A DNA stretch of 64,000 bases from Promethearchaeota archaeon. Lineage in GTDB: Archaea; Asgardarchaeota; Lokiarchaeia; Sigyniarchaeales; SOKP01. A program made the position numbers and the translations under genes. Below the pieces are notes generated by a model. It was not told the origin of the DNA. It was given only the letters and a program-made list of their open reading frames with translations, and did no database searches. The DNA is taken from positions 96,001-160,000 of the forward strand of contig JAEOTA010000054.1 of NCBI GenBank assembly GCA_016840085.1, given 5' to 3'. Below, piece by piece: positions 1 to 64,000 of this stretch. How positions within the stretch are numbered: position 1 is the first letter of the stretch; every line of letters begins with the position of its first letter.

Positions 1-308
1 AAACTCTCTTGGCTTTTAAAATAATCAACTTCAAATGCTACTCTTAATTGAATTCTATTTTTATATTTATCCTTTAGTTTTTCTATAATTGAGAGATATA
101 AATCAACTTCATTTAGACTCATTGCATATTCTTGATATGGAACTTCTTCAATTAAGATAGAACTGTTCTTAAGATATTCATACGGAAAATGGTCGCTAAT
201 TCCAATTGTTCTAAGTTTAAGCTTGATAGCTTTCGTGATATAATCCTCAATCGAGCCAACAGCATGATGGCACATTTTGTTATGAGTATGCCAGTCTTCA
301 AAAATCAT
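1..308 (-). CDS. Histidinol-phosphatase, PHP family (HisJ-like); 5' part only, runs off the window start
   Basis: Manual translation from ATG at 308: MIFEDWHTHNKMCHHAVGSIEDYITKAIKLKLRTIGISDHFP; PHP motifs DxHxH and GISDH. Absent from the ORF track because it is truncated. Confidence 0.8.
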   Translation of the reverse strand, partial: MIFEDWHTHNKMCHHAVGSIEDYITKAIKLKLRTIGISDHFPYEYLKNSSILIEEVPYQEYAMSLNEVDLYLSIIEKLKDKYKNRIQLRVAFEVDYFKSQES

Positions 309-374
309 ATTACATTTACTAAATAATATAAACAAGATAAAATTAATGATTACGCAGTAAAAGCCGATTTTATA

Positions 375-1184
375 TTGGAATTTACAGAAAAACAATTAGA
401 TGGACCCTATGAAGTCTGTGGGGTGGATATCCAGAATCAAGGTGAACTACTCAAAGGATTACTTTACTTCCCGCCTAAATCATTTGAAAAACCTTTTCCT
501 ATAACACTATATTTCCATGGTTTTCCACAACTCTTTACTTTAAAAGAGATAGTTAAAAATCATAAATATATTTTAGATTTAGGATATTCATTTTTTGTTT
601 TTAACTTTAGAGGATATAGATTTAGTGAAGGAAATGTTTCTATACAATCTCAAGTTTCAGATGGCTATAAAACTATAGAATTTGTAGAATTAATGGCAAA
701 AGATAATATTTTCAATAAAAATGATATAAATATTATTGGACATGACATAGGGGCTTTTATAGCTTTACTAACTTGCTCTTACATTAAGAACATCAACAGA
801 ATTATATTGGTAACTCCAATTTTAGATTTAAGAAAACATGTTTATGATGATAATTTCATTAAAACATTGAATTATATAAACAGGTTTCTCCCCGGTAATA
901 TTAGGGGTATATCCAATGTAAATGAATTTATTACCTTGACAAAAAAGGAATTAACATCTGAGGAATATCAAATTCAGAAGGTTATAGACCATTTAAGTTG
1001 CAGAAAACTAAAAATTGTTATAGGAGAAAAGGATAATATGACATCAATTTCAGAGGTTAAAGAAATAATGCAACATTTAAAAATTGAATACGAATTGGCC
1101 ATAATGAATAATATGGGTCATCAATATATTGATGATGAAGAATTAATGAATGTAAATAAAGAAATAAAAAATTTCTTTAAGTAA
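375..1184 (+). CDS. Alpha/beta-fold hydrolase
   Basis: FHGFP oxyanion motif, FNFRGYRFSEG, nucleophile elbow GHDIGA, GEKD acid, C-terminal MGH. Confidence 0.75.
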   Translation: MEFTEKQLDGPYEVCGVDIQNQGELLKGLLYFPPKSFEKPFPITLYFHGFPQLFTLKEIVKNHKYILDLGYSFFVFNFRGYRFSEGNVSIQSQVSDGYKTIEFVELMAKDNIFNKNDINIIGHDIGAFIALLTCSYIKNINRIILVTPILDLRKHVYDDNFIKTLNYINRFLPGNIRGISNVNEFITLTKKELTSEEYQIQKVIDHLSCRKLKIVIGEKDNMTSISEVKEIMQHLKIEYELAIMNNMGHQYIDDEELMNVNKEIKNFFK

Positions 1185-1228
1185 AAGGATCGTTTTGGGA
1201 CAGTAAAGCTAATCTTGAAAAAAGATAT

Positions 1229-2014
1229 TTAAAATTTAACACATTTAAAGACAATTTGCCAGCAATATTTCTTAAAAAAAATGATTTTGTATAATGGTTT
1301 TTCAATAAAATTAAGAAATTTATAAGTTGTTTTAAAGACCGCATTGCTTTTAATAAACCTTTGAAGAACCCTAGCAAAAGGAGATATTAGGAAGAATTCG
1401 TAATGCTCAATATTACCAAAAATCTCTTCTCCTTTTTTGACTTCTGACATTAATAATGGATGTTCATAAGTTGTTCTCATTTTTGGAGCAATATACTTTC
1501 TATTGAATTCAACTATAGGATTTTTCTTCAATGGCTCAATAAATACAATACAACCTTTCTTTCTAAGTAGACGTTTACATTCTTTAAAAAAGAGATCAAT
1601 ATCTGGTAAATGATGAATAATTCTAAACCCTACTATAATATCAAATAACTCATCTTCAAAATCTGGAATCTGTGCATTCATTACTTTAAAATCAACATTT
1701 AACCTTCGCCTTTTTGCCTCTTTTTGGCAAAATTCAATGTAGTTTTGTGAAAGATCTATACCTGTAACATTTGCTCCCATTTTGGATAAATAAAAAGAAA
1801 AAGAGCCTTTCCCACAACCAACATCTAAAATAGTTTTTCCCTTAATATTTCCTAATAAATCTTTAAATTTTAAATAAGCATGTCTAAAGAAATCTTCATT
1901 TTCTAAATTAAAAATACCTCCTAAGCGTATTTGATATTTCCCATAATATTTTATTTCATTTTTAAAGATGTAGTCAAATTCAGAAAGAATATTTGCTCTC
2001 TCTTTTTGATTCAT
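1229..2014 (-). CDS. Class I SAM-dependent methyltransferase
   Basis: ILDVGCGKG motif I, GIDLS, FDIIVG...IIHHL. Confidence 0.85.
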   Translation of the reverse strand: MNQKERANILSEFDYIFKNEIKYYGKYQIRLGGIFNLENEDFFRHAYLKFKDLLGNIKGKTILDVGCGKGSFSFYLSKMGANVTGIDLSQNYIEFCQKEAKRRRLNVDFKVMNAQIPDFEDELFDIIVGFRIIHHLPDIDLFFKECKRLLRKKGCIVFIEPLKKNPIVEFNRKYIAPKMRTTYEHPLLMSEVKKGEEIFGNIEHYEFFLISPFARVLQRFIKSNAVFKTTYKFLNFIEKPLYKIIFFKKYCWQIVFKCVKF

Positions 2015-2084
2015 ATAAATCTTAAAATAGTATTTATTTATTTATTTCTAATATAATTTTTTATGGATTTTTTATATTATTATA

Positions 2085-3584
2085 TTGTACCTGATGGTTA
2101 ATATAGAAATATGGAAAAAAAAAGTAAAAAGGGAAAATTCTGCTGTATTTCTATCTCAATTCTATAGTTTCCTAAATAATATTTGCGATAAAAAATCAGA
2201 AATTTTACAGAAATATATAATTAATAAATATAAAGAGATTTATAATGTTGCATTAGAAGAAGGAAAATTTTTTTTAGATTTAGAAAAAACTCAAATTAAG
2301 AATCCTCCTAGAATTGATTTTAAAGCTGGTTATTTCAAAAAATTTAAGGCAACAAATTTAGAATCTCTATTTACTAATAAATATGTTAATTATATACTCA
2401 GAGATCGACATATTTTCGCTTTAGATCTTAGCAGTTGGGAATTTAGCGAGATCCCAGAATCAATCGGTAATTTATCAAAATTAGAATATTTAAATCTAGC
2501 TAATTTAAGGTTGAAAAATTTACCAGAATCTTTACAAAACCTTTCTGAACTTCAATATCTCAATTTATCTGGCAATAGATTAAAGAAACTTCCCCGTTGG
2601 CTAAAAAATTTTGTAAAAAAAAAATATCGTAACAATTATGTAAATCAAAGCGTAGATAGATATGAAGCAACCATATTAGGTATATTGGAGATTTTAAGTG
2701 GAAAGAAATTAGAGAAAATTGAAATCCAAAAAGACATAACTCAATGGGAACAATTATTACACTATAAACTAAATAATGAGGGAAAAATAGTTGGACTGTT
2801 TATAAATGACGAAAAAGTGGAAATTGGTATTTTTCCGCAGGAAATTTGTTTACTAGAATTTCTTGAAGAATTAGAATTATCAAATTCTTCTATTGAATAT
2901 ATTCCAAATTGTATTGATAATCTACGAGTCCTCAGGCAATTAGATTTATCTTTTAATCGAATTAAATCCATTCCTGAATCAATTAATAAATTAAGAAATT
3001 TAGAGTATTTGAACATTGACAACAATGAAATCCCTGAAAAAATTGCTTTAGATTTAAGATGGAATAAAAATGGAGAACACTTTTTAGAAAAAGGAGAATA
3101 TGATAAAGTTATAGATGAATGTACAGCAACTTTAGAAGTGTTTCCTAAGAATAAGCTAGCTTTGTTACATCTTGGAATCGCTCAAAAAGAAAGGGGGGAC
3201 TTATCTCTCTCAAAACACAAATTTAAAGACTTATTAAACATTGATCCGCTAAGTTCGGTTGTGTGGAGTCTTTTAAGTGATATCTACTATCAAGAAGACG
3301 ATTATGAGAAAGCAATCAAGGCAATAAAACGTGCTTTGGTAATAGAACCAACTGTAGCAATATTATGGAGTAATCTAGGTTTAAATTATAAGAAGTTAGG
3401 TAAATATGATAATGGTATTGCATCCTATTTACATTCTATTGAACTTGATCCAAATAATAAAAATATATGGAGAGAGCTCGCCTCAATTTATCGAGATAAG
3501 GGTGAGATTATGAAAGCAATTGATGCTGAGGAAAGAGCTCTGGAAATTGAACTTGGCTTAAAAAATGAAAATGATAAAAATTAG
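2085..3584 (+). CDS. Leucine-rich repeat protein with C-terminal TPR repeats
   Basis: LxxLxLxxNxLxxLPxxI repeats in two blocks; C-terminal TPRs (e.g. WSNLGLNYKKLGKYDNGIASYLHSIELDP). Confidence 0.85.
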   Translation: MYLMVNIEIWKKKVKRENSAVFLSQFYSFLNNICDKKSEILQKYIINKYKEIYNVALEEGKFFLDLEKTQIKNPPRIDFKAGYFKKFKATNLESLFTNKYVNYILRDRHIFALDLSSWEFSEIPESIGNLSKLEYLNLANLRLKNLPESLQNLSELQYLNLSGNRLKKLPRWLKNFVKKKYRNNYVNQSVDRYEATILGILEILSGKKLEKIEIQKDITQWEQLLHYKLNNEGKIVGLFINDEKVEIGIFPQEICLLEFLEELELSNSSIEYIPNCIDNLRVLRQLDLSFNRIKSIPESINKLRNLEYLNIDNNEIPEKIALDLRWNKNGEHFLEKGEYDKVIDECTATLEVFPKNKLALLHLGIAQKERGDLSLSKHKFKDLLNIDPLSSVVWSLLSDIYYQEDDYEKAIKAIKRALVIEPTVAILWSNLGLNYKKLGKYDNGIASYLHSIELDPNNKNIWRELASIYRDKGEIMKAIDAEERALEIELGLKNENDKN

Positions 3585-3596
3585 AAGTAAATCATA

Positions 3597-4244
3597 TCAT
3601 TCTATATAACTGTTTATATAACGTTGTACTCCACTCGCAGGTTGGAATATACCAAAATGACCTTCACATAAGATATCTGCTTTTAAGCTTAAAAGCATGC
3701 GTAAAGACTTTTGATAATTATCAAAATTACTAATACCCGGAATCATAGGGCCATGCAAATCTTGACCAAACAATATTTTTTTTCCTTGGATTTCAAGTAA
3801 AATTGATATAGAACCTGGAGTATGTCCAGGTGTATGAATACATTGGAGATCATATTCTCCAAATTTTAATATTTCAAGAACTCCTTTAAATCTTTTTTCA
3901 AGTTTGACTGGAATATATTTCACTCCATACCACTTAGCTGCCGTCTCTTTATCATGACCTCTCTCTTCTATAGCGTCTGCATCTAATTCATGAGCATAAA
4001 ACTTTACTTTTTTATTAAAATTTTTAAGGTCTGAACATGCACCTATATGATCAATATGAAAGTGTGTTATAATACAATGGTTAATTTCCATTGGATTTAG
4101 TCCAATTTTAATAATTTTTTTTATTAAGTTTAAGCTCATTCCACAGTCAATTAATATTAGGCCTTCTTCGCTATTCGAATTCACTAAATAAACTGAGCAT
4201 CCACTATCTCCTAAATGGTATACATGGTCGAATATTTCTTTCAT
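3597..4244 (-). CDS. Metallo-beta-lactamase fold hydrolase (glyoxalase II-like)
   Basis: THFHIDH, HTPGHTPGS, GQD, CEGH motifs. Confidence 0.85.
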   Translation of the reverse strand: MKEIFDHVYHLGDSGCSVYLVNSNSEEGLILIDCGMSLNLIKKIIKIGLNPMEINHCIITHFHIDHIGACSDLKNFNKKVKFYAHELDADAIEERGHDKETAAKWYGVKYIPVKLEKRFKGVLEILKFGEYDLQCIHTPGHTPGSISILLEIQGKKILFGQDLHGPMIPGISNFDNYQKSLRMLLSLKADILCEGHFGIFQPASGVQRYINSYIE

Positions 4245-4268
4245 GTTTTTAACAATCTCTTAAAATAG

Positions 4269-5087
4269 TTAAGATCTATTTAAATATAACCTTTTATAAA
4301 AAATTATCGTTATTACAGCAGCCACACCTGTAGGAAAAAGAACATCTGAAGCATAGTGTGCCCCCAAGACAACACGGGACATAGCTACAAATAATCCCCA
4401 TCCTATAACTAAAACTAACATAATAATTTTATAAGGATTGTTCCATTTTTTATCCTTTATAATTATTAATAAGGGTAAAAACATCCACCCTACAGCGGCA
4501 TGGCCACTGGGAAAAGATCTACCACTTGAAGTCGGTCCTGGGGGTAAAAACCATGGAGTGTAATCTGTAAATCCAGGCGCCAAATCCCTAAATCGAACTC
4601 TTCCACACACTATTTTAGCTATCTGAACAAATAATAATGGATTTATAACTGCTAAGATTGTAATTACAGCTGATATATTTCTGTAGGGTTTCCAATCCTT
4701 ATTAAAGGTAATAATTACAAATACTAATAAAGCGAGTATTATTGCTCCTCCATCAAAGATAAGAACTTGAGAAGAAAACACTATTCCAAGAACAAATAAT
4801 ATTATACCGATAACTATAATTACATAAGCAGGAATTTTTTGTTTCTTTATATCTTGATTATAGCTTCCAATAAGCGTTGCTAAAGCTATTGCTATCAATC
4901 CATATCCTGGAGCTTCGCCATATTCTCTTCCAAAAAGTCCCCATAAAGAATTTTCATCAACAACTGCTCGTGAAATCTCTAGATCCGTAAAACCAAAAAT
5001 AATAGCAAGAATCACCCAAATGACTATAACAATAAATAACAATTTCACTGTTCCGGATTCTTTAAAATTTTTAAACATAGTAATCAC
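4269..5087 (-). CDS. PAP2-family membrane phosphatase
   Basis: KIVCGRVR, SFPSGH, SRVVLGAHYASDV motifs; multiple TM helices. Confidence 0.9.
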   Translation of the reverse strand: MITMFKNFKESGTVKLLFIVIVIWVILAIIFGFTDLEISRAVVDENSLWGLFGREYGEAPGYGLIAIALATLIGSYNQDIKKQKIPAYVIIVIGIILFVLGIVFSSQVLIFDGGAIILALLVFVIITFNKDWKPYRNISAVITILAVINPLLFVQIAKIVCGRVRFRDLAPGFTDYTPWFLPPGPTSSGRSFPSGHAAVGWMFLPLLIIIKDKKWNNPYKIIMLVLVIGWGLFVAMSRVVLGAHYASDVLFPTGVAAVITIIFYKRLYLNRS

Positions 5088-5099
5088 ATTTTTCTTTTC

Positions 5100-5831
5100 T
5101 TATTTAAAATGTTCTTGTATTAAATCAAGTAGTTTATCTGGATAATCAGTATAAATGGCACTAACAAAACTATCTTTATATTGTAATTTTAGAACTTTAT
5201 TCATATTAGCTATTGTATTTACACCCCAAATATAACATTCAAGATTATTATCAATCACCTGTTTGAATAAATCTTCAACATTTCTTCTACATCTCAAATT
5301 AATAATATTCACACTAATTTTGCTTAATCTGTCTAATGCTAAAGTTTTACTTGTGATTTTATTAATATTTTCCGCTAATGTATAAATGAGTTTTACTTTT
5401 TGATTTTGATTCCTTAAAAAAGAAAGAATACTTAATCTTCTATCTGTAATTTCAATCTTGTCAAAAACACTAACTTTTTCAGCGATATTTATAAGATCTA
5501 ATCCTACATTTTTATTCGCTATATCGAAACTATATCTTAGATTATGAGAAATATCATTAAAGATTTTAAATACTTCTTCTACTAATGAAACTTTTCGATG
5601 ATCATCAAATTCAATTGATTGAATTTCTTCGTATGTTAAATCTTGTATAAAATAGTGTTTTTTACCTGCATTGAAGATTGGATCATGAAAACAAACTACT
5701 TTTTTATCTTTAGTATAGATTAAGTCTGATTCTATTCCGGCGCCCAAGCTTACTGCTTTTTTGAATGAAGGGATTGTATTTTCAATTTCATACCCCGAAG
5801 CTCCTCTATGGGCGAAAACATAAGGCTCCAT
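5100..5831 (-). CDS. Glycerophosphodiester phosphodiesterase family protein
   Basis: AHRGASGYEIENTIPSF, IESD, FHD, IYTDYP. Confidence 0.9.
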   Translation of the reverse strand: MEPYVFAHRGASGYEIENTIPSFKKAVSLGAGIESDLIYTKDKKVVCFHDPIFNAGKKHYFIQDLTYEEIQSIEFDDHRKVSLVEEVFKIFNDISHNLRYSFDIANKNVGLDLINIAEKVSVFDKIEITDRRLSILSFLRNQNQKVKLIYTLAENINKITSKTLALDRLSKISVNIINLRCRRNVEDLFKQVIDNNLECYIWGVNTIANMNKVLKLQYKDSFVSAIYTDYPDKLLDLIQEHFK

Positions 5832-5922
5832 TGTGTTAAAGAAAAATTTTAATAAATACTTGAAAAAAATAATTTTTATAGAACTTAAAATTACTAATAT
5901 TACTTAATATCTTCTCTTAATT

Positions 5923-6768
5923 TTGATAAAAATGGAAGAAAAACAAAATAATGTACATAATGAACACAAAGAGCCATTTTCAATAAAATTGAAAAACTAT
6001 TTTAAAAATTTATTAGATTTTTCTAATTACAACTATAAAACTATAATTTATATTGTTCTATTTGTAGTTTTAGTAGTAATTTCTCTTAGTTTACTATATT
6101 ACATCTATTTTGTCGACAAAACAATATTATATAAATTTGTTGTTGAATGGTTTGTAAATCCAGTTTTTTTACTTGGTTTTATTGGAATTCTCCTTTTCAT
6201 CGTTATTATGGCAGTTCAAGGGCTTATAGTACCCATTCCTTCTGAAATTGTTCTATTAGCAACTGGGATGATTTGGGGCATTTTATTGGGAGGATTTATG
6301 GGAGTCATTGGATCAATGGCAGCAGGAATGTTATGTTATTATATAAGTAAACGAGGAGGCAGACCTTTGGCAGAGAAATTTGTGGGAGAAAAAGCAATAA
6401 ATTTAGCAGACGATTTTATTCATAAATATGGAATATGGGCAATATTAATCGCTCGGTTTTTGCCATTTATAGCTTTTGATCCTATAAGTTATGCATCAGG
6501 TTTGGTTGATATGGACATCAAGAAATATTCTTTAGGAACTTTTATTGGCTCTTTTCCAAGAGCTTTCTTTTATTCTTGGTTAGGATGGTCATTGGGAATT
6601 AGACCCCCAATTAATTTTGTAGATCTGCCAATTTCTCAAATAAATGCCCAATCTGAATTTTTTAATAATGTACTCTTAATAATATTAGTAGTTTTGATAA
6701 TTATGTTTATTTCTTATTATATAATTGCTAAATATTATGAAAAAAAGAAATTAGAAGATAAATCTTAA
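5923..6768 (+). CDS. TVP38/TMEM64 (DedA/VTT) family membrane protein
   Basis: PIPSE, GGRPLAEK, ARFLPFIAFDPISYASG. Confidence 0.88.
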   Translation: MIKMEEKQNNVHNEHKEPFSIKLKNYFKNLLDFSNYNYKTIIYIVLFVVLVVISLSLLYYIYFVDKTILYKFVVEWFVNPVFLLGFIGILLFIVIMAVQGLIVPIPSEIVLLATGMIWGILLGGFMGVIGSMAAGMLCYYISKRGGRPLAEKFVGEKAINLADDFIHKYGIWAILIARFLPFIAFDPISYASGLVDMDIKKYSLGTFIGSFPRAFFYSWLGWSLGIRPPINFVDLPISQINAQSEFFNNVLLIILVVLIIMFISYYIIAKYYEKKKLEDKS

Positions 6769-6891
6769 AGGTTGTTTTTTCATTCTTTTTAAGATATAAA
6801 TGGCATGTATTTTTTTTGTTATACTTGACAGATAATAATATTATTGTGATATTACTTCTTTTTTTTTATTTAGATTAGCTAATTTCAGCTT

Positions 6892-7065
6892 ATGAATGAA
6901 AAGGATAAAATAATAAAAAGATTTGAACTCAAAGAAACTTATGAGCTGAACTTAGCTGAATTTTACAAGGCTTTGGACAACGCAATAAGCAAAAATAATG
7001 CACAATCTATCTATGGACTTAGTAAAATTTTTACAAGATATTATTTTAGAAAATTGAACAACTAA
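6892..7065 (+). CDS. Small hypothetical protein (57 aa)
   Basis: Manual translation MNEKDKIIKRFELKETYELNLAEFYKALDNAISKNNAQSIYGLSKIFTRYYFRKLNN*; below the ORF-track cut-off; fills an otherwise empty gap. Confidence 0.5.
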   Translation: MNEKDKIIKRFELKETYELNLAEFYKALDNAISKNNAQSIYGLSKIFTRYYFRKLNN

Positions 7066-7229
7066 GGATTTCTAATCAAATAAAAAGCATGTGGGTTTTT
7101 TATTAATTTTGAAATTTTTTCATATCTTACTTAGTTTCTTTGACAAATTTTTATAATTTATTCTCTTTGATTTTTGAATTGTTCGTTCCATCAATATAAA
7201 AATTTTTCGATTAAAGAAATTTTATATAT

Positions 7230-7547
7230 TTGAAGACGATATACTTATTAGAGTATTATAGAATATATTTTAATAATGTTAGAGTAAATGTCATCATGAA
7301 TGTTAGCGAAGATTATGATAAAATTTTGGAGGACACCCTTAAAGATGAATTGGAATGGCTAGAACAGGAATTTGAGCTCCTCTTTAGAAGTAAAAAGAGT
7401 AATTGCTCTAGAAAAGACATCACGATGGCAACCAATATTTTGGATAATGTAGTTGATAATATAAAAATGAATTCTAATAAACAATTATTAAACTTATTAA
7501 CAATAATGCTTAACAGATTAGAAAAGACCTATCCTGATTTTTTTTAA
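7230..7547 (+). CDS. Hypothetical helical protein (likely start ATG ~7296)
   Basis: ORF track; natural-looking charged helical sequence from MNVSEDYDKILEDTLKDELEWL. Confidence 0.6.
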   Translation: MKTIYLLEYYRIYFNNVRVNVIMNVSEDYDKILEDTLKDELEWLEQEFELLFRSKKSNCSRKDITMATNILDNVVDNIKMNSNKQLLNLLTIMLNRLEKTYPDFF

Positions 7548-7756
7548 TTTAATCCAACTTATTATTTATTCTGTTTTAAATCTTTACTAAGTAAATATCT
7601 TATTTCTTCCGCTTTGCTATTGAAATTTTATTTAAGTAAATAATCTAATCATAATCAATTTGATTATAGAAAGAGAAATTATTTTAAGAATGAATTGCAT
7701 ATTTTAAAAAAGAAGTTCAGAATTATTTCTTGGAAAAAATAGAATAGATATCTCTT

Positions 7757-8839
7757 ATGGAAAGAATCATTATCATACATTGGTCTTCGCAAACTGGACC
7801 AGAACCCATAATTCAATATCCTCCAGAAAAACCTTTTCCTGCTAAAGATATATTCTTAAAAATATGGGCGAAACACGAGTTAAATAAAGAAAATTCTATG
7901 ATTACTTATGAAGAGAGTGAGAATGGCTTTATATCAATTATCCAACAATTTGAAGGAGAAATTTGGATGGTAATATTAGTATATTCACAAAAAGATATGA
8001 TAGAACACTTTTTGATAGAAGTTTCACCTGACATTTTGGCAATTATAAGCAGAAATTTAGTAGAATTAATAAATACAAATAAAATTACTCGTGCTATCTC
8101 TGAGGCTTATAATACTATAAAAAATTATTCCAAATTGGATAGAGAAGAGAATCTAATTAATTTTTTCCAAGATAAAATAAAATTTACGATTTTACAAATT
8201 CTAAGAAATGGTGTCATATCTAAATCGAAATTAACAAATAAATTACGGCACGATTATGGTTTTTCAACTGTAAATATTGATTTAATATTGACTTCTTTCT
8301 TTCGTGAAAGTTTAATTGTTAAACAAAATGTACCAGGGAGTGAGGAGTGTTATTTCTTGGTAATTGACTTGTCCTGTACAAGAATTCCTCCAAATAATCT
8401 TACTATTGATCCTCTAGATACAAATATTATAAAAAAATATCAAGAAAACATAAAAAATTTTTATTTTGATTATGATAAAATCATCGAAGTAGAGAGTAAA
8501 ACTATTATACAAACAATCTTATTGGATAAAGATGTATTTACATTGATTAAAACATTAAGAGAAAGGAATCTTTCTGTAAATGAATGTTTAAATATTTTAA
8601 ACAATAAAGAAGGATTATTTAACGAGCTTTTAAATAAAAAGTTTATTTATGAAGCAAAAGGACTAGTTTTTATTTTCTCAGATGTTCGGTTTATTAAATT
8701 TATACCTTACTATATTATTGAAAAATTAATAGAGCGGTATAGAAACCAAGATATATCTCTAAATGAATATTTAACACACTTAAAATTATTGACTGAACAA
8801 TTAGATATACACCCTTTTCTCGATTATGAAATAGTGTAA
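7757..8839 (+). CDS. Longin/uDENN-like N-terminal domain protein with winged-helix-like C-terminal region
   Basis: N-terminus MERIIIIHWSSQTGPEPIIQYPPE resembles the uDENN/longin start (hydrophobic strand-F/W-x-x-x-x-G-P...Q-Y-P); later ISKSKLTNKL...L...F.RESLI is wHTH-like. Confidence 0.5.
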   Translation: MERIIIIHWSSQTGPEPIIQYPPEKPFPAKDIFLKIWAKHELNKENSMITYEESENGFISIIQQFEGEIWMVILVYSQKDMIEHFLIEVSPDILAIISRNLVELINTNKITRAISEAYNTIKNYSKLDREENLINFFQDKIKFTILQILRNGVISKSKLTNKLRHDYGFSTVNIDLILTSFFRESLIVKQNVPGSEECYFLVIDLSCTRIPPNNLTIDPLDTNIIKKYQENIKNFYFDYDKIIEVESKTIIQTILLDKDVFTLIKTLRERNLSVNECLNILNNKEGLFNELLNKKFIYEAKGLVFIFSDVRFIKFIPYYIIEKLIERYRNQDISLNEYLTHLKLLTEQLDIHPFLDYEIV

Positions 8840-8936
8840 AAATTTCTGATTTTATTAAATAAAATCATAAAATGATTTATATTATTACTTAATATCAAAT
8901 TGAGATTCAACACTTTTTCAAAGGAATCCATGAATT

Positions 8937-9644
8937 TTATTCTTTTAACCCAAAATAGAATAACCAAGCAGAGAGAGCCATTGCAGATCTAACAAATATT
9001 AAGGTTACACCAGGAGAAAATAAACCGTCTAATATGGCTCCGATAATGTATATAAAAGCTCCTAAAGATATTAAAAAAAACTTTCTCCTTATTATTCCAG
9101 TAGCTTGAATACTTTTTCTTAAAAATCCAAATCCAAGAAAAATTAATAATGATAGTAAAAATATCAAGGCTGCTATACCAGTTATTGAAGTAAAAACAAG
9201 ATTATCATTAATTAAATCTCCTCCGGGAGTTGAAGGATTATCGTATGTGACGGAACCTGATAGATCTATAAAAAGAAATAATTCGAAAATTATGCCTAAA
9301 ACTAAATAAATTGAAAAAATATACCATTTTTTCTTCGGTGTTATAAGTATAGCACCAATATACATAGCAAATAGGACCGCTCCAGGAAACCACATCCAAT
9401 TTATAAGACCTATTATTCCAAACGAATTATCTACATTGTCTTCAGTTAAAAGGATTGTAAAAAAATCTAAAACATCTCCTGTATAAACAAGACCAGCAAA
9501 AATATATATTAGACCCAAATATAATATAAGATTTGAATGTTTTATTCTTGATTTAATAACAAAAAATAATCCAAAGAGAATTGAAAAAACAAAAACGCCT
9601 GATGCTGTAATCCCACTTAACCAACCTATATAAGAAAGTGTGAT
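8937..9644 (-). CDS. Multi-pass (about 7 TM) membrane protein; true start probably a non-canonical ATC/ATT upstream of the called TTG at 9518
   Basis: Frame is open from the TGA at ~9651 to 9518 and adds a TM helix (ITLSYIGWLSGITASGVFVFSILFGLFFVIKS). An AGGTGA Shine-Dalgarno-like sequence lies just upstream of ATT(9650)/ATC(9644). Confidence 0.65.
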   Translation of the reverse strand: MTLSYIGWLSGITASGVFVFSILFGLFFVIKSRIKHSNLILYLGLIYIFAGLVYTGDVLDFFTILLTEDNVDNSFGIIGLINWMWFPGAVLFAMYIGAILITPKKKWYIFSIYLVLGIIFELFLFIDLSGSVTYDNPSTPGGDLINDNLVFTSITGIAALIFLLSLLIFLGFGFLRKSIQATGIIRRKFFLISLGAFIYIIGAILDGLFSPGVTLIFVRSAMALSAWLFYFGLKE

Positions 9645-9874
9645 AAAAATTCACCTTTTGAAGATATATTTATTATTCAATACCTGTTGTTTTTTTAGAG
9701 TTTATAAATATTTTGAGTTCTAACTTAAATTAGATATAAAGGTAATTTTTATACATGACCAAATTTACTAATGTCTATCTAATCATAATGAGAAAACGAT
9801 CCAAATAGTAAAAAGAAATAAGTCTTGAAAATATCGTATTATAATAAATAGGAAATATGGAAAAATAACTAAAA

Positions 9875-10567
9875 TTAGATAGTTAAGATCGAAGTATCTG
9901 AAATCTTTTTATCAACTGGTGCCTTTCCATCTCCATAAATATGATATAATGCAGTTCTTCGTGCAATTTCATAAAAACTACGATAGATGTCCTTTTCTTG
10001 ATTAAATAATGCGCAGGTTTTATAAACTAATGGATTCCAAATATATAAGTCATTTTTAGCCTTATACCATAGTTTCTCATTTTTTAAAATCTGGATAAAA
10101 TCTTCATCACTAATTACATCTTTAAGATCTTGTTTATTCAGCATAATTATAAAAGGGATGTCTTTAATTAGCCGATTTTTTGTTATACTTTTTAATTCTA
10201 ATAGAAATTCTATATTATCCTCAAAAAATCTAATTTGGGAGTCCACTACAAAAATGACAGCATCAGTTTCAGCATCAAGCATATTAAAGACTTTAATTCT
10301 AAGTGGAGTAAAACCTTTTTGACCTGCCACTGTATAAACTCTATAATACACCTTTTTATGTTTCTTTGATTGAAAAATCCCTCTATCAAAATAGAGTGTA
10401 GCACCACTTGCTCTATCTATTTTTTTTAAATCACCAACAGGAATAATTTCTCTTGTACCTTCTTTTGTTAATTTATAAAGTGTATTTAGTATGGTAGTTT
10501 TACCTGATCTTGCCATGCCATAATATACTATCTTTAAATAGATGTTACCCTCTTTGTATTGAACCAT
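9875..10567 (-). CDS. Small GTPase, MglA/Arf-like
   Basis: LKIVYYGMARSGKTT (G1), TLYFD (G2), YTVAGQ (MglA-type G3), FVVDSQ, NKQD (G4). Confidence 0.85.
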   Translation of the reverse strand: MVQYKEGNIYLKIVYYGMARSGKTTILNTLYKLTKEGTREIIPVGDLKKIDRASGATLYFDRGIFQSKKHKKVYYRVYTVAGQKGFTPLRIKVFNMLDAETDAVIFVVDSQIRFFEDNIEFLLELKSITKNRLIKDIPFIIMLNKQDLKDVISDEDFIQILKNEKLWYKAKNDLYIWNPLVYKTCALFNQEKDIYRSFYEIARRTALYHIYGDGKAPVDKKISDTSILTI

Positions 10568-10796
10568 TAAAAAAACTCCAAACTTTTTGCAGAATTCGAT
10601 TAAATATATATACTTTTCTTTATCTTTAATTATTTCACTTAAATTGATTTACCTAAGAATATATATACTAATTTTCAAAATTAAAGATTTTGCATTTTTA
10701 ATTATTTTTATAAATAATAATTTTTTTTTACAATGAACAATGATTCTCACATAGATTAAGAAGTTAATTAATAAAAAGCTAAAAAAAATCGAACTC

Positions 10797-11315
10797 ATGG
10801 ATGAATATACCGACTCTGACTGGAACTGGGATTTTTATGAAGAATTGGTAGATGACGTAGAGGAAAACAAAAACATTATTGCATGCTGGGATTGTGGTAA
10901 ATGCGTAGGAGAATGTCCTGCTTCTAAGATTTCTAATTTTAACATAAGAAAGATTATTCAAAAGGTTCTAAAAGGAGATAAGAGCGTATTGAAGGATTCT
11001 GACATCTGGTTTTGCTTCTTATGCGAGCGATGTAAAAAAGTTTGTCCGAAAGAGAAAATCAATATACCATTACTTATTTTAAATTTAAGAAACGAATCAT
11101 TTAAGAAAGGATATGGGCCTAAATATAACGATCTTACCAAATATGTAGAAATGTCAGAAAAGTTTCTAACAAACGGAACTGTTTTAGATAAACCTTTAGG
11201 TGAGAAGCTTCCTCAAGATCGTATTGATGAGTTAAATGCAATTTGTGATTTTGCTCGAGTAAAATATGTTTTTAAAGCCAGTAAAAATAAAAAGAAAAAA
11301 AGAAAAAATAAATAA
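10797..11315 (+). CDS. hdrC: Heterodisulfide reductase subunit C
   Basis: Two CxxCxxCxxxCP motifs (CWDCGKCVGECP, CFLCERCKKVCP); directly upstream of hdrB. Confidence 0.8.
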   Translation: MDEYTDSDWNWDFYEELVDDVEENKNIIACWDCGKCVGECPASKISNFNIRKIIQKVLKGDKSVLKDSDIWFCFLCERCKKVCPKEKINIPLLILNLRNESFKKGYGPKYNDLTKYVEMSEKFLTNGTVLDKPLGEKLPQDRIDELNAICDFARVKYVFKASKNKKKKRKNK

Positions 11316-11343
11316 CTAACAATTTAAGATAGAATAAATTATA

Positions 11344-12357
11344 ATGGAAGCTCAAAATTTAGCGTTAGATTTAGAAAAAATTGAGAAAGACTACCCCGAA
11401 AATCCTATAGAATTTTTTAGGGGAAAGAGACTATGTTTATTTAAAGCATGTCTAGAGGCTTACTTCCCTGGTGTCAGATGGGGTATTCAAGATTTATTAG
11501 AAGACTTAGATTTAGAAGTCACCACCTGCGCTAGTCAATCTTGTTGTAGTGGAACATTTTTCCAACGGAATTTAATTACAAGAGCGCAATTTGCAGCAAT
11601 AAATGAAAGAAATCTTAACGAAATGAATCGTCAGGCAGATATTGTTTTGTTTAGTTGTAATGGATGTTATAATTCCGTTTTAAGAGGTCGAGATTTTTTA
11701 AAAGTCCCAGAAGTTAAAAAAAAAACACAAGATATTTTAAATAATTTAAAAAAAAAGGATTTAGGGGAAAATTATCCTAGAAAATATAATGTTCTGGGTA
11801 ATCCAAAAATAAAAGTTATACATGACTTAGACTTCTTATATTTAATAAAAAATAATGTGCTTGATTCCCTTAAATTTGATTTGAAGGGTCTCAAAGTAGC
11901 TGCACATTATGGATGTCATTACTTAAATTTAGAAAGGGATAAAAAGTCAATTGAAAGTTATATAAAGGATAAAACCAAACTAGATGAATTTATAACTTTA
12001 TTTGGTGGCATTCCTTTAGATTACCAGGAAAAAGATGAATGTTGTGGATGGGGGGCATCTCAGATTGTATTGCATCCAGAGGAGGCTTTAAAAGTTACTT
12101 ATAAAAAATTGAAAAGTGCTGAAAATGTCGGAGCAGATTTTCTATTAATGCCCTGTCCAACTTGTTTATACACACTTAGTAAACCGGAATTTAGAAATGA
12201 GATTAATACCTTATTTAACGAAAAATTGGATATCCCTACTATTCATATAAATGAATTGATTGCAATATTAAGAGGATGTGAAGAAGAACGATGTATTACT
12301 CTAAGAAGAAGAACTCCACGTCTGGATGAAATATTTGAAATTATTACACGAGAGTAA
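11344..12357 (+). CDS. hdrB: Heterodisulfide reductase subunit B (CCG domains)
   Basis: SCCSG...CNGC, HYGCH, CCGWG...CPTC. Confidence 0.85.
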   Translation: MEAQNLALDLEKIEKDYPENPIEFFRGKRLCLFKACLEAYFPGVRWGIQDLLEDLDLEVTTCASQSCCSGTFFQRNLITRAQFAAINERNLNEMNRQADIVLFSCNGCYNSVLRGRDFLKVPEVKKKTQDILNNLKKKDLGENYPRKYNVLGNPKIKVIHDLDFLYLIKNNVLDSLKFDLKGLKVAAHYGCHYLNLERDKKSIESYIKDKTKLDEFITLFGGIPLDYQEKDECCGWGASQIVLHPEEALKVTYKKLKSAENVGADFLLMPCPTCLYTLSKPEFRNEINTLFNEKLDIPTIHINELIAILRGCEEERCITLRRRTPRLDEIFEIITRE

Positions 12358-12389
12358 TAAAAAAATTAATTCTATTAATATAAATATGG

Positions 12390-12785
12390 TTACATTTCTT
12401 CTATTGCAAATCGGGGGCAACTATCCAGGCATAGCAGACAGCCTATACACTTCTCATAAGAGAATTCTAATCTTTCTTCTTCATCAAAATGTAACGCATC
12501 AGTCGGACATAATGAAATACAAGCTCCACAATCAATGCAGTTTTCAATATTAACTATTACTCGACCTTTTTTATTTACAACTATATTATTTTGTTTCAAC
12601 GATTCTGTTATCGTTTTTATTTTCTCTTCTGGAATATCCAATAATAGATTTACACCATCCGAACCTGTAGTAAACTTTAAAATATTAAAGGTAATATCGT
12701 GTCTTAAGATTTCATTTACTATTTTAGAGTAATCATTGATGTTTTTTAGTAATCCAAAAGGTATTGAAACATTTATAATAGTCAA
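12390..12785 (-). CDS. NIL-domain ferredoxin (MA1822-like partner of aspartate-semialdehyde sulfurtransferase)
   Basis: N-terminal NIL-like region (FNILK); CIDCGACISLCP and CIGCLLCLDSCP; immediately downstream of the DUF39-CBS gene. Confidence 0.85.
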   Translation of the reverse strand: MTIINVSIPFGLLKNINDYSKIVNEILRHDITFNILKFTTGSDGVNLLLDIPEEKIKTITESLKQNNIVVNKKGRVIVNIENCIDCGACISLCPTDALHFDEEERLEFSYEKCIGCLLCLDSCPRFAIEEM

Positions 12786-12786
12786 T

Positions 12787-14277
12787 TTACATCAACTCCT
12801 CCGAAGTTATTATCCCTGTTACTTTTTCATTATCATCTATAACAGGTAAAGCAGATATATTATGTTGTTTCATTTTTCTGGCAGCATTGCTTATTGGCTC
12901 GTCATCATATGTAGTGATTACGCGTTTAGTTATAATGGATGCTAAATCATGTGCATCTTCTGCTATAGCTCTAGTAATATCGAAGCTTGTTACAATACCT
13001 TTTAGGTGGTTTTCTTTATCTGTAATAACGATATGATTAACATTTTCCTTAATTATCTTTTCAGCAACAATCTTAATATCACAATCTTCATAACAAATTT
13101 CCGCATCCTTTTTCAAATCTTTTACAAATTTTAATTTGGAAGTCATTTTCATAGGCTTAAAAACTGTATCTGTAGGTAATGTTTCAGCAGGGGGATTTAA
13201 GTAAAATATCCCCTCTTGAATCCATTTTTTAAGAGTTTCAGCAATTTTTCGAGCATAAAATAATGATGATAATGAAGAACATTTTACTTTATTATCATTT
13301 AATTCAATATATCCACTTTTTAATTCCTTATAGCTTATTTGCTTGATATTTGGTCTGTCTCTTCTTGGAACCCCATAATCTACTATTTCAGTTAGAATCT
13401 CTTCATCTCTAATTGCTGTCTTTTTAGCTAGTCCTTCATTTAAAATAGGAATAGGAATCCCAATTCCTACAAACATCGAGGTACCATATTTTTCATAGGT
13501 TACTCCACGCAAATATTCTGGTGTCATTTGTTTTAGGTCTCCTTTCACAAATAATGTTCCGAGTCTATTAACTGGATTGTGCTGAGTTCCCTCTCCTATG
13601 ACATAACCAATCCCTCCTCCTAAAAATATCCTAGTACCTATCCCTATAGTTTCATAATCGGGGTCATTATTTAGTGGGCTTAAGCATCCTGCTCCAGAAT
13701 AATGGGCATTCCCAAAATGAGGTAATAATTTTCCCATATAAGTATACAAAGTTCTATCAGAACTATTGATTGCACAAACATATCTTTGATATGCATTTCG
13801 CGGATTACATAAAATTGCTTGATTTAAATCCTCAATTGAAAATTCTGTGTCAACTTCAGCTAAAGGATAACAATCTGTTGTATACGAATTACCTCTCAAC
13901 CTTATATATTTTCCAGAAACTAAGTCTTCAATAACATGACCTCCGCCATATTCAAAAGGTCGGACATCTGCCATTCTAGTACATCCAATATAACAGTCTA
14001 CAGCAGCATTCCCATGATATGCATGTACGTCATTTAACCACATATGCTCAAACTTTATAGGAGGATCTGTATGACCAAAATTTAAGAATGCTCCACTTGA
14101 ACACATAGGTCCAAATGTTCCCGTAGTTACCACGTCAACTTCTTCTGCTGCAACCTTAATCCCTTTTTGGTCCACAATTCTAATCATTTCTTCTGCAGTA
14201 ACTACAATAGCATTGCCATTTTTAATTTTTTTATTTATTTCAGAATAAGTTTTAGTCAAATTACCACCAATATTCAC
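12787..14277 (-). CDS. L-aspartate semialdehyde sulfurtransferase (homocysteine biosynthesis; DUF39 + CBS pair, MA1821-like)
   Basis: VDVVTTGTFGPMCSSGA, NPRNAYQ, TLYTYMG, IGIGTRIFLGG; C-terminal CBS pair. Confidence 0.9.
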   Translation of the reverse strand: MNIGGNLTKTYSEINKKIKNGNAIVVTAEEMIRIVDQKGIKVAAEEVDVVTTGTFGPMCSSGAFLNFGHTDPPIKFEHMWLNDVHAYHGNAAVDCYIGCTRMADVRPFEYGGGHVIEDLVSGKYIRLRGNSYTTDCYPLAEVDTEFSIEDLNQAILCNPRNAYQRYVCAINSSDRTLYTYMGKLLPHFGNAHYSGAGCLSPLNNDPDYETIGIGTRIFLGGGIGYVIGEGTQHNPVNRLGTLFVKGDLKQMTPEYLRGVTYEKYGTSMFVGIGIPIPILNEGLAKKTAIRDEEILTEIVDYGVPRRDRPNIKQISYKELKSGYIELNDNKVKCSSLSSLFYARKIAETLKKWIQEGIFYLNPPAETLPTDTVFKPMKMTSKLKFVKDLKKDAEICYEDCDIKIVAEKIIKENVNHIVITDKENHLKGIVTSFDITRAIAEDAHDLASIITKRVITTYDDEPISNAARKMKQHNISALPVIDDNEKVTGIITSEELM

Positions 14278-14482
14278 AATTATTTATGGTCACATTTTCA
14301 ATTTTATATGAGTATGATTAATTCAAAATAAATAGTATGTAAAATTTAAATATTTGATAGATAAAAAATGCATTAAATGCATACTCACAATATATAAAGT
14401 AAGTATAAACTCAAAATTTTCAGAATCCTTTTTAGTTTTATTATGTTTTTTTCAATAATATCATACATAAAAAGAAATTTCT

Positions 14483-15400
14483 ATGGAAAAAGATACATTT
14501 CTTAGCCAGAGTTCAACCAAAAGTTTAATTGCTATAATTCTTTTAGTTTTAACTACTATTCTTTGGGGCTCATCATTTATTCTTACAAAATATATGACTG
14601 AAAATGTCCCCATTTTCCTTTTTCTTGGAATAAGGTTTTTAATTGCATTATTCGGATTCATACCATTTTTTCCTCATTTAAAAAATATTAATAAAAAAAT
14701 TATTTTGATGGGTTTTATAACTGGAATGCTCTATTTTTTTGGTATTGCGTTTCAAACATTTGGTCTTCAAACAACAACGGCTGGGAAAGCAGGTTTTATT
14801 ACCGGATTAAGTACAGTTATAGTTCCTTTTATTACTTGGCTTGGATTTAAAAAACCCCTGAATAGAAGAGTTTGGGTTGCTGTAGCATTGTCTATGGTAG
14901 GTATGGCTTTCTTACTGCTAGAAGGTGAATCTGGATTCATCATTGGTGATATCTTAGTTTTAATCTGTGCTTTCTTCTGGGCAATTTATATTGTATTTAA
15001 TGATAAATACGTAAGGCTAAGTGATGTATATCTTTATTCGATCATTCAAATCTCCGTCATCTCCGGAATAAGTTTTATTTGTTCTTTAGTTTTAGGAGAA
15101 AAGTATATTTGGACCTCAACCCAACCAACTTTCTGGCTTATAATGGTTTATATGGGAATCGGTATAATGACACTCACTATTTTATTCCAAAACTGGAGCC
15201 AACAATATCAAGAACCTGCTCAAACAGCAATAATATTTACTCTTGAACCTGTATTTGCAGCTTTATTTGGATTTCTTATTGGAAATGAAGTCCTTTCATT
15301 ATATGCTTGGTTTGGCTGTGCGTTGATTTTTATTGCAATCCTTATAACGGTCTTAAAAAATAAAAATAATTATGAGGAAAATAAGAGAGATTTACTTTAA
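14483..15400 (+). CDS. DMT/EamA family transporter
   Basis: LWGSSF, TTAGKAGFITGL, IFTLEPVFAALF; about 10 TM helices. Confidence 0.9.
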   Translation: MEKDTFLSQSSTKSLIAIILLVLTTILWGSSFILTKYMTENVPIFLFLGIRFLIALFGFIPFFPHLKNINKKIILMGFITGMLYFFGIAFQTFGLQTTTAGKAGFITGLSTVIVPFITWLGFKKPLNRRVWVAVALSMVGMAFLLLEGESGFIIGDILVLICAFFWAIYIVFNDKYVRLSDVYLYSIIQISVISGISFICSLVLGEKYIWTSTQPTFWLIMVYMGIGIMTLTILFQNWSQQYQEPAQTAIIFTLEPVFAALFGFLIGNEVLSLYAWFGCALIFIAILITVLKNKNNYEENKRDLL

Positions 15401-15612
15401 ATTTATCAACGAGTTTAAATTATCTTAGACTCTTCATTTTAACTCGTTTATTATATATTAAATAACTTAATCTGTGCGTAAATCTAAAAATTTTTACTTA
15501 AACAATCATTTAAATATCTAAAAATTTATTTCTTATAATATATAAGGGTTGTTTTTTGACAAATGGCTTTTTTTAGACAATTCAGAAAAGTCAAATACCT
15601 GTGATATTGATA

Positions 15613-15771
15613 ATGACCGCACCTAAATTAAAACCAAAAGATCTTACTATTTGTTCCAAGTGTGGTAATGTAATGGTTGGAAGAACGATCCGTACCGTTA
15701 ATAGTGGTAAAGTAGAACTTCAAAGGATAAAGCAATGTATTGTATGCCGTTTCTGGGTATCCTTAGATTGA
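15613..15771 (+). CDS. Small zinc-ribbon protein (52 aa)
   Basis: Manual translation MTAPKLKPKDLTICSKCGNVMVGRTIRTVNSGKVELQRIKQCIVCRFWVSLD*; two CxxC pairs. Confidence 0.75.
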   Translation: MTAPKLKPKDLTICSKCGNVMVGRTIRTVNSGKVELQRIKQCIVCRFWVSLD

Positions 15772-16022
15772 TTATTATTGGGTATTTTCTCAATAGACTT
15801 AATCAAATTGAACTTTATAAAATTTAAGACGATGAATAAACCTAAAAATAATAAGAGATTAATATTTGGTTTTGGAATAAGCCTTTATTTTAACTTTTAT
15901 CAAAAAGTAACATAAATAATAAAAGACATTAATGATTCGGTATAAAAAAGTTTGATTTAATTTCCATATTCATAAGCAGATTAAATGAGTTCATCGAATG
16001 TAGAAATTTTATAAAGAAAAGG

Positions 16023-16176
16023 GAAGGGAAAAAAGAAATCCGTGCTTAAGTAATAAAATCAGGGAGAGAATTAAACTCATTGAGTTTAATAGAGGGCGAA
16101 TTTCGGTATACCTTCGAATCGAGATTGTATATATCCAATGTTTACACGAATTTTCTTGTAGTTAGGTTTCCCTTCT
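16023..16176 (-). ncRNA. Candidate structured non-coding RNA (~155 nt), family unknown
   Basis: Terminal stems GAAGGGAAA/UUUCCCUUC and AAAUUCGUG/CACGGAUUU; internal ATTAAACTCA-N-TGAGTTTAAT inverted repeat; TTTATATA box ~25 nt upstream; pyrimidine/U-rich 3' trailer. Confidence 0.45.
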
Positions 16177-16349
16177 TATACTTTATTAGGTTTTTTTTAT
16201 ATAAAAATTAATTGGTTATAAAATATTATGTTCTTATATAACGAATTTACAGATTTGAAAGTTTTGAGTATTAACCGATTCCACATATATGACAAAATTA
16301 CGTTTAACTTCTAGATTTAAATTATTGAAGTTTTAATGGGTTATCAAAC

Positions 16350-17156
16350 TTAATTCAATATATCTGAAATTCTTAATTTTAATCCATCTTCAGCAGCAAT
16401 AATTTTTTTGATATTTGTGTTTTCTTTTAATTTTATCACTTGACTAGGCACATGGTTTTTTTTAGAGCGTGGACCATCCATAAATGATCCAAAATGCGTA
16501 ATAATCAAGCCATCTAATGGTGGATTTATTTTATTTAAATATGGAATAACTTCATCAGTACATACATGCCTTTTACAGGTGACCGAATCAGGTCGTAAAA
16601 GATTGAGAATAAGAATGTTGACCTTGGAGAATTGTTCTGAAAAGCCCTTAAAAACCATAGTGTCACTCGTATAAGCTAGAGAATAATCTGTAAGATTAAA
16701 CCTTATACCAAACCCTTCGTTATATGGAGAGTGAACGACCTTGGTACCGACTATCTCAACTCCTTTATATTGGAGCTTATCACCTGCTTTAAATCGTACA
16801 ATCTTCTCAAGCATATTTAGATGATATGTCTGGATCAGACTAATCACCTCATCATTAGTAATTAATATTCCCTTTTTATGATAAATATAGTTCTTATCAT
16901 GTAATATTTCTCTTGAACTTTCAATAACAGCACTAATATCATTATAATGGTCAACATGAGCATGGGATACGATGAAAAGCTCAGTTTTTACTGGATCTTC
17001 CATATATTGATTAATTCGTACTAAAGCTCCAGGTCCAGGATCTATATGCGCTTGTAAGTTATTAAATTTATATAAAAAACCACCAGTAGCACGGTGTTGA
17101 GTTCGTATATGATACCTTCCCCCCCCAGATCCCAGTATAATAAGTTCATCATTCAT
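16350..17156 (-). CDS. MBL-fold metallo-hydrolase
   Basis: ILGSGGGR, IDPGPG, SHAHVDH, YTSDT, ITHFG. Confidence 0.85.
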   Translation of the reverse strand: MNDELIILGSGGGRYHIRTQHRATGGFLYKFNNLQAHIDPGPGALVRINQYMEDPVKTELFIVSHAHVDHYNDISAVIESSREILHDKNYIYHKKGILITNDEVISLIQTYHLNMLEKIVRFKAGDKLQYKGVEIVGTKVVHSPYNEGFGIRFNLTDYSLAYTSDTMVFKGFSEQFSKVNILILNLLRPDSVTCKRHVCTDEVIPYLNKINPPLDGLIITHFGSFMDGPRSKKNHVPSQVIKLKENTNIKKIIAAEDGLKLRISDILN

Positions 17157-17182
17157 GATTTTTTGATTTATTTTTTATGAAC

Positions 17183-17716
17183 TTAATACTTACTTATATT
17201 AACTAGTTTTCTAGCTAAAACTACAAATGGTTCCTCTACATTATAACCAGATTTAGCTGAAGTTTTTACATAGTCAATCATATTAAAAGCATTTTTAATA
17301 TGAAGAGCACTTTCATCATCAACAGCGATAAAATCTTCTAAATCGTTTTTTGCTCCCACTAATACGATTGGTAAGTTGATATCATGAAGTCTTGCAATGT
17401 TTACCCATTCAAGGATATCTCCAATTTTAGGCATTTTTGTCATATCAAATAATAGAAGTGCGCCTCGTGCTCCCATAACGTAGCTTTCGAGGAGATATCT
17501 GAATCTCTTTTGGCCTCCTAGATCCCAAAGTTGCAAGGAGCAATGGAAATCATCAAAAACAACCTCTTTAATAAAAAATTCAACTCCTATTGTCATTATT
17601 GTGCTTTCATCGAAAAAACCATCTACATATCTTCTTAATAAGCTTGTCTTGCCCGCTCCTCCCTCTCCTGTCACTAAAATTTTAAATAAAAAATTACGCA
17701 TGTGTTTTCCTAGCAA
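17183..17716 (-). CDS. Rab-like small GTPase
   Basis: GEGGAGKTS, TIGVEF, LWDLGGQKRF, AKND, TSAKSG. Confidence 0.9.
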   Translation of the reverse strand: MLGKHMRNFLFKILVTGEGGAGKTSLLRRYVDGFFDESTIMTIGVEFFIKEVVFDDFHCSLQLWDLGGQKRFRYLLESYVMGARGALLLFDMTKMPKIGDILEWVNIARLHDINLPIVLVGAKNDLEDFIAVDDESALHIKNAFNMIDYVKTSAKSGYNVEEPFVVLARKLVNISKY

Positions 17717-17860
17717 TGAATTATGAATAAGTCTATAATAAGTGATAAATGAAAAAACATCTATTTATTTTAACATATAAAAATATACTTCAATTTTAAA
17801 TTCACCATATTTGGTACATATTCTAATGGAAAAAGATTTTTGTAGTTTTATTTATTACAT

Positions 17861-20131
17861 TTAATACAATTTTTTCTTAAGGTTTAGTTCTTGATTTAAT
17901 ATGTTATCAATTTTCTTGAAAATTAGTTTTAATTTTATTGATAAGATATTTTGAACTTTAAGTTTAGAAATTTTAATCTTGTCATTTTCAGATATCTCCT
18001 TGATTACTTGTATGGTTATTTCTTGTCCTTTTTTACCTAACTCTACTAATTTTTGATGGTTAGGAGACCTCGAATTAAATTTTCTAATAGGTATATCTAA
18101 TGGAAGTTTAAAAATATGTCTTGAACTTTTCATTATTTTGACTTGTCTAGTAAAAAAGTTTGAATTCAAGATTGCCGACAAATAATAAGCTTCATCAAGG
18201 TTATTAGCATCATAAAAACTTAAATCCCCCGTTATTAAGAAATTTCCTTGTATAACAGCAGCGTTTAGTGTAGAACCTGAATTGTTATAAACTACTTTGA
18301 TTTTAGATAGTTGTCTTGAATTTATTAATTTCCCCCATCTGTCCAAATTTTCCATTAAGGATTTATGTTTAGTTGTGACTTTTTTTTTCTCCAAATATAT
18401 GTTATTAATTTTATCATAGAATTTTTTAGCGTTTTTTGGTAAATCTGCATAATTATAGTTTAAATTTCCTTTTGAAAGTGGAAGAAACACTTGATAATAG
18501 TCATAAATGATAAATTTCACTAATTCTGTACTTTTCACCGCATTAAAAATATATTCCTTTTCAACAATCTCTCCTTTAAATTCTCTTTTAATCCAAGGAG
18601 GTTTTGCTTTTTTAAAAATTCTATCATCAGGATTGATCTTTACATGCCTCTCATTGATATTTTCAGGTGTAATAAAAATTAAATTTCTAGGGTTGAGATC
18701 TGCTCCCTTATGAAATAAATCCTTATAATATCCTTTTTTAGAAACGATTAACTTCTTACTTTCTTCAATTGATACAAATTTTTTAGTGAATAATCTATTA
18801 TTTTTTTTTTCTACTCCATATGGAATGAGAGTTCTTTTATCTTTTATCTCTAAATCAACCTGACTAAAATAGTCAAGGATCGATTCTTCATCTTTTATAG
18901 AATATTGTAAGGTTGGAATCTTCAGATTTAGGGAATCTTGAAGGTTATTTGATTTTTGGGCAAATAAGCAAATAAAATCAATATTAAAGATTCTTTCGAT
19001 ATTCTTATTAAATTCCCATATCCTGATATTCATAAACCCCTCAAAATTACGGAACCGAGAAGTGTGAGAACCTGTAATTACTCCTTTAGTAATTACAAAG
19101 AATATTTTTCCCTTATCTTTTAGATATAGGTTGGCTGACTGGTAGAAGAATATAGAAGATATCTCAATATTTAAAATATTTTTTGGCAGAGGTTTGATGT
19201 TTAATTGATCAGCCAACTTTTTTACTTTTTCTTGATATTCTATCGATTGAATATCACTATAAGTGTACCATGGTGGATTTCCAATAACTAGATCAAAACA
19301 ATTAGCAAATTTATTATGATTGGGGAATATTGAATCAAGTTTAAATAAATTAACTTTTATATCATGTATTAAATCTCTTAACAAATATAAAAGGTTAATT
19401 TTTGTAAGGTAAATAGATAAGGGATTTATGTCAAAACCGTATAGATTATTAAGTGCCATTATTTTTTGTTCATTACTTTTATTTGAGGCAAGTATGACTT
19501 TAACAATTTCTATCAAGAAATTTCCTGTTCCACAGCAAGGATCCAAAACATTTTCACCAATTATATACGTTGTTTCAACCATTTTTTTGACTAAGAAAGG
19601 TGGAGTATAATATTCACCAGTTTTATGGCGAATTAATGGAGAAATAAAGTTTTGAATGAAATAATCAAAAAAAAACTCAGGATCAATTTTTAAATTTGAT
19701 AGGTGATAATATAGTTTCTTAATAAGTTCATTAAATGCATTTATATCCTTTTCGATAGAAAGTGTTAAAATTGGTTCGAAATAATTAAATTCAAAAATTT
19801 TAATATTCTTATAGCTAGCTTCTACTTCTTCTATAATTTTCTTGTATTTTTCTATAGGATTATTCTGTTTAAATAAATAAGATTCATTTTTTAGAATATA
19901 CTTTGAAATCAATTCAAGACTTAATAAGTAAAGTAAAGATAAAGCAATATATAGCCGTATATTTACATATTCATTCCCGTATATATCTTTAAAATCTTGA
20001 ATCCATTGCTTGAATCCAATATTGTTATTAATCTCATTTTTGATTAAGATTTTTTCTAAATTTTTAATTCTATTAACTATAACTTGTAAATCCAAATTCT
20101 TATAGTTATTTATGGATAAATTATCGACCAA
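17861..20131 (-). CDS. N6-adenine DNA methyltransferase (gamma class, Eco57I/type IIG-like M plus target-recognition region)
   Basis: GEYYTP, VLDPCCGTGNF (motif I), GFDINP, IGNPPW (motif IV), YYLSAILNS. Confidence 0.85.
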   Translation of the reverse strand: MVDNLSINNYKNLDLQVIVNRIKNLEKILIKNEINNNIGFKQWIQDFKDIYGNEYVNIRLYIALSLLYLLSLELISKYILKNESYLFKQNNPIEKYKKIIEEVEASYKNIKIFEFNYFEPILTLSIEKDINAFNELIKKLYYHLSNLKIDPEFFFDYFIQNFISPLIRHKTGEYYTPPFLVKKMVETTYIIGENVLDPCCGTGNFLIEIVKVILASNKSNEQKIMALNNLYGFDINPLSIYLTKINLLYLLRDLIHDIKVNLFKLDSIFPNHNKFANCFDLVIGNPPWYTYSDIQSIEYQEKVKKLADQLNIKPLPKNILNIEISSIFFYQSANLYLKDKGKIFFVITKGVITGSHTSRFRNFEGFMNIRIWEFNKNIERIFNIDFICLFAQKSNNLQDSLNLKIPTLQYSIKDEESILDYFSQVDLEIKDKRTLIPYGVEKKNNRLFTKKFVSIEESKKLIVSKKGYYKDLFHKGADLNPRNLIFITPENINERHVKINPDDRIFKKAKPPWIKREFKGEIVEKEYIFNAVKSTELVKFIIYDYYQVFLPLSKGNLNYNYADLPKNAKKFYDKINNIYLEKKKVTTKHKSLMENLDRWGKLINSRQLSKIKVVYNNSGSTLNAAVIQGNFLITGDLSFYDANNLDEAYYLSAILNSNFFTRQVKIMKSSRHIFKLPLDIPIRKFNSRSPNHQKLVELGKKGQEITIQVIKEISENDKIKISKLKVQNILSIKLKLIFKKIDNILNQELNLKKKLY

Positions 20132-20246
20132 AAACTAAAACTCCTCTTTCATTATTGCCTAACATAATCAATGAATTAATATTTAAATATTAATTAAATA
20201 TTTCAATATTATTTATTAGTCAAAAATTAATTGAAGAATCTCAATT

Positions 20247-20834
20247 TTGACATCAACAGAAATCAAGCTTTCCAAGAAACTTGAGAATGGAATTGAATTT
20301 TCTTGCCAGATGTGTGGTTCTTGTTGCAGGGGATTAAACGAAGGCGAAGTATATTTATATAAGGATGATATCCTTAGATTAGCTAATTTTTTAAATCTAA
20401 AGGATAAAAGCGGTTTAAGAGAATTTGCAAAAAAATATCTTAAAATTATTAATACATCTTTTTATTGGAAAGAACCAAAAGCACAAAGAGGAAAAACATA
20501 TAAATTTAAAACACTTGCTTTCAAATTTACAGGAGAGGATGAGCGTTGCCATTTCTTAGTGGATAATTCATGTAGGGTTCATGAACATAGACCATTCCAA
20601 TGTAGGTGTTTTCCTTTTTGGCAAATGATGGTCTCAAGTAGAAAGAATTTCATAGATTATACAAAGAAATGCAAAGGTCTACAAATTTCAAAAGGTAGAT
20701 TTTATTCAAAACAGGAAATATTGAGTTGGGCAAAAGCAGAAAATAAAATAGAAAAAAATTTCTTTTTAGAAATGAAGAAAAACAATTTTGATATTTTTAA
20801 AGTCTATCCTTTTTTATCAAAAGAAAAACTCTAA
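20247..20834 (+). CDS. YkgJ-family cysteine cluster (CxxCxxCC) protein
   Basis: CQMCGSCC, CHFL...CRVHEHRPFQCRCFPFW. Confidence 0.88.
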   Translation: MTSTEIKLSKKLENGIEFSCQMCGSCCRGLNEGEVYLYKDDILRLANFLNLKDKSGLREFAKKYLKIINTSFYWKEPKAQRGKTYKFKTLAFKFTGEDERCHFLVDNSCRVHEHRPFQCRCFPFWQMMVSSRKNFIDYTKKCKGLQISKGRFYSKQEILSWAKAENKIEKNFFLEMKKNNFDIFKVYPFLSKEKL

Positions 20835-20848
20835 AAGGAGGAATATTT

Positions 20849-21229
20849 ATGCCAAAAGGGCTAATTATAATGAAGTATAATAATAGAAGCGGAATAGACA
20901 TAAAAGCCAGTTTTCCACAGGAAGAATTGGATATAAATAGTGGAACTCTAATGAATATTTTTAGTCTACATGAATTTAGCAAACAAGCAGGAATAGCAAG
21001 CTTGACAGTAGGAGATATAAATATAGTAACTTATTATACTGGGGTAGATATGGATTATTTTATTATACTTTTATTAAATGTGCTTGAGAATCCAGAGGAT
21101 TATGAAGAAGGTTTACAGGAAATTTCTCAAATAATATTAAAAAATTTAGAAGAAGATAGATATTTAAATATGCTACCTTCTCTTTTTAAACAAATATCTG
21201 AAAATCCAAAGAAGAAAGAAAAGGATTAA
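20849..21229 (+). CDS. Stand-alone longin-like domain protein
   Basis: MPKGLIIMKYNNRSG...FP...IVTYYTG...YFIILLL...ENPEDYEE pattern of Asgard longin-like domains; 126 aa. Confidence 0.5.
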   Translation: MPKGLIIMKYNNRSGIDIKASFPQEELDINSGTLMNIFSLHEFSKQAGIASLTVGDINIVTYYTGVDMDYFIILLLNVLENPEDYEEGLQEISQIILKNLEEDRYLNMLPSLFKQISENPKKKEKD

Positions 21230-21361
21230 CTTTAAAATTTTATTTTTTAATATTGTAAGATTCTATTAATTAATTGTTAATTTTTATTACGAATAATTAT
21301 TAAAATAGAGACTTATTATAAGACATAGAGAAATTCTCTATTATTAAATGAGGAAAGAAAT

Positions 21362-23761
21362 TTGAAAGTAGGATTATTTGTGTGCGATTGCGGGAAGAAC
21401 ATTTCGGGAGTAATTGATACTAAAAAATTAATTGATAATTATTCAAATAATCCAGAGTATCCAGAAGTTTTTGTAATAGGAGATCAATATTTATGCTCAG
21501 AATTAGGCCTTAATAAGATAATTGATGAGATTAAAGAGAAAAAAATTGATAGAGTAGTGATTGCTGCATGTTCATTTAAGCTACATGGATTAGTATTTCG
21601 TAAAACTATTGAAAAAGCGGGTATTAATAGATTTTTAATATCTTTTGCGAATATTAGGGAGCAAAATTCATGGGTCCATGCAGATGATCCAGAAAAGGCA
21701 ACAAGAAAAGCTATTGATCAAATTAATATGAGTATAGAACAAGTTAAACTATTAGAGCCTTTAGAAGTTCAATATTCTGAAGTTGTTCCTTCTACTTTAA
21801 TTGTAGGGGGTGGAATTGCAGGTATCAAAGCTGCCTTAGTAATCGCAGATGCGGGTTATAAAGTATATTTAGTAGAGAGGGAACCAACAATTGGAGGACA
21901 TATGGCTCTATTCGATAAAACATTCCCTACTTTAGATTGTTCGATTTGTATTTTGGGCCCTTTGATGTCTGAGGTAAATGATAATCCAAATATAGAGCTT
22001 CTAACTTATTCTGAGCTAGAGAAAGTTGAAGGATATATTGGAAATTTTGATATTAAAATAAAGAAAAATCCTCGATTTATTAAAGAGGATGATTGTGTGG
22101 GGTGTATTGATATCTGTCGAGAAGTATGTCCAATAGATATAGAAGATACTTTTTTTCCACGAAAAGCAATTGATGTTCCTTATCCTCAAGCCATTCCATT
22201 ATACCCTAATATTTTAGAAGAATATTGTATAGGATGTAAAGCATGTGAACAAGCTTGTGATAGAGATGCAATTGATTTCAATCAGCCTCCTGAAATTATA
22301 GATATTCAAGTAGGATCAATTATAGTTGCTACTGGTTTAAAAACGTTTGATCCGTCTGTACTTGGAGAATATAATTATCAAAAACATCCAGACATTATAA
22401 CTTCAATGGAAACGGAAAGGTTACTTAATAATGATGGTCCTACGCATGGGAAAATTATAAGACCTTCAAATGGTAAACCACCAAAAAAAGTCTCCTTTAT
22501 TTTATGCGTGGGATCTCGCAATAAGCAAATACATCGTGAATATTGTAGTCAAGTGTGTTGTAATTCATCAATTAAACAAGCTGTTTTAATTAAAAAAGAA
22601 CATCCCGAAACTGAAATCAATATATATTATAATGACATTAGAGCTGTAAGTAAGAATTGTGAAGAATTTTATAATAGGGCTCGAGAAACATTTGGAATTA
22701 GATTTATAAAGAGTAATATCTCCGCAGTGTTAAAAAGTGACATATCAGACGAATTATTAGTAAGGGGAGAAGATATAATTGAAGATAAATTATTTGAAAA
22801 TAAAACAGATTTAGTGATATTAGCAGTTGGTATTGAACCCGCCGAGGGTACTGATGAGCTAAGTATATTACTAAACATCTCCCAAGATCCTTATGGATTT
22901 CTATTAGAGAAGCATTTAAAAGTAAAACCTTCTGAAAGTTCTGTTAATGGAATTTTCTTAGCTGGTGCAATTCAAGGACCAAAGGATATTCCTAACAGTA
23001 TTGCCCAAGCTGAGAGTGCTGCTGCAAAATCAATTGCTTTAATTGCTAAAGGTCAAGTAGAACTTGAACCCCACGTAGTAATTTTTTATCCTGATAAATG
23101 CAATCTCTGTAGATTATGTGAGAACATTTGTATGTTTAATGCTTTAAGTATTGAAGGTGATCAATTAAAAATTACTCAAGTTAATTGTACAGGCTGCGGA
23201 GCTTGTGCTGCTATGTGTCCTGAAGACGCTCTTTATATTCCAGGATTTACTAAAGCACAAATATCTACGCAAATACAGACAGTGTTAAAGAAAAAAAGTG
23301 AATCACCTTTAATTCTTGCTTATTTATGTAACTGGTGCTCATATTTAGGAGCTGATCTAGCTGGAACAAGTAAATTGACATATCCTACTAATGTAAGGAT
23401 AATTCATGTAATGTGTACGGCTATGCTTAATCCATCTTTAATTTTTGAAAGTTTTTTTTATGGAGCTGATGGAGTTCTTATTGCGGGGTGTTATCCTCAA
23501 GATTGTCATTACCAAGAGGGGTTTAATAAGGCTAGAATTAGATATGAAAGTATTAAAGAGATGTTAATAGAAGCGGGTATAAATGAACAACGGTTAAAAA
23601 TCACTAGTATTTCTGCTGGAGAAGGGGAAAAATTTGCTCGGACTATTGCAGAATTTAAGGAAGAATTAAATAATTTAGGGTCAATTCAGCCAAATGAATA
23701 TTCAAAATCTATTGCATATAAAGAAGAAGTGAAAGATAAAGCAAGATTGGATGAAATATAA
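21362..23761 (+). CDS. hdrA: Heterodisulfide reductase subunit A fused to MvhD (hydrogenase Fe-S subunit)
   Basis: VCDCGKNI, GGGIAG FAD motif, KTFPTLDCSICI, ferredoxin motifs, YCSQVCC; C-terminal MvhD LCNWCSYLGAD...GCYPQDCHY. Confidence 0.93.
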   Translation: MKVGLFVCDCGKNISGVIDTKKLIDNYSNNPEYPEVFVIGDQYLCSELGLNKIIDEIKEKKIDRVVIAACSFKLHGLVFRKTIEKAGINRFLISFANIREQNSWVHADDPEKATRKAIDQINMSIEQVKLLEPLEVQYSEVVPSTLIVGGGIAGIKAALVIADAGYKVYLVEREPTIGGHMALFDKTFPTLDCSICILGPLMSEVNDNPNIELLTYSELEKVEGYIGNFDIKIKKNPRFIKEDDCVGCIDICREVCPIDIEDTFFPRKAIDVPYPQAIPLYPNILEEYCIGCKACEQACDRDAIDFNQPPEIIDIQVGSIIVATGLKTFDPSVLGEYNYQKHPDIITSMETERLLNNDGPTHGKIIRPSNGKPPKKVSFILCVGSRNKQIHREYCSQVCCNSSIKQAVLIKKEHPETEINIYYNDIRAVSKNCEEFYNRARETFGIRFIKSNISAVLKSDISDELLVRGEDIIEDKLFENKTDLVILAVGIEPAEGTDELSILLNISQDPYGFLLEKHLKVKPSESSVNGIFLAGAIQGPKDIPNSIAQAESAAAKSIALIAKGQVELEPHVVIFYPDKCNLCRLCENICMFNALSIEGDQLKITQVNCTGCGACAAMCPEDALYIPGFTKAQISTQIQTVLKKKSESPLILAYLCNWCSYLGADLAGTSKLTYPTNVRIIHVMCTAMLNPSLIFESFFYGADGVLIAGCYPQDCHYQEGFNKARIRYESIKEMLIEAGINEQRLKITSISAGEGEKFARTIAEFKEELNNLGSIQPNEYSKSIAYKEEVKDKARLDEI

Positions 23762-23918
23762 AATCTTAAGAAATGAAAATGATATTATAATTTCAATATC
23801 TATTACATATGAATATAATTTTTTTATTGGTATTTCTCTTATTATTTTTAGTAATGGTGAATATTATAATTATATCTAATGAAAATTCAAATTCAAATTT
23901 CCTAATAGTGAATCTTCT

Positions 23919-25205
23919 ATGAAAGTGAGAGCAATAACGATTGGAAATATTATACCCTTCTTATATAAAAATGAAACAATTTTATCTTTCTTACAAGAGA
24001 ACCTGAATAGTTTCTCAGCTTTAAATAATGAATTAATTCATGCGTTAGAACAAATTGGAATAAGTGTTGAAACCAAACGATTTTGTTCTCAACCACTTTT
24101 CAGTTTTGATAATAAACTTTTTTATGAAAAAAATTTAAAAGAGACTCTTGTAGAAATTACCAATCAGTTAAGTTTTTTACAAGATATTCTCAAAGATTAC
24201 GAATTTGACTACTTTGCATGTTGTATGATGCGAGGAGATCAAATTCAGGAGTTAGGGATTTTCGAAAAATTATTGTTAAGTGAAGTTTCAAATTTTATAA
24301 AAAATACAGATATCTTTTTTACTTCATTACCAGTTGCCTCTACACAAGAAGGAATCAATATTACCGCATTAAAATCTGGTGCTAAAATAATAAAGCAACT
24401 TTCAGAACCAGATCCATTTAAAAATTTAAATTTTTGTGTATCTGCCAATGTGGGTCCAAATTATCCATTTTTCCCTGCAGCATATCATTTTTCAGACAAA
24501 CCAGCATTTTCTCTTGCTTTAGAAATGGCAGACGAAGTAATAGATGCTATAGAAAACTCAAATAGTTTAAAGGACGCTCAATTTAATTTATTAGCAAAGT
24601 TTAATAAAATCTATGACGATATAACAAAAATTTGCGAGAAAATTGGACGAAATTTCGATATAGAATTTAAAGGAATAGATCTTTCTCCTGCACCCTTTCC
24701 GGAAATAGAAAAAAGTATTGGTACTGCCATAGAAAAATTAGGTGTTGAGTATTTTGGAGCTATTGGTACACTTACTGGAGTTGCGTTAATAAAAAACTCT
24801 ATACCCGTTGATAAAGAAAAAGTGATAGGATTTTCTGGTTTTATGCAGCCTGTGTTAGAAGACTTCATTTTATCTAAAAGATTGGCTGAAAATAAATTCA
24901 ACTTAGATTCACTTCTATTATATTCCACTATGTGTGGTACTGGTCTTGATGTTGTTCCATTACCAGGTGATATTACTGAACAAGAGTTGTTTTATATTTT
25001 ACTAGATATATGTACTATTTCTGTCACTTTAAACAAGCCCTTAACAGCTAGGTTAATGCCAATACCCGGAAGAGACATTGGTGATGATGTTGAGTTTGAT
25101 TTTGAGTATTTTGCACCTTCAAAGATTATTAACTTTCGAAGGCTAACTGGCGAAAATAAAAATGATTTATTTAATAGTAATGAAAAGACAATAAAATTCT
25201 TCTAA
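23919..25205 (+). CDS. DUF711 family protein (PFL-like barrel)
   Basis: PFFPAAYH, GIDLSPAP, GFSGFMQPVLED, STMCGTGLDVVPLPGD, KPLTARLMP. Confidence 0.85.
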   Translation: MKVRAITIGNIIPFLYKNETILSFLQENLNSFSALNNELIHALEQIGISVETKRFCSQPLFSFDNKLFYEKNLKETLVEITNQLSFLQDILKDYEFDYFACCMMRGDQIQELGIFEKLLLSEVSNFIKNTDIFFTSLPVASTQEGINITALKSGAKIIKQLSEPDPFKNLNFCVSANVGPNYPFFPAAYHFSDKPAFSLALEMADEVIDAIENSNSLKDAQFNLLAKFNKIYDDITKICEKIGRNFDIEFKGIDLSPAPFPEIEKSIGTAIEKLGVEYFGAIGTLTGVALIKNSIPVDKEKVIGFSGFMQPVLEDFILSKRLAENKFNLDSLLLYSTMCGTGLDVVPLPGDITEQELFYILLDICTISVTLNKPLTARLMPIPGRDIGDDVEFDFEYFAPSKIINFRRLTGENKNDLFNSNEKTIKFF

Positions 25206-25282
25206 TAAAATTTTTTAGAAGACTTATCTAATTATCTTGTGAAGAGTTATTAATTTTGGAATAAAAAAATCCAAATTAAATA

Positions 25283-25729
25283 ATGAACAATAGAAGAAAA
25301 ATAAAAAGTTTAAAATTCTTCAATGAGGCTGCTGAATATCTTGATAAATTCAATACTAAAGATATTCTATTAAATGAAGGATTTGTAGGAAATAGATCCA
25401 ATACAAATTACCTCAGAGATGAAATGTTAATTGAATTAAGTAATCTGAGGAATATTATAGCAAACAATCCAGATTTAAAAATAGAATCATTAACAAAAGC
25501 AGAAAAGGAAACTTTTTTTGAATTTGTTAAGTTCTATCACTTATGTCCAATATGTGGAAATCAAAATCATTATTTTAATTTAAAGCAACTCTTTTTTGAC
25601 GAAGAGAAACAAGCTCTTAAACAAGAATTAATACGATTAATGAAGTATAAAAACAAGAAATTAAAGAAGTTTAATCTCAATTTAGGAGTTCCCTGTTGTG
25701 ATTGCTACAAAAAAATAATATCTGAATAA
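25283..25729 (+). CDS. Hypothetical protein with putative Zn site
   Basis: CPICG and PCCDC motifs. Confidence 0.65.
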   Translation: MNNRRKIKSLKFFNEAAEYLDKFNTKDILLNEGFVGNRSNTNYLRDEMLIELSNLRNIIANNPDLKIESLTKAEKETFFEFVKFYHLCPICGNQNHYFNLKQLFFDEEKQALKQELIRLMKYKNKKLKKFNLNLGVPCCDCYKKIISE

Positions 25730-25742
25730 TAAGATTATCTAA

Positions 25743-26075
25743 TTATTTTAAATAATCAACTACTTGTCCACTTTGAGTAATCTCGTAATAGATATTGTTT
25801 TCCTCTTCGATTTTTTTAATACAAAAAGCTTTGATTAAGTAATCCATATTATAATTAAGTGAAGACTCATCATTAATTACGGATTTATCTAAAAGAGCTT
25901 TAAGTAAATTCTCTTTAGAGATTTTTTTAACCCTATTAACTAGAATTAAGATTTTGCGTCGAATTGGATGATTTACGGCTTTAAGATATAAGGAGTGTAA
26001 GTATCTTGTGCCTTCTACAGTTTTCCCATATTCTTCCATTGATTTATAGTTTTTAAAATCGAATTCATCAGGCAT
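25743..26075 (-). CDS. Winged-helix (ArsR-like) protein
   Basis: AVNHPIRRKIL...LNYNMDYL...YYEITQSG. Confidence 0.7.
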   Translation of the reverse strand: MPDEFDFKNYKSMEEYGKTVEGTRYLHSLYLKAVNHPIRRKILILVNRVKKISKENLLKALLDKSVINDESSLNYNMDYLIKAFCIKKIEEENNIYYEITQSGQVVDYLK

Positions 26076-26386
26076 AGTTCTGTAAAATCTTCTTAAAAAA
26101 AAAAATTTTTCTATTCAGATTATATTTTGTATTATTCCAATCTGCAATTTCTTGTATTGAGAAATCTTTTAGTTAGAATTTCTCAAAAATTCTAATACTT
26201 ATTTTTAGTTTCGGGCATAGAGGCTCGATGCGAAGAATACTCTCTTAATTTTCGATAAACGTTAACAGTCTGACTTAACATTTTCCAGATTAAATAATTC
26301 TAGTGAAATTTCTTTCTGTATGAAAATTATAATATATTTATATACAAACTTGAATTATTGTATAATTGGACAAGAGAGGCGATTAA

Positions 26387-28834
26387 ATGAAAAAAAAAAT
26401 TAAATTATTTTTAATTCCCTTAGTCTTTTTTCTAATCATTTTAGTAGCATTAGGAGGAAATATTCGTCACCCATTTGGACTGCAACCTAAAATTGCAGCT
26501 CCTGGCGATGTATGGTTTGGTACTGTGACTGATAAGGAGGTAGGAGATATTTTTGAAACGGATATCTATGTTGACACCGGAAATCAAAAAATTGCTGCAT
26601 ATGGAATTGATATCACCTACAATCAGAATGTAATAGTAGTTGAAACTTCGATTGGCACTTCAGGGGTTGAAGCAGGTGCTGACGGATTTGTTACAGCAGT
26701 AGATGCGAATACTCCGGGGGTGATTACCATACTGGGATTTGATGTGGTGGGTACAGGACCAGGTTCTCAATTGCATCTTCTTAGAATCTGGTGGGAAGCA
26801 ATAGCATTAGGTACAAGTCCTTTAGATATCAGTATTGATGCTCTAGTTGATGAAAATAATATAGATATAGGTACACCAACAGGTATAGATGGAAGCGTAG
26901 AAGTAGTTGAGGATGTGACAATTGGCAATGTATGGTTTGGTACTGTGACTGATAAGGAGGTAGGAAATATTTTTGAAACGGCTCTCTATGTTGACACTGG
27001 CATTCAATTATTAGCCTGGTATTCAATTTATATCGCCTACAATCAGAATGTAATAATAGTTGATACCTCGGTAGGTAATAATGGAGTTGAGGTAGGTGCT
27101 GATGGATTTGTTACAGATGTAAATGTAGATACTCCAGGGGTGATTGAAATATGGGGAATTGATCCCGTGGGTAGAGGACCAGGTTCTCAATTGCATCTTC
27201 TTAATATCACGTGGATAGCAGTAGCAGTAGGTACTAGCCCTTTAGATATCATTATTGATACTCTAGTTGATATTTACGGTTATGTAATAGGTACACCAAC
27301 AGATATAGATGGAAGCGTAGTAGTAGTTGAGGATGTGACAATTGGCGATGTATGGATAGGTTCTGTTCCAACTAAGGATGTAGGAGCTATTTTTGAAACA
27401 CAAATCTACGTTAACACAGGAAGTCAAAAAATAGCTGCTTATGGAATTGATATTGCCTACAATCAGAATGTAATAGTAGTTGATACTTCTGTAGGAAATA
27501 ATGGGGTTGAAGCAGGTGCTGATGGATTTGTTTCAGCAGTAGATGTCAATACTCCTGGAGTAATTATTATAAGTGGATTTGATCTGGCGGGTACAGGACC
27601 AGGTTCTCAACTGCATCTTCTTAATATCACGTGGATAGCAGTAGCCGTAGGTACTAGTTTTTTAGATATCACTGTTGATGCTCTATTGGACCCAGATACT
27701 AATGTAATAGGCACACCAACAGGTATAGATGGAAGCGTGGTAGTTGAAGATTTGACAATTGGCGATGTATGGGTAGGTTCTGTGCCAACTAAGGATGTAG
27801 GAGATATTTTTGAAACGCAAATCTATGTTGACACAGGAACACAAGAAATAGCCACATATGGAATTGATATCGGTTACAATCAGAATGTAATAGTAGTTGA
27901 TACTTCTGTAGGAAATAATGGGATTGAAGCAGGTGCTGATGGATTTGTATCAACTGTAGATGTCAATACTCCTGGGATGATTAGTATAAGTGGATTTGAT
28001 GCGACGCGTACAGGACCAGGTTCTCAATTGCATCTTCTTAATATCACGTGGATAGCAGTAGCGGTAGGTACTAGTCCTTTAGATATCACTGTTGATGCTC
28101 TAATGGATCCAGATACTAATGTAATAGGCAACCCAACAGGTATAGACGGAAGTATATATATAACAGAACATATTGCTCCTCTGATAACAATTAATGTTCC
28201 TTCTAACAACACATATCATAGTAAACCACCTACAATTCAAGTAATTATATATGATTTAAGCGAAATAAATACAACCTGGTACACCGTCCCTGGATGCGGT
28301 GAAAGTAAAACTTTTAGTGGCAGTTCTATCGATTTTGATGTTAATCTGTGGAATGATCAAGAAGAAGGTTTAGTTTTAATCAGGATATTTGCTAACGATT
28401 CAATAGGAAATCTAGGTCAAACCGATTTAATAATAATAAAAGATGCTTTTAAACCATCCATTAGAGTCACTTCTCCATTAGATGGAGATGTATTTGGAGA
28501 AGATGCTCCTGAATTTAATATAACTGTTTCAGATTTACATCTTGATATCCTCTATTATACAATTAATGATTCAGCCATCAAATATTTTGTCTCTTTTACA
28601 TCCGGAACAAATCTTATTGCCATTAACGAGTCAGTATGGGACGCACTTCCAGAAGGTCAGGTATTAATCAGATTCTTCATAAATGATACCGCAGGTAACA
28701 TAAATGACGTTGGTGTGGTCTTAAAGAAACAAATTCCTTCAAGAGCTCCAGCCATCCCCGGATATAATATATTTATATTTCTATTTATTGGAACAACAGC
28801 TATAATAATATTATTTTTTCGAAAAAGGAAATAA
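26387..28834 (+). CDS. Cell-surface protein: signal peptide, 4 cohesin-like repeats, 2 Ig-like domains, Loki-CTERM anchor
   Basis: N-terminal MKKKIKLFLIPLVFF; four ~139-aa repeats (VDTGxQKIAAYGIDIxYNQNVI...GSQLHLLxIxW); C-terminal IPGY + TM + RKRK. Confidence 0.75.
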   Translation: MKKKIKLFLIPLVFFLIILVALGGNIRHPFGLQPKIAAPGDVWFGTVTDKEVGDIFETDIYVDTGNQKIAAYGIDITYNQNVIVVETSIGTSGVEAGADGFVTAVDANTPGVITILGFDVVGTGPGSQLHLLRIWWEAIALGTSPLDISIDALVDENNIDIGTPTGIDGSVEVVEDVTIGNVWFGTVTDKEVGNIFETALYVDTGIQLLAWYSIYIAYNQNVIIVDTSVGNNGVEVGADGFVTDVNVDTPGVIEIWGIDPVGRGPGSQLHLLNITWIAVAVGTSPLDIIIDTLVDIYGYVIGTPTDIDGSVVVVEDVTIGDVWIGSVPTKDVGAIFETQIYVNTGSQKIAAYGIDIAYNQNVIVVDTSVGNNGVEAGADGFVSAVDVNTPGVIIISGFDLAGTGPGSQLHLLNITWIAVAVGTSFLDITVDALLDPDTNVIGTPTGIDGSVVVEDLTIGDVWVGSVPTKDVGDIFETQIYVDTGTQEIATYGIDIGYNQNVIVVDTSVGNNGIEAGADGFVSTVDVNTPGMISISGFDATRTGPGSQLHLLNITWIAVAVGTSPLDITVDALMDPDTNVIGNPTGIDGSIYITEHIAPLITINVPSNNTYHSKPPTIQVIIYDLSEINTTWYTVPGCGESKTFSGSSIDFDVNLWNDQEEGLVLIRIFANDSIGNLGQTDLIIIKDAFKPSIRVTSPLDGDVFGEDAPEFNITVSDLHLDILYYTINDSAIKYFVSFTSGTNLIAINESVWDALPEGQVLIRFFINDTAGNINDVGVVLKKQIPSRAPAIPGYNIFIFLFIGTTAIIILFFRKRK
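26504..28155 (+). repeat. Four intragenic tandem repeats of ~417-420 bp
   Basis: Units start near 26504, 26924, 27344 and 27761 with GGC(G/A)ATGTATGG; long near-identical stretches such as GGACCAGGTTCTCAA(T/C)TGCATCTTCTTA occur in all four. Confidence 0.9.
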
Positions 28835-29053
28835 CATAAGAATTAAAAAATTCTTTTCAAATTTAGAGTTCTGGAATACTATTATTTTGTGTGGGCCTAG
28901 GTATATCCCCTGACAAAATATATAAATCCAAATTTAAGAAAAGAGATGCTTCTTAATAAAAAAACTTCCTTTAAAGTGCAAGTAGTTTTTATATATTAGT
29001 ACCAAATTTTTTATGAGTATCCTTATAATTAAAAGCGTGTAAGAAGATAAGAA

Positions 29054-29353
29054 ATGATGGAAAAAACGACAAAAACGGAAATACCTAGCCCTTTAGATGA
29101 TGAAAAGATTAATTTGATATGTAATAAAGAAAAAGTAGCTAATAAAATTGAAAGTTTATGGAGTAATAGATCCGCTCATGAACGAAATAATAAATTTGGA
29201 ACTAAACGATTAATAATCAAGCTAGAGACTTCAGGCATAGAGAAAAAAAGGATTTCATTAAAATTGGAAAGTACTAATTCGGATGTGAATTCTAATAATT
29301 ATCATCTTCTTTCTGAACTTTTAAAAGAATTTTTTAAAGTTAATCAAGACTAA
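29054..29353 (+). CDS. Hypothetical protein
   Basis: ORF track, 99 aa, no recognisable motif. Confidence 0.5.
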   Translation: MMEKTTKTEIPSPLDDEKINLICNKEKVANKIESLWSNRSAHERNNKFGTKRLIIKLETSGIEKKRISLKLESTNSDVNSNNYHLLSELLKEFFKVNQD

Positions 29354-29473
29354 TAAAAAATTTATTTTTTTCTGATATTATCATAATTCATAGGTAAGTC
29401 CTATAAGAGAAAAATATATTATTTTAAGACTCTTATTTTTTCATTAATCTAAATATAAAATTAATATAATCTG

Positions 29474-30547
29474 ATGAGTTATAAAATGAATTTTGATGAC
29501 ATTAAAAATTTACTTGGATCTGAAGCTGATAGTCTTTTAAATCACACTTGCACAGGAATTCCAAATAAGATGATACATATTCCAGGACCAGATTTCATTG
29601 AAAGAGTTATGGAGCATAGCGATCGGAATAATTTAGTTCTAAACAACATGAATAGATTATTTAATCAACGAGGTCGATTAGCAGGAACGGGTTACCTTTC
29701 AGTATTGCCTGTAGATCAAGGCATTGAACATACAGCATCCGCTAGTTTTGCTGTAAACCCGTTATATTTTGATCCTGAAAATATTGTCAAATTAGCTATT
29801 GATGGAGGGTGTAATGCATTTGTGTCTACATTAGGAGTGTTAGGCTCTATTTCACGGAGATATGCGAGAAAAATACCATTTATTGTAAAAATAAATCATA
29901 ATGAATTATTAACTAAACCAGCTCTTTCAGACCAAACTTTGTTTGCGAATGTAGACCAAGCATGGTTAATGGGTGCTGCGGGGGTAGGCGCAACTATATA
30001 TTTTGGGTCTAAAGAATCTAGACGGCAGATTCAAGAAATAAGTGAATCTTTTAGATATGCTCACGAGTTAGGACTAGTTTGCGTTCTTTGGTGTTATTTA
30101 AGAAATAAAGAAGAATTTATCAAAGAAGGAAAGGACTATCATACAGCTTGTGATCTAGAAAGTCAAGCAAACCACCTTGGAGTAACTATTGAGGCGGATA
30201 TAATTAAACAAAAAATTGCCACTTTAAATAGAGGATTTCTTGATTTAAACTTTGGTAAGACGGATAAATTAGTTTATGACAAATTGGCACCAGATAATGC
30301 AATTGATTGGAATAGATATCAAGTTGCAAACTGTTATATGGGAAGAATAGGACTTATTAATTCTGGAGGGGAGTCTGGCGGGAATGACCTGCAGGATGCG
30401 GTCAAAGCAGCAGTTATTAATAAGCGTTCAGGCGGAACGGGTTTAATTTTAGGAAGAAAGGCATTTAAAAAACCTACTCTCAAAGGAATTGAAATTTTAA
30501 ATGCTGTCCAAGATGTTTATTTATGTAAGGAAATTACGATTGCATGA
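29474..30547 (+). CDS. fbaB: Class I fructose-bisphosphate aldolase (DhnA/FbaB type)
   Basis: [27 protein letters not shown] (Schiff-base Lys), [16 protein letters not shown]. Confidence 0.92.
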
Positions 30548-30653
30548 ATAAATTTTATTATCTTTTTTTTCTTTTTTTTATCACAAGTAAATTATATTTA
30601 AAAATATTAAATTCATTATTCAACTAAACAAATAATTATCTCTAACATTTATT

Positions 30654-31217
30654 ATGGGAAAAGATAAAAAATTAAGACCGGATCCTAATCTTAATCCTTA
30701 TAGAGTAAAACAAGGAACTCCCCCTCCAACAAAAGGTTTTATTGATTTTAATACTCAAAGAGTATGTCCTAGCTGCGGTAAAGCAATCAAGATGTCCTAT
30801 AATTTCTGTAAATATTGTGGAGTCGATTTGAGCGCAATAGAACCTATTGGTATGGATGAAATCTCAAAACAGTTGGCAATTACAGCAGTAACCGATCCTA
30901 GTCCTGAAGTTAGAAAAGAAGCTGTTGATACATTAGGAGATTTTGGAGATAATAGAGTATTAGGTGTGTTAACATATGTTATGCTAAATGATCCTGATGA
31001 AAATGTTAGAATGGAAGCTACTGATGAATTAGGTGATCTTCATCACCCGTATAGTATGGATGCCTTAGCTAAAGCCTTAAAAGATGAAAGTCCACTTGTA
31101 AGAAAAGAAGCTATCGAGGGATTAAAAAAGATTAAAAAAAAGACCAAACCCAAAGAAGAAATCAAGGGTAAACCTGAAGAAAGGGGAGAAGAAAAAGAAA
31201 ATAAGACTGAATTCTAA
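30654..31217 (+). CDS. Zinc-ribbon + HEAT-repeat protein
   Basis: CPSCG...FCKYCG; DPSPEVRKEAVDTLG-type HEAT repeats. Confidence 0.85.
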   Translation: MGKDKKLRPDPNLNPYRVKQGTPPPTKGFIDFNTQRVCPSCGKAIKMSYNFCKYCGVDLSAIEPIGMDEISKQLAITAVTDPSPEVRKEAVDTLGDFGDNRVLGVLTYVMLNDPDENVRMEATDELGDLHHPYSMDALAKALKDESPLVRKEAIEGLKKIKKKTKPKEEIKGKPEERGEEKENKTEF

Positions 31218-31263
31218 ATTTCATATAATTTTTTATTTTAGGAAATAATTATTTCCTAGATTT

Positions 31264-32298
31264 CTAGTCTTCTTTACTAGGAATCTTAGGTAATTGTCTT
31301 CTATTTGTACTTTTAGGTTTTGTCTCTCTTCTTTCAGGCTTTTTTTCTTCTGTCTTCATTGAAGCAGGCTTGGGTGGCATTGGTGTCATTGAAGGCTTCT
31401 TTTTTGGAGCTGGTTTCGATGTTGCTGGTTTTTTCTTAGGAGCTGGTTTTATTGTTGGTGTTTTTTCCTTTTCTAATACTTCTAAAGCCTCAACGATTCC
31501 ATTTTTCTCATCAAAATATACTCTTAGAATGTGATTATCTAATTCCATTATGTTTTTTGGAACTTTTTTAACGGATTCCCATTCAGTCTCTTCTATATCT
31601 TCTCCAAAGACTTTAGCACTTTTAGAGATAGCCGCAAAAAGTGTATGACCTAAAATTAAATTTAATCGCTTTAAATTTTCAGGAACCTCTGTTTTTAGAA
31701 TTTTTTCTTTGATTTTTTCTTGCCGTTCCTCTGATAAGCCTACTGAGGACATAGCCATCTGAAGTTTTTGATATTGTGTTCTAGCCTTCGGAGTAAGTCC
31801 ACCTGTAGTAAAAGATGACATTACCACTTTTTCACCTGTATCTTGTAGTGCGGGGGAGAAATATTCCTCTTTACTTTGTTTTTGATCTCTTGCAATGATG
31901 GTAGATTTCGACACTACTCCTCTATCACGGTCAATATTACGTACATATCTCATATCTTCGAGCCTCTCAGTTACTTCCATCGAATCTAGTTGAAATGCAT
32001 CCAAAAACTCTACAGGTTCGTCTCCTGCATCAACTGATACTATTTTACACCGATGGTATCTTGAATCTTTCCTAAGATCTTCTTGAAGAGCTTGTGCAAC
32101 TCTGGAACTAATAAATCTTTTACGAACAGGACTTTTTCCGCCTTTCCAAATAAAAATTCGTCTTAAGTCTTCTCGGACTATTACAAGAACTTGTTCAGGG
32201 TGTAAATTAGATTCAAGCTCATCTTGAGGTATATTTAATTCTCTCTTTTCACCAGAGTTATCCAATTCATAGACCATGAAGGTTTCAATTTCAGTCAT
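31264..32298 (-). CDS. Gelsolin-domain protein (Asgard single-domain gelsolin with extension)
   Basis: LHPEQVLVIVREDLRRIFIWKG..S..RKRF...VDAGDEPVEF gelsolin-fold pattern; Lys/Pro-rich tail. Confidence 0.75.
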   Translation of the reverse strand: MTEIETFMVYELDNSGEKRELNIPQDELESNLHPEQVLVIVREDLRRIFIWKGGKSPVRKRFISSRVAQALQEDLRKDSRYHRCKIVSVDAGDEPVEFLDAFQLDSMEVTERLEDMRYVRNIDRDRGVVSKSTIIARDQKQSKEEYFSPALQDTGEKVVMSSFTTGGLTPKARTQYQKLQMAMSSVGLSEERQEKIKEKILKTEVPENLKRLNLILGHTLFAAISKSAKVFGEDIEETEWESVKKVPKNIMELDNHILRVYFDEKNGIVEALEVLEKEKTPTIKPAPKKKPATSKPAPKKKPSMTPMPPKPASMKTEEKKPERRETKPKSTNRRQLPKIPSKED

Positions 32299-32555
32299 TT
32301 TTATAAAATGAAAATATTAATCAAACAATATAAATTCTTTAAGAAATAAATTTAAATTTTTATAAAATAACTCGAATTTTCTTTTCAAACATTCTTTTTT
32401 AAAGAAAATATTAAATTACATTAATAAAAATATTTTGGAAAATAAAATTTAAAAAAATAATTAGAAATAATGCTTATTTCAATTAATGAAATAATTTATT
32501 TCAATCCATCAATTTATTTATAAGTTTCCTAAATGTTTCTTAATGATTCAATTAA

Positions 32556-33278
32556 TTAGCGATCATGAAGAACGTTATCTATTGAAAGAACAAAACCTAA
32601 AAGAATTCTCCTGTCTGTTACATTATCAAGTATTCGTAAAGCGTAAGTATCTTTAAAATCGAACAACCCACCAAGAAACATATCTCTCCATCTATCTGCT
32701 TTTTCTATTTCAGCAACAACATTTCCAGTTGTTACATCATATACTTTGAAACTAAAACCCATAAATTTACCTTGAGCCCTAAACCATTGATTCCCTTCAG
32801 GATCTTCAAGATAAAATACAGGTCTGAATAATGACAGGATTTTTTTCTTAATTCTGGCTATCATTTGTCCATCTGGTGTTTTCAAATCTTGCGCTCCTCG
32901 GGCTGATATGATTTTAGAGTGAATTGTAGCTACAACGGTGCCGTCAAGTTCTCGTAATTCAACTCTACGCCTAATACTTAAGATAATTCGTTTCATTCTT
33001 CCAATCGGTTGGTTTTTCTCGTCTAAAATGTCACCGGAGCCCCAGTCCCAATATTTTTCTTTTAATATGTAGTAGTTCCGGTTAATATCGAATAAACCTC
33101 CTGATCGACTATAAGGTTCCATACCTGTCGCTGGTCCAGTTGTAGGGGCAACTGAAGCAGGTGCACTTTGTCGCGCACTAGCCGGTATCGGTGAACCACA
33201 TTTCTCACAGAAGTTTTGAGATAGATCTTTTATTTCGGCCCCACAGTTATTACAAAATCTATTTGACATTTTTTCCAC
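32556..33278 (-). CDS. Zinc-ribbon + LURP-one/scramblase (Tubby C-terminal-like) protein
   Basis: FCNNCG...FCEKCG; repeated beta-barrel segments, DTYALRI...ILLGFVLSID. Confidence 0.75.
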   Translation of the reverse strand: MEKMSNRFCNNCGAEIKDLSQNFCEKCGSPIPASARQSAPASVAPTTGPATGMEPYSRSGGLFDINRNYYILKEKYWDWGSGDILDEKNQPIGRMKRIILSIRRRVELRELDGTVVATIHSKIISARGAQDLKTPDGQMIARIKKKILSLFRPVFYLEDPEGNQWFRAQGKFMGFSFKVYDVTTGNVVAEIEKADRWRDMFLGGLFDFKDTYALRILDNVTDRRILLGFVLSIDNVLHDR

Positions 33279-33426
33279 CTTTCTTTTTTTAAATATTTTT
33301 ATACTAAAAATGGTAACTTGTTGTTATAAATTTTAGGATTCAAGACATTTAATTTTTTTCTCATAGAAATGTTTTAATTGAATAAGGTTTAATTAATATT
33401 AAATTAAAAATACATTTAAAAGAGAA

Positions 33427-34182
33427 ATGTCTTCAATTCCCAAGCTCCTAAAATTAAAGGATTATGTAACTCTTATAGGCACTTCACTGGGAATTATAGC
33501 TTTAGTTTGTGCTTGTATAGGCAGCCGTGAATTTTTATCCTTAGGTTTTTTTTTAATTTCAATTGCCCTCGGAGTTGACTTAATAGATGGTTATATCGCT
33601 CGTAAAACAAATACTGTAAATGAGATTGGAAGAGAATTGGATTCATTAAGCGATTCTTTAACTTTTGGGATAACTCCCGCAATTTTAACCTTCCAAGCTT
33701 TTAAAACTGGGGGAATTATTGATATTTTTATTATTATTGGTGCAATATGTTTTGCTTTAGGAGCAATTCTGCGTTTAGCACGATTTAACATTTCTGAAGT
33801 TTCAGGATATACAGGTGTTCCAACTCCTGTCAGTGCTTTATTAATAATTGCTTATTTCTATGCTAATTACTTCTATGCATTTGCTATGGGTGATTTTCTA
33901 GAAATAGCGTCTTATTTGATACCTTTGGTAATGATTTTAATTGGATGGTTTAACATTACTACTTACATAGGTTTTGGTGAAAAAGATAAGTCTATATACT
34001 TATCTTTTATAATTCTTGCCCCTCTTTGTCCAATTTTAGGAATAATTGGCATTTTAAATCCTAATTTTCTAATTTCAATTATCGTGTCAATTTTCTTTTT
34101 ATGTTCTTTTCTATTAGGGATTGCAATTTTTATTAGAGGATTTTTTCTTCACTTTAAAAAAAAAAGGCGAAACCTAAGATAA
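33427..34182 (+). CDS. pssA: CDP-alcohol phosphatidyltransferase (archaetidylserine synthase-like)
   Basis: DLIDGYIARK...GRELDSLSD, LRLARFN, YTGVPTP. Confidence 0.8.
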   Translation: MSSIPKLLKLKDYVTLIGTSLGIIALVCACIGSREFLSLGFFLISIALGVDLIDGYIARKTNTVNEIGRELDSLSDSLTFGITPAILTFQAFKTGGIIDIFIIIGAICFALGAILRLARFNISEVSGYTGVPTPVSALLIIAYFYANYFYAFAMGDFLEIASYLIPLVMILIGWFNITTYIGFGEKDKSIYLSFIILAPLCPILGIIGILNPNFLISIIVSIFFLCSFLLGIAIFIRGFFLHFKKKRRNLR

Positions 34183-34216
34183 AATTTTAGTACCATGGCC
34201 TTGTTTTGGACTATTT

Positions 34217-36208
34217 CTATACCAATTTTTTTTTCCAGGTTTCAATAGCTTCTATAATTTCATTTTTATCGATTTCAGCTAAAAGATCATAGACTTCCTT
34301 GTATTTATTTATGAAACTCCTTAACTTGTGTAGGGTCACGGAAAACCCACGCTTTTCTAGGACAAGATCAGCAATTTTTTGCAACTCTTTGCTAAAATCT
34401 TCTCCTTTAATATTATTTAATTTCTGAATTAAATTATTAAAAGCGTCATTTATTAATATGCCAACTTCATCTCCGGCCTTAGGAACTTTAGGTGATGTGG
34501 AGTTAATTTGTTCTTGTAGTTTTTGCGTTAGATCAGTTATTTGTTCAGCTGGTTTATGAGTATCATCAGATTTTATTTTTAGTGTATTAGAAACTATTTG
34601 ACTTTGAGGTAATTTGATTTCTTCAATTCTTTCAAATACTTGAGCTTGTGTCTTGCTAACTTTTTGTGGTTCCTTTTTAATTTCAGATGTCGGACGAGTT
34701 ATTGGTTTAACTATACTTATTGTTTTTTTAGCTGTTGCAGGAGTACTTGAAATTTTGGCTTTTTGAGAAGCATAAACTGTATCACTATATGCATCTTCCC
34801 AAGTTGACTTTATAATTGAATCTAATAAATTTATAAAGGGTTTATAATTACTTCCCATGCCTATAAAGTCATTCAACGGATTATTAGTATCATTTTGGAT
34901 AATACCAATAGCTATTTGATTATTATCCCCTTTTAAAGCTATTAAATTCTCATTTTGATTAACTCTATATGTGATATTGGCTATATCTTTAAACTTTTTG
35001 ACGAGACTATTTGTATGGGGTTCTGAAGAAGCAATTCGAATTTTTAAATCTTTAGGGATATTATCAAATTGTTCTACTGCTAAATGATTTTCAAGTGTTG
35101 GAATGATGATAATGAGATTTTTTTTAGAATTAGTTATAAATTTCTGTATTTCTTCATTTATTTTTATCCTACTATTTATTACCCAAATATTATTAATTAC
35201 AGGTTTATCTTTAGAACTAATATCGTGAAAATATTTTTTCATAACCTCTTCAACGGGTTTATTCAAACTAGAAATTTGATTTACAGAATCTTGAATTATT
35301 GTGTTTAAATTTTCTGCGACTTTTATCTCAAGGTTCTTTAGGCTTGCAGAAATATCATCCTTATTCTCAGAGATCATCTCATATATATTATTCATTTTAT
35401 TTTCGAAATTAGTTATCATGTTAAGTAGGATCATTTTAAAATCATTACGATACTGAAATGTTGTGTCTATTAACTCACCTAAAGGTTTTATAGACTTATC
35501 AAATTCTTTTTCTATTAATTCGTGCAAATTATTTGTAAATTTTCCAATAATTCTATCCATTTGTTCTTTAAATATGTGGTCAACAACAGATATTACTTCT
35601 TGTTTATGCTTTTTGAATTCAAGCTCATCAAGTTTAGTAATTATATCAGTTTTAATATTGGTAATTGTTTTCAGTAAATTTGCAAATTGAGTTTGAGTAA
35701 TTGATTTAATATTTTGGTGTAAATCAGATACTTCTTCTCTAACTTTAGTTAAAGCCTCCATTCCTTCAACAATATCTTCTATCTCTTGTTTCTGAATAAT
35801 AATATCCTCATCAATATCTTTTCTGAACTCTTGAAAAGCACTAACAATCGCATCTAAATTGATAGTATCATTTTGCTGAAAAATCTGATTCACTGATTTT
35901 ATCATTAATTCTTGAATTAAATCTTTAATATTAGATAAGCTCGAGTCAATATTTTCATAATAATTTAATATTGGAAGAATTGGAGGAATTGCTAAATAAT
36001 GTACTAGAACTTCGGGTCTTTCAGATACTAGTCGAATTAATAAACCTCCATTAACAAGTTGATTCAAACTTTCTTCAAATTCTTCAAGGGTTGCACTAGA
36101 TACTATTGCACTTAACTCATAATATGTTAATGGAGTTTTTCCCAAAGATTTAAGATAAATTTCTATTGCATAGTTAGATAACTGAATTTTTCTTAAAAAA
36201 TCCTCCAT
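34217..36208 (-). CDS. TrmB-like protein: N-terminal HTH, long coiled coil, PLD-like TrmB effector domain
   Basis: LSNYAIEIYLKSL...L...GLLI...YLAIPP (TrmB HTH); heptad-rich middle; IWVINSRIKINEEIQKFITNSKKNLIIIIP. Confidence 0.6.
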   Translation of the reverse strand: MEDFLRKIQLSNYAIEIYLKSLGKTPLTYYELSAIVSSATLEEFEESLNQLVNGGLLIRLVSERPEVLVHYLAIPPILPILNYYENIDSSLSNIKDLIQELMIKSVNQIFQQNDTINLDAIVSAFQEFRKDIDEDIIIQKQEIEDIVEGMEALTKVREEVSDLHQNIKSITQTQFANLLKTITNIKTDIITKLDELEFKKHKQEVISVVDHIFKEQMDRIIGKFTNNLHELIEKEFDKSIKPLGELIDTTFQYRNDFKMILLNMITNFENKMNNIYEMISENKDDISASLKNLEIKVAENLNTIIQDSVNQISSLNKPVEEVMKKYFHDISSKDKPVINNIWVINSRIKINEEIQKFITNSKKNLIIIIPTLENHLAVEQFDNIPKDLKIRIASSEPHTNSLVKKFKDIANITYRVNQNENLIALKGDNNQIAIGIIQNDTNNPLNDFIGMGSNYKPFINLLDSIIKSTWEDAYSDTVYASQKAKISSTPATAKKTISIVKPITRPTSEIKKEPQKVSKTQAQVFERIEEIKLPQSQIVSNTLKIKSDDTHKPAEQITDLTQKLQEQINSTSPKVPKAGDEVGILINDAFNNLIQKLNNIKGEDFSKELQKIADLVLEKRGFSVTLHKLRSFINKYKEVYDLLAEIDKNEIIEAIETWKKKLV

Positions 36209-36375
36209 CCACTTTCCACCAACTAGAATCTCAAATTTATGCTTGTTATATTTATGCGTATGTTATTTTTATTTGTATTTATTTATTTGTATTTCTAAAA
36301 AAAATATATAAGGAAGTTCTCTTATTATGATTAATAATACAGTAATAGTTACTCATCGAAATTGGACAATCAGAT

Positions 36376-37590
36376 GTGAGGAGATTGAAGGAGGATATCT
36401 ATTTTTACTTAGATTTAACCAAGGATTTGCTAAAAAAGAAAGAAATTATAAAAGCTATTAAATATTACATTGAGGAAAAAAATAAGATTAATATAAAAGG
36501 CCATTATTCTATTCTCATTTTCCAAGAAGAAGGTAATCCAATATTCATTACTGATAAAAAAGATGCAAATATTATCGCTAATTCTATTGAAGAAAATTGG
36601 AAATTTAGACTAAAAAAGCAGAGTTATTTTGAAAATGGCTTGTTTTATATATTTTCTTATATAGCTGAAACTGTAAGAAAAAAATCAAAATACAATAGGA
36701 TTATAATAATAACAGATACCCCATCTGATTTATCTGAAGATTATCAAGAAGCTCTATTTAATTTGGTATCAAAAATAAAAAATTTCCCTACTTTTATTGA
36801 CATTATTCGCATTTCTGAAGGCGATACAAGATTTTTCAGTGATGACGTTAAATTGAACATGTTAGCCGCTGATACGAAGGGATCTATCGTTTATATTCAA
36901 GATAGAAAAGAGTTTTCTGATAGAATTAAGAAGTTAGTAAAATCTAAACAATTCATCAGTACTTTTGTTGATAAACCAGATATAATTAAAATAAGTAAAG
37001 AAGATTATGTGTTTTATAATCATTTGGCAAAATCATTGAAAAAACCAGAAGACGCACAGGGATTAAAATGTTATCTTTGTAATGAAGAAGTATGTCCGAT
37101 ATGTACAGATGTCTATGATATTCCATTAATATGCGAGGATTGTAATTCAAGTTTTCACCATTGCTGTATTACAAACCATGTTATAAATCATAACGTAGGT
37201 ATACCAAATATTTTTCGTTGTCCTGGTCCATCTTGTGATGTCCTATTAAAAATTGATGAGGATGAGATTATTGAAGTATCTGGTGAAGTAGAGGTGAGTT
37301 CTGTGAAAGATTATATGGCAAAAGAAGTTCTTCAAAAGATCACTAAGGAACGCCCTAAAGTAAAGCCATTACCGGTATCAACACAAATGATAGAACAAAC
37401 TAAAGATAAAAGAATAGATACAGTACCAGTTACTAGCTATAGTACAGCAGAAAAAAATAATAAAACTGTAAGAGTTGGAGGCTTTTTTGGTAAAATGTAT
37501 ACTGTAAAGAAAGTCAGTGATAAAATTGTTTATGAAAAACTGACAAAAGCAACTAGTTTTAAACCAAATAATGATATGTCAGAGAAATAG
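36376..37590 (+). CDS. vWA-like domain + RING/PHD-like Zn finger protein (paralogue 1)
   Basis: YFYLD, RIIIITDTPS, FIDIIR (vWA strands); CYLC..CPIC..CEDC..FHHCC..RCPGPSC. Confidence 0.7.
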   Translation: MRRLKEDIYFYLDLTKDLLKKKEIIKAIKYYIEEKNKINIKGHYSILIFQEEGNPIFITDKKDANIIANSIEENWKFRLKKQSYFENGLFYIFSYIAETVRKKSKYNRIIIITDTPSDLSEDYQEALFNLVSKIKNFPTFIDIIRISEGDTRFFSDDVKLNMLAADTKGSIVYIQDRKEFSDRIKKLVKSKQFISTFVDKPDIIKISKEDYVFYNHLAKSLKKPEDAQGLKCYLCNEEVCPICTDVYDIPLICEDCNSSFHHCCITNHVINHNVGIPNIFRCPGPSCDVLLKIDEDEIIEVSGEVEVSSVKDYMAKEVLQKITKERPKVKPLPVSTQMIEQTKDKRIDTVPVTSYSTAEKNNKTVRVGGFFGKMYTVKKVSDKIVYEKLTKATSFKPNNDMSEK

Positions 37591-37834
37591 GAAATCCTCC
37601 TTGCCTGCTATTTTGTACAAATGAGATATCTATATTGGAGTTATTTTCAATATTAATGAGAAGTAGAACCAACAATTATAACATCTTTATAACATAAATA
37701 ATTAAAAAAAACACTACTAAATTAAGTATAACGGATTTGAGAAATATAAATAAAAATAAATAGCAATTCTAATATTATTCTTTTAAATTTTTACGAGATT
37801 TTTTATAAACTTAAACATTGAATTTGATAGCAAG

Positions 37835-39160
37835 ATGTTAACAAGATCAGATGCAGTAAATTCAGAGGAATTCATATTCTATTTAGATTTAATTGGAGAT
37901 TTTACGAAGAAAAAGACTTTAATAAAAGCAATTAACACTTTCATCAAAGAAAAAGACAAATTTAATGCTTTAAGCTCATATGGATTAGTAATTTTTCAAA
38001 AAGATGAAAATCCTGTAAACGTATATGATTTGAAAGATTCAAAAACCGTTTTAAATACAATTAATGATGTGTGGGATACTCGAGAAACTGAGCAAAGCTA
38101 TTTAGAAAATGGCTTATATGAAATTCTTGCTTACATTTTTAGAAAAAGTAGAGAAACAAGAAAAAATTATCGCGTAATTATTATTTCAGATACTCCTAGT
38201 AAATTACCAGAAGATTACTACAATGCTCTTTATGATTTACTTATTAAAGCTAAGAAATTTTTTGCTTTTATTGATATAATTCGCGTTGGTATAGAGAAAT
38301 TTTATGAAGATGATGTAAAATTAAAAGTTATATCTAGTGAGACTCGAGGAGGGATGTTTTATTGTCAAGATGAAAAGTTATTGCAAAATATCTTAGGTTC
38401 TTTGGTTCAAAATAAGAGAGAATTTAAAGTTATTAAAACAGAAGAATCTGATCAGATTTTGGAAGAAGACAAGGTTTTTTATGAACGTTTAGCAGTCGAT
38501 TTAATCAGCCTTTCTTCTGAAGATGAAGAGATATGTACTATTTGTGAACAAGAATTATGTCCAATCTGTGAAGCCCATTCTGATGAAATACATAAATGTT
38601 TTAATTGTGGTGCTAAATTTCATAGTTGTTGCGCAGCCAAATATTCACTTGCTAAAAATATAGGATTTAAGCATATATTTCGATGCCCTCAATGTGATAC
38701 ATTATTAAAGTTAGATGAAGAATTCGTTAATATGGTCTATGAAGAAGATTTAGAAGAGGAATTATCAGATATAGACCTAACCGTGATGGAAATGGAGAAA
38801 CCATACGAAGAAGACCTTGAACAAGAAGAAGTTATAGAAGACCTTGAGGTTGAAGAGCAAATAGTAAAACAAGAAGAACTAAGTTCAAAAATATCAGAAC
38901 TTCATCCCCCTCCCGAAACGATAAAAAAAGTTAAGGTTGGAGGTTTTTTCGGTAAAGAAATCGAAATAAAAATGAAAAAGGACGCAACTTCGCACACAGA
39001 AGTCCCAGTAGCAATTAAAGAACCAGAAGAACCTATCTCTATTACATCTCTAAGTCCACCCAGGAAAAAAACAACAAGGACAATAAAACTATGTAGAATA
39101 TGTGGGACTACGCTCCAAAATGCTACTATTTGCCCCACATGTGGCGCAAAACTAGATTAA
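37835..39160 (+). CDS. vWA-like domain + RING/PHD-like Zn finger protein with C-terminal zinc ribbon (paralogue 2)
   Basis: FIFYLD, RVIIISDTPS, FIDIIR; CTIC..CPIC..CFNC..FHSCC..RCPQC; terminal CRICG...CPTCG. Confidence 0.7.
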   Translation: MLTRSDAVNSEEFIFYLDLIGDFTKKKTLIKAINTFIKEKDKFNALSSYGLVIFQKDENPVNVYDLKDSKTVLNTINDVWDTRETEQSYLENGLYEILAYIFRKSRETRKNYRVIIISDTPSKLPEDYYNALYDLLIKAKKFFAFIDIIRVGIEKFYEDDVKLKVISSETRGGMFYCQDEKLLQNILGSLVQNKREFKVIKTEESDQILEEDKVFYERLAVDLISLSSEDEEICTICEQELCPICEAHSDEIHKCFNCGAKFHSCCAAKYSLAKNIGFKHIFRCPQCDTLLKLDEEFVNMVYEEDLEEELSDIDLTVMEMEKPYEEDLEQEEVIEDLEVEEQIVKQEELSSKISELHPPPETIKKVKVGGFFGKEIEIKMKKDATSHTEVPVAIKEPEEPISITSLSPPRKKTTRTIKLCRICGTTLQNATICPTCGAKLD

Positions 39161-39177
39161 ATAATGATATTTAATTT

Positions 39178-39729
39178 TCAAATTTTTAAATCTTCGACGA
39201 GAATAATTCCTGAAACATTTGTTTCTTTTACAGCACTAAATCCTTTTTTCTTTAAGCTCGTAACTTCTTTTAGATACGTTAAAATTTCATTTATTTTCTC
39301 TTTAGGAAAATCATTCAAGGTCAAACTAAACTTTTTCTCAGAATCATTCCGAATAAAGAGAAATTGATAAATTACATAAGGATTAACCTCTAACTTTTTC
39401 AATCGTACTTCAATCTTATCAATTTCAAACCAAGAAATTCGAAATTTTGGTTCTCGAGGTAATAAAATTTCAATTTCATAATTAGATATAGTAAATTTTC
39501 TGAGTCTTCCAGGAGCTTTTGTTACAACATAATAAGAATAAGCAAAAAATATAAAAATAACTCCTAAACTTAATAATGTGTTTATAAGAGCTCCAGGAAT
39601 TAAAAACGTGAAAGTAACAATCAATATAATTAATATCGAAATACAAAATATAACAATTGAACAAGGGATAGTGAATTTATGAAATTTTTCACCTGAGAAA
39701 TCAACTACTTCAATATTATCAGAGTCCAT
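39178..39729 (-). CDS. Membrane protein (2 TM + soluble domain)
   Basis: Two hydrophobic helices followed by a beta-rich region (ISWFEIDKIEV). Confidence 0.65.
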   Translation of the reverse strand: MDSDNIEVVDFSGEKFHKFTIPCSIVIFCISILIILIVTFTFLIPGALINTLLSLGVIFIFFAYSYYVVTKAPGRLRKFTISNYEIEILLPREPKFRISWFEIDKIEVRLKKLEVNPYVIYQFLFIRNDSEKKFSLTLNDFPKEKINEILTYLKEVTSLKKKGFSAVKETNVSGIILVEDLKI

Positions 39730-39840
39730 ATCTCAAAGTTAGTTTAATTTAATATACATTTAAACTTTAATATTAAATATTATGTTTGTAAAGATATTAA
39801 ATTAGACTAGAAAATAATAGATAATTTCATAGTGAAATAA

Positions 39841-40626
39841 ATGGCAATAATCATTCGAGATATGACTAAAGATGATGAATATTATGTTAGTACCTGTACT
39901 CATGTGAATGAGAATAACATTGAACGTGAAGAATCTGCTCTGCGTCGCATATCTTGGCTTCGAAGTATGAAAAAATACGGTTTAAAGGTTAAAGTTGCTT
40001 TATTAGATGATGTGCATGCTGGTTTTTTATATCTAATGCCTATTGAAATAAATCCATGGCAAATTCAAGGTAAAAATTTAATGGTATTCCCTTGTTTAGT
40101 TTCACAATCTAAATTTTCCCAAAGCGGTGTAGGGAAGAAATTGATTAAAGCAGCAGAGGAAGAAACCCTTTATCAGAAACGTAAAGGGATTGTAACGATT
40201 GGATATTTCTGGGATTTTTGGTTTATGCCCGCTAAATATTTTCTTAAACTTGGTTTTAAGGTAGCAGCAAAAAAGGGTGAGGAAGCAATTTTATGGAAAA
40301 AACTCAATCATACAGCTAAACCTCCACGATTTAGAGCAGAATCCTATAAATATCACCCAATTAAAGGGAAGGTTATAATAGATCTGTTTTGGAATACTTT
40401 CTGTTTAACTAGTGATGTCGAAGCCCAAAGAGTGCGAGAAATAGTTATGGAATTCGGAGATGATGTCAACTTAAATGAATATTCGGCAGATAATATTAAG
40501 ATATTGCAGAAATATGGCATCTCTCGGAGAATATATGTTAATGGCAAAATAATCGAAGTAGGCCCAGAAATTGAAAAAGATAGGTTAAGGCAAGAAATAA
40601 AAAATGCTCAGATTAAAGTAAAATAA
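39841..40626 (+). CDS. GNAT-family acetyltransferase with C-terminal thioredoxin-like region (YoaP-like)
   Basis: CLVSQSKFSQSGVGKKLIKAAE acetyl-CoA motif; YFLKLGF. Confidence 0.75.
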   Translation: MAIIIRDMTKDDEYYVSTCTHVNENNIEREESALRRISWLRSMKKYGLKVKVALLDDVHAGFLYLMPIEINPWQIQGKNLMVFPCLVSQSKFSQSGVGKKLIKAAEEETLYQKRKGIVTIGYFWDFWFMPAKYFLKLGFKVAAKKGEEAILWKKLNHTAKPPRFRAESYKYHPIKGKVIIDLFWNTFCLTSDVEAQRVREIVMEFGDDVNLNEYSADNIKILQKYGISRRIYVNGKIIEVGPEIEKDRLRQEIKNAQIKVK

Positions 40627-40688
40627 TTTTTAAATAAAATTAAAATTTTTAAAGAACAACTATAAAAGAAAGATATTTGATGGTTTAA

Positions 40689-42029
40689 ATGTTCATAAAA
40701 GAAGAATTACAGTTCTACGAGAAAAATAGGCCTAAATCAAAAGAAATTTGGAAAAAAGCACTTGAGACCTTACCAGGAGGGATATCTCATAATATTCGAA
40801 CTTTTGGATTGCATTTAATAGGAGGCTTCCCAGTATTTATTAATTCTGGTGATGGCCCAAATCTTAAGGATATAGACGACAATGAATATATTGATTGTTG
40901 GTGCGGTCATTTCGCTATGATCTTAGGACATAATCCTCCTGAAATTAGAGAAAGAGTTAAAGAATATTTAGCATATGGATGGCATTTTGGAACGAATACA
41001 GAATACCAAGTTAAACTTGCAGAAACTATAATTAAGAGTAATCCTGGAATTGAAAAAATTAGATTTTGTGTCACTGGGACAGAAGCCACAATGTATGCTT
41101 CTCGGTTAGCTCGAGCTTTCACTAAAAAGAGACTTATAGCAAAAGCTAAAGCAGGATGGCATGGTGCAAATGATACTTTATCCTATGATATAGGAGGGTT
41201 AAAAAGTGTAGAACTATCCCCGGGGCTACTCAAAGCTGAACAAGCAGGTATCAAAACATTTGAGATCAACAGTGAAGAAATATTTCATATTATAAAGGAA
41301 AATTCTAATGAATTAGCTGCGATAATTTTAGAACCTGTGTTAGGAGGTGGTGGAGGATTTCCTGCTGATCCAGAATATTTAAAAAGATTAAGAGAGGAAA
41401 CGGAGAGAAATGGCATTCTTCTTATTTTTGACGAGGTGATAACAGGATATCGTTTTACCAACAGCTTATTTCAGAATGAATTAGGAGTAATCCCTGATTT
41501 AACAACTATGGGGAAAATTGTAGGTGGTGGATTTCCGATTGGTGCTATAGGTGGACGTAAAGAAATTATCGATCAGTCTAGTCCCGATGCGGTTAATCAA
41601 GTGTTAATTGGGGGTGGAACTTTTTCTGGATATCCACTTAGTATGATAGCAGGTTTAAAAACGTTAGAAATATTAAATAACTCGCAAAAGGAATATTCGC
41701 GAATAGGTCAAGAGGGTGATAGATTATTGAATAATCTAAATCAATTTTTCAATGAAGAAAAACTAAAGATTATTGCTAAAGGACATAAATCAATAATAAT
41801 GCTTCATGCCCTTACTAAATGGATTGAACAACCTACAATGCGAGAAATTTTTGAATTTAAGGATAGAAAACGAGAAGCACTACTCCAATTAGCTCTTTTT
41901 AATCGAAATATATCAGGGTTACATGGCTTAGGTTCCATTTCAATGGCTCATACTCATGAAAATGTAGCTAAAATACAAGAGGTTGTAGAAAAAATTGCAC
42001 ATCCCGTTTCACAATCAGAATTTAATTAA
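40689..42029 (+). CDS. Class III PLP aminotransferase (glutamate-1-semialdehyde aminomutase-like)
   Basis: DIDDNEYID, GTEATM, LIFDEVITGYR, PDLTTMGKIVGGGFPIGA, GGTFSG. Confidence 0.88.
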   Translation: MFIKEELQFYEKNRPKSKEIWKKALETLPGGISHNIRTFGLHLIGGFPVFINSGDGPNLKDIDDNEYIDCWCGHFAMILGHNPPEIRERVKEYLAYGWHFGTNTEYQVKLAETIIKSNPGIEKIRFCVTGTEATMYASRLARAFTKKRLIAKAKAGWHGANDTLSYDIGGLKSVELSPGLLKAEQAGIKTFEINSEEIFHIIKENSNELAAIILEPVLGGGGGFPADPEYLKRLREETERNGILLIFDEVITGYRFTNSLFQNELGVIPDLTTMGKIVGGGFPIGAIGGRKEIIDQSSPDAVNQVLIGGGTFSGYPLSMIAGLKTLEILNNSQKEYSRIGQEGDRLLNNLNQFFNEEKLKIIAKGHKSIIMLHALTKWIEQPTMREIFEFKDRKREALLQLALFNRNISGLHGLGSISMAHTHENVAKIQEVVEKIAHPVSQSEFN

Positions 42030-42053
42030 ATTTAACTAAAAAAGGTAGATAAA

Positions 42054-43085
42054 ATGAATAAACCATTTGATGTTATACAAGTAGGGTTAGGGCCAATGGG
42101 AAGAATTATTGCTAAGCTCCTTATACAACGTAAAAATATTAATCTTGAGGGTGTTGTTGATATTAACCCTCAATTTATAGGAAAAAAGTTAAATGAAATT
42201 TTAGACATAGAAGAACAATCTAATCTTATAATTGAATCTGATTTGGATAATATTATTTCTAGTGAAAAGGTTGATGTAATCTTTATAGCGACATCTTCTT
42301 CCTTGGAAAAAGTAATTCCAATAATTAAAAGAGCAATTAAATCAGGAAGTAATGTTATTTCGATATGTGAAGAATTATCTTATCCATTTCAATTTTATCC
42401 TAAGCTTTCTGAAGACATAGATAAATTAGCAAAATCTAATAATGTTACAGTAGTTGGAACAGGAATTAATCCGGGATATCTTATGGATTTATTGCCTATT
42501 GTCATTACTGCACCATGTCAGAAGGTAAAGTCAATAAAAGTAACAAGAATGATGAATTCTGATAAAAGAAGAGAATCATTCCAACGAAAAATAGGTACTG
42601 GCTTAACTTCTGAAGAATTTCATCAAAAAATTAATAATAAAGAGATTACTGGTCATGTTGGGCTAAAAGAATCTATTCAAATGATTATTGCAGCACTTGG
42701 TATTCAATATGATGAACTCATCGAAATCCCTCCTGAAGAAATAATAACTGAGAAGGAATTCATAACGTCTTATGGAGTTATTGTTCCAGAAGGATATGTT
42801 TGTGGCTTACAGAGTAAAGCAATGGCGAAAAAGGAAGGTAAAGAAATTATCTTATTAGATTTTATAGCTTATGCTGGTGACCATGAAGAATATGATAGCA
42901 TAGAGATAGAAGGAGTACCATCCATACATCAAAAAATTATTGGTGGCGTTCATGGTGATTTAGGTACTGCAGCAGTGGTTGCTAATTTGATTCCAAAAGT
43001 CATAGATGCGAAAGCAGGGCTATTAACAATGAAAGATCTTCCTGTGTCTTGTTATACTGGAAATATCTGGAAAAATAATACTTAA
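42054..43085 (+). CDS. 2,4-diaminopentanoate dehydrogenase / DapB-like NAD(P) oxidoreductase
   Basis: QVGLGPMG, NVISICEEL, GTGINPGYLMD, GHVGLKES, GGVHGDLGT. Confidence 0.8.
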   Translation: MNKPFDVIQVGLGPMGRIIAKLLIQRKNINLEGVVDINPQFIGKKLNEILDIEEQSNLIIESDLDNIISSEKVDVIFIATSSSLEKVIPIIKRAIKSGSNVISICEELSYPFQFYPKLSEDIDKLAKSNNVTVVGTGINPGYLMDLLPIVITAPCQKVKSIKVTRMMNSDKRRESFQRKIGTGLTSEEFHQKINNKEITGHVGLKESIQMIIAALGIQYDELIEIPPEEIITEKEFITSYGVIVPEGYVCGLQSKAMAKKEGKEIILLDFIAYAGDHEEYDSIEIEGVPSIHQKIIGGVHGDLGTAAVVANLIPKVIDAKAGLLTMKDLPVSCYTGNIWKNNT

Positions 43086-43303
43086 TTTTAAAAAAATTAA
43101 TAGAAAAAATTTTAAATTTTTTAGAAAACTGATAGGAAAGTAAAGTTCAATAGAAGGAATTGAGTTTGAGAAATAAAATTTTACATTTGCTAATATTTTT
43201 AAAATTTATAAATTTTAAATAGTAAAACAATTTAATAAACAATATTAGAAATTTTAATTTAGAAAATTATTTGCGTATTTATCATCTTTAAATGGCGAAA
43301 AAA

Positions 43304-46300
43304 ATGAAAAATAAAAAAAATCTGAGTTTAATAATATTACTTTTATTATTTCTTCAATCTTTTATCGTATAATCTACTTTAATTTTAATAATAAAGAGGG
43401 AAATGAAGTAAAAAATATCGATCTGGGATTATCTGATATTATTATAGGAAATTATACCGTTCCAGGAGTCTCAGTATCGATTCCTTCACATCAATTAATT
43501 AAAATAGGCATGCTTGGTGATTTGGAGCATGTCACTGGAGATCATAATTGGAAAGGAGCATTACTGGCTGCAGAGGAAATTAACGAAGCAGGTGGAATTG
43601 ATATTTATGGTAATGGTACAAATCATTATATAGGATTAGCTGCTGAGGATACAGATGAAGCTAATGAAACATTGGTTGTATCTAAGGGAGTAGCTGCTGC
43701 AAATAGAATGATATCGTATAATGATCCACATTTCATTATAGGTGGCTTTCGAAATGAATCTGTTTCAGCATATCTTGAGCCTGTTATGGACGCCCAAATC
43801 CCATTCTTAGGTACTGGTATTGCAGATAATGAATTTTGCCAAAAAGTTAATGATTCATATAATAGATATAAATATATCTTTCGTGTTATGCCAATGAATT
43901 CGACTTCACTCGGTGTAGCAATCCTTTATTATATTGGGCATCTTACTCAAGGTCTAAGTGTGCAATATGGTGGAACACTGAATAAAGTTGCTATTCTTCG
44001 AGAAGATTTACCTTGGACGGAAGGATTAAGTTTCATGCTTAATTATTATTTACCAGATTGGTTTCTAACGGTTGAAGAAGAAATTGCCTTTCCTATAGAT
44101 GCAACTGAAGAAGATTTTAATATTTATTGGAACACTATCGACAGTGCAGGGGTCCAATTAACAATTCCAATTGTCTCAAGCCGTGCTGCGATAACAATGG
44201 TAAAATCTTATAGAGAAAATAAACCTAAATGCCTTTTAGCTGGTATAAATGTATTAGCCCAATTAGATTCTTATTGGGATGATACTGAAGGAGCGTGTCA
44301 ATATGAAATCTTAATGCAAGCTATTCATCGAACCGATAAAACTCCTAAAACAATTCCATTTTGGGATAGTTTTGTAGAAAAATATAATATCGAACCATAT
44401 TATATTGGGGTTGGATCCTATGATGCTGTTAGATTGTTGGCAAATGTTAGTGATAGTATTAACTCTTTTAATTCAGATGATATTGTTATTGCGTTGGAGG
44501 AATTTAATCAAACTAACTCTTTTATCGGTGTTAGTTGTAATATAGCTTTTACTAATGCTCATGATTTAGTAGAAGGATATCCTTACGCTTTTACTCTTTT
44601 TTGTCAATGGCAATTAGACGGGAGTAAAGTTGTGGTCCGTTCATATGTTCCTTCGCCAAATCCAGGTTATTACCCTACTTCTCTTGCAACGGGGCCTATT
44701 TCCGTTCCATATTGGGGTATTAATAATCTTGTAGCAGCACAGGATTTACCAGGAAATTTTTCATTAGATAGTACTGCTGAAAGTCCTGATCCCGATGGAT
44801 CTTTCAATCTGACATGGTCAAATTCTGTAGGGGCAGATAATTATTCCGTATACCTCTATGATAAACCTATTACATATATAAATAAAAGCCTTACCTTACT
44901 CGCTAATCAAAATGCAACAACTCCATTTTCAATATCCGGTTTAGAAAGTGGTGATTATTTTTTTGTTGTAGTAGCTTACAATGAAACAGGTGAAACATTA
45001 TCAAATAATGTTAACGTAACCGTAGAACTCCCTGGACCGGGTGCTTTTACACTAACTAGTGATGCTGACTCCCCAGATATCGATGGTGCTTTTAATTTAA
45101 CATGGACAGCTTCAGATGGAGCAGATAATTATTCCGTATTTTCATATAATAGATTTATAACTTGGATTAATGATAGTACTACAATATATGCTAATCAATC
45201 TGCGATACCACCATTTCCAATTATAGAATTGGAATCTGGCGATTATTATTTTGTTGTAGTCGCTTACAACGAAGCAGGAGATACTCTGTCGAATAATCTC
45301 TATGTTAAAGTAGATCCTAGTGGTTATTGGATATTAAATCCATTAATTATTGATGATACGGGTACAGGAGATTATACCTGGTCGCAAGTTGCTACTCAAC
45401 CATGGTGCAGTGGTTCTGGAACCTCAGTTAATCCATATATACTTGAAACTCTTAAAATTGATGGTAAAAATTCTGAGAATTGTATTATTATAAGGAATTC
45501 TAAAATTTATTTTACAATAAAGGATAGTGTCTTATATAATTCTGGTTCTAATTCCAACCATGGTGGTCTGAAACTAGTATCTGTTTCAAATGGAGAATTG
45601 ATCTCTAATAACTGCTCTCGGAATAATGCCAATGGGATTATTTTAGATTCTTGTCATGATATTGATATGTCGGTAAACTCAGTGAGTCAAAATGAGTTGA
45701 GTGGGATACTACTTATTAATAGTACTAATATCAACATCAAGAATAATAATGAGACAATTAATCAAAACAAACTCTATGGAATTTATTTAGATAATAGTCA
45801 TAATAATGATATTACGGGAAATACAATAAATTATAATCGAATTGGAATTTATTTTTATGAATCTAACTATAATACCATAGCAAATAATGATTTAAGATAT
45901 AATGATAAACCTTATGAAGAAGTTGATTGTGTTGGAAATACCTTCGAAAATAACCTTGGTATAAGAAGGGAAACTCCATTTCCTTTTGACATCTTATTAA
46001 TTATTCTTATAGTAGTGATTGCTATTGTTGGAGTGATAGCTGCTGCGTTAATAGTAAAGAAAAGAATATCAATGCCAGAGAAGAAGGAAAAAGAAATAAG
46101 TGAGTCCAAAAAACAAAAAATTAGAAGGAAGCTTGAAGAAAAATTAAATTTTGTTGATCATCTCATAAAGGAAAATAAGATAAAATTAGCTTATAAAAAT
46201 TTAGGAAAAGTAAAAGATACAGCGGATCAATATGAATTCTTCGATATTTTTAATAAAGCGAATGAAAAAGTCGAAATTTGTAAGGAAGTAGAAGCAGGAA

Positions 46301-46803
46301 TTTATAAAGAAGTGAAAAAAGAAGATATAGTTTTACCTAGAGTAGCTCAAGTGGAGGAAAAAGTAAAAGAAGAAAAAGAAATTATACCAGTAATAGAAAA
46401 AAGAAAAGAATTCAATATATTTCTCAGTTATTCTACATTAGACTCAATTCGTTTTCAAATAGACAAAATCGCTAAAAATTTAGAAAAATTTCCAGAAATA
46501 AAAAAAGTATATTATTATAGTAAAGATAGTGGTCAAAATATAGTGGAATATATGGAAGAGACATTAAGTGTGTGTAATATCTTTGTTTTATTTTGTACTA
46601 AGCACTCTAAGAAATCAAAAGCTGTTGAAGGGGAGTGGCAATCAGCTTACCAATTAGTTAAGAAAAACATAATGAAAATTATACCTGTTTATGAAGATGA
46701 AGAAGATGTACCCATCTTATTAATTCCTATGTTGAATGTCAGATATGATAAAGAGGATTTTAATGGATTTATAAACAAACTGTACCAAGAAATTTTAAGA
46801 TAA
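43304..46803 (+). CDS. Single-pass receptor-like protein: LIVBP-type solute-binding domain, 2 FN3-like repeats, beta-helix, TM, TIR domain; N-terminal signal peptide out of frame
   Basis: KIGMLG...GALLAAEEINEAGG; two FxLTW..S.GADNYSV repeats; NosD-like GIYL..S.NN.I..N; TM ILLIILIVVIAIVGVIAAALIV; TIR FNIFLSYS...FVLFCT..SK.VEGEW. Main frame is open from 43315; ATG 43304 gives MKNKKNLSLIILLLLFLQSFIV* in another frame. Confidence 0.8.
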
Positions 46804-46872
46804 AATATCTTTACTTTTTTTTTTCTCTAAAAATAGATGGTATAATTATTTTTTAATATATTCAAGAAATAA

Positions 46873-47859
46873 TTAGAGTACAGCATTTATAGGAAAATAT
46901 AATATGATAGCGAGAAGTGCAGACATAGGAAAGGTTAATAACCAAATTGCAACTATTTTCCAAATTCCTTTTTTCATTGGTGTATTACTCGCTTTTGATA
47001 ATCCTACTAATGATGCCACAAGCAAATGAGAACCAGAAAGAGGAATTTTTTGAATGGTTCCAATAAGCATGACGGCTGCAGTTGGCACTTGTACTGCAAA
47101 TGCCGTACTTGGGCGAAGTTCAGTCACTTTACCTAAGTTTTTAATAACAATTCTCCCTAAGACCACAATGCCAGCCGCTAAACCAAAACCCGTGATAATA
47201 AGTAACGCAGTTAGATTAATATCATCTCCAACTCCAACAACTATTCCAACTGCGTTAGAACAATCATTTCCCGCTCTAGAGAAGGCAGTAACACATATTA
47301 CAATTAAAATTATATAGGTATATATATTCTCTGATCTTTCATAGTCCTGGAATCCCTTTAAATGCTTAATTTTATGCTTGTGAAGTATCTTAACAACGAG
47401 AAATGTTACTAAAAATCCAACTATCGGAGATAATAACCACCATATACTCATTCCTAGTATTGTATCCCAATTTACACCACCTATACTTCCCAACATCACT
47501 CCTAATCCCATAATTCCTCCTATTGTAGAATGAGTTGATGATATTGGAAGTCCTAAAGCACTGGATAATATTAACCAAATAGCAGTTGAGATCAATATAG
47601 TCAAAACAACAGCATTCTGGCTAATACCAGTAGTTTCATAATCTATTAAAAGGATCTTGTCACCTACTGATTTAGCAACTCCTTCTCCTAAAAATATAGC
47701 ACCAGTGATAGCAAAAATCGCTGCTAAAATGAGAATTTGTTTCATATTAAGAATTCTTGATCCATATAGCGGAGCCATCGTTTCATCGTTAGCTCCGATG
47801 GCTATTGATATTACGATAGACATTATTAGAAATATCATTATAATTACAGCAAGATCCAT
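46873..47859 (-). CDS. Inorganic phosphate transporter, PiT family
   Basis: IGAND, GLPISSTHS, AGNDCSNAVG, IPLSGSH. Confidence 0.92.
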   Translation of the reverse strand: MDLAVIIMIFLIMSIVISIAIGANDETMAPLYGSRILNMKQILILAAIFAITGAIFLGEGVAKSVGDKILLIDYETTGISQNAVVLTILISTAIWLILSSALGLPISSTHSTIGGIMGLGVMLGSIGGVNWDTILGMSIWWLLSPIVGFLVTFLVVKILHKHKIKHLKGFQDYERSENIYTYIILIVICVTAFSRAGNDCSNAVGIVVGVGDDINLTALLIITGFGLAAGIVVLGRIVIKNLGKVTELRPSTAFAVQVPTAAVMLIGTIQKIPLSGSHLLVASLVGLSKASNTPMKKGIWKIVAIWLLTFPMSALLAIILYFPINAVL

Positions 47860-47896
47860 TGTTATCTTTTCTCCCTTTGTTTTATTTTCTTGTTTT

Positions 47897-48553
47897 CTAT
47901 TTGCTTGGATATTTTATAATTAAACTTCTAAGAAAATCACTAATTTCTTCAGCCCTTACGATCATATCAAATAATTTTATGCAAATTTTTGATGTTAGGT
48001 ATACTTGAAGGGATTTTTCTTCTGATTTTTGATATATCACTTCTAAGATATTGAATTTGGATTCACGAGCACGTCGCTTAAGAGTCTCAATATCGAATGA
48101 CATTTGGTAAGCTGTTTTAAAATCTGTCTCCATAAGTCTTATCATTTCGATAAGATTTTTTATAGTCTCTTCACATATGTCATTTAATAATTTCAGATCC
48201 TCCTTGATATCATCATAAAGGTCAAAAGGATACACTTTCAAACTACGAGCAAGCTCTTCTGAGTTATCCGAGATAATATCTATATACTTAATTAATCTAT
48301 AACGATCTTCAACTAAAAAAGGAAGAGCGCGTTTATCCGAATAAAGACTATTAATGTAATTTTCTTTTGCAATGTCAGCATTATGTTCAGATTGTACTAC
48401 TTCTTCTAATTTGTTTTTATTTAGCTTTCCATCTATTAGATCATTAATACAATCATGGAGCAAGTGTGAGCCTTTCAAAACTTCTGTGTAGAATTCCTTC
48501 GCAGTATTTAATAATTTATTTTTCTTATCTTGTTTTAATTTCATTTTATTCAC
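47897..48553 (-). CDS. DUF47 / PhoU-like phosphate transport regulator
   Basis: SEHNADIAK...LPFLVEDRYRL..ID; directly upstream of PiT. Confidence 0.85.
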   Translation of the reverse strand: MNKMKLKQDKKNKLLNTAKEFYTEVLKGSHLLHDCINDLIDGKLNKNKLEEVVQSEHNADIAKENYINSLYSDKRALPFLVEDRYRLIKYIDIISDNSEELARSLKVYPFDLYDDIKEDLKLLNDICEETIKNLIEMIRLMETDFKTAYQMSFDIETLKRRARESKFNILEVIYQKSEEKSLQVYLTSKICIKLFDMIVRAEEISDFLRSLIIKYPSK

Positions 48554-48743
48554 ATCAAGAATTAATTTTATAATATACGCCTAAAGGAATATAATAGTAA
48601 TCATTAAGATTTAATTACATAAAAGTTTTTTAAAAATAACAATAATACATTTCTTCACTAAGTATCTCTCTGGTAGAACCATTTTTACTACAAAAATAGT
48701 ATTCTGATTATTTTTAACAGACAGAAAAATTAGATCTAGTACC

Positions 48744-49304
48744 TTGCCCTATACTGAAATAAAATTTAGAGATATAATATTCGATCCAGAAGTTCAATCT
48801 TATTGTGTTAATTCCAATTTCAAGTGTCCTAATTATAATCATTCTTGGGCATGTCCTCCTGAAGCACCTTATCTTGAAAAGGAAGTTTCTACATTTAATA
48901 AATTCTTTCTTATTTATTATAAATGTGATTTAAATGAACATATAGAAAAAGAAAAATTGAAGCATCCTAACCAAAGTGAGAAAAGAATAAGAAACAAGCT
49001 TCTAATGACTAATTTTCTAAGAGATAAATTAGAACAGGAAATTTTTGAATTTCTTAACGAATTTCAAGACAATTATAAACAAAAATTTGTTTTATGGGAT
49101 GGACATTGCCGAGTCTGTTATAATATACTAGATAAGGATTGCTCTTATGATAGTGGTGAACCATGTAGATATCTTGATAAAATAAGATATTCAATGGAAG
49201 CGGTAGGTATAGATGTTACTAAAACTGTAAGAAATGTGGATCTTGATATCGAATGGCCACCAATTAATTATATTTATCGATTTGGTTTAATATGTATTAA
49301 ATAA
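48744..49304 (+). CDS. DUF2284 family metal-binding protein
   Basis: CPNYNHSWACPP, CRVC...C...PCRY...RYSMEAVGIDV. Confidence 0.85.
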   Translation: MPYTEIKFRDIIFDPEVQSYCVNSNFKCPNYNHSWACPPEAPYLEKEVSTFNKFFLIYYKCDLNEHIEKEKLKHPNQSEKRIRNKLLMTNFLRDKLEQEIFEFLNEFQDNYKQKFVLWDGHCRVCYNILDKDCSYDSGEPCRYLDKIRYSMEAVGIDVTKTVRNVDLDIEWPPINYIYRFGLICIK

Positions 49305-49387
49305 AAAATAGCTAAACTAGACTTTTTATGTAGAAAAATAAAAACTGGACTACAGTTTTTTTTTATTTATTATTATATTTTTTTCAT

Positions 49388-49915
49388 TTGAGGAAAAAAA
49401 TTAGAATCATGGTTAACTGGACTCTTTTTCAAACTGGCTTTGATGTTTTTTGGGATGATCCAATTGGATGGTTTTTAAGCTTACCCTTATTTAGCCAAAT
49501 ATTAATTATTATTGGACTTATTGCACTTACTATAGCTGCTCTCGTTTTAGTCTATTATATCTTAAAAGGTCTTGCTTATTTATTATATTATATCTTTAAA
49601 GGGTTATATTATCTTTTTAAAGGAATTTTCCTTGGCTTCTATAAACTTTTTGAAGCATTTTATCATGCAATTTCAGGAAAACCCAAGAAAAATAGACAAG
49701 AAATATTACCTATTCCTGAAACCCCACAATTTTCTCGAGAATATTTTCCAAATAGAAATAAACAGAATAAATTTAAGATTCCTAATTATTGCACCGAATG
49801 TGGACAAAAAATAACAGAATCTATGAATTCCCTTCTAATTTCACGAGGTGTAGGTTATTGTTTTCATTGTGGTAAGGGGTTTAAGTTACAAATGACTTAT
49901 AATTCTAATTTTTAA
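49388..49915 (+). CDS. Membrane protein with C-terminal zinc ribbon
   Basis: Long hydrophobic N-terminal segment with YYI(L/F)KGL repeats; YCTECG...YCFHCG. Confidence 0.7.
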   Translation: MRKKIRIMVNWTLFQTGFDVFWDDPIGWFLSLPLFSQILIIIGLIALTIAALVLVYYILKGLAYLLYYIFKGLYYLFKGIFLGFYKLFEAFYHAISGKPKKNRQEILPIPETPQFSREYFPNRNKQNKFKIPNYCTECGQKITESMNSLLISRGVGYCFHCGKGFKLQMTYNSNF

Positions 49916-49965
49916 TATTTCTTCTGGTTAGAAATTAAAGTAAAATTAAAAAAAAAAAGAATTAC

Positions 49966-51298
49966 TCAAAAGATATTATTATCTAAGACTATCGTTTCCT
50001 TCCTATCCGGACCAATAGATATCATAGCTATATCTACTTGAAGCTCTTCTCTGATTGCTTGAAGGTATATTTTCATGGTGTCTGGTAAAGTGTCATATCC
50101 TTTTTCTGAAATTTCTAACCACTTATCTCTACTCCTTTCTTCCCATCCTTCAAATGATTTATAAATTGGTTGGCATTTTTCTATAATCTCATGCTGAATA
50201 GGCCAACTTTCGAGTGTTTCTCCATTTAGTTCATATGCAATACACATCTTAATGGTGGGTATTCCTTGCAGAGCATCCAATAAAGTTATGATAATCTTAT
50301 CAATTCCATTTATCATTATCCCATATTTAATATTAAAGAGATCAATCCATCCGACTCTGCGTGGTCTTCCTGTTACCGTACCGTATTCATGACCTTGTTC
50401 TCTAATTTTTTCAGCAGTATCATTAAATAATTCAGTTGGGAATTTACCCTCTCCCACTCTAGAAGTGTATGCTTTAATTATACCAACTACTTTATTAATT
50501 TTTTTAGGAGGTATTCCTGTTCCAGCAGAAATTCCAAGGGCATTAGCATTTGAAGAGGTACCAAATGGGTAACAACCATGATCTATACATAAGAGATTGC
50601 CTTGAGCTCCCTCGAAAACAACTCTTTTACCGCTATCTATAGCCTTATTTAAGTAATATGCTGTATCGATTACATATGGTTTTAGTTGTTTACCATAAGA
50701 CTTATATTCTTCATAAATAGATTCTAAATCAACGTTCCAGCTCGGATCGTAAACCTGTATTATATCTTTCTTAATTTTATATAATTTCTCTAATTTAGGT
50801 CTTAATACGTCAGGATTGATCAGATCATAAATTCTTAATCCCCAACGAGCCGCTTTATCCGAATATGTTGGTCCAATTCCTCGTTTTGTTGTACCAGCCC
50901 TATATTCTCCCTTTGATTTTTCTTCTAAGCTATCCAACGTGCGATGGAATGGGAAAATAACGTGGGCAGTAGAGCTTAATTTCAAATTAATTTTTTTATT
51001 GAGCTTTTTTAAATTTTCAATTTCTTCAAGAAGAACTTTTGGATCGACCACACATCCATTTGCAATAACACATTCCTTTTCAAGTGGAGCACCACTGGGA
51101 ATTAACTTGAATTTGTATTTAATTCCATTTGCATTGATCGTATGGCCTGCATTATTTCCGCCATTGTATCTTACGACAACATCTGCTTTTTGGGCTAAGT
51201 AATCGACGAATTTACCTTTTCCTTCGTTTGGGGTTAGCATGCGATTTGCCTTGCTAAGCTCCCCAACTTAACCCCATAATTGCTATATTATTACTCAT
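49966..51298 (-). CDS. purA: Adenylosuccinate synthetase, split by a 31-nt intron: complement(join(49966..51227,51259..51298)), 433 aa spliced
   Basis: RYNGGNNAGHT, GTTKRGIGPTY, FEGAQG, EYGTVTGRPRRVGW. Exon 1 gives MSNNIAIMGLSWG; splicing restores WGDEGKGK. Confidence 0.93.
51228..51258 (-). other. BHB-type (relaxed HBh') micro-intron in purA mRNA, 31 nt
   Basis: GGGG-[AG^C]-UUAGCA...UGCUAA-CCCC-[AA^A]; removal joins G+AC to give the catalytic Asp codon. Confidence 0.85.
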
Positions 51299-51523
51299 AA
51301 GTCATTTTCCATTTGACATTTTTTTAGAATTACATCATCTTATTTGATCCAAAAAAGATTATTACATACAATTTATAAAATTTTTGGTAGGTAAGAACGG
51401 ACATAAAAATGATATGAAATGATTTTTATATTCGAATTTTCTTTAAAATTATATCCTTATTTTGATAAACCATTAATAACAATAAAACTCCTTTAAAAAA
51501 ATTTCTTTTAAAATGCTGGAACT

Positions 51524-52444
51524 ATGCCGCAGAAAACAATTTTATTTGATCTCGCTCATAATGAAATGCTAAATATAGAGGATGCTGAATTTTCCGACTT
51601 TCTAAGTCTTTTGAAAAGAATGGACATTAAGATAAAGAAAACTGAGAATGAGCATCTTAAAAAGAATATGTTAAGTAATGTTGATCTCTTAGTAATTGGC
51701 AATCCAATTGATGATTATTTTTCCAGTATTGAAGTTAAATATATTGTTGATTTTGTTCGAAGTGGAGGGGGATTGCTTCTTTTAAGTGAATATGGCGCGG
51801 ACTACCTTCAAAAAACTAATTTAAATGATATTTCAGGAAAATTTGGGATTCTTTTTGAAAAGAATATAATTAAAGAAAGTACTAGGGAGAATCAAAATAT
51901 TTCTAGCATATTACATATTAATAAATTTTCAAAACATCAAATCACTAAAAATCTAAGAGAAATTGTGGTAGGAGGGGCGTGCTCTCTCCTTTTAAGTAAA
52001 GATGCAAAACCAATATTTCAAATTAATAAACAATATGTGTGGTCAGAAGTTTTTAATAGCAGTACTGAACAATGGATTAAAGATGAGGAAGAGACACAAC
52101 AAATTATAGCAGCATTTACAGAATTTGGGCAAGGAAAGGTATTAGCTATTGGAGATATTGATGTATTTACAACTGATTCTAATATTGGAATTAATTCCTT
52201 GGATAATCAAAAATTTTTGCAAAATGCCATAAATTGGTTAATAGAGCCAGTAAAAGAACAAATGGTGATAAGTTTTTTACTTAATCAATTAGGTGATCTT
52301 CAGTATGAAATCAGAGAAACCAATAAAATATTAAATAACATTATTGAAACGATCACAATATTAGAAAAAAGAATAAGTTATTTAGAGAAAAACTCGAGTT
52401 TTCACAAAAAAAGTTTAAAAAATGAAAAGAATAGCGAAAAGTAA
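51524..52444 (+). CDS. GATase-like DUF4350/GldG/IFT52-type (GIFT) domain protein with C-terminal coiled coil
   Basis: ILFDLAHNE, DLLVIGNP...F...E...I.DFV.SGGGLLL, GQGKVLAIGD.D.F, N..FL.NAINWL; heptad tail. Confidence 0.7.
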   Translation: MPQKTILFDLAHNEMLNIEDAEFSDFLSLLKRMDIKIKKTENEHLKKNMLSNVDLLVIGNPIDDYFSSIEVKYIVDFVRSGGGLLLLSEYGADYLQKTNLNDISGKFGILFEKNIIKESTRENQNISSILHINKFSKHQITKNLREIVVGGACSLLLSKDAKPIFQINKQYVWSEVFNSSTEQWIKDEEETQQIIAAFTEFGQGKVLAIGDIDVFTTDSNIGINSLDNQKFLQNAINWLIEPVKEQMVISFLLNQLGDLQYEIRETNKILNNIIETITILEKRISYLEKNSSFHKKSLKNEKNSEK

Positions 52445-52446
52445 TC

Positions 52447-52980
52447 ATGGGAGAAGTCACTTATAAAATTGTCGTTTTTGGAAATGGTGGAGTAGGGAAA
52501 ACTACTCTACTTCATCGTTATATAACAGGGAAATTCTTTTTAGACACAAAAGTGACGATTGGTTTGGACATTGCGGTGAAATACCTGGAAATAGAAGGTA
52601 TTAAGATTACGCTTCAGATATGGGATTTCGGAGGTGAAGATCGGTTTAGATTCCTTTTACCTAATTATACCCGTGGTGCATTTGGAGGAATTTTCATGTA
52701 TGATACTACACGACCTCATAGTTTACGGAATATTGATGAGTGGTTAGAAATATTTAGAAGAGAACAAATTAAAAAATTTCATGCTCCATTAATATTAGTT
52801 GGAGGAAAGTCAGATCTTATAACAAGGAGATTAATTTCTGAAAAAGAAGCAAAAAAAGTAGCAAAATCCTATAAAATTTCTCATCACTTTGAATGTTCTG
52901 CTAAAACGGGTGAAAATGTAGAATTAATATTTGATACTTTAATAAGAACAATTATGAGAAAAGCAAGTCTCCTTAAATAG
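52447..52980 (+). CDS. Rab-like small GTPase
   Basis: GNGGVGKTT, TIGLDI, IWDFGGEDRF, GKSD, ECSAKTG. Confidence 0.9.
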   Translation: MGEVTYKIVVFGNGGVGKTTLLHRYITGKFFLDTKVTIGLDIAVKYLEIEGIKITLQIWDFGGEDRFRFLLPNYTRGAFGGIFMYDTTRPHSLRNIDEWLEIFRREQIKKFHAPLILVGGKSDLITRRLISEKEAKKVAKSYKISHHFECSAKTGENVELIFDTLIRTIMRKASLLK

Positions 52981-53005
52981 AGTTTTTTGAATATATTTCA
53001 GATAT

Positions 53006-53185
53006 CTATTTTATTTCACTACTATATAGAAGATCTAAATGCTTAATTGCCATTTCTTGCGAAATATGATGATTCTTTAATTTTTCAGAAATAGTAGTTA
53101 GGAGATATCTAGGGGTAAATTTATTAATAGTTATATCAAATAAAAGAGCATAATGATTTTTGCCCCTTACTTCAATTTCATCCAC
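53006..53185 (-). CDS. Possible small protein or gene remnant (59 aa, GTG start)
   Basis: Manual translation VDEIEVRGKNHYALLFDITINKFTPRYLLTTISEKLKNHHISQEMAIKHLDLLYSSEIK*. Confidence 0.3.
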   Translation of the reverse strand: MDEIEVRGKNHYALLFDITINKFTPRYLLTTISEKLKNHHISQEMAIKHLDLLYSSEIK

Positions 53186-53356
53186 ACAATTTATCTATAT
53201 ATTTCTACTGTAAAAAAAACCTTTTTCGAGTCAATATGACTCAAGTATTTATCTTTAAAATGTTAGATCTTAATTTGTATTAAGACTATTTTTAATAATT
53301 ATGAGAACTTTACTTTTTTATTAACTTAATTTGAAAAGATTTAGGTATTTAAAAAA

Positions 53357-54802
53357 ATGCCATTAAAAACGCCGGAAGAATATTTAGAGAGTATTAAAAG
53401 ACCTGTAAACTTATACATGTTTGGTGAAAAAGTAAAAGAGTTTTGGAATCACCCAATTATCAAACCTTCGATAAATACTGTTATGAAAATTTATGAATTA
53501 GCACAATTGGATGAATATAAGGACCTCATGACAGCAAAATCACATTTAACTGGTGAAACAATTAATCGATTCACTCACATTCATCAATCTATAGATGATT
53601 TAATTAAAAAAGTACAAATGCAAAGATTACTTGGACAAAAAACTGCGTGTTGTTTTCAGAGATGTGTTGGTTTTGATACCGCTAATGCGTTATACAGTGT
53701 AACTTCCGAAATGGATAAAAAATATGGAACAGATTATCATAACCGATTCAAAAATTATTGGATTGAAGTACAAAATCAAGATTTAATGGTTGATGGGGCC
53801 ATGACAGATACAAAAGGAGATCGAAGTAAAAGACCTAACCAACAATCAGATCTAGATGCATATTTGCATATTGTGGAAGAGAATGATGAGGGTATTGTCG
53901 TTCGAGGCGCAAAAGTCCATCAGACTGGATTTTTAAACTCTCATAGAGCCATTATTATGCCTACTCTTACTATACGTCCTGGAGAAGAAGAATACGCTGT
54001 TAGTTTCGGAATAGATACTAATGCTAAAGGAATCACTTTAGTATATGGAAGGCAATCATGTGATACTAGAAAAATGGAAAAAGGAAAATTAGATATTGGT
54101 AACTTTAAGTATGGAGGTCAAGAGATATTTGTAATCTTTGATAATGTGTTTGTTCCAAAAGATCAAATCTTTATGAAGGGTGAAATTGAATTTTCAGGAG
54201 AATTAGTCAACAGATTTGCTGGTTTTCATAGACAATCATATGGCGGGTGTAAAGTGGGAGTTGGAGATGTGCTCATTGGGGCAGCAGCTTTAATTTCAGA
54301 ATATAATGGGACAGAAAGAGCGTCTCACATTCGTGATAAACTTGTTGAGATGGTTCATTTAAACGAGACACTATATAGTTGTGGAATTGCATGTAGTTCT
54401 TTGGGTTTTCAAAGAGAAGCTGGAAATTATGAAATGGATATGCTACTTGCAAATGTTTGTAAGCAAAATGTTACTCGATTTCCCTATGAAATAGGGAGAT
54501 TAGCTGAAGATCTCGCCGGGGGATTAATATGTACACTTCCTTCTGAAGCAGATTTCAAATCTGAGGAAATTGGTCACTTAATAAGCAAATATCTTTCCAC
54601 ATGTGAAGGAATAGGACCTGATGATCGTTATAAAGTTCTGCGCTTTATTGAAAATTTGACGATGGGCGTTGCTTCAGTAAGCTATCGGACGGAATCAATG
54701 CATGGAGCAGGAAGCCCTATGACGCAGAGAATTATGATTTCACGTCAAGCCAATCTGGAAGAAAAGAAGAAGCATGTAAAAAATATTCTTGATATTGATT
54801 AA
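53357..54802 (+). CDS. abfD: 4-hydroxybutyryl-CoA dehydratase (HpaB/AbfD family)
   Basis: CFQRCVG, AMTDTKGDRS, GAKVHQTG, HRQSYGGCK, ESMHGAGSP. Confidence 0.88.
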   Translation: MPLKTPEEYLESIKRPVNLYMFGEKVKEFWNHPIIKPSINTVMKIYELAQLDEYKDLMTAKSHLTGETINRFTHIHQSIDDLIKKVQMQRLLGQKTACCFQRCVGFDTANALYSVTSEMDKKYGTDYHNRFKNYWIEVQNQDLMVDGAMTDTKGDRSKRPNQQSDLDAYLHIVEENDEGIVVRGAKVHQTGFLNSHRAIIMPTLTIRPGEEEYAVSFGIDTNAKGITLVYGRQSCDTRKMEKGKLDIGNFKYGGQEIFVIFDNVFVPKDQIFMKGEIEFSGELVNRFAGFHRQSYGGCKVGVGDVLIGAAALISEYNGTERASHIRDKLVEMVHLNETLYSCGIACSSLGFQREAGNYEMDMLLANVCKQNVTRFPYEIGRLAEDLAGGLICTLPSEADFKSEEIGHLISKYLSTCEGIGPDDRYKVLRFIENLTMGVASVSYRTESMHGAGSPMTQRIMISRQANLEEKKKHVKNILDID

Positions 54803-54887
54803 ATTGTAAATGTTATAAGAAAATTTTAAACGTACTATAATTTTAATCCAATTAAATAAATAATTCCATTTTCTAAATTGGTAAAAC

Positions 54888-56270
54888 ATGAGTGAGAAAT
54901 CATTTGATGAGATATTTTCTGTTTTTGAAGAGGTTTGCAACAGCTATAAAAGGAGTAATCAATATTTTGACATTCTTTTTGATTCAGAATCATCTGCTCT
55001 TATTACAAAATCACGTACATCAGAAAATATTGTTGTGAATGCAAAGAAATCGGGAATAGTTGCTAGAACATTTACAGGCATATGGAAAGAAATAACTTTA
55101 ACTGAATTTTCAGGCATAAAAAAAATCGAAGAAAAATTGCCTAGAGTTGCAAATATGGGTAAAAATCTTATGGAATTTGAAGGATGGAGTTTAAATGAAG
55201 AAATAAAGCCAAAAATTAATCCACTTGAAGTTCCAATTGATGAAAAAATCAAAAAAGTTAGAGATATTTATGACTATATGATGAAAACTGATGACCGAAT
55301 AATTAATACGGAAGTTAAATACATGGAACAATTTACGGAACGAATTTTTTTTAATAATGAAGGATGTCAATTAAGGCAAGTCATCCCTAGATCAAAACTC
55401 TTTATTATTCCTGTAGCAAAAGAAGGAATTGTAGCAGACTATGATTATTACATTGATACTGGTGAAATTGGCTTTGAAATCTTTGATAAGATTGATAATG
55501 ACACATTAGATAAAACTGCTGAAAAATCTTTGGAGCTGCTCCAAGCAGTATTAGCACCTTCTGGAAAATATCCTGTCATTTTAGACCCTGGTATGACTGG
55601 AATAGTCGCACATGAAAGTTTTGGACATGGTCTTGAAGCAGATCAAGTTATGCGGGATAGAAGTTATTTGAAAGCGAAACTTAATCAACAAGTTGCATCT
55701 GAAATTTGTACAATCTGTGATTCACCTACAATTGATAATGCTTTTGGGACTTACTTTTTTGATGATGAGGGGATCAAAGCAAGTAAAAATCTATTGGTTA
55801 AAGATGGGATATTAAAAGATTTCATATATGATAGAAGAACTGCTTCTGCGTTAAATGCCATCCCAAAAGGTAATGGGAGAAGGGAAAGTTTTGCTCATCC
55901 TGTTCACCCAAGAATGACAAATACTTATTTTGAACCTGGTGATTATTCCCTAGAAGAAATGATTAAAGGAATCAAGTATGGTGTGTTTTTGGTTCATGAA
56001 TATTTCGGTATGGAAGATCCACTTGGAGGAGGGATGCAAAACACTTCTAAGAAAGGCTATTTAATTGAGAATGGAGAAAAAACCAAGATATTAAAGGCGG
56101 TAACACTAAGTGGTCATGTATTGGAGACATTACCCAAAATTGATGCAATTAGTAGGGGACCAATTGAAATAAATGGAGGGACATGTGGCAAAGGTGATGA
56201 AGATAATGTTCCTGTAGGGAGCGGAGGTACTTACGTTCGAATTAAAGAAGCATTAATTAGTCCAGGGTGA
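54888..56270 (+). CDS. tldD: TldD family metalloprotease subunit
   Basis: AHESFGHGLEAD, FFDDEG, PRMTNT, GTCGKG...VPVGSGG. Confidence 0.9.
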   Translation: MSEKSFDEIFSVFEEVCNSYKRSNQYFDILFDSESSALITKSRTSENIVVNAKKSGIVARTFTGIWKEITLTEFSGIKKIEEKLPRVANMGKNLMEFEGWSLNEEIKPKINPLEVPIDEKIKKVRDIYDYMMKTDDRIINTEVKYMEQFTERIFFNNEGCQLRQVIPRSKLFIIPVAKEGIVADYDYYIDTGEIGFEIFDKIDNDTLDKTAEKSLELLQAVLAPSGKYPVILDPGMTGIVAHESFGHGLEADQVMRDRSYLKAKLNQQVASEICTICDSPTIDNAFGTYFFDDEGIKASKNLLVKDGILKDFIYDRRTASALNAIPKGNGRRESFAHPVHPRMTNTYFEPGDYSLEEMIKGIKYGVFLVHEYFGMEDPLGGGMQNTSKKGYLIENGEKTKILKAVTLSGHVLETLPKIDAISRGPIEINGGTCGKGDEDNVPVGSGGTYVRIKEALISPG

Positions 56271-57607
56271 TATTAAAGATGACAAATGAAAAATTTGATT
56301 TAATTGAAGAAACTCTTAAAGCGAAAAATATTGAGGAATATGAAATTTATTTCATTGAAAAAGAATTCTATGAAACAATGTTCTTAAAAAGTGAACCAGA
56401 AGTAGAAAGAGAAATAGAAGATTTTGAGTATTTTATCCGAATCCTTACTCAAAAAGGAGATCAAACGGGAGTAGGTGTTGTTAAAGGAAATTCTATGGAT
56501 TCTAAAGAATTAGGAAAAAATATAGATACTTGCGTTTTGCTTTCTAAGAATAATATTACTTCAAAATATCGGTTTCCAGAAAAGAGACCAATTTCAAAAA
56601 TTACTACAGCTGACAACGCTATATTGAAAGATCCGATTGGTATAAAAAATGATCTATGTGAAGAGCTAATAAGCCTAGTTAAAGAACAAAAAGGAGTAGT
56701 TCCAACTTTTGGTCGGTTAAGGTTACATATTAAAAATAGCTTGTTAAGAAATAGTAATGAAGTAAATCTTGATTCCACAAAAACATTCTTGTATGTAGAA
56801 TATTCCTTAAAGGCACAAAGAAATGGGAAATTATCTGAATATTGGAACACAGAATATTTCAAAGAAAAAGAACATTTAAATTTTAAGAAAAGAGTGGTTG
56901 AATGGGCAAAAATTGCAAAAGATACTTTAATAGCAGAACCACCTAAACCTAATAAGGAAGCAATTGTTATATTTACACCTCATGTTTTAAAGGAAGCAAT
57001 TATTCCCGTGATTGGATTTCATGCTTCAGGACAGTCTTTTAGCGAGGAGACTTCTGCTTACAATATAAATAATGAGGTGGCTTCTAAAGAAATCACAATT
57101 ATAGATGATGGACTCCTTGAAGGCGGATTAAGCTCTAACCCATGGGATGGTGAAGGAAATCCTCATCAGAAAACAGTAGTGATCAAAAATGGTATCTTCC
57201 AAAAACGATTGTATGATCAAAAATATGCTAAAATAAACGGTGAAGATTCAACTGGAAACGGGATAAGAAGCAATTTTGGTGGAATTAATAATGGGATTAG
57301 CAATTTCCAAATTATTCCTGGAACCACATCTTTAGATGATATGATTTCAGATATAAAAGAAGGTTATTATATAGAGAAATTTTCATGGTTGAACCCTGAA
57401 GAATTATCAGGATATTTCGGCGCAGAAATAAGAAATGGCTATTATATTAAAAATGGTGAATTTCAGAATCCAATAAAACTTGGAAATGTGAGTGGTAATG
57501 TTTTAGAAATGATGAAAAATTGTCTACATATTTCAAAAGAAACAGAATTTTCAGAGAATTCTCTCTTTCCATATATGTGTTTCTCTAATTTAACCGTGTC
57601 ATTTTAA
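56267..57607 (+). CDS. pmbA: PmbA/TldE family subunit
   Basis: IDDG..PWDGEG, STGNG, no HExxH; overlaps tldD (GTGA). Confidence 0.85.
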   Translation: MILKMTNEKFDLIEETLKAKNIEEYEIYFIEKEFYETMFLKSEPEVEREIEDFEYFIRILTQKGDQTGVGVVKGNSMDSKELGKNIDTCVLLSKNNITSKYRFPEKRPISKITTADNAILKDPIGIKNDLCEELISLVKEQKGVVPTFGRLRLHIKNSLLRNSNEVNLDSTKTFLYVEYSLKAQRNGKLSEYWNTEYFKEKEHLNFKKRVVEWAKIAKDTLIAEPPKPNKEAIVIFTPHVLKEAIIPVIGFHASGQSFSEETSAYNINNEVASKEITIIDDGLLEGGLSSNPWDGEGNPHQKTVVIKNGIFQKRLYDQKYAKINGEDSTGNGIRSNFGGINNGISNFQIIPGTTSLDDMISDIKEGYYIEKFSWLNPEELSGYFGAEIRNGYYIKNGEFQNPIKLGNVSGNVLEMMKNCLHISKETEFSENSLFPYMCFSNLTVSF

Positions 57608-57659
57608 AATTAATATTAATCTTTTTTATTTAAGACCTTAAAAAAAAGTAGAATAAGAA

Positions 57660-58889
57660 TTAATTATCTTTTTCAATCTCAACTTTAATTAAGTTGTAAT
57701 TTCTTGTTCCTAAGCCTATTTCTTCAGCTGCTTTTAATTGTGTTTCCCAGTGTTTTGATTCTTTTCCATCTTGATTAAAATTCATCTCTCTGGACTGAGG
57801 ATCATAACGAGGGATGTGTGAAAACCATTCAAAAGGTCCTTGCATTGGTATATTTTTTACTTCCGAAAGAATTGAATGAGGGTTAATTGAAGATTTATGT
57901 ATAAGATCTACGGTAGCTTGATCCAAGGCAACGGGATCTAAGGACGCTAAAACCCCAATATCTGGAACAAACGGGATGTCAGAACCTCCTGTACAATCAC
58001 ATTGATAGGTTATATCTATAGCAAAATTAATGTAAAAAATCTTATCTTTTCCGAAATAATCTACTACTCCCTTGGCGTTGTCAACCATCTGAGTAATAAA
58101 TTCAACACGCGGAACGTGACCTATATTAATTACTTCATCTTTACATACAGAAGCACACATATAACAAAATTTACACAATTCTTCGTTAAAACTTAATTTA
58201 TTGTCATCATCTTTGGTCAAAGCATGTGTAGGACATATATTAATACAATTCTTGCATTCAAGATTACAAGAATCAAAATTAAACTCGAAAGTTTTCCCTG
58301 TATGTGCTTCAACCTTACCTCCCTTAGAAACACATCCGATTCCAAGATTTTTTATTGAACCTCCGAAACCGGCACTTGCATGTCCTTTAAAATGAGTTGC
58401 CATAATCATATAATCAAATTTTCTTAAGCGTCCTGCTACTAACACTTCATTAAAACGTTTCCCATTAATCTTCTGAATTTCAATATCAGTTCCATCCTCC
58501 CCATCTAACATTAAAATTGGTGCTCCCATAGTTTCTTCTGTAAAACCATGAATTAAGGCAGTTTTTAAATATTCAGTTTCAGTTGCTCTACCCGAATATT
58601 CTGTATGAACCCCAGAGACACTTTCTGGTACACCCCATCCACATGATTCTGCTAAAGATGGAACAGCGCCTAAATCTTTAGTATAATCGCATAAAAATCG
58701 TAAATAACTTGGACGGAGATATCGAGTATTCTCTAATGCTCCAAAATGTGTCTTAATTACTATTTTATCGCCACTTTTAATCCTTTGCTCAATTCCAAGC
58801 TTCTTCAATGCTAATGGACCTTTAAATTTACTCATACTTTGCTCATGAGAGTGAGTTCGAGCTGTAAAATAAAATACATCTGATTTCAT
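57660..58889 (-). CDS. DUF362 family Fe-S protein with ferredoxin insert
   Basis: IKTHFG, THFKGH...FGGSIKNLGIGC, two 4Fe-4S-type Cys motifs, CDC...DIGVLASLDPVALD. Confidence 0.88.
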   Translation of the reverse strand: MKSDVFYFTARTHSHEQSMSKFKGPLALKKLGIEQRIKSGDKIVIKTHFGALENTRYLRPSYLRFLCDYTKDLGAVPSLAESCGWGVPESVSGVHTEYSGRATETEYLKTALIHGFTEETMGAPILMLDGEDGTDIEIQKINGKRFNEVLVAGRLRKFDYMIMATHFKGHASAGFGGSIKNLGIGCVSKGGKVEAHTGKTFEFNFDSCNLECKNCINICPTHALTKDDDNKLSFNEELCKFCYMCASVCKDEVINIGHVPRVEFITQMVDNAKGVVDYFGKDKIFYINFAIDITYQCDCTGGSDIPFVPDIGVLASLDPVALDQATVDLIHKSSINPHSILSEVKNIPMQGPFEWFSHIPRYDPQSREMNFNQDGKESKHWETQLKAAEEIGLGTRNYNLIKVEIEKDN

Positions 58890-59045
58890 TTCTTTTCACT
58901 AATTAAAACTTCTCTATAATTCATGTAAATAATTAGGGTTTATAATTTAAGGCAAAAAATATTTTAACACTAATTAATTCTATTAATATAATAAATAAAT
59001 ACAATAATAACTCAGAAAAAAAAAGAAAAATAGGACGGTATTTTA

Positions 59046-59304
59046 ATGGCCCGCTGTCCAGAAAGTTTTTTTGTATACACAAATTAACATGGATTGCGGA
59101 GGGTTTATGAAATACCATTCAGCTATAAAACAAGTCGTCTGCCAATCATGTGGACTTTCTTTAACGAGGCATGAATTAGATCGTTATTGGAAAAAGGTGA
59201 GGAATGAAAATATTTCGGAGGTAGATGATACGCAGCAAAAGAAAAATCGACGTAAAGAATGGCTTGAATGGTATTCTTCTTCCAAATCTGATAAAGAATA
59301 TTAA
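59046..59304 (+). CDS. Small Zn-ribbon protein split by a 31-nt intron: join(59046..59063,59095..59304), 75 aa spliced
   Basis: Spliced product MARCPECGGFMKYHSAIKQVVCQSCGLSLTRHELDRYWKKVRNENISEVDDTQQKKNRRKEWLEWYSSSKSDKEY with complete CxxC...CxxC. Unspliced frame stops at TAA 59085. Confidence 0.85.
59064..59094 (+). other. BHB-type (hBHBh') micro-intron, 31 nt
   Basis: Exon helix CUGU/GCGG (extended by CCC/GGG), central helix CCAG/AUGG (one G-A), bulges AA^A and AU^U, intron hairpin GUU..UUUGU-AUAC-ACAAA..AAC. Confidence 0.83.
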
Positions 59305-59378
59305 AAGTAGAAATTATAAAGAAATTCTACATAAAAAGAGAATTCTATTTAGAATAAGAAAAATTGAGTTATAATCTA

Positions 59379-60590
59379 TTAATTACCAAGCATTCTTTCA
59401 ATAATATCTTCTAATAATTCTGCTAATTTTTTTGCGGGAATATCTAATAAAGTAATTTCTAGATGCCTTCCTCGAGTAGCATCTTCAATTCTCACCGTTT
59501 TTGAAGCAATAATTTTAAGTTGGTTAAGTTGGCGTATATATTTTCTGAAACTCATTTTTACATGCGGTTCTACTAAATAACTCTCACATATTACCTTATA
59601 TTCTTCGTACGCATCATCAACAAGAGTAAAAGGTGTATCGGAGTTTATCAATGATCTCGTAATTCCATACAAAGCTAACAGCTCTTGATCTTTTAATTCG
59701 TCAATTATATCATTTCTAAATGTAGGATATACATCATCTGAAGCTTCTCTAATTATATCAGCTGTAATTAAGTTCAATTCTTCTTTATCGCAATATGACC
59801 CACTTTTTCTTAATATTTCAATTCCATGTCTCATGTTTTTATGGTCCACAACTATCTGAGAAACCATAGTTAATAGTTCTTCATCAATAACATATTCTTT
59901 AAGTGCTAATTCGCTGCGGTATTTTAAAATTTGCATTGCTTCATCAAATTCATAGGGTTCAAGTTTAATTCTCTCGTTCAATCTGCTTAAAATTCTTTCA
60001 TTTTCAATCCGCATCCAATCTTTACTTCTACAAATTAATAGCAATGATAATTTTGCGTTTTGATGTCCAAAAGTTTCTGCAATGTCAAGAAATGCTAAAA
60101 CATCATCAGGATTTAAAAGATGAATCTCATCTATTATCAATAACATATAACCTTGTTCCCGAATTAGTTGGGAGAGAATTAACTTTAAGGCTTCGTCGTC
60201 GCTAAAGCCTCTACCGCTTCCATGCTGATATTTAGCGAGAAGCTCTCTGATTATCTTACTTTTAGAACGAAAATTGATACAATTATAATATTCAATGAAG
60301 AGATTTACATCTTTTTCAGTTGCAATTGTTCTAAAATTTTTGCCGAAATATCTCGCAGTGCAAGTTTTTCCAACACCGCCTTTTCCCAAGATAAGACAAT
60401 TTATAGAAGGCTGCTCTTCTTCTTCCAAAATTCTCCTATAATTAAAAATTAATGTTTTTAGAGCGTCATCTCGACAATATAACTTGTCCGGCACCCAACT
60501 TAAATCAAGAGTTCCAGACATTCGAAAAACTGATTTTTTCCCAAATTCCTTTCTAAAAGCATCCTCGTCCATAATAAATCGAGTAAGCAA
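59379..60590 (-). CDS. cdc6: Orc1/Cdc6 family replication initiator
   Basis: WVPDKLYCRD, GKGGVGKT (Walker A), IIDEIH (Walker B), ILSRL, C-terminal wHTH. Confidence 0.9.
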   Translation of the reverse strand: MLTRFIMDEDAFRKEFGKKSVFRMSGTLDLSWVPDKLYCRDDALKTLIFNYRRILEEEEQPSINCLILGKGGVGKTCTARYFGKNFRTIATEKDVNLFIEYYNCINFRSKSKIIRELLAKYQHGSGRGFSDDEALKLILSQLIREQGYMLLIIDEIHLLNPDDVLAFLDIAETFGHQNAKLSLLLICRSKDWMRIENERILSRLNERIKLEPYEFDEAMQILKYRSELALKEYVIDEELLTMVSQIVVDHKNMRHGIEILRKSGSYCDKEELNLITADIIREASDDVYPTFRNDIIDELKDQELLALYGITRSLINSDTPFTLVDDAYEEYKVICESYLVEPHVKMSFRKYIRQLNQLKIIASKTVRIEDATRGRHLEITLLDIPAKKLAELLEDIIERMLGN

Positions 60591-60714
60591 AATATATTTA
60601 TTAATAAATAAGTAATAATGGCACAGATTAGGTAAAAAGTTTATTATACTTATGAATTTATGTTTTTTAACTAATAAAATGATTATGTAATAAATAAAAT
60701 ATATACATTTACAT

Positions 60715-61632
60715 TTAATCCATTTTATTTAAGGGATGCATCTGGGAGTATGCTTCTTTCAGCTTAGTTATATCATTTTTGGCGTAAATCCGTGTAGTAT
60801 TTGGATTTGAATGGCCTAAAATATCTTGTAATTCGCTAATATCCATTCCTGAACGTCTAAGATGAGTTGCCCCCGTATGTCGGAATATGTGTGGGGTGAC
60901 GATCTTAGAATCTGGAAACCCACATTTATCTTTTATGGATTTTATATCAGATTGAACAACGCGAGGATATAATTTCTGACTTCGAGTATTTACCAATAAA
61001 TAATCTTCAGAATCGTAATAAATTCTGTCATTGAGAACATCCTTAATAAGTTCTAAAGTCCTGTGATCTACAGGCACTATCCTCTCTTTATTTCCTTTTC
61101 CGCGAAGTCTGATATATTCTTTCTCAAAATCAATATCTCGAATTTTAATGTTACATAACTCACTTACTCTTGCCATCGTCGAGTATAATAACCTTACAAT
61201 TAAATAATAACGTTGGCTTTTACGAGAATTGAATAGCATTCTATCTTTTAATTTTTTAAAGATTAATTCTATATCAGACAAATCTAAAAATTTGGGTAAG
61301 CTTTCTTCAAGTTTAATCTTCGGTGTTTTAATCGTACTCATAGGATCTTTCGAAATGAATTCGTTAAGAACAAGAAATTTGAAAAATGAACGTAATGAAG
61401 CAATTTTTCGACTTATACCTTTTTTCGTGTAATTCATTTCATTTAACTTTTTCAAAAAAAATCGAATCTTTTGACGAATAAGCGGAGAATTTAATGAGAG
61501 ATCTCCTATAATATTAATAAATTTCTGAAGATCATAACGATATGCTTTGATGGTTGAAGAAGAACAGCCCTCCTCGACTTCTTTGGCTATTAAGAAGTCT
61601 TCTATAAAATCAGAAATTTTAGAGGTTTCCAT
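60715..61632 (-). CDS. xerA: XerA-like tyrosine recombinase (probable start ATG 61632; ORF track extends to 61662)
   Basis: TIKAYRYDL, LRSFFKFL, ARVSE, GKGNKER, PHIFRH, LGH, TTRIY: complete R-K-H-R-H-Y set. Confidence 0.85.
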   Translation of the reverse strand: METSKISDFIEDFLIAKEVEEGCSSSTIKAYRYDLQKFINIIGDLSLNSPLIRQKIRFFLKKLNEMNYTKKGISRKIASLRSFFKFLVLNEFISKDPMSTIKTPKIKLEESLPKFLDLSDIELIFKKLKDRMLFNSRKSQRYYLIVRLLYSTMARVSELCNIKIRDIDFEKEYIRLRGKGNKERIVPVDHRTLELIKDVLNDRIYYDSEDYLLVNTRSQKLYPRVVQSDIKSIKDKCGFPDSKIVTPHIFRHTGATHLRRSGMDISELQDILGHSNPNTTRIYAKNDITKLKEAYSQMHPLNKMD

Positions 61633-61640
61633 AATAAGAG

Positions 61641-61662
61641 ATGTATTATCATGATAATACAT
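61641..61662. promoter_or_regulatory. Perfect 22-bp palindrome upstream of xerA (putative operator)
   Basis: ATGTATTATCA|TGATAATACAT, 9-30 bp upstream of the probable xerA start. Confidence 0.5.
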
Positions 61663-61743
61663 AATACACTGTAATATTCACATAATATCAGTTTCATTCC
61701 TTTTTCAAAGGGTGGATATATTTCAGAGAGGTGTTTATTTTGT

Positions 61744-62688
61744 TTATTTTGTCTGTCCTTCTCCATACCATCCTTTTTTAATAAATAAGTATGCATTCAT
61801 CGCTGCTGTCGTTGCTTCCCCAACTGCCGTTGCTACCTGTCGTATTCCACCTGTTACATCTCCTGCTGCATAAATACCGGGAATATTAGTTTCTTGTTTC
61901 TCATTGACCTTAATATAATTATATTCATCAGTATCAATACCTGCTTTTTTCGCTAATTCGCTCTGTGGCTCAACTCCTATTGCAACGAAGAGAGCTTTTA
62001 TATTTATTTCAGTTATTTCGTCAGTTTCATGATTTTTAATTTTTAGCTTCCCTACTCTGTCTTCTTCTGCGATAATTTCTTCAATAGTGCTATTAAACAT
62101 TTTTGTGACATTATTTAATGCCATAACCTCATCTGCAATTGCTTTTTCTGCACGCATACGGTGACGTCTATGAATAAGATACACTTCTCTTGCAACACCT
62201 GAAAGATAAATTGCTTCTAGACCCGCTGCATTCCCACCACCAACCGTAGCAACTACCTGATTTCTAAATAAAGGACCGTCACAAGTAGCACAGTAAGAAA
62301 TTCCATTACCTATTAATTCTATCTCATTAGGTAATCCAAGTGTTTGATGTTTCGAACCAGTAGCAATTATGATGGCTTTTACTTTTATGTTACCTTTATA
62401 TGTAGTTATGGTCATTTCTTTTGGATTGATTGCTGAGATTTTTTCATAAAAAAAAGTAGCTCCCCAATTTTCCGCTTGATCCTTCATTTTTTCAGTTAAT
62501 TCAAGACCGTTGATACTCTCGAATCCGGGATAATTTTCGATTTTGGGAGCTGTCCCGGCTAGCCCTCCAAAACTTTCACACTCATAGAGAATAGTCCTTA
62601 AACCCATTCTTCCACCATAAATTGCAGCTGTTAATCCTGCAGGTCCACCCCCAATGATTGCTAGATCTATATCATTTTTATCAGACAA
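61744..62688 (-). CDS. trxB: Thioredoxin-disulfide reductase
   Basis: GGGPAGLTA, SYCATCDG, GGGNAA, HRR, YAAGDVTG. Confidence 0.93.
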   Translation of the reverse strand: MSDKNDIDLAIIGGGPAGLTAAIYGGRMGLRTILYECESFGGLAGTAPKIENYPGFESINGLELTEKMKDQAENWGATFFYEKISAINPKEMTITTYKGNIKVKAIIIATGSKHQTLGLPNEIELIGNGISYCATCDGPLFRNQVVATVGGGNAAGLEAIYLSGVAREVYLIHRRHRMRAEKAIADEVMALNNVTKMFNSTIEEIIAEEDRVGKLKIKNHETDEITEINIKALFVAIGVEPQSELAKKAGIDTDEYNYIKVNEKQETNIPGIYAAGDVTGGIRQVATAVGEATTAAMNAYLFIKKGWYGEGQTK

Positions 62689-62794
62689 TTTTAGTAACCC
62701 ATACTTTGTAGCTTAATCCAACTTTAAACATAATAATCTTAATAATAGTATAAATTTTTTTCAAATTTATTTTGGATAAATAAATTCAATTTTT

Positions 62795-63739
62795 TTATTC
62801 TTTTTTTAATTGACGGAGATATTTGCAAGAGTTTATTCCCGCTCGTGCACCCTCTGCTGCAGCAAAAACTACTTGAAAAATTCCCCCCGTACAATCTCCA
62901 GCAGCATAAACTCCTTTAAGATTTGTTTTTTGTTCTTCATCAACTTTAATATTTCCCATATTATCTAATTCTACTCCCGCTTTTTTGAAAATTGAATTAG
63001 ACGATATATGAGATAAAATAAATAAACAACTTAATTCAAATTCCTTTATTTCTTCAATATTTTCTGATTCAGGCTTAGTAGACTTACATATAATTTTTTG
63101 AATGCTGCCTTCCGAATCTGGAACTACTTCAATTACTTCCATATTTTCAAAAACTTCAATTCCAACTTCTTTAACGTCATATATCTTTTCAGGCAATTTT
63201 TCAATCCCAACTTTTGTGATTATTCGTACGATGCAACCCATTTGTTGTAATGCTAAAGCATCTTCTAACATTTCTTCGTCTGCACCATATAAATAAACAA
63301 TTTTATCTTTATAGATCGGTCCATCATATAATGCACCATAAGACACTCCATAACCAAGTAAAGAACTCTCACCCTTTATGATATCTTTTCTTTGACCTCC
63401 CCCTGTAGCTATAACCACCACGTCAGAAGTTATGTTAGCAGTTCGTGTAGATATCATATTAACTCCCATCCCTAGCATTAGTGAAATTACATCACCCTTG
63501 ATTATACTTACATTCTCAGAATAACTCTCAGCATGATCTTTAAATTTTGCTAACAGATGTTTTCCCTTAATATCTATTTCTCCTGGCCAATTCTGTATTT
63601 CTTTTGCTTTTGCTAAAGCAGATAGCTCTTTGCCATCAAGAATGATAACATCTCTATTTGCTCGGGCACAATACACCCCAGCAGTTAATCCCGCTGGACC
63701 AGCACCAATGATTAAGACTTCACACTTTAATTCGTTCAT
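62795..63739 (-). CDS. Thioredoxin reductase-like flavoprotein lacking the redox CxxC
   Basis: GAGPAGLTA, ATGGG, YAAGDCTGG retained; SYGALYDG replaces SYCxxCDG. Confidence 0.8.
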   Translation of the reverse strand: MNELKCEVLIIGAGPAGLTAGVYCARANRDVIILDGKELSALAKAKEIQNWPGEIDIKGKHLLAKFKDHAESYSENVSIIKGDVISLMLGMGVNMISTRTANITSDVVVIATGGGQRKDIIKGESSLLGYGVSYGALYDGPIYKDKIVYLYGADEEMLEDALALQQMGCIVRIITKVGIEKLPEKIYDVKEVGIEVFENMEVIEVVPDSEGSIQKIICKSTKPESENIEEIKEFELSCLFILSHISSNSIFKKAGVELDNMGNIKVDEEQKTNLKGVYAAGDCTGGIFQVVFAAAEGARAGINSCKYLRQLKKE

Positions 63740-64000
63740 AAAACTAACCTCTTTGAAGTATTGATTATTTTAAATGAAACCTTTAAAAGTTACTAACTCT
63801 CCAGTTACTAATTATAACAATTATTATAATATAATTCTTAAATAAAATAGTAATACAATTAAAAAATCTCTTTCTACACAATCTTATAAAAATTTATTAA
63901 GTTCCTACATTCTTAGAAAAACATTTGAAAAAAAAATATTATCTTATGCTTTGAATAAAAAAGATTAAAAGAATTAAGAAATTCTAAGTTAATCTAAATA

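What the first reader, a model, noticed from the sequence alone, without database searches (positions are those of the whole stretch)
51228..59094. Candidate mRNA micro-intron system (tRNA-endonuclease-type BHB splicing) in an Asgard archaeon
Seen: two unrelated genes ~8 kb apart each carry an insertion of exactly 31 nt with no primary-sequence similarity to each other. Both lie within the first 14 codons, interrupt a functional motif, introduce a premature stop, and fold into a hairpin closed by a 4-bp helix flanked by 3-nt bulges. Cutting after the 2nd nucleotide of each bulge restores frame and motif in both. Established: this is the geometry cut by the archaeal splicing endonuclease EndA and ligated by RtcB; the cbf5 intron of Crenarchaeota is the classic mRNA example. 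Inference: two cases in 64 kb suggest many more genome-wide, invisible to ORF callers, making splicing an obligatory and possibly regulatory step for core genes in a eukaryote-related lineage. Whether this is already reported for Lokiarchaeia needs a literature check.
Basis: partly seen in the sequence, partly recalled or inferred. Interest (0 to 1): 0.96.

Follow-up and report, generated by a model that had tools for sequence, protein, structure and literature searches.

The report
tRNA-type mini-introns in Asgard mRNAs
Two genes in this window, and at least 16 in this Asgard (Lokiarchaeia-type) archaeon's genome, are broken by ~30-base inserts shaped like the introns cut by the archaeal tRNA-splicing enzyme, so these cells very probably must splice many messenger RNAs, something the papers I could search document inside an archaeal coding sequence for only one gene; no spliced RNA has been seen yet.

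Summary
Confirmed and extended. purA (insert 51258-51228, minus strand) and a 75-aa Zn-ribbon gene (59064-59094) each carry a 31-nt insert with a premature stop. Removing it at the bulge-helix-bulge (BHB) cut sites restores GDEGKGK and CPEC. Relatives either lack the insert or keep it at the same nucleotide, at 30/31/32 nt (purA, 18 sequences) or 28/29/31 nt (Zn, 13). That excludes a single frameshift and an assembly error. The purA intron stem shows compensatory changes.

A motif-free comparison with a congener found 21 frame-breaking inserts. All 16 of 28-38 nt have BHB geometry (17/21 overall, against 2.4-4.7 expected). This genome holds at least 18 candidates in 16 genes, including uS3 and an EF-2 paralog (two each), Rpo10, RNase HII, E1 and E2. 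Congeners encode a two-subunit EndA with the broad-specificity loop; RtcB is present.

Caveats: no RNA evidence; catalytic EndA subunit not found in this assembly; Zn central helix is 3/4; the purA BHB is not the minimum-energy fold here.

The mechanism is known (crenarchaeal cbf5); genome-scale use was not found in the papers searched. This scan already noted the same phenomenon in at least 23 other genomes.

The parts
51259..51298 (-). purA (adenylosuccinate synthetase) exon 1: 40 nt, codons 1-13 plus the G of Asp14
   Evidence: Unique deletion restoring WGDEGKGK; intact orthologues begin M..IA.IGLSWGDEGKGK
51228..51258 (-). 31-nt BHB (HBh') intron in purA, phase 1, splitting the Asp codon of the GDEGKGK loop. 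In-frame TAG at 51256-51254. An internal ATG at 51240 gives the mis-called 424-aa ORF.
   Evidence: same site in 18 sequences (30/31/32 nt), absent in about 40
51258..51264 (-). purA 5' half of the motif: central helix strand GGGG (51264-51261) and bulge AG^C (51260-51258)
   Evidence: helix 98.5% paired over 17 sequences
51227..51233 (-). purA 3' half of the motif: central helix strand CCCC (51233-51230) and bulge AA^A (51229-51227)
49966..51227 (-). purA exon 2 (spliced protein 433 aa); single copy in the genome
   Evidence: PF00709 E=9e-156, profile positions 10-416 only; one match in own genome
59046..59063 (+). Zn-ribbon gene exon 1 (MARCPE, 6 codons)
59064..59094 (+). 31-nt BHB intron, phase 0, inside the first CxxC. 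Central helix 59058-61 with 59089-92 (3/4, G.A mismatch); bulges AA^A (59062-64) and AT^T (59093-95); outer helices 59054-57/59096-99 and 59065-67/59086-88; TAA at 59085-87.
   Evidence: same site in 13 of 30 congeners (28/29/31 nt)
59095..59304 (+). Zn-ribbon gene exon 2 (spliced protein 75 aa; TFIIB/TFIIS-like Zn ribbon of unknown function, conserved across the class). Gene callers report a 65-66-aa product from ATG 59107 that lacks two Cys.
   Evidence: 54 of 61 relatives

Best explanation
These are pre-mRNA introns of the archaeal tRNA-intron type, used genome-wide in one Lokiarchaeia family.

Steps:
(1) The gene is transcribed with the ~30-nt insert [inferred].
(2) Four exon bases pair with the intron's 3' end and the intron folds back as a roughly 9-bp stem with a 4-6-nt loop, giving a relaxed BHB/HBh' motif [predicted; covariation shown for purA].
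(3) The heterotetrameric (alpha-beta)2 EndA, whose CSL loop admits relaxed motifs, cuts after the 2nd base of each bulge [enzyme genes shown in congeners; cleavage inferred from cbf5 and tRNA biochemistry].
(4) RtcB joins the exons, restoring the frame and the catalytic motif [gene shown; ligation inferred].
(5) Unspliced transcripts terminate early, because every intron frameshifts or holds a stop, including all 30-nt in-frame ones [shown; selection for this as a fail-safe is inferred].

Introns are gained and/or lost repeatedly: presence is patchy, and different genomes carry different introns.
For: 1. BHB cut sites coincide with the junction fixed independently by protein homology. The junction is unique for purA, the second EF-2 intron and the NMO-like gene. 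For Zn, only the BHB register gives the orthologues' CPEC.
2. Same-site inserts of 30/31/32 nt (purA) and 28/29/31 nt (Zn), all ending in premature stops, with divergent interiors but kept pairing.
3. purA intron stem: 6 of 9 pairs have changes on both sides; 0/500 shuffles reach the observed values; slid controls give 34-50% paired against 85%.
4. The Gly13 third position is A (first bulge base) in 18/18 intron-bearing sequences but 9/40 intron-free ones (related sequences, not independent).
5. Motif-free census: 17/21 frame-breaking inserts are BHB against 2.4 or 4.7 expected, and all 16 of 28-38 nt are. Non-disruptive indels in the same pipeline: 4/35.
6. Affected genes include single-copy essential ones (uS3, Rpo10, purA; uL11 in the congener). 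They are interrupted at the same model position in many family members and intact in other families.
7. A catalytic-type EndA paralogue is found in 35 of 36 congeners. The copies inspected have the Tyr/His/Lys triad and the CSL Lys/Arg (PMC3241643). RtcB is present.
8. The genome's own tRNA genes carry ~30-nt inserts, many at non-canonical positions, so a relaxed-specificity EndA is needed anyway.
Against: 1. No spliced cDNA was seen. Two metagenome scans for the spliced purA junction gave only intron-less lineages or nothing.
2. The catalytic EndA alpha subunit was not found in this 89-contig assembly; only the His-less beta subunit was.
3. In this genome the purA BHB is 3.9 kcal/mol above the MFE fold, with pair probability 0.06.
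4. The Zn intron has a mismatched central helix and no significant covariation.
5. A motif-only genome scan could not tell true from decoy geometry, so the motif alone is weak evidence; the case rests on homology.
Confidence: 0.88

Rival explanations
1. Translational recoding: ribosomes frameshift or hop over the insert (programmed frameshifting, or T4 gene 60/byp-like bypassing at a hairpin).
For: The inserts are short hairpins followed by stops. Three of 23 have a junction repeat that could act as a take-off/landing pair.
Against: Lengths at one site fall in all three frames (purA 30/31/32) or two frames (Zn 28/29/31). Many junctions fall inside codons: the purA Asp codon is split G|AC and exists nowhere contiguously. 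20 of 23 lack a matched landing codon. Pairing geometry sits exactly 2 nt from each junction.
Confidence: 0.03
2. The inserts are real but not removed: the genes are pseudogenes, or are expressed as truncated proteins from internal starts (such as the 424-aa purA from ATG 51240).
For: Gene callers find plausible downstream ORFs. No RNA evidence exists, and EndA alpha is missing from this assembly.
Against: The exons are as conserved as intact orthologues on both sides. Single-copy uS3, Rpo10 and uL11 cannot plausibly be lost. Truncated forms would lack the purA Asp or two Zn ligands. Structure is kept while sequence diverges across 18 sequences.
Confidence: 0.03
3. Removal happens by another route: DNA-level excision or polymerase skipping of a hairpin (mini mobile elements), or RNA splicing by an enzyme other than EndA/RtcB.
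For: The uniform ~30-nt hairpin shape and patchy distribution suggest a mobile-like origin.
Against: There are no target-site duplications (junction repeats 0-2 nt in 21 of 23), each insert is single-copy, and there is no shared sequence family. The helix is formed with exon bases in BHB spacing, which a DNA element would not need. All DNA assemblies seen keep the insert.
Confidence: 0.05
4. Assembly or sequencing artefact.
For: The genome is a MAG with 7.6% contamination.
Against: The same insert is in a Logan assembly and a JGI metagenome, and homologous inserts lie at the same nucleotide in 17 other genomes.
Confidence: 0.01

Closest known systems
cbf5 pre-mRNA intron of Crenarchaeota (Watanabe 2002; Yokobori 2009, PMC2738675)
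   Same: Short intron (the part of that paper's table I read lists 16-38 bp) with a relaxed BHB, cut after the 2nd bulge base by hetero-oligomeric EndA. It lies between the 1st and 2nd base of the catalytic Asp codon, exactly like the purA intron here. Patchy gain and loss.
   Different: One gene at one site in Crenarchaeota. Here at least 18 introns in 16 unrelated genes of one genome, some genes with two, in an Asgard family. Splicing is proven for cbf5 and not here. That paper says introns in other protein genes were only predicted.
Haloferax volcanii HVO_1309 5' UTR BHB intron (Schwarz 2020, PMC7714728)
   Same: EndA-cleaved BHB intron in an mRNA.
   Different: In the untranslated leader, 46 nt, does not break a reading frame. 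The paper names cbf5 as the only other mRNA example.
Asgard tRNA introns (bioRxiv 10.64898/2026.10.13.758758)
   Same: Repeatedly gained short inserts at BHB-competent sites, (alpha-beta)2 EndA, missed by standard annotation, arrival route unknown.
   Different: tRNA genes only (0 occurrences of 'mRNA' or 'cbf5'). Its focal classes are Jordiarchaeia and Atabeyarchaeia.
Eukaryotic IRE1/RtcB splicing of XBP1/HAC1 mRNA (mentioned in PMC13149111; details from my own knowledge)
   Same: Spliceosome-independent removal of a short frameshifting intron by an endonuclease plus a tRNA-type ligase.
   Different: Different nuclease and stem-loop signal, one regulated target; no homology shown.
Paramecium ultra-short 3n introns enriched in in-frame stops (PMC5014332)
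   Same: Tiny introns in which in-frame lengths carry stop codons.
   Different: Spliceosomal, and coupled to nonsense-mediated decay; no such decay pathway was tested here.

Membership tests
Archaeal BHB (EndA/RtcB) introns | 4-bp central helix with two 3-nt bulges on opposite strands plus at least one outer helix (hBHBh', HBh' or BHL) | tested here: met
   purA 4/4 plus h' (17 of 18 sequences 4/4); Zn 3/4 plus h and h'; 23/23 listed candidates have at least 3/4 and at least 2 bp of h'. The relaxed rather than strict form is common.
Archaeal BHB (EndA/RtcB) introns | Cuts after the 2nd base of each bulge give the functional product | tested here: met
   Coincides with the unique homology-defined junction in purA, and gives CPEC as in 17/17 intact Zn orthologues
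Archaeal BHB (EndA/RtcB) introns | Structure conserved while sequence varies | tested here: inconclusive
   Met for purA (7 pairs with changes on both sides, 0/500 shuffles). For Zn the pairs are conserved but covariation is not significant.
Archaeal BHB (EndA/RtcB) introns | Host encodes an EndA able to cut relaxed motifs ((alpha-beta)2 with CSL) | tested here: inconclusive
   Catalytic-type paralogue in 35/36 congeners, with triad and CSL Lys/Arg in those inspected; only beta found in this assembly
Archaeal BHB (EndA/RtcB) introns | Host encodes RtcB ligase | tested here: met
   PF01139, full length, E=1e-166
Archaeal BHB (EndA/RtcB) introns | Spliced RNA or excised (circular) intron detected, or in vitro cleavage | not testable with these tools
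   No RNA data; metagenome junction scans were uninformative
Translational bypassing elements (T4 gene 60 / byps) | Matched take-off and landing codons in phase 0 giving the orthologous peptide | tested here: not met
   Absent in purA, Zn and 20 of 23
Miniature mobile DNA elements (MITE/IS footprints) | Target-site duplication and multiple similar copies | tested here: not met
   Junction repeats 0-2 nt in 21/23; each insert single-copy; no sequence family
Group I/II self-splicing introns | Ribozyme core of hundreds of nt | tested here: not met
   Lengths are 28-38 nt

The most novel reading that the evidence does not exclude
One Lokiarchaeia family runs a genome-scale, spliceosome-independent mRNA splicing system. 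Tens of ~30-nt EndA/RtcB introns per genome interrupt essential genes (ribosome, RNA polymerase, EF-2 paralog, ubiquitin E1/E2/Ubl, purine synthesis), some genes have three exons, introns turn over rapidly, and in-frame introns are selected to carry stops as a fail-safe. This would be a prokaryotic parallel to eukaryotic intron-rich gene architecture.
Probability: 0.7. Interest if true: 0.93.

Novelty: new variant of a known kind. Interest (0 to 1): 0.86.

Why it matters
If true, obligatory mRNA splicing of many core genes exists in the archaeal phylum closest to eukaryotes, carried out by the tRNA-splicing machinery rather than by a spliceosome. It would turn the single cbf5 oddity into a lineage-wide gene architecture. 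It bears on how coupled transcription and translation can tolerate introns, a long-standing question for the origin of the nucleus, and on how introns are gained. It also means many Lokiarchaeia gene models are truncated, split or missed (for example 66-aa Zn-ribbon entries, 424-aa purA, a ubiquitin-like protein without its Gly-Gly), which affects marker-gene phylogenomics and metabolic reconstruction. It is directly testable with existing sediment metatranscriptomes and a simple in vitro cleavage assay.

Tried and rejected
1. Motif-only genome scans: true geometry gave as many ORF-joining candidates as decoys (12,835 against 12,440 and 12,852; 135 against 129-146). Not usable alone.
2. Search for introns shared by this genome and G006: the 59 hits were operon junctions or gene ends by inspection; none accepted. 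Sensitivity was limited.
3. Metagenome scans for the spliced purA junction: 0 hits, then 31 hits whose Loki members best matched intron-less genomes. Not evidence either way. Short ENA contigs carrying full-length Zn-ribbon proteins could not be shown to be RNA-derived.
4. Shared sequence family among introns, or with this genome's tRNA genes: not above shuffled.
5. A 39-nt 'insert' at the uS3 start: rejected, explained by a TTG start. Other 10-21 nt and 47-119 nt hits were rejected as start-site or repeat artefacts.
6. First version of the split-gene scan timed out and was rerun.
8. The literature search for the role of the purA Asp gave nothing. That it is the catalytic Asp13 of E. coli PurA is my own knowledge.
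9. The tree search did not finish its careful mode; the quick tree is used.
Full report
Observation. On the minus strand, purA starts at 51298. Read directly it stops after 14 codons. Among all 10-59-nt deletions only one, 51258..51228 (31 nt), restores WGDEGKGK, and it splits the Asp14 codon G|AC. The downstream part matches PF00709 from profile position 10 onward, and purA is single-copy. On the plus strand a small gene starts at 59046. Deleting 31 nt restores a CxxC...CxxC Zn-ribbon protein of 75 aa, conserved in 54 of 61 relatives. Both inserts form a BHB-like motif with flanking exon bases. purA has GGGG/CCCC, bulges AG^C and AA^A, and a 6-bp intron stem, but no exon-side helix. Zn has CCAG/ATGG (one G.A mismatch), bulges AA^A and AT^T, and both outer helices. 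The purA insert is also in a Logan assembly and in a JGI metagenome of a variant strain, so it is not an assembly error.

Organism. The closest purA relatives are Promethearchaeota/Lokiarchaeia MAGs, including Loki_b31, Loki_b32 and the SOKP01 record. The window carries a Rab-like GTPase and a GIFT-domain gene.

Comparative evidence at the two sites. The purA insert is present at the same nucleotide in 11 of 30 genus members, this genome included, and in 18 distinct sequences overall, against about 40 intact. Its lengths are 30, 31 and 32 nt, all three frames, and every version stops translation within 11 codons. The central helix is 4/4 in 17 of 18. In the alignment, 6 of 9 intron-stem pairs change on both sides, and 85% of cells pair against 34-50% in slid controls, with 0/500 shuffles as high (related sequences inflate this test). 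The Zn insert is in 13 of 30 genus members (28, 29, 31 nt), and the 17 intact ones all read CPEC, which only the BHB register produces. Its pairs are conserved but covariation is not significant. This genome and G024 break the innermost central pair, and the other 11 break the outermost. On a purA protein tree the intron needs at least 7 changes, though well-supported branches force only 2. The sets of genomes carrying the purA, Zn and Rpo10 introns differ.

Genome-wide test. I compared this genome with 2.4 Mb of congener G006 without using any RNA motif: nucleotide and protein alignments were searched for inserts that break the frame between well-matching flanks. Of 21 such inserts, 17 have at least 3/4 central pairs and at least 2 intron-stem pairs. 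Shuffling the inserts predicts 2.4 (P 6e-15), and moving them to random coding sites predicts 4.7 (P 6e-10); both nulls keep the same register freedom. All 16 of 28-38 nt pass. Harmless in-frame indels from the nucleotide pipeline pass in 4 of 35.

The 13 found this way in this genome lie in purA, the Zn ribbon, an EF-2 paralog (two, one in its P-loop), uS3 (two), Rpo10, an AMP/thymidine phosphorylase, an acyl-CoA ligase, a nitronate-monooxygenase-like enzyme, an E1-like enzyme (GxGxxG), a small GTPase and an unknown protein. These gene names are my reading of the peptides, except uS3, Rpo10 and purA, which are supported by family searches. Five more come from the motif scan or from earlier notes that I checked, with weaker homology support: RNase HII (DEAG^RG), a ferredoxin-like protein, a ubiquitin-like protein whose terminal Gly-Gly needs splicing, an E2 and an FAD oxidoreductase. 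That makes 18 in 16 genes, a lower bound. G006 has five others, including uL11 and an UppS-like gene. Most have the same build: 1 bulge base, a stem of about 9 bp, a 4-6-nt loop, 4 helix bases and 2 bulge bases, the first of which is A in 22 of 23.

Distribution. Rpo10 is cut off at model position 49-50 in 8 genus members and is whole in the other families searched. uS3 is interrupted in about a dozen genomes of two genera of the family and not in the 23 matched genomes of other families. RNase HII has a stop-containing +30 or +45 insert in 10 of 16 family genomes from three genera; no main copy among about 100 genomes of the other 30 families of the phylum has a stop inside. purA is intact in five genomes of other families. 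With these markers the phenomenon was found only in this family; other genes in other lineages were not tested.

In-frame introns carry stops. All ten 30-nt homology-defined introns contain an in-frame stop. In the one pipeline that would also have seen stop-free ones, the count is 7 with stops against 0 without, where shuffles give about 0.54 each (joint about 0.01). In uS3 and RNase HII every lengthened match in the family has stops, of differing types. This resembles the 3n-intron bias in ciliates (PMC5014332) and suggests a fail-safe. That reading is inference.

Machinery. RtcB is present. This assembly holds one EndA paralogue lacking the catalytic His, and the catalytic subunit was not found. 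However, 29 of 36 congeners have two or more paralogues and 35 have the higher-scoring catalytic type, so an assembly gap is the likely reason. The copies inspected keep the Tyr/His/Lys triad, and the G024 protein aligns best with A. pernix EndA (3P1Z), including the loop Lys44/Arg46. Lys44 is required for broad specificity (PMC3241643). Most of the 16 tRNA genes I could recover here are about 30 nt too long, often in the D-arm, so a relaxed EndA is needed in any case.

Rivals. Frameshifting cannot handle three lengths at one site. Bypassing lacks matched codons in 20 of 23 cases and cannot build a split codon. Pseudogenisation is implausible for uS3, Rpo10 and uL11. DNA elements lack duplications and copies. 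Against my reading: there is no RNA evidence; the purA BHB in this genome is disfavoured by a competing helix with codons 8-10, though it is well populated in most relatives; and the motif alone is not discriminating.

What is known. The papers searched give cbf5 as the only spliced archaeal coding sequence, with other cases merely predicted (PMC2738675), plus one 5' UTR intron in Haloferax (PMC7714728). A 2026 preprint on Asgard introns treats tRNA only. Searches for Asgard or Promethearchaeota mRNA introns found nothing, but the library lacks most subscription papers. This scan's own notes report the same phenomenon in at least 23 genomes; they are unchecked AI notes and are not counted as evidence.

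Verdict. A real feature, very probably EndA/RtcB-spliced mRNA introns (0.88). It is a known mechanism at a scale and in a lineage not found in the literature searched: a new variant of a known kind, interest 0.86.

Noticed in passing
window 51268-51277 (minus strand, purA codons 8-10): An upstream GGGGTTA stretch can pair with the intron's 3' end and out-compete the BHB helix (3.9 kcal/mol; also unfavourable in G024). Could limit or regulate splicing, and a translating ribosome would melt it.
   Followed up: partly
G000 C79:3618-4223 (L061): The only EndA paralogue in the assembly lacks the catalytic His; the alpha subunit was not found. It lies just upstream of a PIN/ATPase-like ORF.
   Followed up: partly
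G000 C4 minus 16302 and 16173; C85 plus 142161 and 142249: EF-2 paralog and uS3 each have two introns, leaving middle exons of 99 and about 57 nt.
   Followed up: yes
G000 C78 (E1 56854 minus, E2 52861 plus) and C19 minus 6047 (Ubl): Three ubiquitin-pathway genes all carry 30-nt candidates; the Ubl needs splicing to get its C-terminal Gly-Gly.
   Followed up: partly
G006 C1 plus 1222999: Possible 26-nt insert near the start of a histone-like gene with poor BHB score (2/4); not accepted.
   Followed up: no
whole genome: ARAGORN finds only 13 tRNA genes, several miscalled; a crude scan finds 16, most about 30 nt too long. The tRNA set is probably hidden by introns or unassembled.
   Followed up: partly
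window 59379-60590 and 60715-61662 (minus): Cdc6/Orc1 gene (Pfam) converging on the Zn-ribbon gene, next to a XerA-like tyrosine recombinase (my reading of the sequence).
   Followed up: no
window 51524-52980 (plus): IFT52 GIFT-domain protein followed by a Rab/Ras-like GTPase (eukaryotic-signature type), divergent from purA.
   Followed up: no
window 53357-57607 (plus): A 4-hydroxybutyryl-CoA dehydratase/HpaB-like gene and a TldD/PmbA-like pair (my reading of the sequence, not tested).
   Followed up: no
L293 and L298 (purA loci): Their inserts look unrelated in sequence to the other purA introns at the same nucleotide, as do the two Zn intron types; possibly independent gains at one favourable site.
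   Followed up: partly
G061, G062, G076 RNase HII: Match is 45 nt longer with stops, against 30 nt in two other genera: a longer intron variant, DNA not inspected.
   Followed up: no

What the first reader, a model, noticed from the sequence alone, without database searches (positions are those of the whole stretch)
51228..51298. purA is split at its catalytic aspartate by a 31-nt BHB-type intron
Minus-strand mRNA: AUG AGU AAU AAU AUA GCA AUU AUG GGG UUA AGU UGG GGA G^CUUAGCAAGGCAAAUCGCAUGCUAACCCCAA^AC GAA GGA AAA GGU AAA. Unspliced it reads MSNNIAIMGLSWGA*. Spliced it reads MSNNIAIMGLSWGDEGKGK, the conserved PurA P-loop whose Asp (Asp13 in E. coli) is catalytic. Structure: central helix GGGG/CCCC, 5' bulge AGC, intron stem UUAGCA/UGCUAA, 3' bulge AAA. 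The outer exon-exon helix is weak, so this is a relaxed HBh' motif. The rest of the gene is intact, which argues against pseudogenisation.
Basis: partly seen in the sequence, partly recalled or inferred. Interest (0 to 1): 0.93.

Follow-up and report, generated by a model that had tools for sequence, protein, structure and literature searches.

The report
tRNA-type intron splits Asgard purA
The only adenylosuccinate synthetase (purA) gene of this Lokiarchaeia (Asgard) archaeon, and of 29 relatives, is interrupted inside its catalytic aspartate codon by a 30-32-base intron of the kind the tRNA-splicing enzymes cut; papers I could search report this inside an archaeal coding sequence only for cbf5, and no spliced transcript has been seen yet.

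Summary
Confirmed. Among deletions up to 59 nt, only one (31 nt, 51258..51228, minus strand) restores WGDEGKGK and a 433-aa PurA, and it falls at the EndA cut points AG^C and AA^A around a GGGG/CCCC helix. It is the genome's only purA. An independent read assembly is identical. A 30-32-nt insert sits at the same site in 30 of 118 purA genes of the family (4 genera) and in none of 21 outgroup genes. Unspliced, all 30 stop within 11 codons, yet the genes are under purifying selection (dN/dS 0.05-0.14), and the stem shows compensatory changes. Two additions: (1) the outer exon-exon helix is displaced, not missing: a 9-bp helix 27 nt into exon 2, made by synonymous codon choice and enriched in intron-bearing genes; (2) presence and absence travel with about 20-30 nt of exon flank, which points to gain and loss by short-patch recombination. 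Weak points: no spliced RNA seen; the catalytic EndA subunit is missing from this assembly along with its neighbours (present in nearly all relatives). Same kind as the cbf5 intron, which also splits a catalytic Asp codon. The scan noted similar introns before, in purA of other archaea and other Lokiarchaeia genes.

The parts
51259..51298 (-). purA exon 1 (ATG at 51298; 13 codons plus the first base of the Asp14 codon)
   Evidence: matches the N-terminus of 88 intronless family genes
51266..51274 (-). 5' arm of the distal exon-exon helix (Gly-Leu-Ser codons)
   Evidence: duplex -13.5 kcal/mol, p = 0.003 against synonymous-codon shuffles
51261..51264 (-). 5' strand of the 4-bp central helix (GGGG)
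51258..51260 (-). 5' splice-site bulge AG^C (predicted cut after the second base)
   Evidence: Gly codon is GGA in 30/30 intron-bearing against 33/88 intronless genes
51228..51258 (-). 31-nt intron: 6-bp basal stem (51257..51252 with 51239..51234), apical GC/GC pairs closing a 5-nt loop, then CCCC and AA; holds the in-frame TAG stop and an internal ATG (51240) used by gene callers
51230..51233 (-). 3' strand of the central helix (CCCC)
51227..51229 (-). 3' splice-site bulge AA^A, lying at a three-way junction
51192..51200 (-). 3' arm of the distal exon-exon helix (Tyr-Leu-Ala-Gln codons)
49966..51227 (-). purA exon 2 (rest of the Asp codon, EGKGK, then open frame to the stop); spliced product 433 aa
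   Evidence: an intronless relative matches solved adenylosuccinate synthetases over its full length
59064..59094 (+). second 31-nt BHB-like insert in the same window, in a Zn-ribbon gene (MARCPE|CGG); outside the finding but the same kind
   Evidence: 15 relatives read CPECGG without it, others carry 28-31-nt inserts there

Best explanation
A relaxed bulge-helix-bulge intron in the purA pre-mRNA. The transcript folds so that exon-1 GGGG pairs with intron CCCC, the intron forms a hairpin, and exon 1 pairs with exon 2 27 nt downstream (fold predicted; geometry and covariation shown). The (alpha-beta)2 splicing endonuclease EndA cuts after the second base of each bulge and RtcB joins the exons, re-creating the GAC codon of the catalytic Asp (inferred from established archaeal tRNA and cbf5 splicing; not observed). 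Without splicing, translation stops at codon 15, so PurA synthesis depends on splicing. The intron is most likely a tolerated, nearly neutral element: at an essential codon only exact removal is viable, and the conserved motif lets intron-bearing and intron-free alleles replace one another as short patches with their co-adapted exon flanks (patch pattern shown; recombination as its cause inferred).
For: Unique rescuing deletion at the EndA register. Same site in 30/118 family genes, 0/21 outgroup, lengths 30/31/32, all stop within 11 codons unspliced; 13 further intron variants in metagenomes. Central helix 4/4 in 28 of 30. Five pairs with two-sided changes, 0/500 shuffles, slid registers 24-49% paired against 86%. 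dN/dS 0.05-0.14 between intron-bearing genes, like intronless pairs at 0.05-0.16. Exon-exon pairing median -11.7 against -6.0 kcal/mol; 26/30 against 11/88 beyond synonymous shuffles; of 10 independent pairs 7.6-7.8 go the same way, 0-0.4 the other. Single purA; purB, a GARS-family gene and RtcB present. EndA alpha of relatives has the Y-H-K triad and the L1 loop Lys, best match A. pernix EndA (PMC5829648). Intron/no-intron pairs differ at 252 flank positions against 142 expected; intron/intron 55 against 113. The cbf5 intron lies between bases 1 and 2 of its catalytic Asp codon (PMC2738675).
Against: No spliced transcript or peptide: none of 148 related proteins was an intact near-identical copy of an intron-bearing gene. 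The catalytic EndA alpha gene was not found in this assembly, though its neighbours, including ATP synthase A/B, are missing too. The 3' site is not a canonical 3-nt bulge: in the predicted fold two terminal A-U pairs must open. In about a third of relatives the predicted ensemble does not favour the EndA register. An apt gene is present, so adenine salvage could relax the need for PurA. Kin are not independent, and the trees are FastTree only.
Confidence: 0.9

Rival explanations
1. The intron is also a regulatory gate: splicing efficiency sets PurA output in response to conditions, through the competing fold or the conserved GCA-nnn-CGCA apex. This adds to the best explanation rather than replacing it.
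For: In a short context exon 1 pairs with the intron's 3' arm and the EndA register drops to 0.02; it rises to 0.99 once exon 2 is present. The apical motif is near-invariant in the genus; intron identity is 24/31 where 71% of synonymous sites differ.
Against: 88 of 118 relatives lack the intron, including sisters 3-7% apart. The apex differs in the g21, g27 and G093 intron types. Recent patch exchange can explain the conservation.
Confidence: 0.15
2. Translational bypass, frameshift or read-through instead of RNA splicing.
For: A stop codon at the foot of a hairpin resembles hop elements; an earlier scan note proposed hopping for a phage purA.
Against: The insert splits a codon. In 28 of 30 genes the downstream frame reads Asn or Tyr at the Asp position, so a hop cannot restore Asp. 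Lengths cover all three phases, and there is no matching take-off/landing codon pair.
Confidence: 0.02
3. The cell makes an N-terminally truncated PurA from a start inside the insert, as public annotation has it (424 aa, MLTPN...).
For: An in-frame ATG lies at 51240; 28 of 120 homologous records have such insert-derived starts.
Against: The product lacks the first beta strand and the essential Asp (99% conserved, PMC12884076). The ATG is not conserved, several genes have a stop in that frame, and exon 1 stays conserved with an intact frame in all 30.
Confidence: 0.02
4. Pseudogene broken by an insertion, or an assembly artefact.
For: Premature stop at codon 15; adenine salvage gene present.
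Against: Independent assemblies agree; 30 genomes share the site; dN/dS 0.05-0.14 and full-length exon 2 in all complete intron-bearing loci except G084, which has a second BHB-shaped insert.
Confidence: 0.02
5. The insert is removed at the DNA level (programmed excision) or by an RNase other than EndA.
For: Intronless alleles occur in close relatives.
Against: No terminal direct repeat: the rescuing deletion is unique. Close intronless alleles differ in their flanking codons, so they are not clean excisions. Cut points match the EndA rule in all 30.
Confidence: 0.04

Closest known systems
BHB intron of the cbf5 pre-mRNA in Desulfurococcales and Sulfolobales (Watanabe 2002; Yokobori 2009, PMC2738675)
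   Same: Short relaxed-BHB intron in a coding sequence, between bases 1 and 2 of a catalytic Asp codon; patchy among relatives; (alpha-beta)2 EndA with the L1 loop in the lineage.
   Different: Different gene (purine synthesis rather than RNA modification) and phylum (Promethearchaeota/Lokiarchaeia). The 3' site lies at a three-way junction closed by a distal exon-exon helix. Loss and gain look like patch recombination, not the precise cDNA-mediated loss proposed for cbf5. cbf5 splicing is shown by cDNA; this is not.
Non-canonical (HBh'/hBH) archaeal tRNA introns cut by (alpha-beta)2 EndA (PMC5829648; abundant in some Asgards, PMC11291895)
   Same: 4-bp central helix, cut after the second bulge base, intron hairpin, similar length.
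   Different: Host RNA is an mRNA; the exon pairing has to be built from synonymous codons.
BHB intron in the 5' UTR of Haloferax HVO_1309 (PMC7714728)
   Same: EndA-processed BHB site in an mRNA.
   Different: Lies in an untranslated region and does not break a reading frame.
IRE1-dependent XBP1/HAC1 splicing in eukaryotes (PMC13149111)
   Same: Spliceosome-independent removal of a short intron by an endonuclease plus ligase switches the reading frame.
   Different: IRE1 cuts two stem-loops, not a BHB, and is stress-regulated; no regulation is shown here.

Membership tests
EndA-type (BHB) archaeal intron | 4-bp central helix between exon 1 and the intron's 3' end | tested here: met
   4/4 pairs here; 4/4 in 28 and 3/4 in 2 of 30
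EndA-type (BHB) archaeal intron | Both cuts after the second base of a 3-nt bulge give the correct product | tested here: met
   The unique rescuing deletion is that register; same in all 30
EndA-type (BHB) archaeal intron | Intron-side helix (h') with compensatory change | tested here: met
   5 pairs with two-sided changes, 0/500 shuffles
Canonical hBHBh' motif | Exon-exon helix directly next to the 3' bulge | tested here: not met
   Not in register in any of 30; replaced by a helix offset by one base (most of genus g1) or a distal 9-bp helix (this genome, g21, g27, g28). So relaxed, not canonical
EndA-type (BHB) archaeal intron | Genome encodes a catalytic EndA able to cut relaxed motifs | tested here: inconclusive
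   Only the His-less beta subunit found in G000; alpha with triad and L1 loop in nearly all of 60 relatives; alpha's neighbours also missing from G000
EndA-type (BHB) archaeal intron | RtcB ligase encoded | tested here: met
   PF01139, E 1e-166
EndA-type (BHB) archaeal intron | Spliced RNA or excised circular intron detected | not testable with these tools
   No RNA reads on hand; an indirect search for joined copies among proteins was negative
cbf5-type mRNA intron | Interrupts a catalytic codon of a functional protein gene | tested here: met
   Asp of GDEGKGK; dN/dS 0.05-0.14
T4 gene 60-type translational bypass | Matching take-off and landing codons; whole codons on both sides | tested here: not met
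   Codon is split; Asn or Tyr at the Asp place in 28/30
Group I/II self-splicing intron or other Rfam family | Catalytic RNA core | tested here: not met
   31 nt; no Rfam match up to E = 1

The most novel reading that the evidence does not exclude
In this Lokiarchaeia family EndA/RtcB splicing of mRNAs is routine, and the tiny introns are a horizontally exchanged population: intron plus co-adapted exon flanks move as 50-70-nt patches by homologous recombination at conserved catalytic motifs (purA Asp, purA His in G084, a Zn-ribbon CxxC), like inteins but with no homing enzyme. This would put mobile, enzyme-spliced mRNA introns in the archaeal group close to eukaryote origins.
Probability: 0.5. 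Interest if true: 0.9.

Novelty: new member of a known kind. Interest (0 to 1): 0.78.

Why it matters
In the papers I could search, cbf5 is the only archaeal coding sequence with a demonstrated BHB intron (PMC7714728 says so as of 2020; five searches aimed at archaeal or Asgard mRNA introns found no report of this case). A core metabolic gene that needs tRNA-type splicing in an Asgard lineage makes mRNA splicing by EndA/RtcB directly testable with one RT-PCR or one in vitro cleavage. The many intron/no-intron sister pairs give a natural data set for how such introns are gained and lost. It also corrects annotation: about a quarter of the closest public PurA records (28 of 120) are called with a false, insert-derived N-terminus lacking the catalytic Asp.

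Tried and rejected
De novo genome scan for BHB inserts that join two frames: recovered purA but gave no excess over decoy lengths (12 against 11 and 7), so it is uninformative. Search for spliced copies among full-length and short proteins: none found; the collection may hold no RNA data for these genomes. IQ-TREE protein tree timed out; FastTree DNA trees used instead. Pattern scan of all GTDB species: hits outside Lokiarchaeia were chance, or a GGGAG ribosome-binding site ahead of an intact purA; the pattern covered only inserts of 22-42 nt after TGGGGAG, so shorter or differently placed purA introns elsewhere were not tested. G080's broken purA is a deletion of about 200 nt, not an intron. 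No second copy of the intron sequence in the genome. tRNA-intron comparison by ARAGORN was too noisy to use. No paper in the library gave the PurA mechanism directly; the catalytic roles of Asp13 and His41 rest on established knowledge plus PMC12884076.

Full report
Observation. The minus-strand gene starting at 51298 reads MSNNIAIMGLSWGA-stop; a second frame resumes at EGKGK and runs open to 49966. Among all deletions of up to 59 nt near the start, only removal of 51258..51228 (31 nt) gives a 433-aa frame with WGDEGKGK. The ends fall after the second base of the bulges AGC and AAA flanking a GGGG/CCCC helix, the rule for the archaeal splicing endonuclease (established knowledge; PMC2738675). 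It is the only purA in the 4.7-Mb assembly. A Logan reassembly from reads is identical over 1333 nt, and a JGI contig with 47 differences has the same insert.

Source. Record titles of genomes with the same inserts place the organism in Promethearchaeota (Lokiarchaeia); one congener is the MAG Loki_b32. Two complete genomes in another family, whose sizes match cultured Lokiarchaeia (from memory), have no insert.

Distribution. Of 118 purA genes of the family with a readable start, 30 carry an insert at this exact position (18/49, 2/4, 1/7 and 9/36 in four genera) and 88 do not; none of 21 outgroup genes does. Lengths are 30, 31 or 32 nt, several sequence types occur, and every unspliced reading stops within 1-11 codons. 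Metagenome contigs add 13 more variants. A DNA tree needs at least 10 changes of state; a single gain would need 21 losses.

Structure. The central helix is fully paired in 28 of 30, mostly as GGGG/CCCU; the 5' bulge is always AG-N and the 3' bulge A-N-A. In 15 aligned 31-nt introns five stem pairs show two-sided changes, above all 500 shuffles, and slid registers pair far worse; relatedness can inflate this. In register it is absent, but intron-bearing genes build exon-exon pairing from synonymous codons in two ways: most of the genus pair the Gly-Leu-Ser codons with the first exon-2 codons, offset by one base; this genome and three other genera pair them with the Tyr-Leu-Ala-Gln codons 27 nt downstream. 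Median duplex energy is -11.7 against -6.0 kcal/mol. Against synonymous shuffles 26/30 intron-bearing and 11/88 intronless genes reach p <= 0.05 (this gene 0.003), and 7.6-7.8 of 10 phylogenetically independent pairs go the same way, median sign-test p 0.008-0.016. With that helix, the central and intron helices have probability 0.99; without it a competing fold wins. The 3' site therefore sits at a three-way junction: a relaxed motif.

Function of the gene. dN/dS between intron-bearing genes is 0.05-0.14, as between intronless ones. purB and a GARS-family gene are present, and so is apt. The split residue is the PurA Asp13 equivalent, 99% conserved and called essential in PMC12884076. Gene callers start inside the insert and produce a 424-aa protein without it; 28 of 120 homologous records are of that sort.

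Machinery. RtcB is present. The one EndA hit in this assembly has Thr in place of the catalytic His, so it is the beta subunit. Nearly all of 60 relatives have two subunits; their alpha has Tyr-His-Lys and aligns with A. pernix EndA across the L1 loop including its Lys, the loop linked to relaxed-motif cleavage and reported for Asgard (PMC5829648). Alpha is missing here, but so are its neighbours, including ATP synthase A/B, so an assembly gap is the likely cause (inference).

Gain and loss. Close intron/no-intron pairs are not clean excisions. L372 (intron) and G099a (none) differ by 3.4% in the body and not at all in the 42 nt before or 60 nt after, yet differ at 6 synonymous positions in the last 18 nt of exon 1. 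Over pairs under 16% apart, flank mismatches are 252 against 142 expected for intron/no-intron pairs, 55 against 113 for intron/intron and 73 against 119 for none/none (pairs overlap, so not independent). G018 and G099a share one intronless patch although each is nearest an intron-bearing gene; G094 carries this genome's patch on a body 24% away; L376 has an intron inside an otherwise intronless clade. The simplest reading is exchange of short patches by homologous recombination in both directions. Strain mixing in assemblies cannot be excluded case by case, but it would itself need both alleles in one population.

Not alone. A second 31-nt insert at 59064..59094 splits a Zn-ribbon CxxC and is absent from 15 relatives. 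G084 has a second BHB-shaped insert in purA right after the His of GHT. My own genome-wide scan had no power. Scan notes list further candidates in this genome and purA P-loop introns in other archaea; I did not test those.

Mechanism, with status. Shown: position, register, geometry, covariation, exon co-adaptation, purifying selection, patch pattern. Inferred: cleavage by EndA, ligation by RtcB, recombination as the cause of the patches. Not shown: any spliced RNA, any regulation. Hopping, internal start, pseudogene and artefact are each contradicted by the data above.

Comparison and verdict. It works like the cbf5 intron, down to splitting a catalytic Asp codon between bases 1 and 2, and meets every testable feature of a relaxed BHB intron except a catalytic EndA in this assembly. 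It is not a canonical hBHBh' motif. Literature searches found no report of it, with the caveat that the library lacks most subscription papers. New member of a kind with one demonstrated coding-region example; confidence 0.9; interest 0.78.

Noticed in passing
window 59064-59094 (+): Second 31-nt BHB-like insert, in a small Zn-ribbon gene; absent from 15 relatives, 28-31-nt inserts of another sequence type in several others.
   Followed up: partly
L281 (G084 purA), right after the His codon of GHT: A second 31-nt insert with BHB geometry (GGUC/GGCU, AU^U, AA^A) next to the other catalytic residue; removal restores the frame, so a two-intron purA.
   Followed up: partly
G000 assembly: ATP synthase A/B subunits, a MEMO-like gene and endA alpha, neighbours in relatives, are all missing despite 98.8% marker completeness: a sizeable assembly gap.
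   Followed up: partly
L035 (G094) purA 5' end: First 120 nt about 90% identical to this genome's, body only 75%: apparent recombination of the intron patch.
   Followed up: partly
P0145 / L377: A gene caller read through a 30-nt intron variant by assuming TGA=Trp; such introns can trigger false genetic-code calls.
   Followed up: no
L272 (G080 purA): Deletion of about 200 nt with frameshift after codon 48; pseudogene or misassembly.
   Followed up: no
window 51524-52980 (+): Upstream and divergent from purA: an IFT52/GIFT-domain gene and a Rab-like small GTPase (Pfam hits), conserved next to purA in relatives.
   Followed up: no
GenBank titles: Several MAGs titled Hodarchaeota, Thorarchaeota, Hermodarchaeota or Odinarchaeota carry the same purA loci as genomes of this Lokiarchaeia family, so those titles look mis-assigned.
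   Followed up: no

What the first reader, a model, noticed from the sequence alone, without database searches (positions are those of the whole stretch)
59046..59105. Second 31-nt BHB intron splits the CxxC knuckle of a small Zn-ribbon gene next to cdc6
mRNA: AUG GCC CGC UGU CCA GAA^AGUUUUUUUGUAUACACAAAUUAACAUGGAU^UGC GGA GGG. Unspliced it reads MARCPESFFVYTN*. Spliced it reads MARCPECGGFMKY...CQSCG, a complete zinc ribbon. A full hBHBh' fold is visible: outer helix U59057-G59096, G56-C97, U55-G98, C54-G99, then CCC(50-52)/GGG(101-103); central CCAG/AUGG (3 Watson-Crick pairs + G-A); bulges AAA (59062-64) and AUU (59093-95); intron hairpin with an AUAC loop. The ORF track mis-starts the gene inside the intron.
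Basis: partly seen in the sequence, partly recalled or inferred. Interest (0 to 1): 0.88.

Follow-up and report, generated by a model that had tools for sequence, protein, structure and literature searches.

The report
tRNA-type mini-intron in Asgard zinc-ribbon gene
A small conserved zinc-ribbon gene of a Loki-type Asgard archaeon is interrupted by a 31-base hairpin shaped like the introns archaea cut out of tRNAs, and comparison with 91 related loci shows it is almost certainly removed from the messenger RNA, a kind of splicing that the papers I found document inside an archaeal coding sequence only for cbf5.

Summary
Observation confirmed. A 31-nt insert (59064-59094) with an in-frame TAA splits MARCPE|CGG; cutting after the second base of each 3-nt bulge restores a 75-aa zinc-ribbon protein. 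Of 91 distinct orthologous loci, 72 read CPE|C uninterrupted and 19 carry a 28-31-nt insert at exactly this site, in about four sequence types across two orders. All 19 keep bulge-helix-bulge geometry, with compensatory changes. Intron-bearing genes stay under purifying selection (dN/dS 0.12 versus 0.09), and the insert is better conserved than silent sites. Frameshifting, ribosome hopping, pseudogene and assembly artefact fail. Presence is patchy (at least 8 changes within family). purA, EF-2, rps3 and a small GTPase of this genome carry similar 30-31-nt inserts, so this is one case of a genome-wide system. Caveats: no RNA run was listed, so splicing is inferred; the central helix has one G-A mismatch; the catalytic EndA subunit is missing from this assembly (its region is unassembled; 35 of 36 congeners have it). 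The protein's function is unknown. This scan found the same intron earlier in another genome (e1-5591307) and similar ones in other Asgard genes. Verdict: new variant of a known kind (cbf5-type mRNA intron).

The parts
59046..59063 (+). Exon 1 (MARCPE); supplies the 5' strands of the outer helix and of the central helix (CCAG, 59058-61) and two bases of the 5' bulge
   Evidence: codons 4-6 vary only silently in the 19 intron-bearing alleles, and CCA-GAA is fixed
59064..59094 (+). 31-nt BHB intron, phase 0, with in-frame TAA at 59085-87; inner stem G65-U67 with A86-C88, hairpin with AUAC loop, 3' central strand AUGG 59089-92
59095..59304 (+). Exon 2 (CGGFMKY...CQSCG...long helix), 69 codons plus stop; its first bases close the 3' bulge and the outer helix
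51228..51258 (-). Second example in the window: 31-nt BHB insert in purA, splitting the Asp codon of WGDEGKGK; GGGG/CCCC central helix
   Evidence: 7 of 21 loci read carry it, 14 are intronless
59379..60590 (-). Neighbour only: convergent orc1/cdc6, conserved next to the gene in 64 of 91 loci; used for the tree

Best explanation
The insert is a bulge-helix-bulge intron in an mRNA. The precursor folds so that exon 1 (CCAG) pairs with the intron's 3' end (AUGG) between two 3-nt bulges, closed by an intron stem and an exon-exon stem. The two-subunit tRNA splicing endonuclease EndA cuts after the second base of each bulge (GAA^A and GAU^U) and RtcB joins the exons, giving MARCPECGG..., a four-cysteine zinc ribbon followed by a long helix. 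Unspliced RNA stops after 13 codons, so protein output depends on splicing. SHOWN: insert, exact borders by homology, geometry, selection on both the protein and the RNA shape. FROM ESTABLISHED KNOWLEDGE: EndA cut positions, RtcB ligation, tolerance of relaxed motifs by hetero-oligomeric EndA. INFERRED: that cutting and joining happen in this cell; that the site is favoured because the GC-rich Cys-Pro-Glu-Cys-Gly codons supply half of the motif in a 29.5% GC genome; that the patchy distribution reflects several gains plus precise losses or allele exchange. The intron is more likely a tolerated passenger than a regulator, because close relatives do without it.
For: 72 intronless loci fix the junction; 19 inserts of 28-31 nt sit at the identical position. 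Only the BHB register gives both the geometry and the conserved CPEC. All 19 have at least 3 Watson-Crick pairs in the central helix (AUGG, CUGA or CUGG: never more than one mismatch), and the first inner pair is G-C, C-G or G-U in all 19. 85% of cells pair against 21-38% when partners are slid; covariation score 0.181 against at most 0.06. Insert differences in same-genus pairs are 4-14% against silent-site differences of 20-43%. dN/dS 0.12 in intron-bearing pairs, 0.09 in intronless pairs; single copy, no spliced junction in the assembly. Same signature in purA, EF-2 (two), rps3 (two) and a small GTPase. RtcB and the structural EndA subunit are in this genome; the catalytic subunit is in 35 of 36 congeners, including the intron-bearing sister G024.
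Against: No transcript or cleavage data. The central helix has a G-A mismatch and the BHB conformer is 1.3 kcal/mol above the computed minimum (0-5.2 across the 19). The catalytic EndA subunit was not found in this assembly; about 17 kb around it in G024 also have no match, which points to an assembly gap. Covariation counts come from related sequences and from a structure drawn on one of them, so they are not probabilities.
Confidence: 0.93

Rival explanations
1. The insert is not removed; translation starts at the internal ATG (MKYH..., about 65 aa) or at a start inside the insert, giving a protein without the first CxxC.
For: Many database entries of this family are called as 66-aa proteins covering 86% of the query; this genome's ORF track starts at TTG 59071.
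Against: Codons 1-9 upstream of that ATG keep their amino acids with silent variation in intron-bearing alleles; C4, P5, E6, C7 are invariant in the family; half a zinc ribbon cannot bind zinc (general knowledge); it would not explain the conserved BHB ends.
Confidence: 0.02
2. The ribosome crosses the insert by recoding: a +1 frameshift on the U7 run, or a bypass hop like T4 gene 60 or mitochondrial byps.
For: U7 run in this clade; a hairpin and a stop codon in the insert; the landing codon equals the take-off codon GAA in 2 of 19.
Against: Insert lengths 28, 29 and 31 need shifts in both directions; 16 of 19 have U runs of 4 or less; a shift leaves about 10 extra residues inside the CxxC; the landing codon does not match in 17 of 19; pairing with both exons in exact 4+3 spacing is not needed for recoding.
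Confidence: 0.02
3. The insert inactivated the gene (pseudogene), or it is an assembly artefact.
For: The frame is broken; the genome is a metagenome assembly with 7.6% contamination.
Against: Nearly the same insert in two independent assemblies (L002, L052); all 19 spliced frames are open (18 of full length, one at a contig end) with dN/dS 0.12; no second copy.
Confidence: 0.01
4. It is spliced at these borders, but by another nuclease or ligase than EndA/RtcB, or it is excised at the DNA level.
For: The catalytic EndA gene is not in this assembly; precise intronless alleles are common among close relatives.
Against: The borders fall exactly at EndA's cut positions; EndA alpha is in 35 of 36 congeners; no terminal repeats, no second copy of the insert, no spliced junction in the DNA.
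Confidence: 0.02

Closest known systems
cbf5 pre-mRNA intron of Crenarchaeota (Desulfurococcales, Sulfolobales; Watanabe 2002, Yoshinari 2006, Yokobori 2009, PMC2738675)
   Same: Short (cbf5 16-44 nt; here 28-31 nt), no ORF, often relaxed BHB, borders at the second bulge base, interrupts an essential motif near the 5' end, patchy with precise losses, host has a two-subunit EndA.
   Different: Different phylum and host gene; phase 0 between codons instead of inside the catalytic Asp codon; several unrelated insert sequences at one site plus a second site nearby; many genes per genome instead of one; narrow length range; splicing here not yet shown by cDNA.
BHB introns of Asgard tRNA genes (PMC11291895; bioRxiv 10.64898/2026.10.13.758758)
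   Same: Same motif, same phylum, repeated gains, no copies shared between genes, arrival route unknown, two-subunit EndA widespread.
   Different: Those papers deal with tRNA genes; my term searches in them found no treatment of mRNA introns.
HVO_1309 5'-UTR BHB intron of Haloferax volcanii (PMC7714728)
   Same: EndA substrate in an mRNA.
   Different: Lies in the untranslated leader and does not break a reading frame.
Host protein: TFIIB/RPB9-like four-cysteine zinc ribbons
   Same: CxxC-x14-CxxC hairpin fold; weak Pfam hits below cut-off; Atlas clusters named 'putative TFIIB-type domain-containing protein'.
   Different: Stand-alone 75-aa protein with a long C-terminal helix ending in a WLxWY motif; no PDB match at E <= 0.001; function not established.

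Membership tests
Archaeal BHB (EndA-type) mRNA intron | [quoted passage not shown] | tested here: met
   CCAG/AUGG 3 of 4 pairs, bulges AAA and AUU; 19 of 19 orthologous inserts have at least 3 Watson-Crick pairs. Relaxed, not strict.
Archaeal BHB (EndA-type) mRNA intron | Flanking helices h (exon-exon) and h' (intron) | tested here: met
   h 96% paired, h' first pair 19 of 19, changes on both sides in all three h' pairs
Archaeal BHB (EndA-type) mRNA intron | Borders fall after the second base of each bulge and restore the conserved protein | tested here: met
   Only register 0 gives both CPECGG and the full motif; matches 72 intronless loci
Archaeal BHB (EndA-type) mRNA intron | Host gene is functional | tested here: met
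   dN/dS 0.12, full-length spliced frames, single copy
Archaeal BHB (EndA-type) mRNA intron | Host encodes a catalytic EndA and an RNA ligase | tested here: inconclusive
   RtcB (C83) and the EndA paralogue without the catalytic His (C79) are present; the catalytic subunit is not in the assembly, its region is missing too; 35 of 36 congeners have it
Archaeal BHB (EndA-type) mRNA intron | Spliced mRNA or excised intron observed | not testable with these tools
   No RNA holder was listed
Archaeal BHB (EndA-type) mRNA intron | Cleavage by EndA in vitro | not testable with these tools
   Needs a bench assay
Translational bypass element (gene 60 / byps type) | Matching take-off and landing codons | tested here: not met
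   Match in 2 of 19 only
Programmed +1 frameshift | Conserved slippery run and one shift direction | tested here: not met
   U7 in 3 of 19; lengths 28, 29, 31
TFIIB-type zinc ribbon (PF08271) | Score above the Pfam cut-off | tested here: not met
   16.1 bits against cut-off 29 for the intronless orthologue; the fold is a zinc ribbon all the same

The most novel reading that the evidence does not exclude
This lineage of Asgard archaea runs tRNA-endonuclease splicing on a standing set of protein-coding genes (here at least 7 introns in 5 genes, probably some tens per genome, including EF-2, rps3 and purA), with about 30-nt introns being gained and precisely lost between close relatives at motif-coding hot spots. 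[quoted passage not shown]
Probability: 0.8. Interest if true: 0.88.

Novelty: new variant of a known kind. Interest (0 to 1): 0.74.

Why it matters
The papers found say archaeal coding regions have one confirmed BHB intron (cbf5), with others only predicted. Several per genome in Asgard archaea would mean mRNA splicing of housekeeping genes exists there without a spliceosome, and it links translation output to the tRNA-processing enzymes. Close relatives that differ by one intron make intron gain and precise loss testable, which the 2026 Asgard tRNA preprint names as the central open problem. It also affects annotation: such genes are called truncated, mis-started or absent, which can distort completeness and gene-content claims. 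This single intron sits in a protein of unknown function, and the scan has already recorded it elsewhere, so the value lies in the system more than in this instance.

Tried and rejected
A genome-wide scan for BHB plus frame-joining (exons of 40 codons or more) showed no excess at 28-33 nt over five shifted-bulge nulls (about 10 chance hits per length; first attempt timed out): too weak to count introns, and it cannot see 5'-proximal or closely spaced ones. Source of the insert: no other copy in the genome within 6 mismatches. Reverse transcriptase as the route of precise loss: found in G000 only, not in 4 relatives searched, so unsupported. Protein function: Pfam below cut-offs, no PDB fold match at E <= 0.001, Atlas names generic. 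The promoter scan (sigma-70 model) is not suited to archaea and was not used. Literature: seven searches found no paper on Asgard mRNA BHB introns; the library lacks most subscription journals, so absence is not proven. The spliced protein has no reference, so an intronless orthologue (L003) and exon 2 were used for remote searches.

Full report
Observation. ATG 59046 opens MARCPE; 31 nt (59064-59094) follow with an in-frame TAA; then CGGFMKY...CQSCG... runs to 59304. Unspliced gives 13 aa, spliced 75 aa, and the gene is single-copy. The ORF list starts the gene at a TTG inside the insert. The pairings are right. The unconstrained fold has the AUAC hairpin and the central pairs but closes the 3' bulge in a shifted register (z -2.0); the BHB conformer costs 1.3 kcal/mol more.

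Organism. The closest named relatives are mostly labelled Promethearchaeota (Loki-type Asgard) metagenome assemblies. The genome has 4.68 Mb, 89 contigs and 29.5% GC.

Comparative test. The gene was found in 139 of 161 class genomes (a few weak hits there are other zinc ribbons) and widely in the phylum. Among 91 distinct loci that could be read, 72 are uninterrupted and all read CPE|C. Nineteen carry an insert at exactly this junction, 28, 29 or 31 nt long. They fall into about four sequence types: this genome's clade (three loci, central strand AUGG), a type spread through the genus (13 loci, CUGA), one locus in another genus (L144, CUGG) and two loci in another order (L042, L043). Whether the first two types share an origin is open. 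In every case the central helix against the exon's CCAG has at least three Watson-Crick pairs, and the single mismatch changes place. The first inner pair is G-C (16), C-G (2) or G-U (1). For the stated structure 85% of cells pair, against 21-38% when partners are slid, and the covariation score is 0.181 against at most 0.06; kinship inflates such counts. Shuffling each insert reproduces the motif in 0.3-1.6% of trials. Sliding the borders either loses the motif or changes CPEC. All 19 intron-bearing alleles use CCA-GAA, against 26 of 72 intronless ones, as expected if those exon bases are part of the motif.

Selection. Pairs of intron-bearing genes have dN/dS 0.12, intronless pairs 0.09. Spliced frames are 71-77 codons. 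Inserts differ at 4-14% of positions in same-genus pairs while silent sites differ at 20-43%, and the differences lie in bulges and loops, not in the central helix or the first inner pair. So both the protein and the RNA shape are maintained.

History. On a tree of cdc6 plus the spliced gene (51 rows, this family only; loci without enough cdc6 left out) the intron needs 8 changes, at least 6 forced by strong branches, and one clade of intron carriers is rejected (p-AU 2e-50). Counts cannot tell gain from loss. Related CUGA inserts scattered among precisely intronless sisters suggest one gain near the base of the main genus clade followed by repeated precise loss or allele exchange; the unrelated inserts of L144 and L042/L043 suggest separate gains at the same site (inference). 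L145, another genus, has a different 31-nt hairpin insert about 10 nt downstream with a four-pair central helix but weak flanking stems, so the knuckle codons look like a hot spot.

Machinery. RtcB is intact. Relatives have two EndA paralogues. This assembly holds only the one that lacks the catalytic His motif. The catalytic one is in 35 of 36 congeners, and about 17 kb around it in the sister genome have no match in this assembly, so a gap is the likely cause. Hetero-oligomeric EndA cleaves relaxed motifs (PMC2738675), and the two-subunit form is common in Asgard genomes (bioRxiv 10.64898/2026.10.13.758758).

Not an isolated case. purA in this window has a 31-nt insert in the Asp codon of WGDEGKGK with a GGGG/CCCC helix; 7 of 21 loci read have it, with an A-U for U-A swap in the inner stem of one. 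EF-2 and rps3 are broken in this genome and intact in G006, G012 and G050. A motif-free comparison with G006 over 718 orthologous reading frames found six frame-breaking inserts of 28-33 nt in this genome, all 30 or 31 nt (EF-2 two, rps3 two, a small GTPase, this gene), and none in G006. Five pass the BHB test on the sense strand within 6 nt of the aligned border; the sixth (first EF-2 insert) fits by eye at a register shifted further. The EF-2 and rps3 regions were chosen on purpose; the earlier sample, which included the region around this gene, gave 2 in 521. That points to some tens of introns per genome at most, a rough figure that misses introns shared with G006. A motif-only genome scan had no power.

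Host protein. The family has invariant C-P-E-C and CxxCGL motifs and a WLxWY tail. The model shows a zinc-ribbon hairpin followed by a 43-residue helix (pLDDT 81). Pfam hits are below cut-off, no solved structure matches, and Atlas neighbours are unnamed or 'TFIIB-type' clusters in Asgard, Bathyarchaeota and Nitrososphaerota; 191 representatives match the profile. A role in transcription or nucleic-acid binding is a guess from the fold.

Rivals. Frameshift: lengths need both directions, U7 occurs in 3 of 19, and the product would have a 12-residue gap between the cysteines. Bypass: landing codon matches in 2 of 19. Internal start: exon 1 codons are conserved. Pseudogene or artefact: refuted by dN/dS and independent assemblies.

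Known and new. cbf5 is the one coding-region case with spliced cDNA; other archaeal cases were only predicted, and a 2020 paper adds one 5'-UTR case (PMC7714728). Asgard papers found cover tRNA introns. This scan's notes report the same intron in another genome and similar ones in other Asgard genes; I used them as leads and tested purA, EF-2 and rps3 myself. Verdict: it works like the cbf5 intron (about 0.93); membership lacks the RNA-level proof; new variant of a known kind; interest 0.74.

Noticed in passing
window 51228-51258 (-): purA carries a 31-nt BHB insert in the Asp codon of WGDEGKGK; present in 7 of 21 congeneric loci read. Its outer exon-exon helix is weak.
   Followed up: yes
L145 (G136:C159, about 9500): A different 31-nt hairpin insert about 10 nt downstream in the same gene (CPECAG-K), flanked by a GGAAAG direct repeat, central helix CCGG/CUGG; flanking stems start with mismatches.
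   Followed up: partly
L196 (G000:C4, about 16170 and 16320) and L204 (G000:C85, about 142160 and 142250): Two 30-nt inserts in EF-2 and a 31- plus a 30-nt insert in rps3; G024 shares at least one EF-2 insert and has a broken rps3.
   Followed up: partly
G000:C24, about 30580: 30-nt stop-containing insert with BHB geometry in a small GTPase, at the switch-I segment PTVGVN.
   Followed up: partly
L258 (G024:C58:74205-74594): The catalytic EndA subunit of the intron-bearing sister G024 is the most divergent full match in the genus (78% to G006, others 81-98%); may be only tree distance.
   Followed up: no
window 59379-61662 (-): xerA-like recombinase directly upstream of orc1/cdc6, both convergent on the zinc-ribbon gene; the cdc6 link is kept in 64 of 91 loci, including another Asgard family.
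   Followed up: no
G000:C74:13766-14365: One reverse transcriptase gene (487-aa frame) in this genome, none found in four relatives.
   Followed up: no
G000 whole genome: ARAGORN finds only 13 tRNA genes, most with introns, which suggests heavily interrupted or unassembled tRNA genes.
   Followed up: no
L032, L050: Intronless orthologues appear to start with ATA instead of ATG.
   Followed up: no
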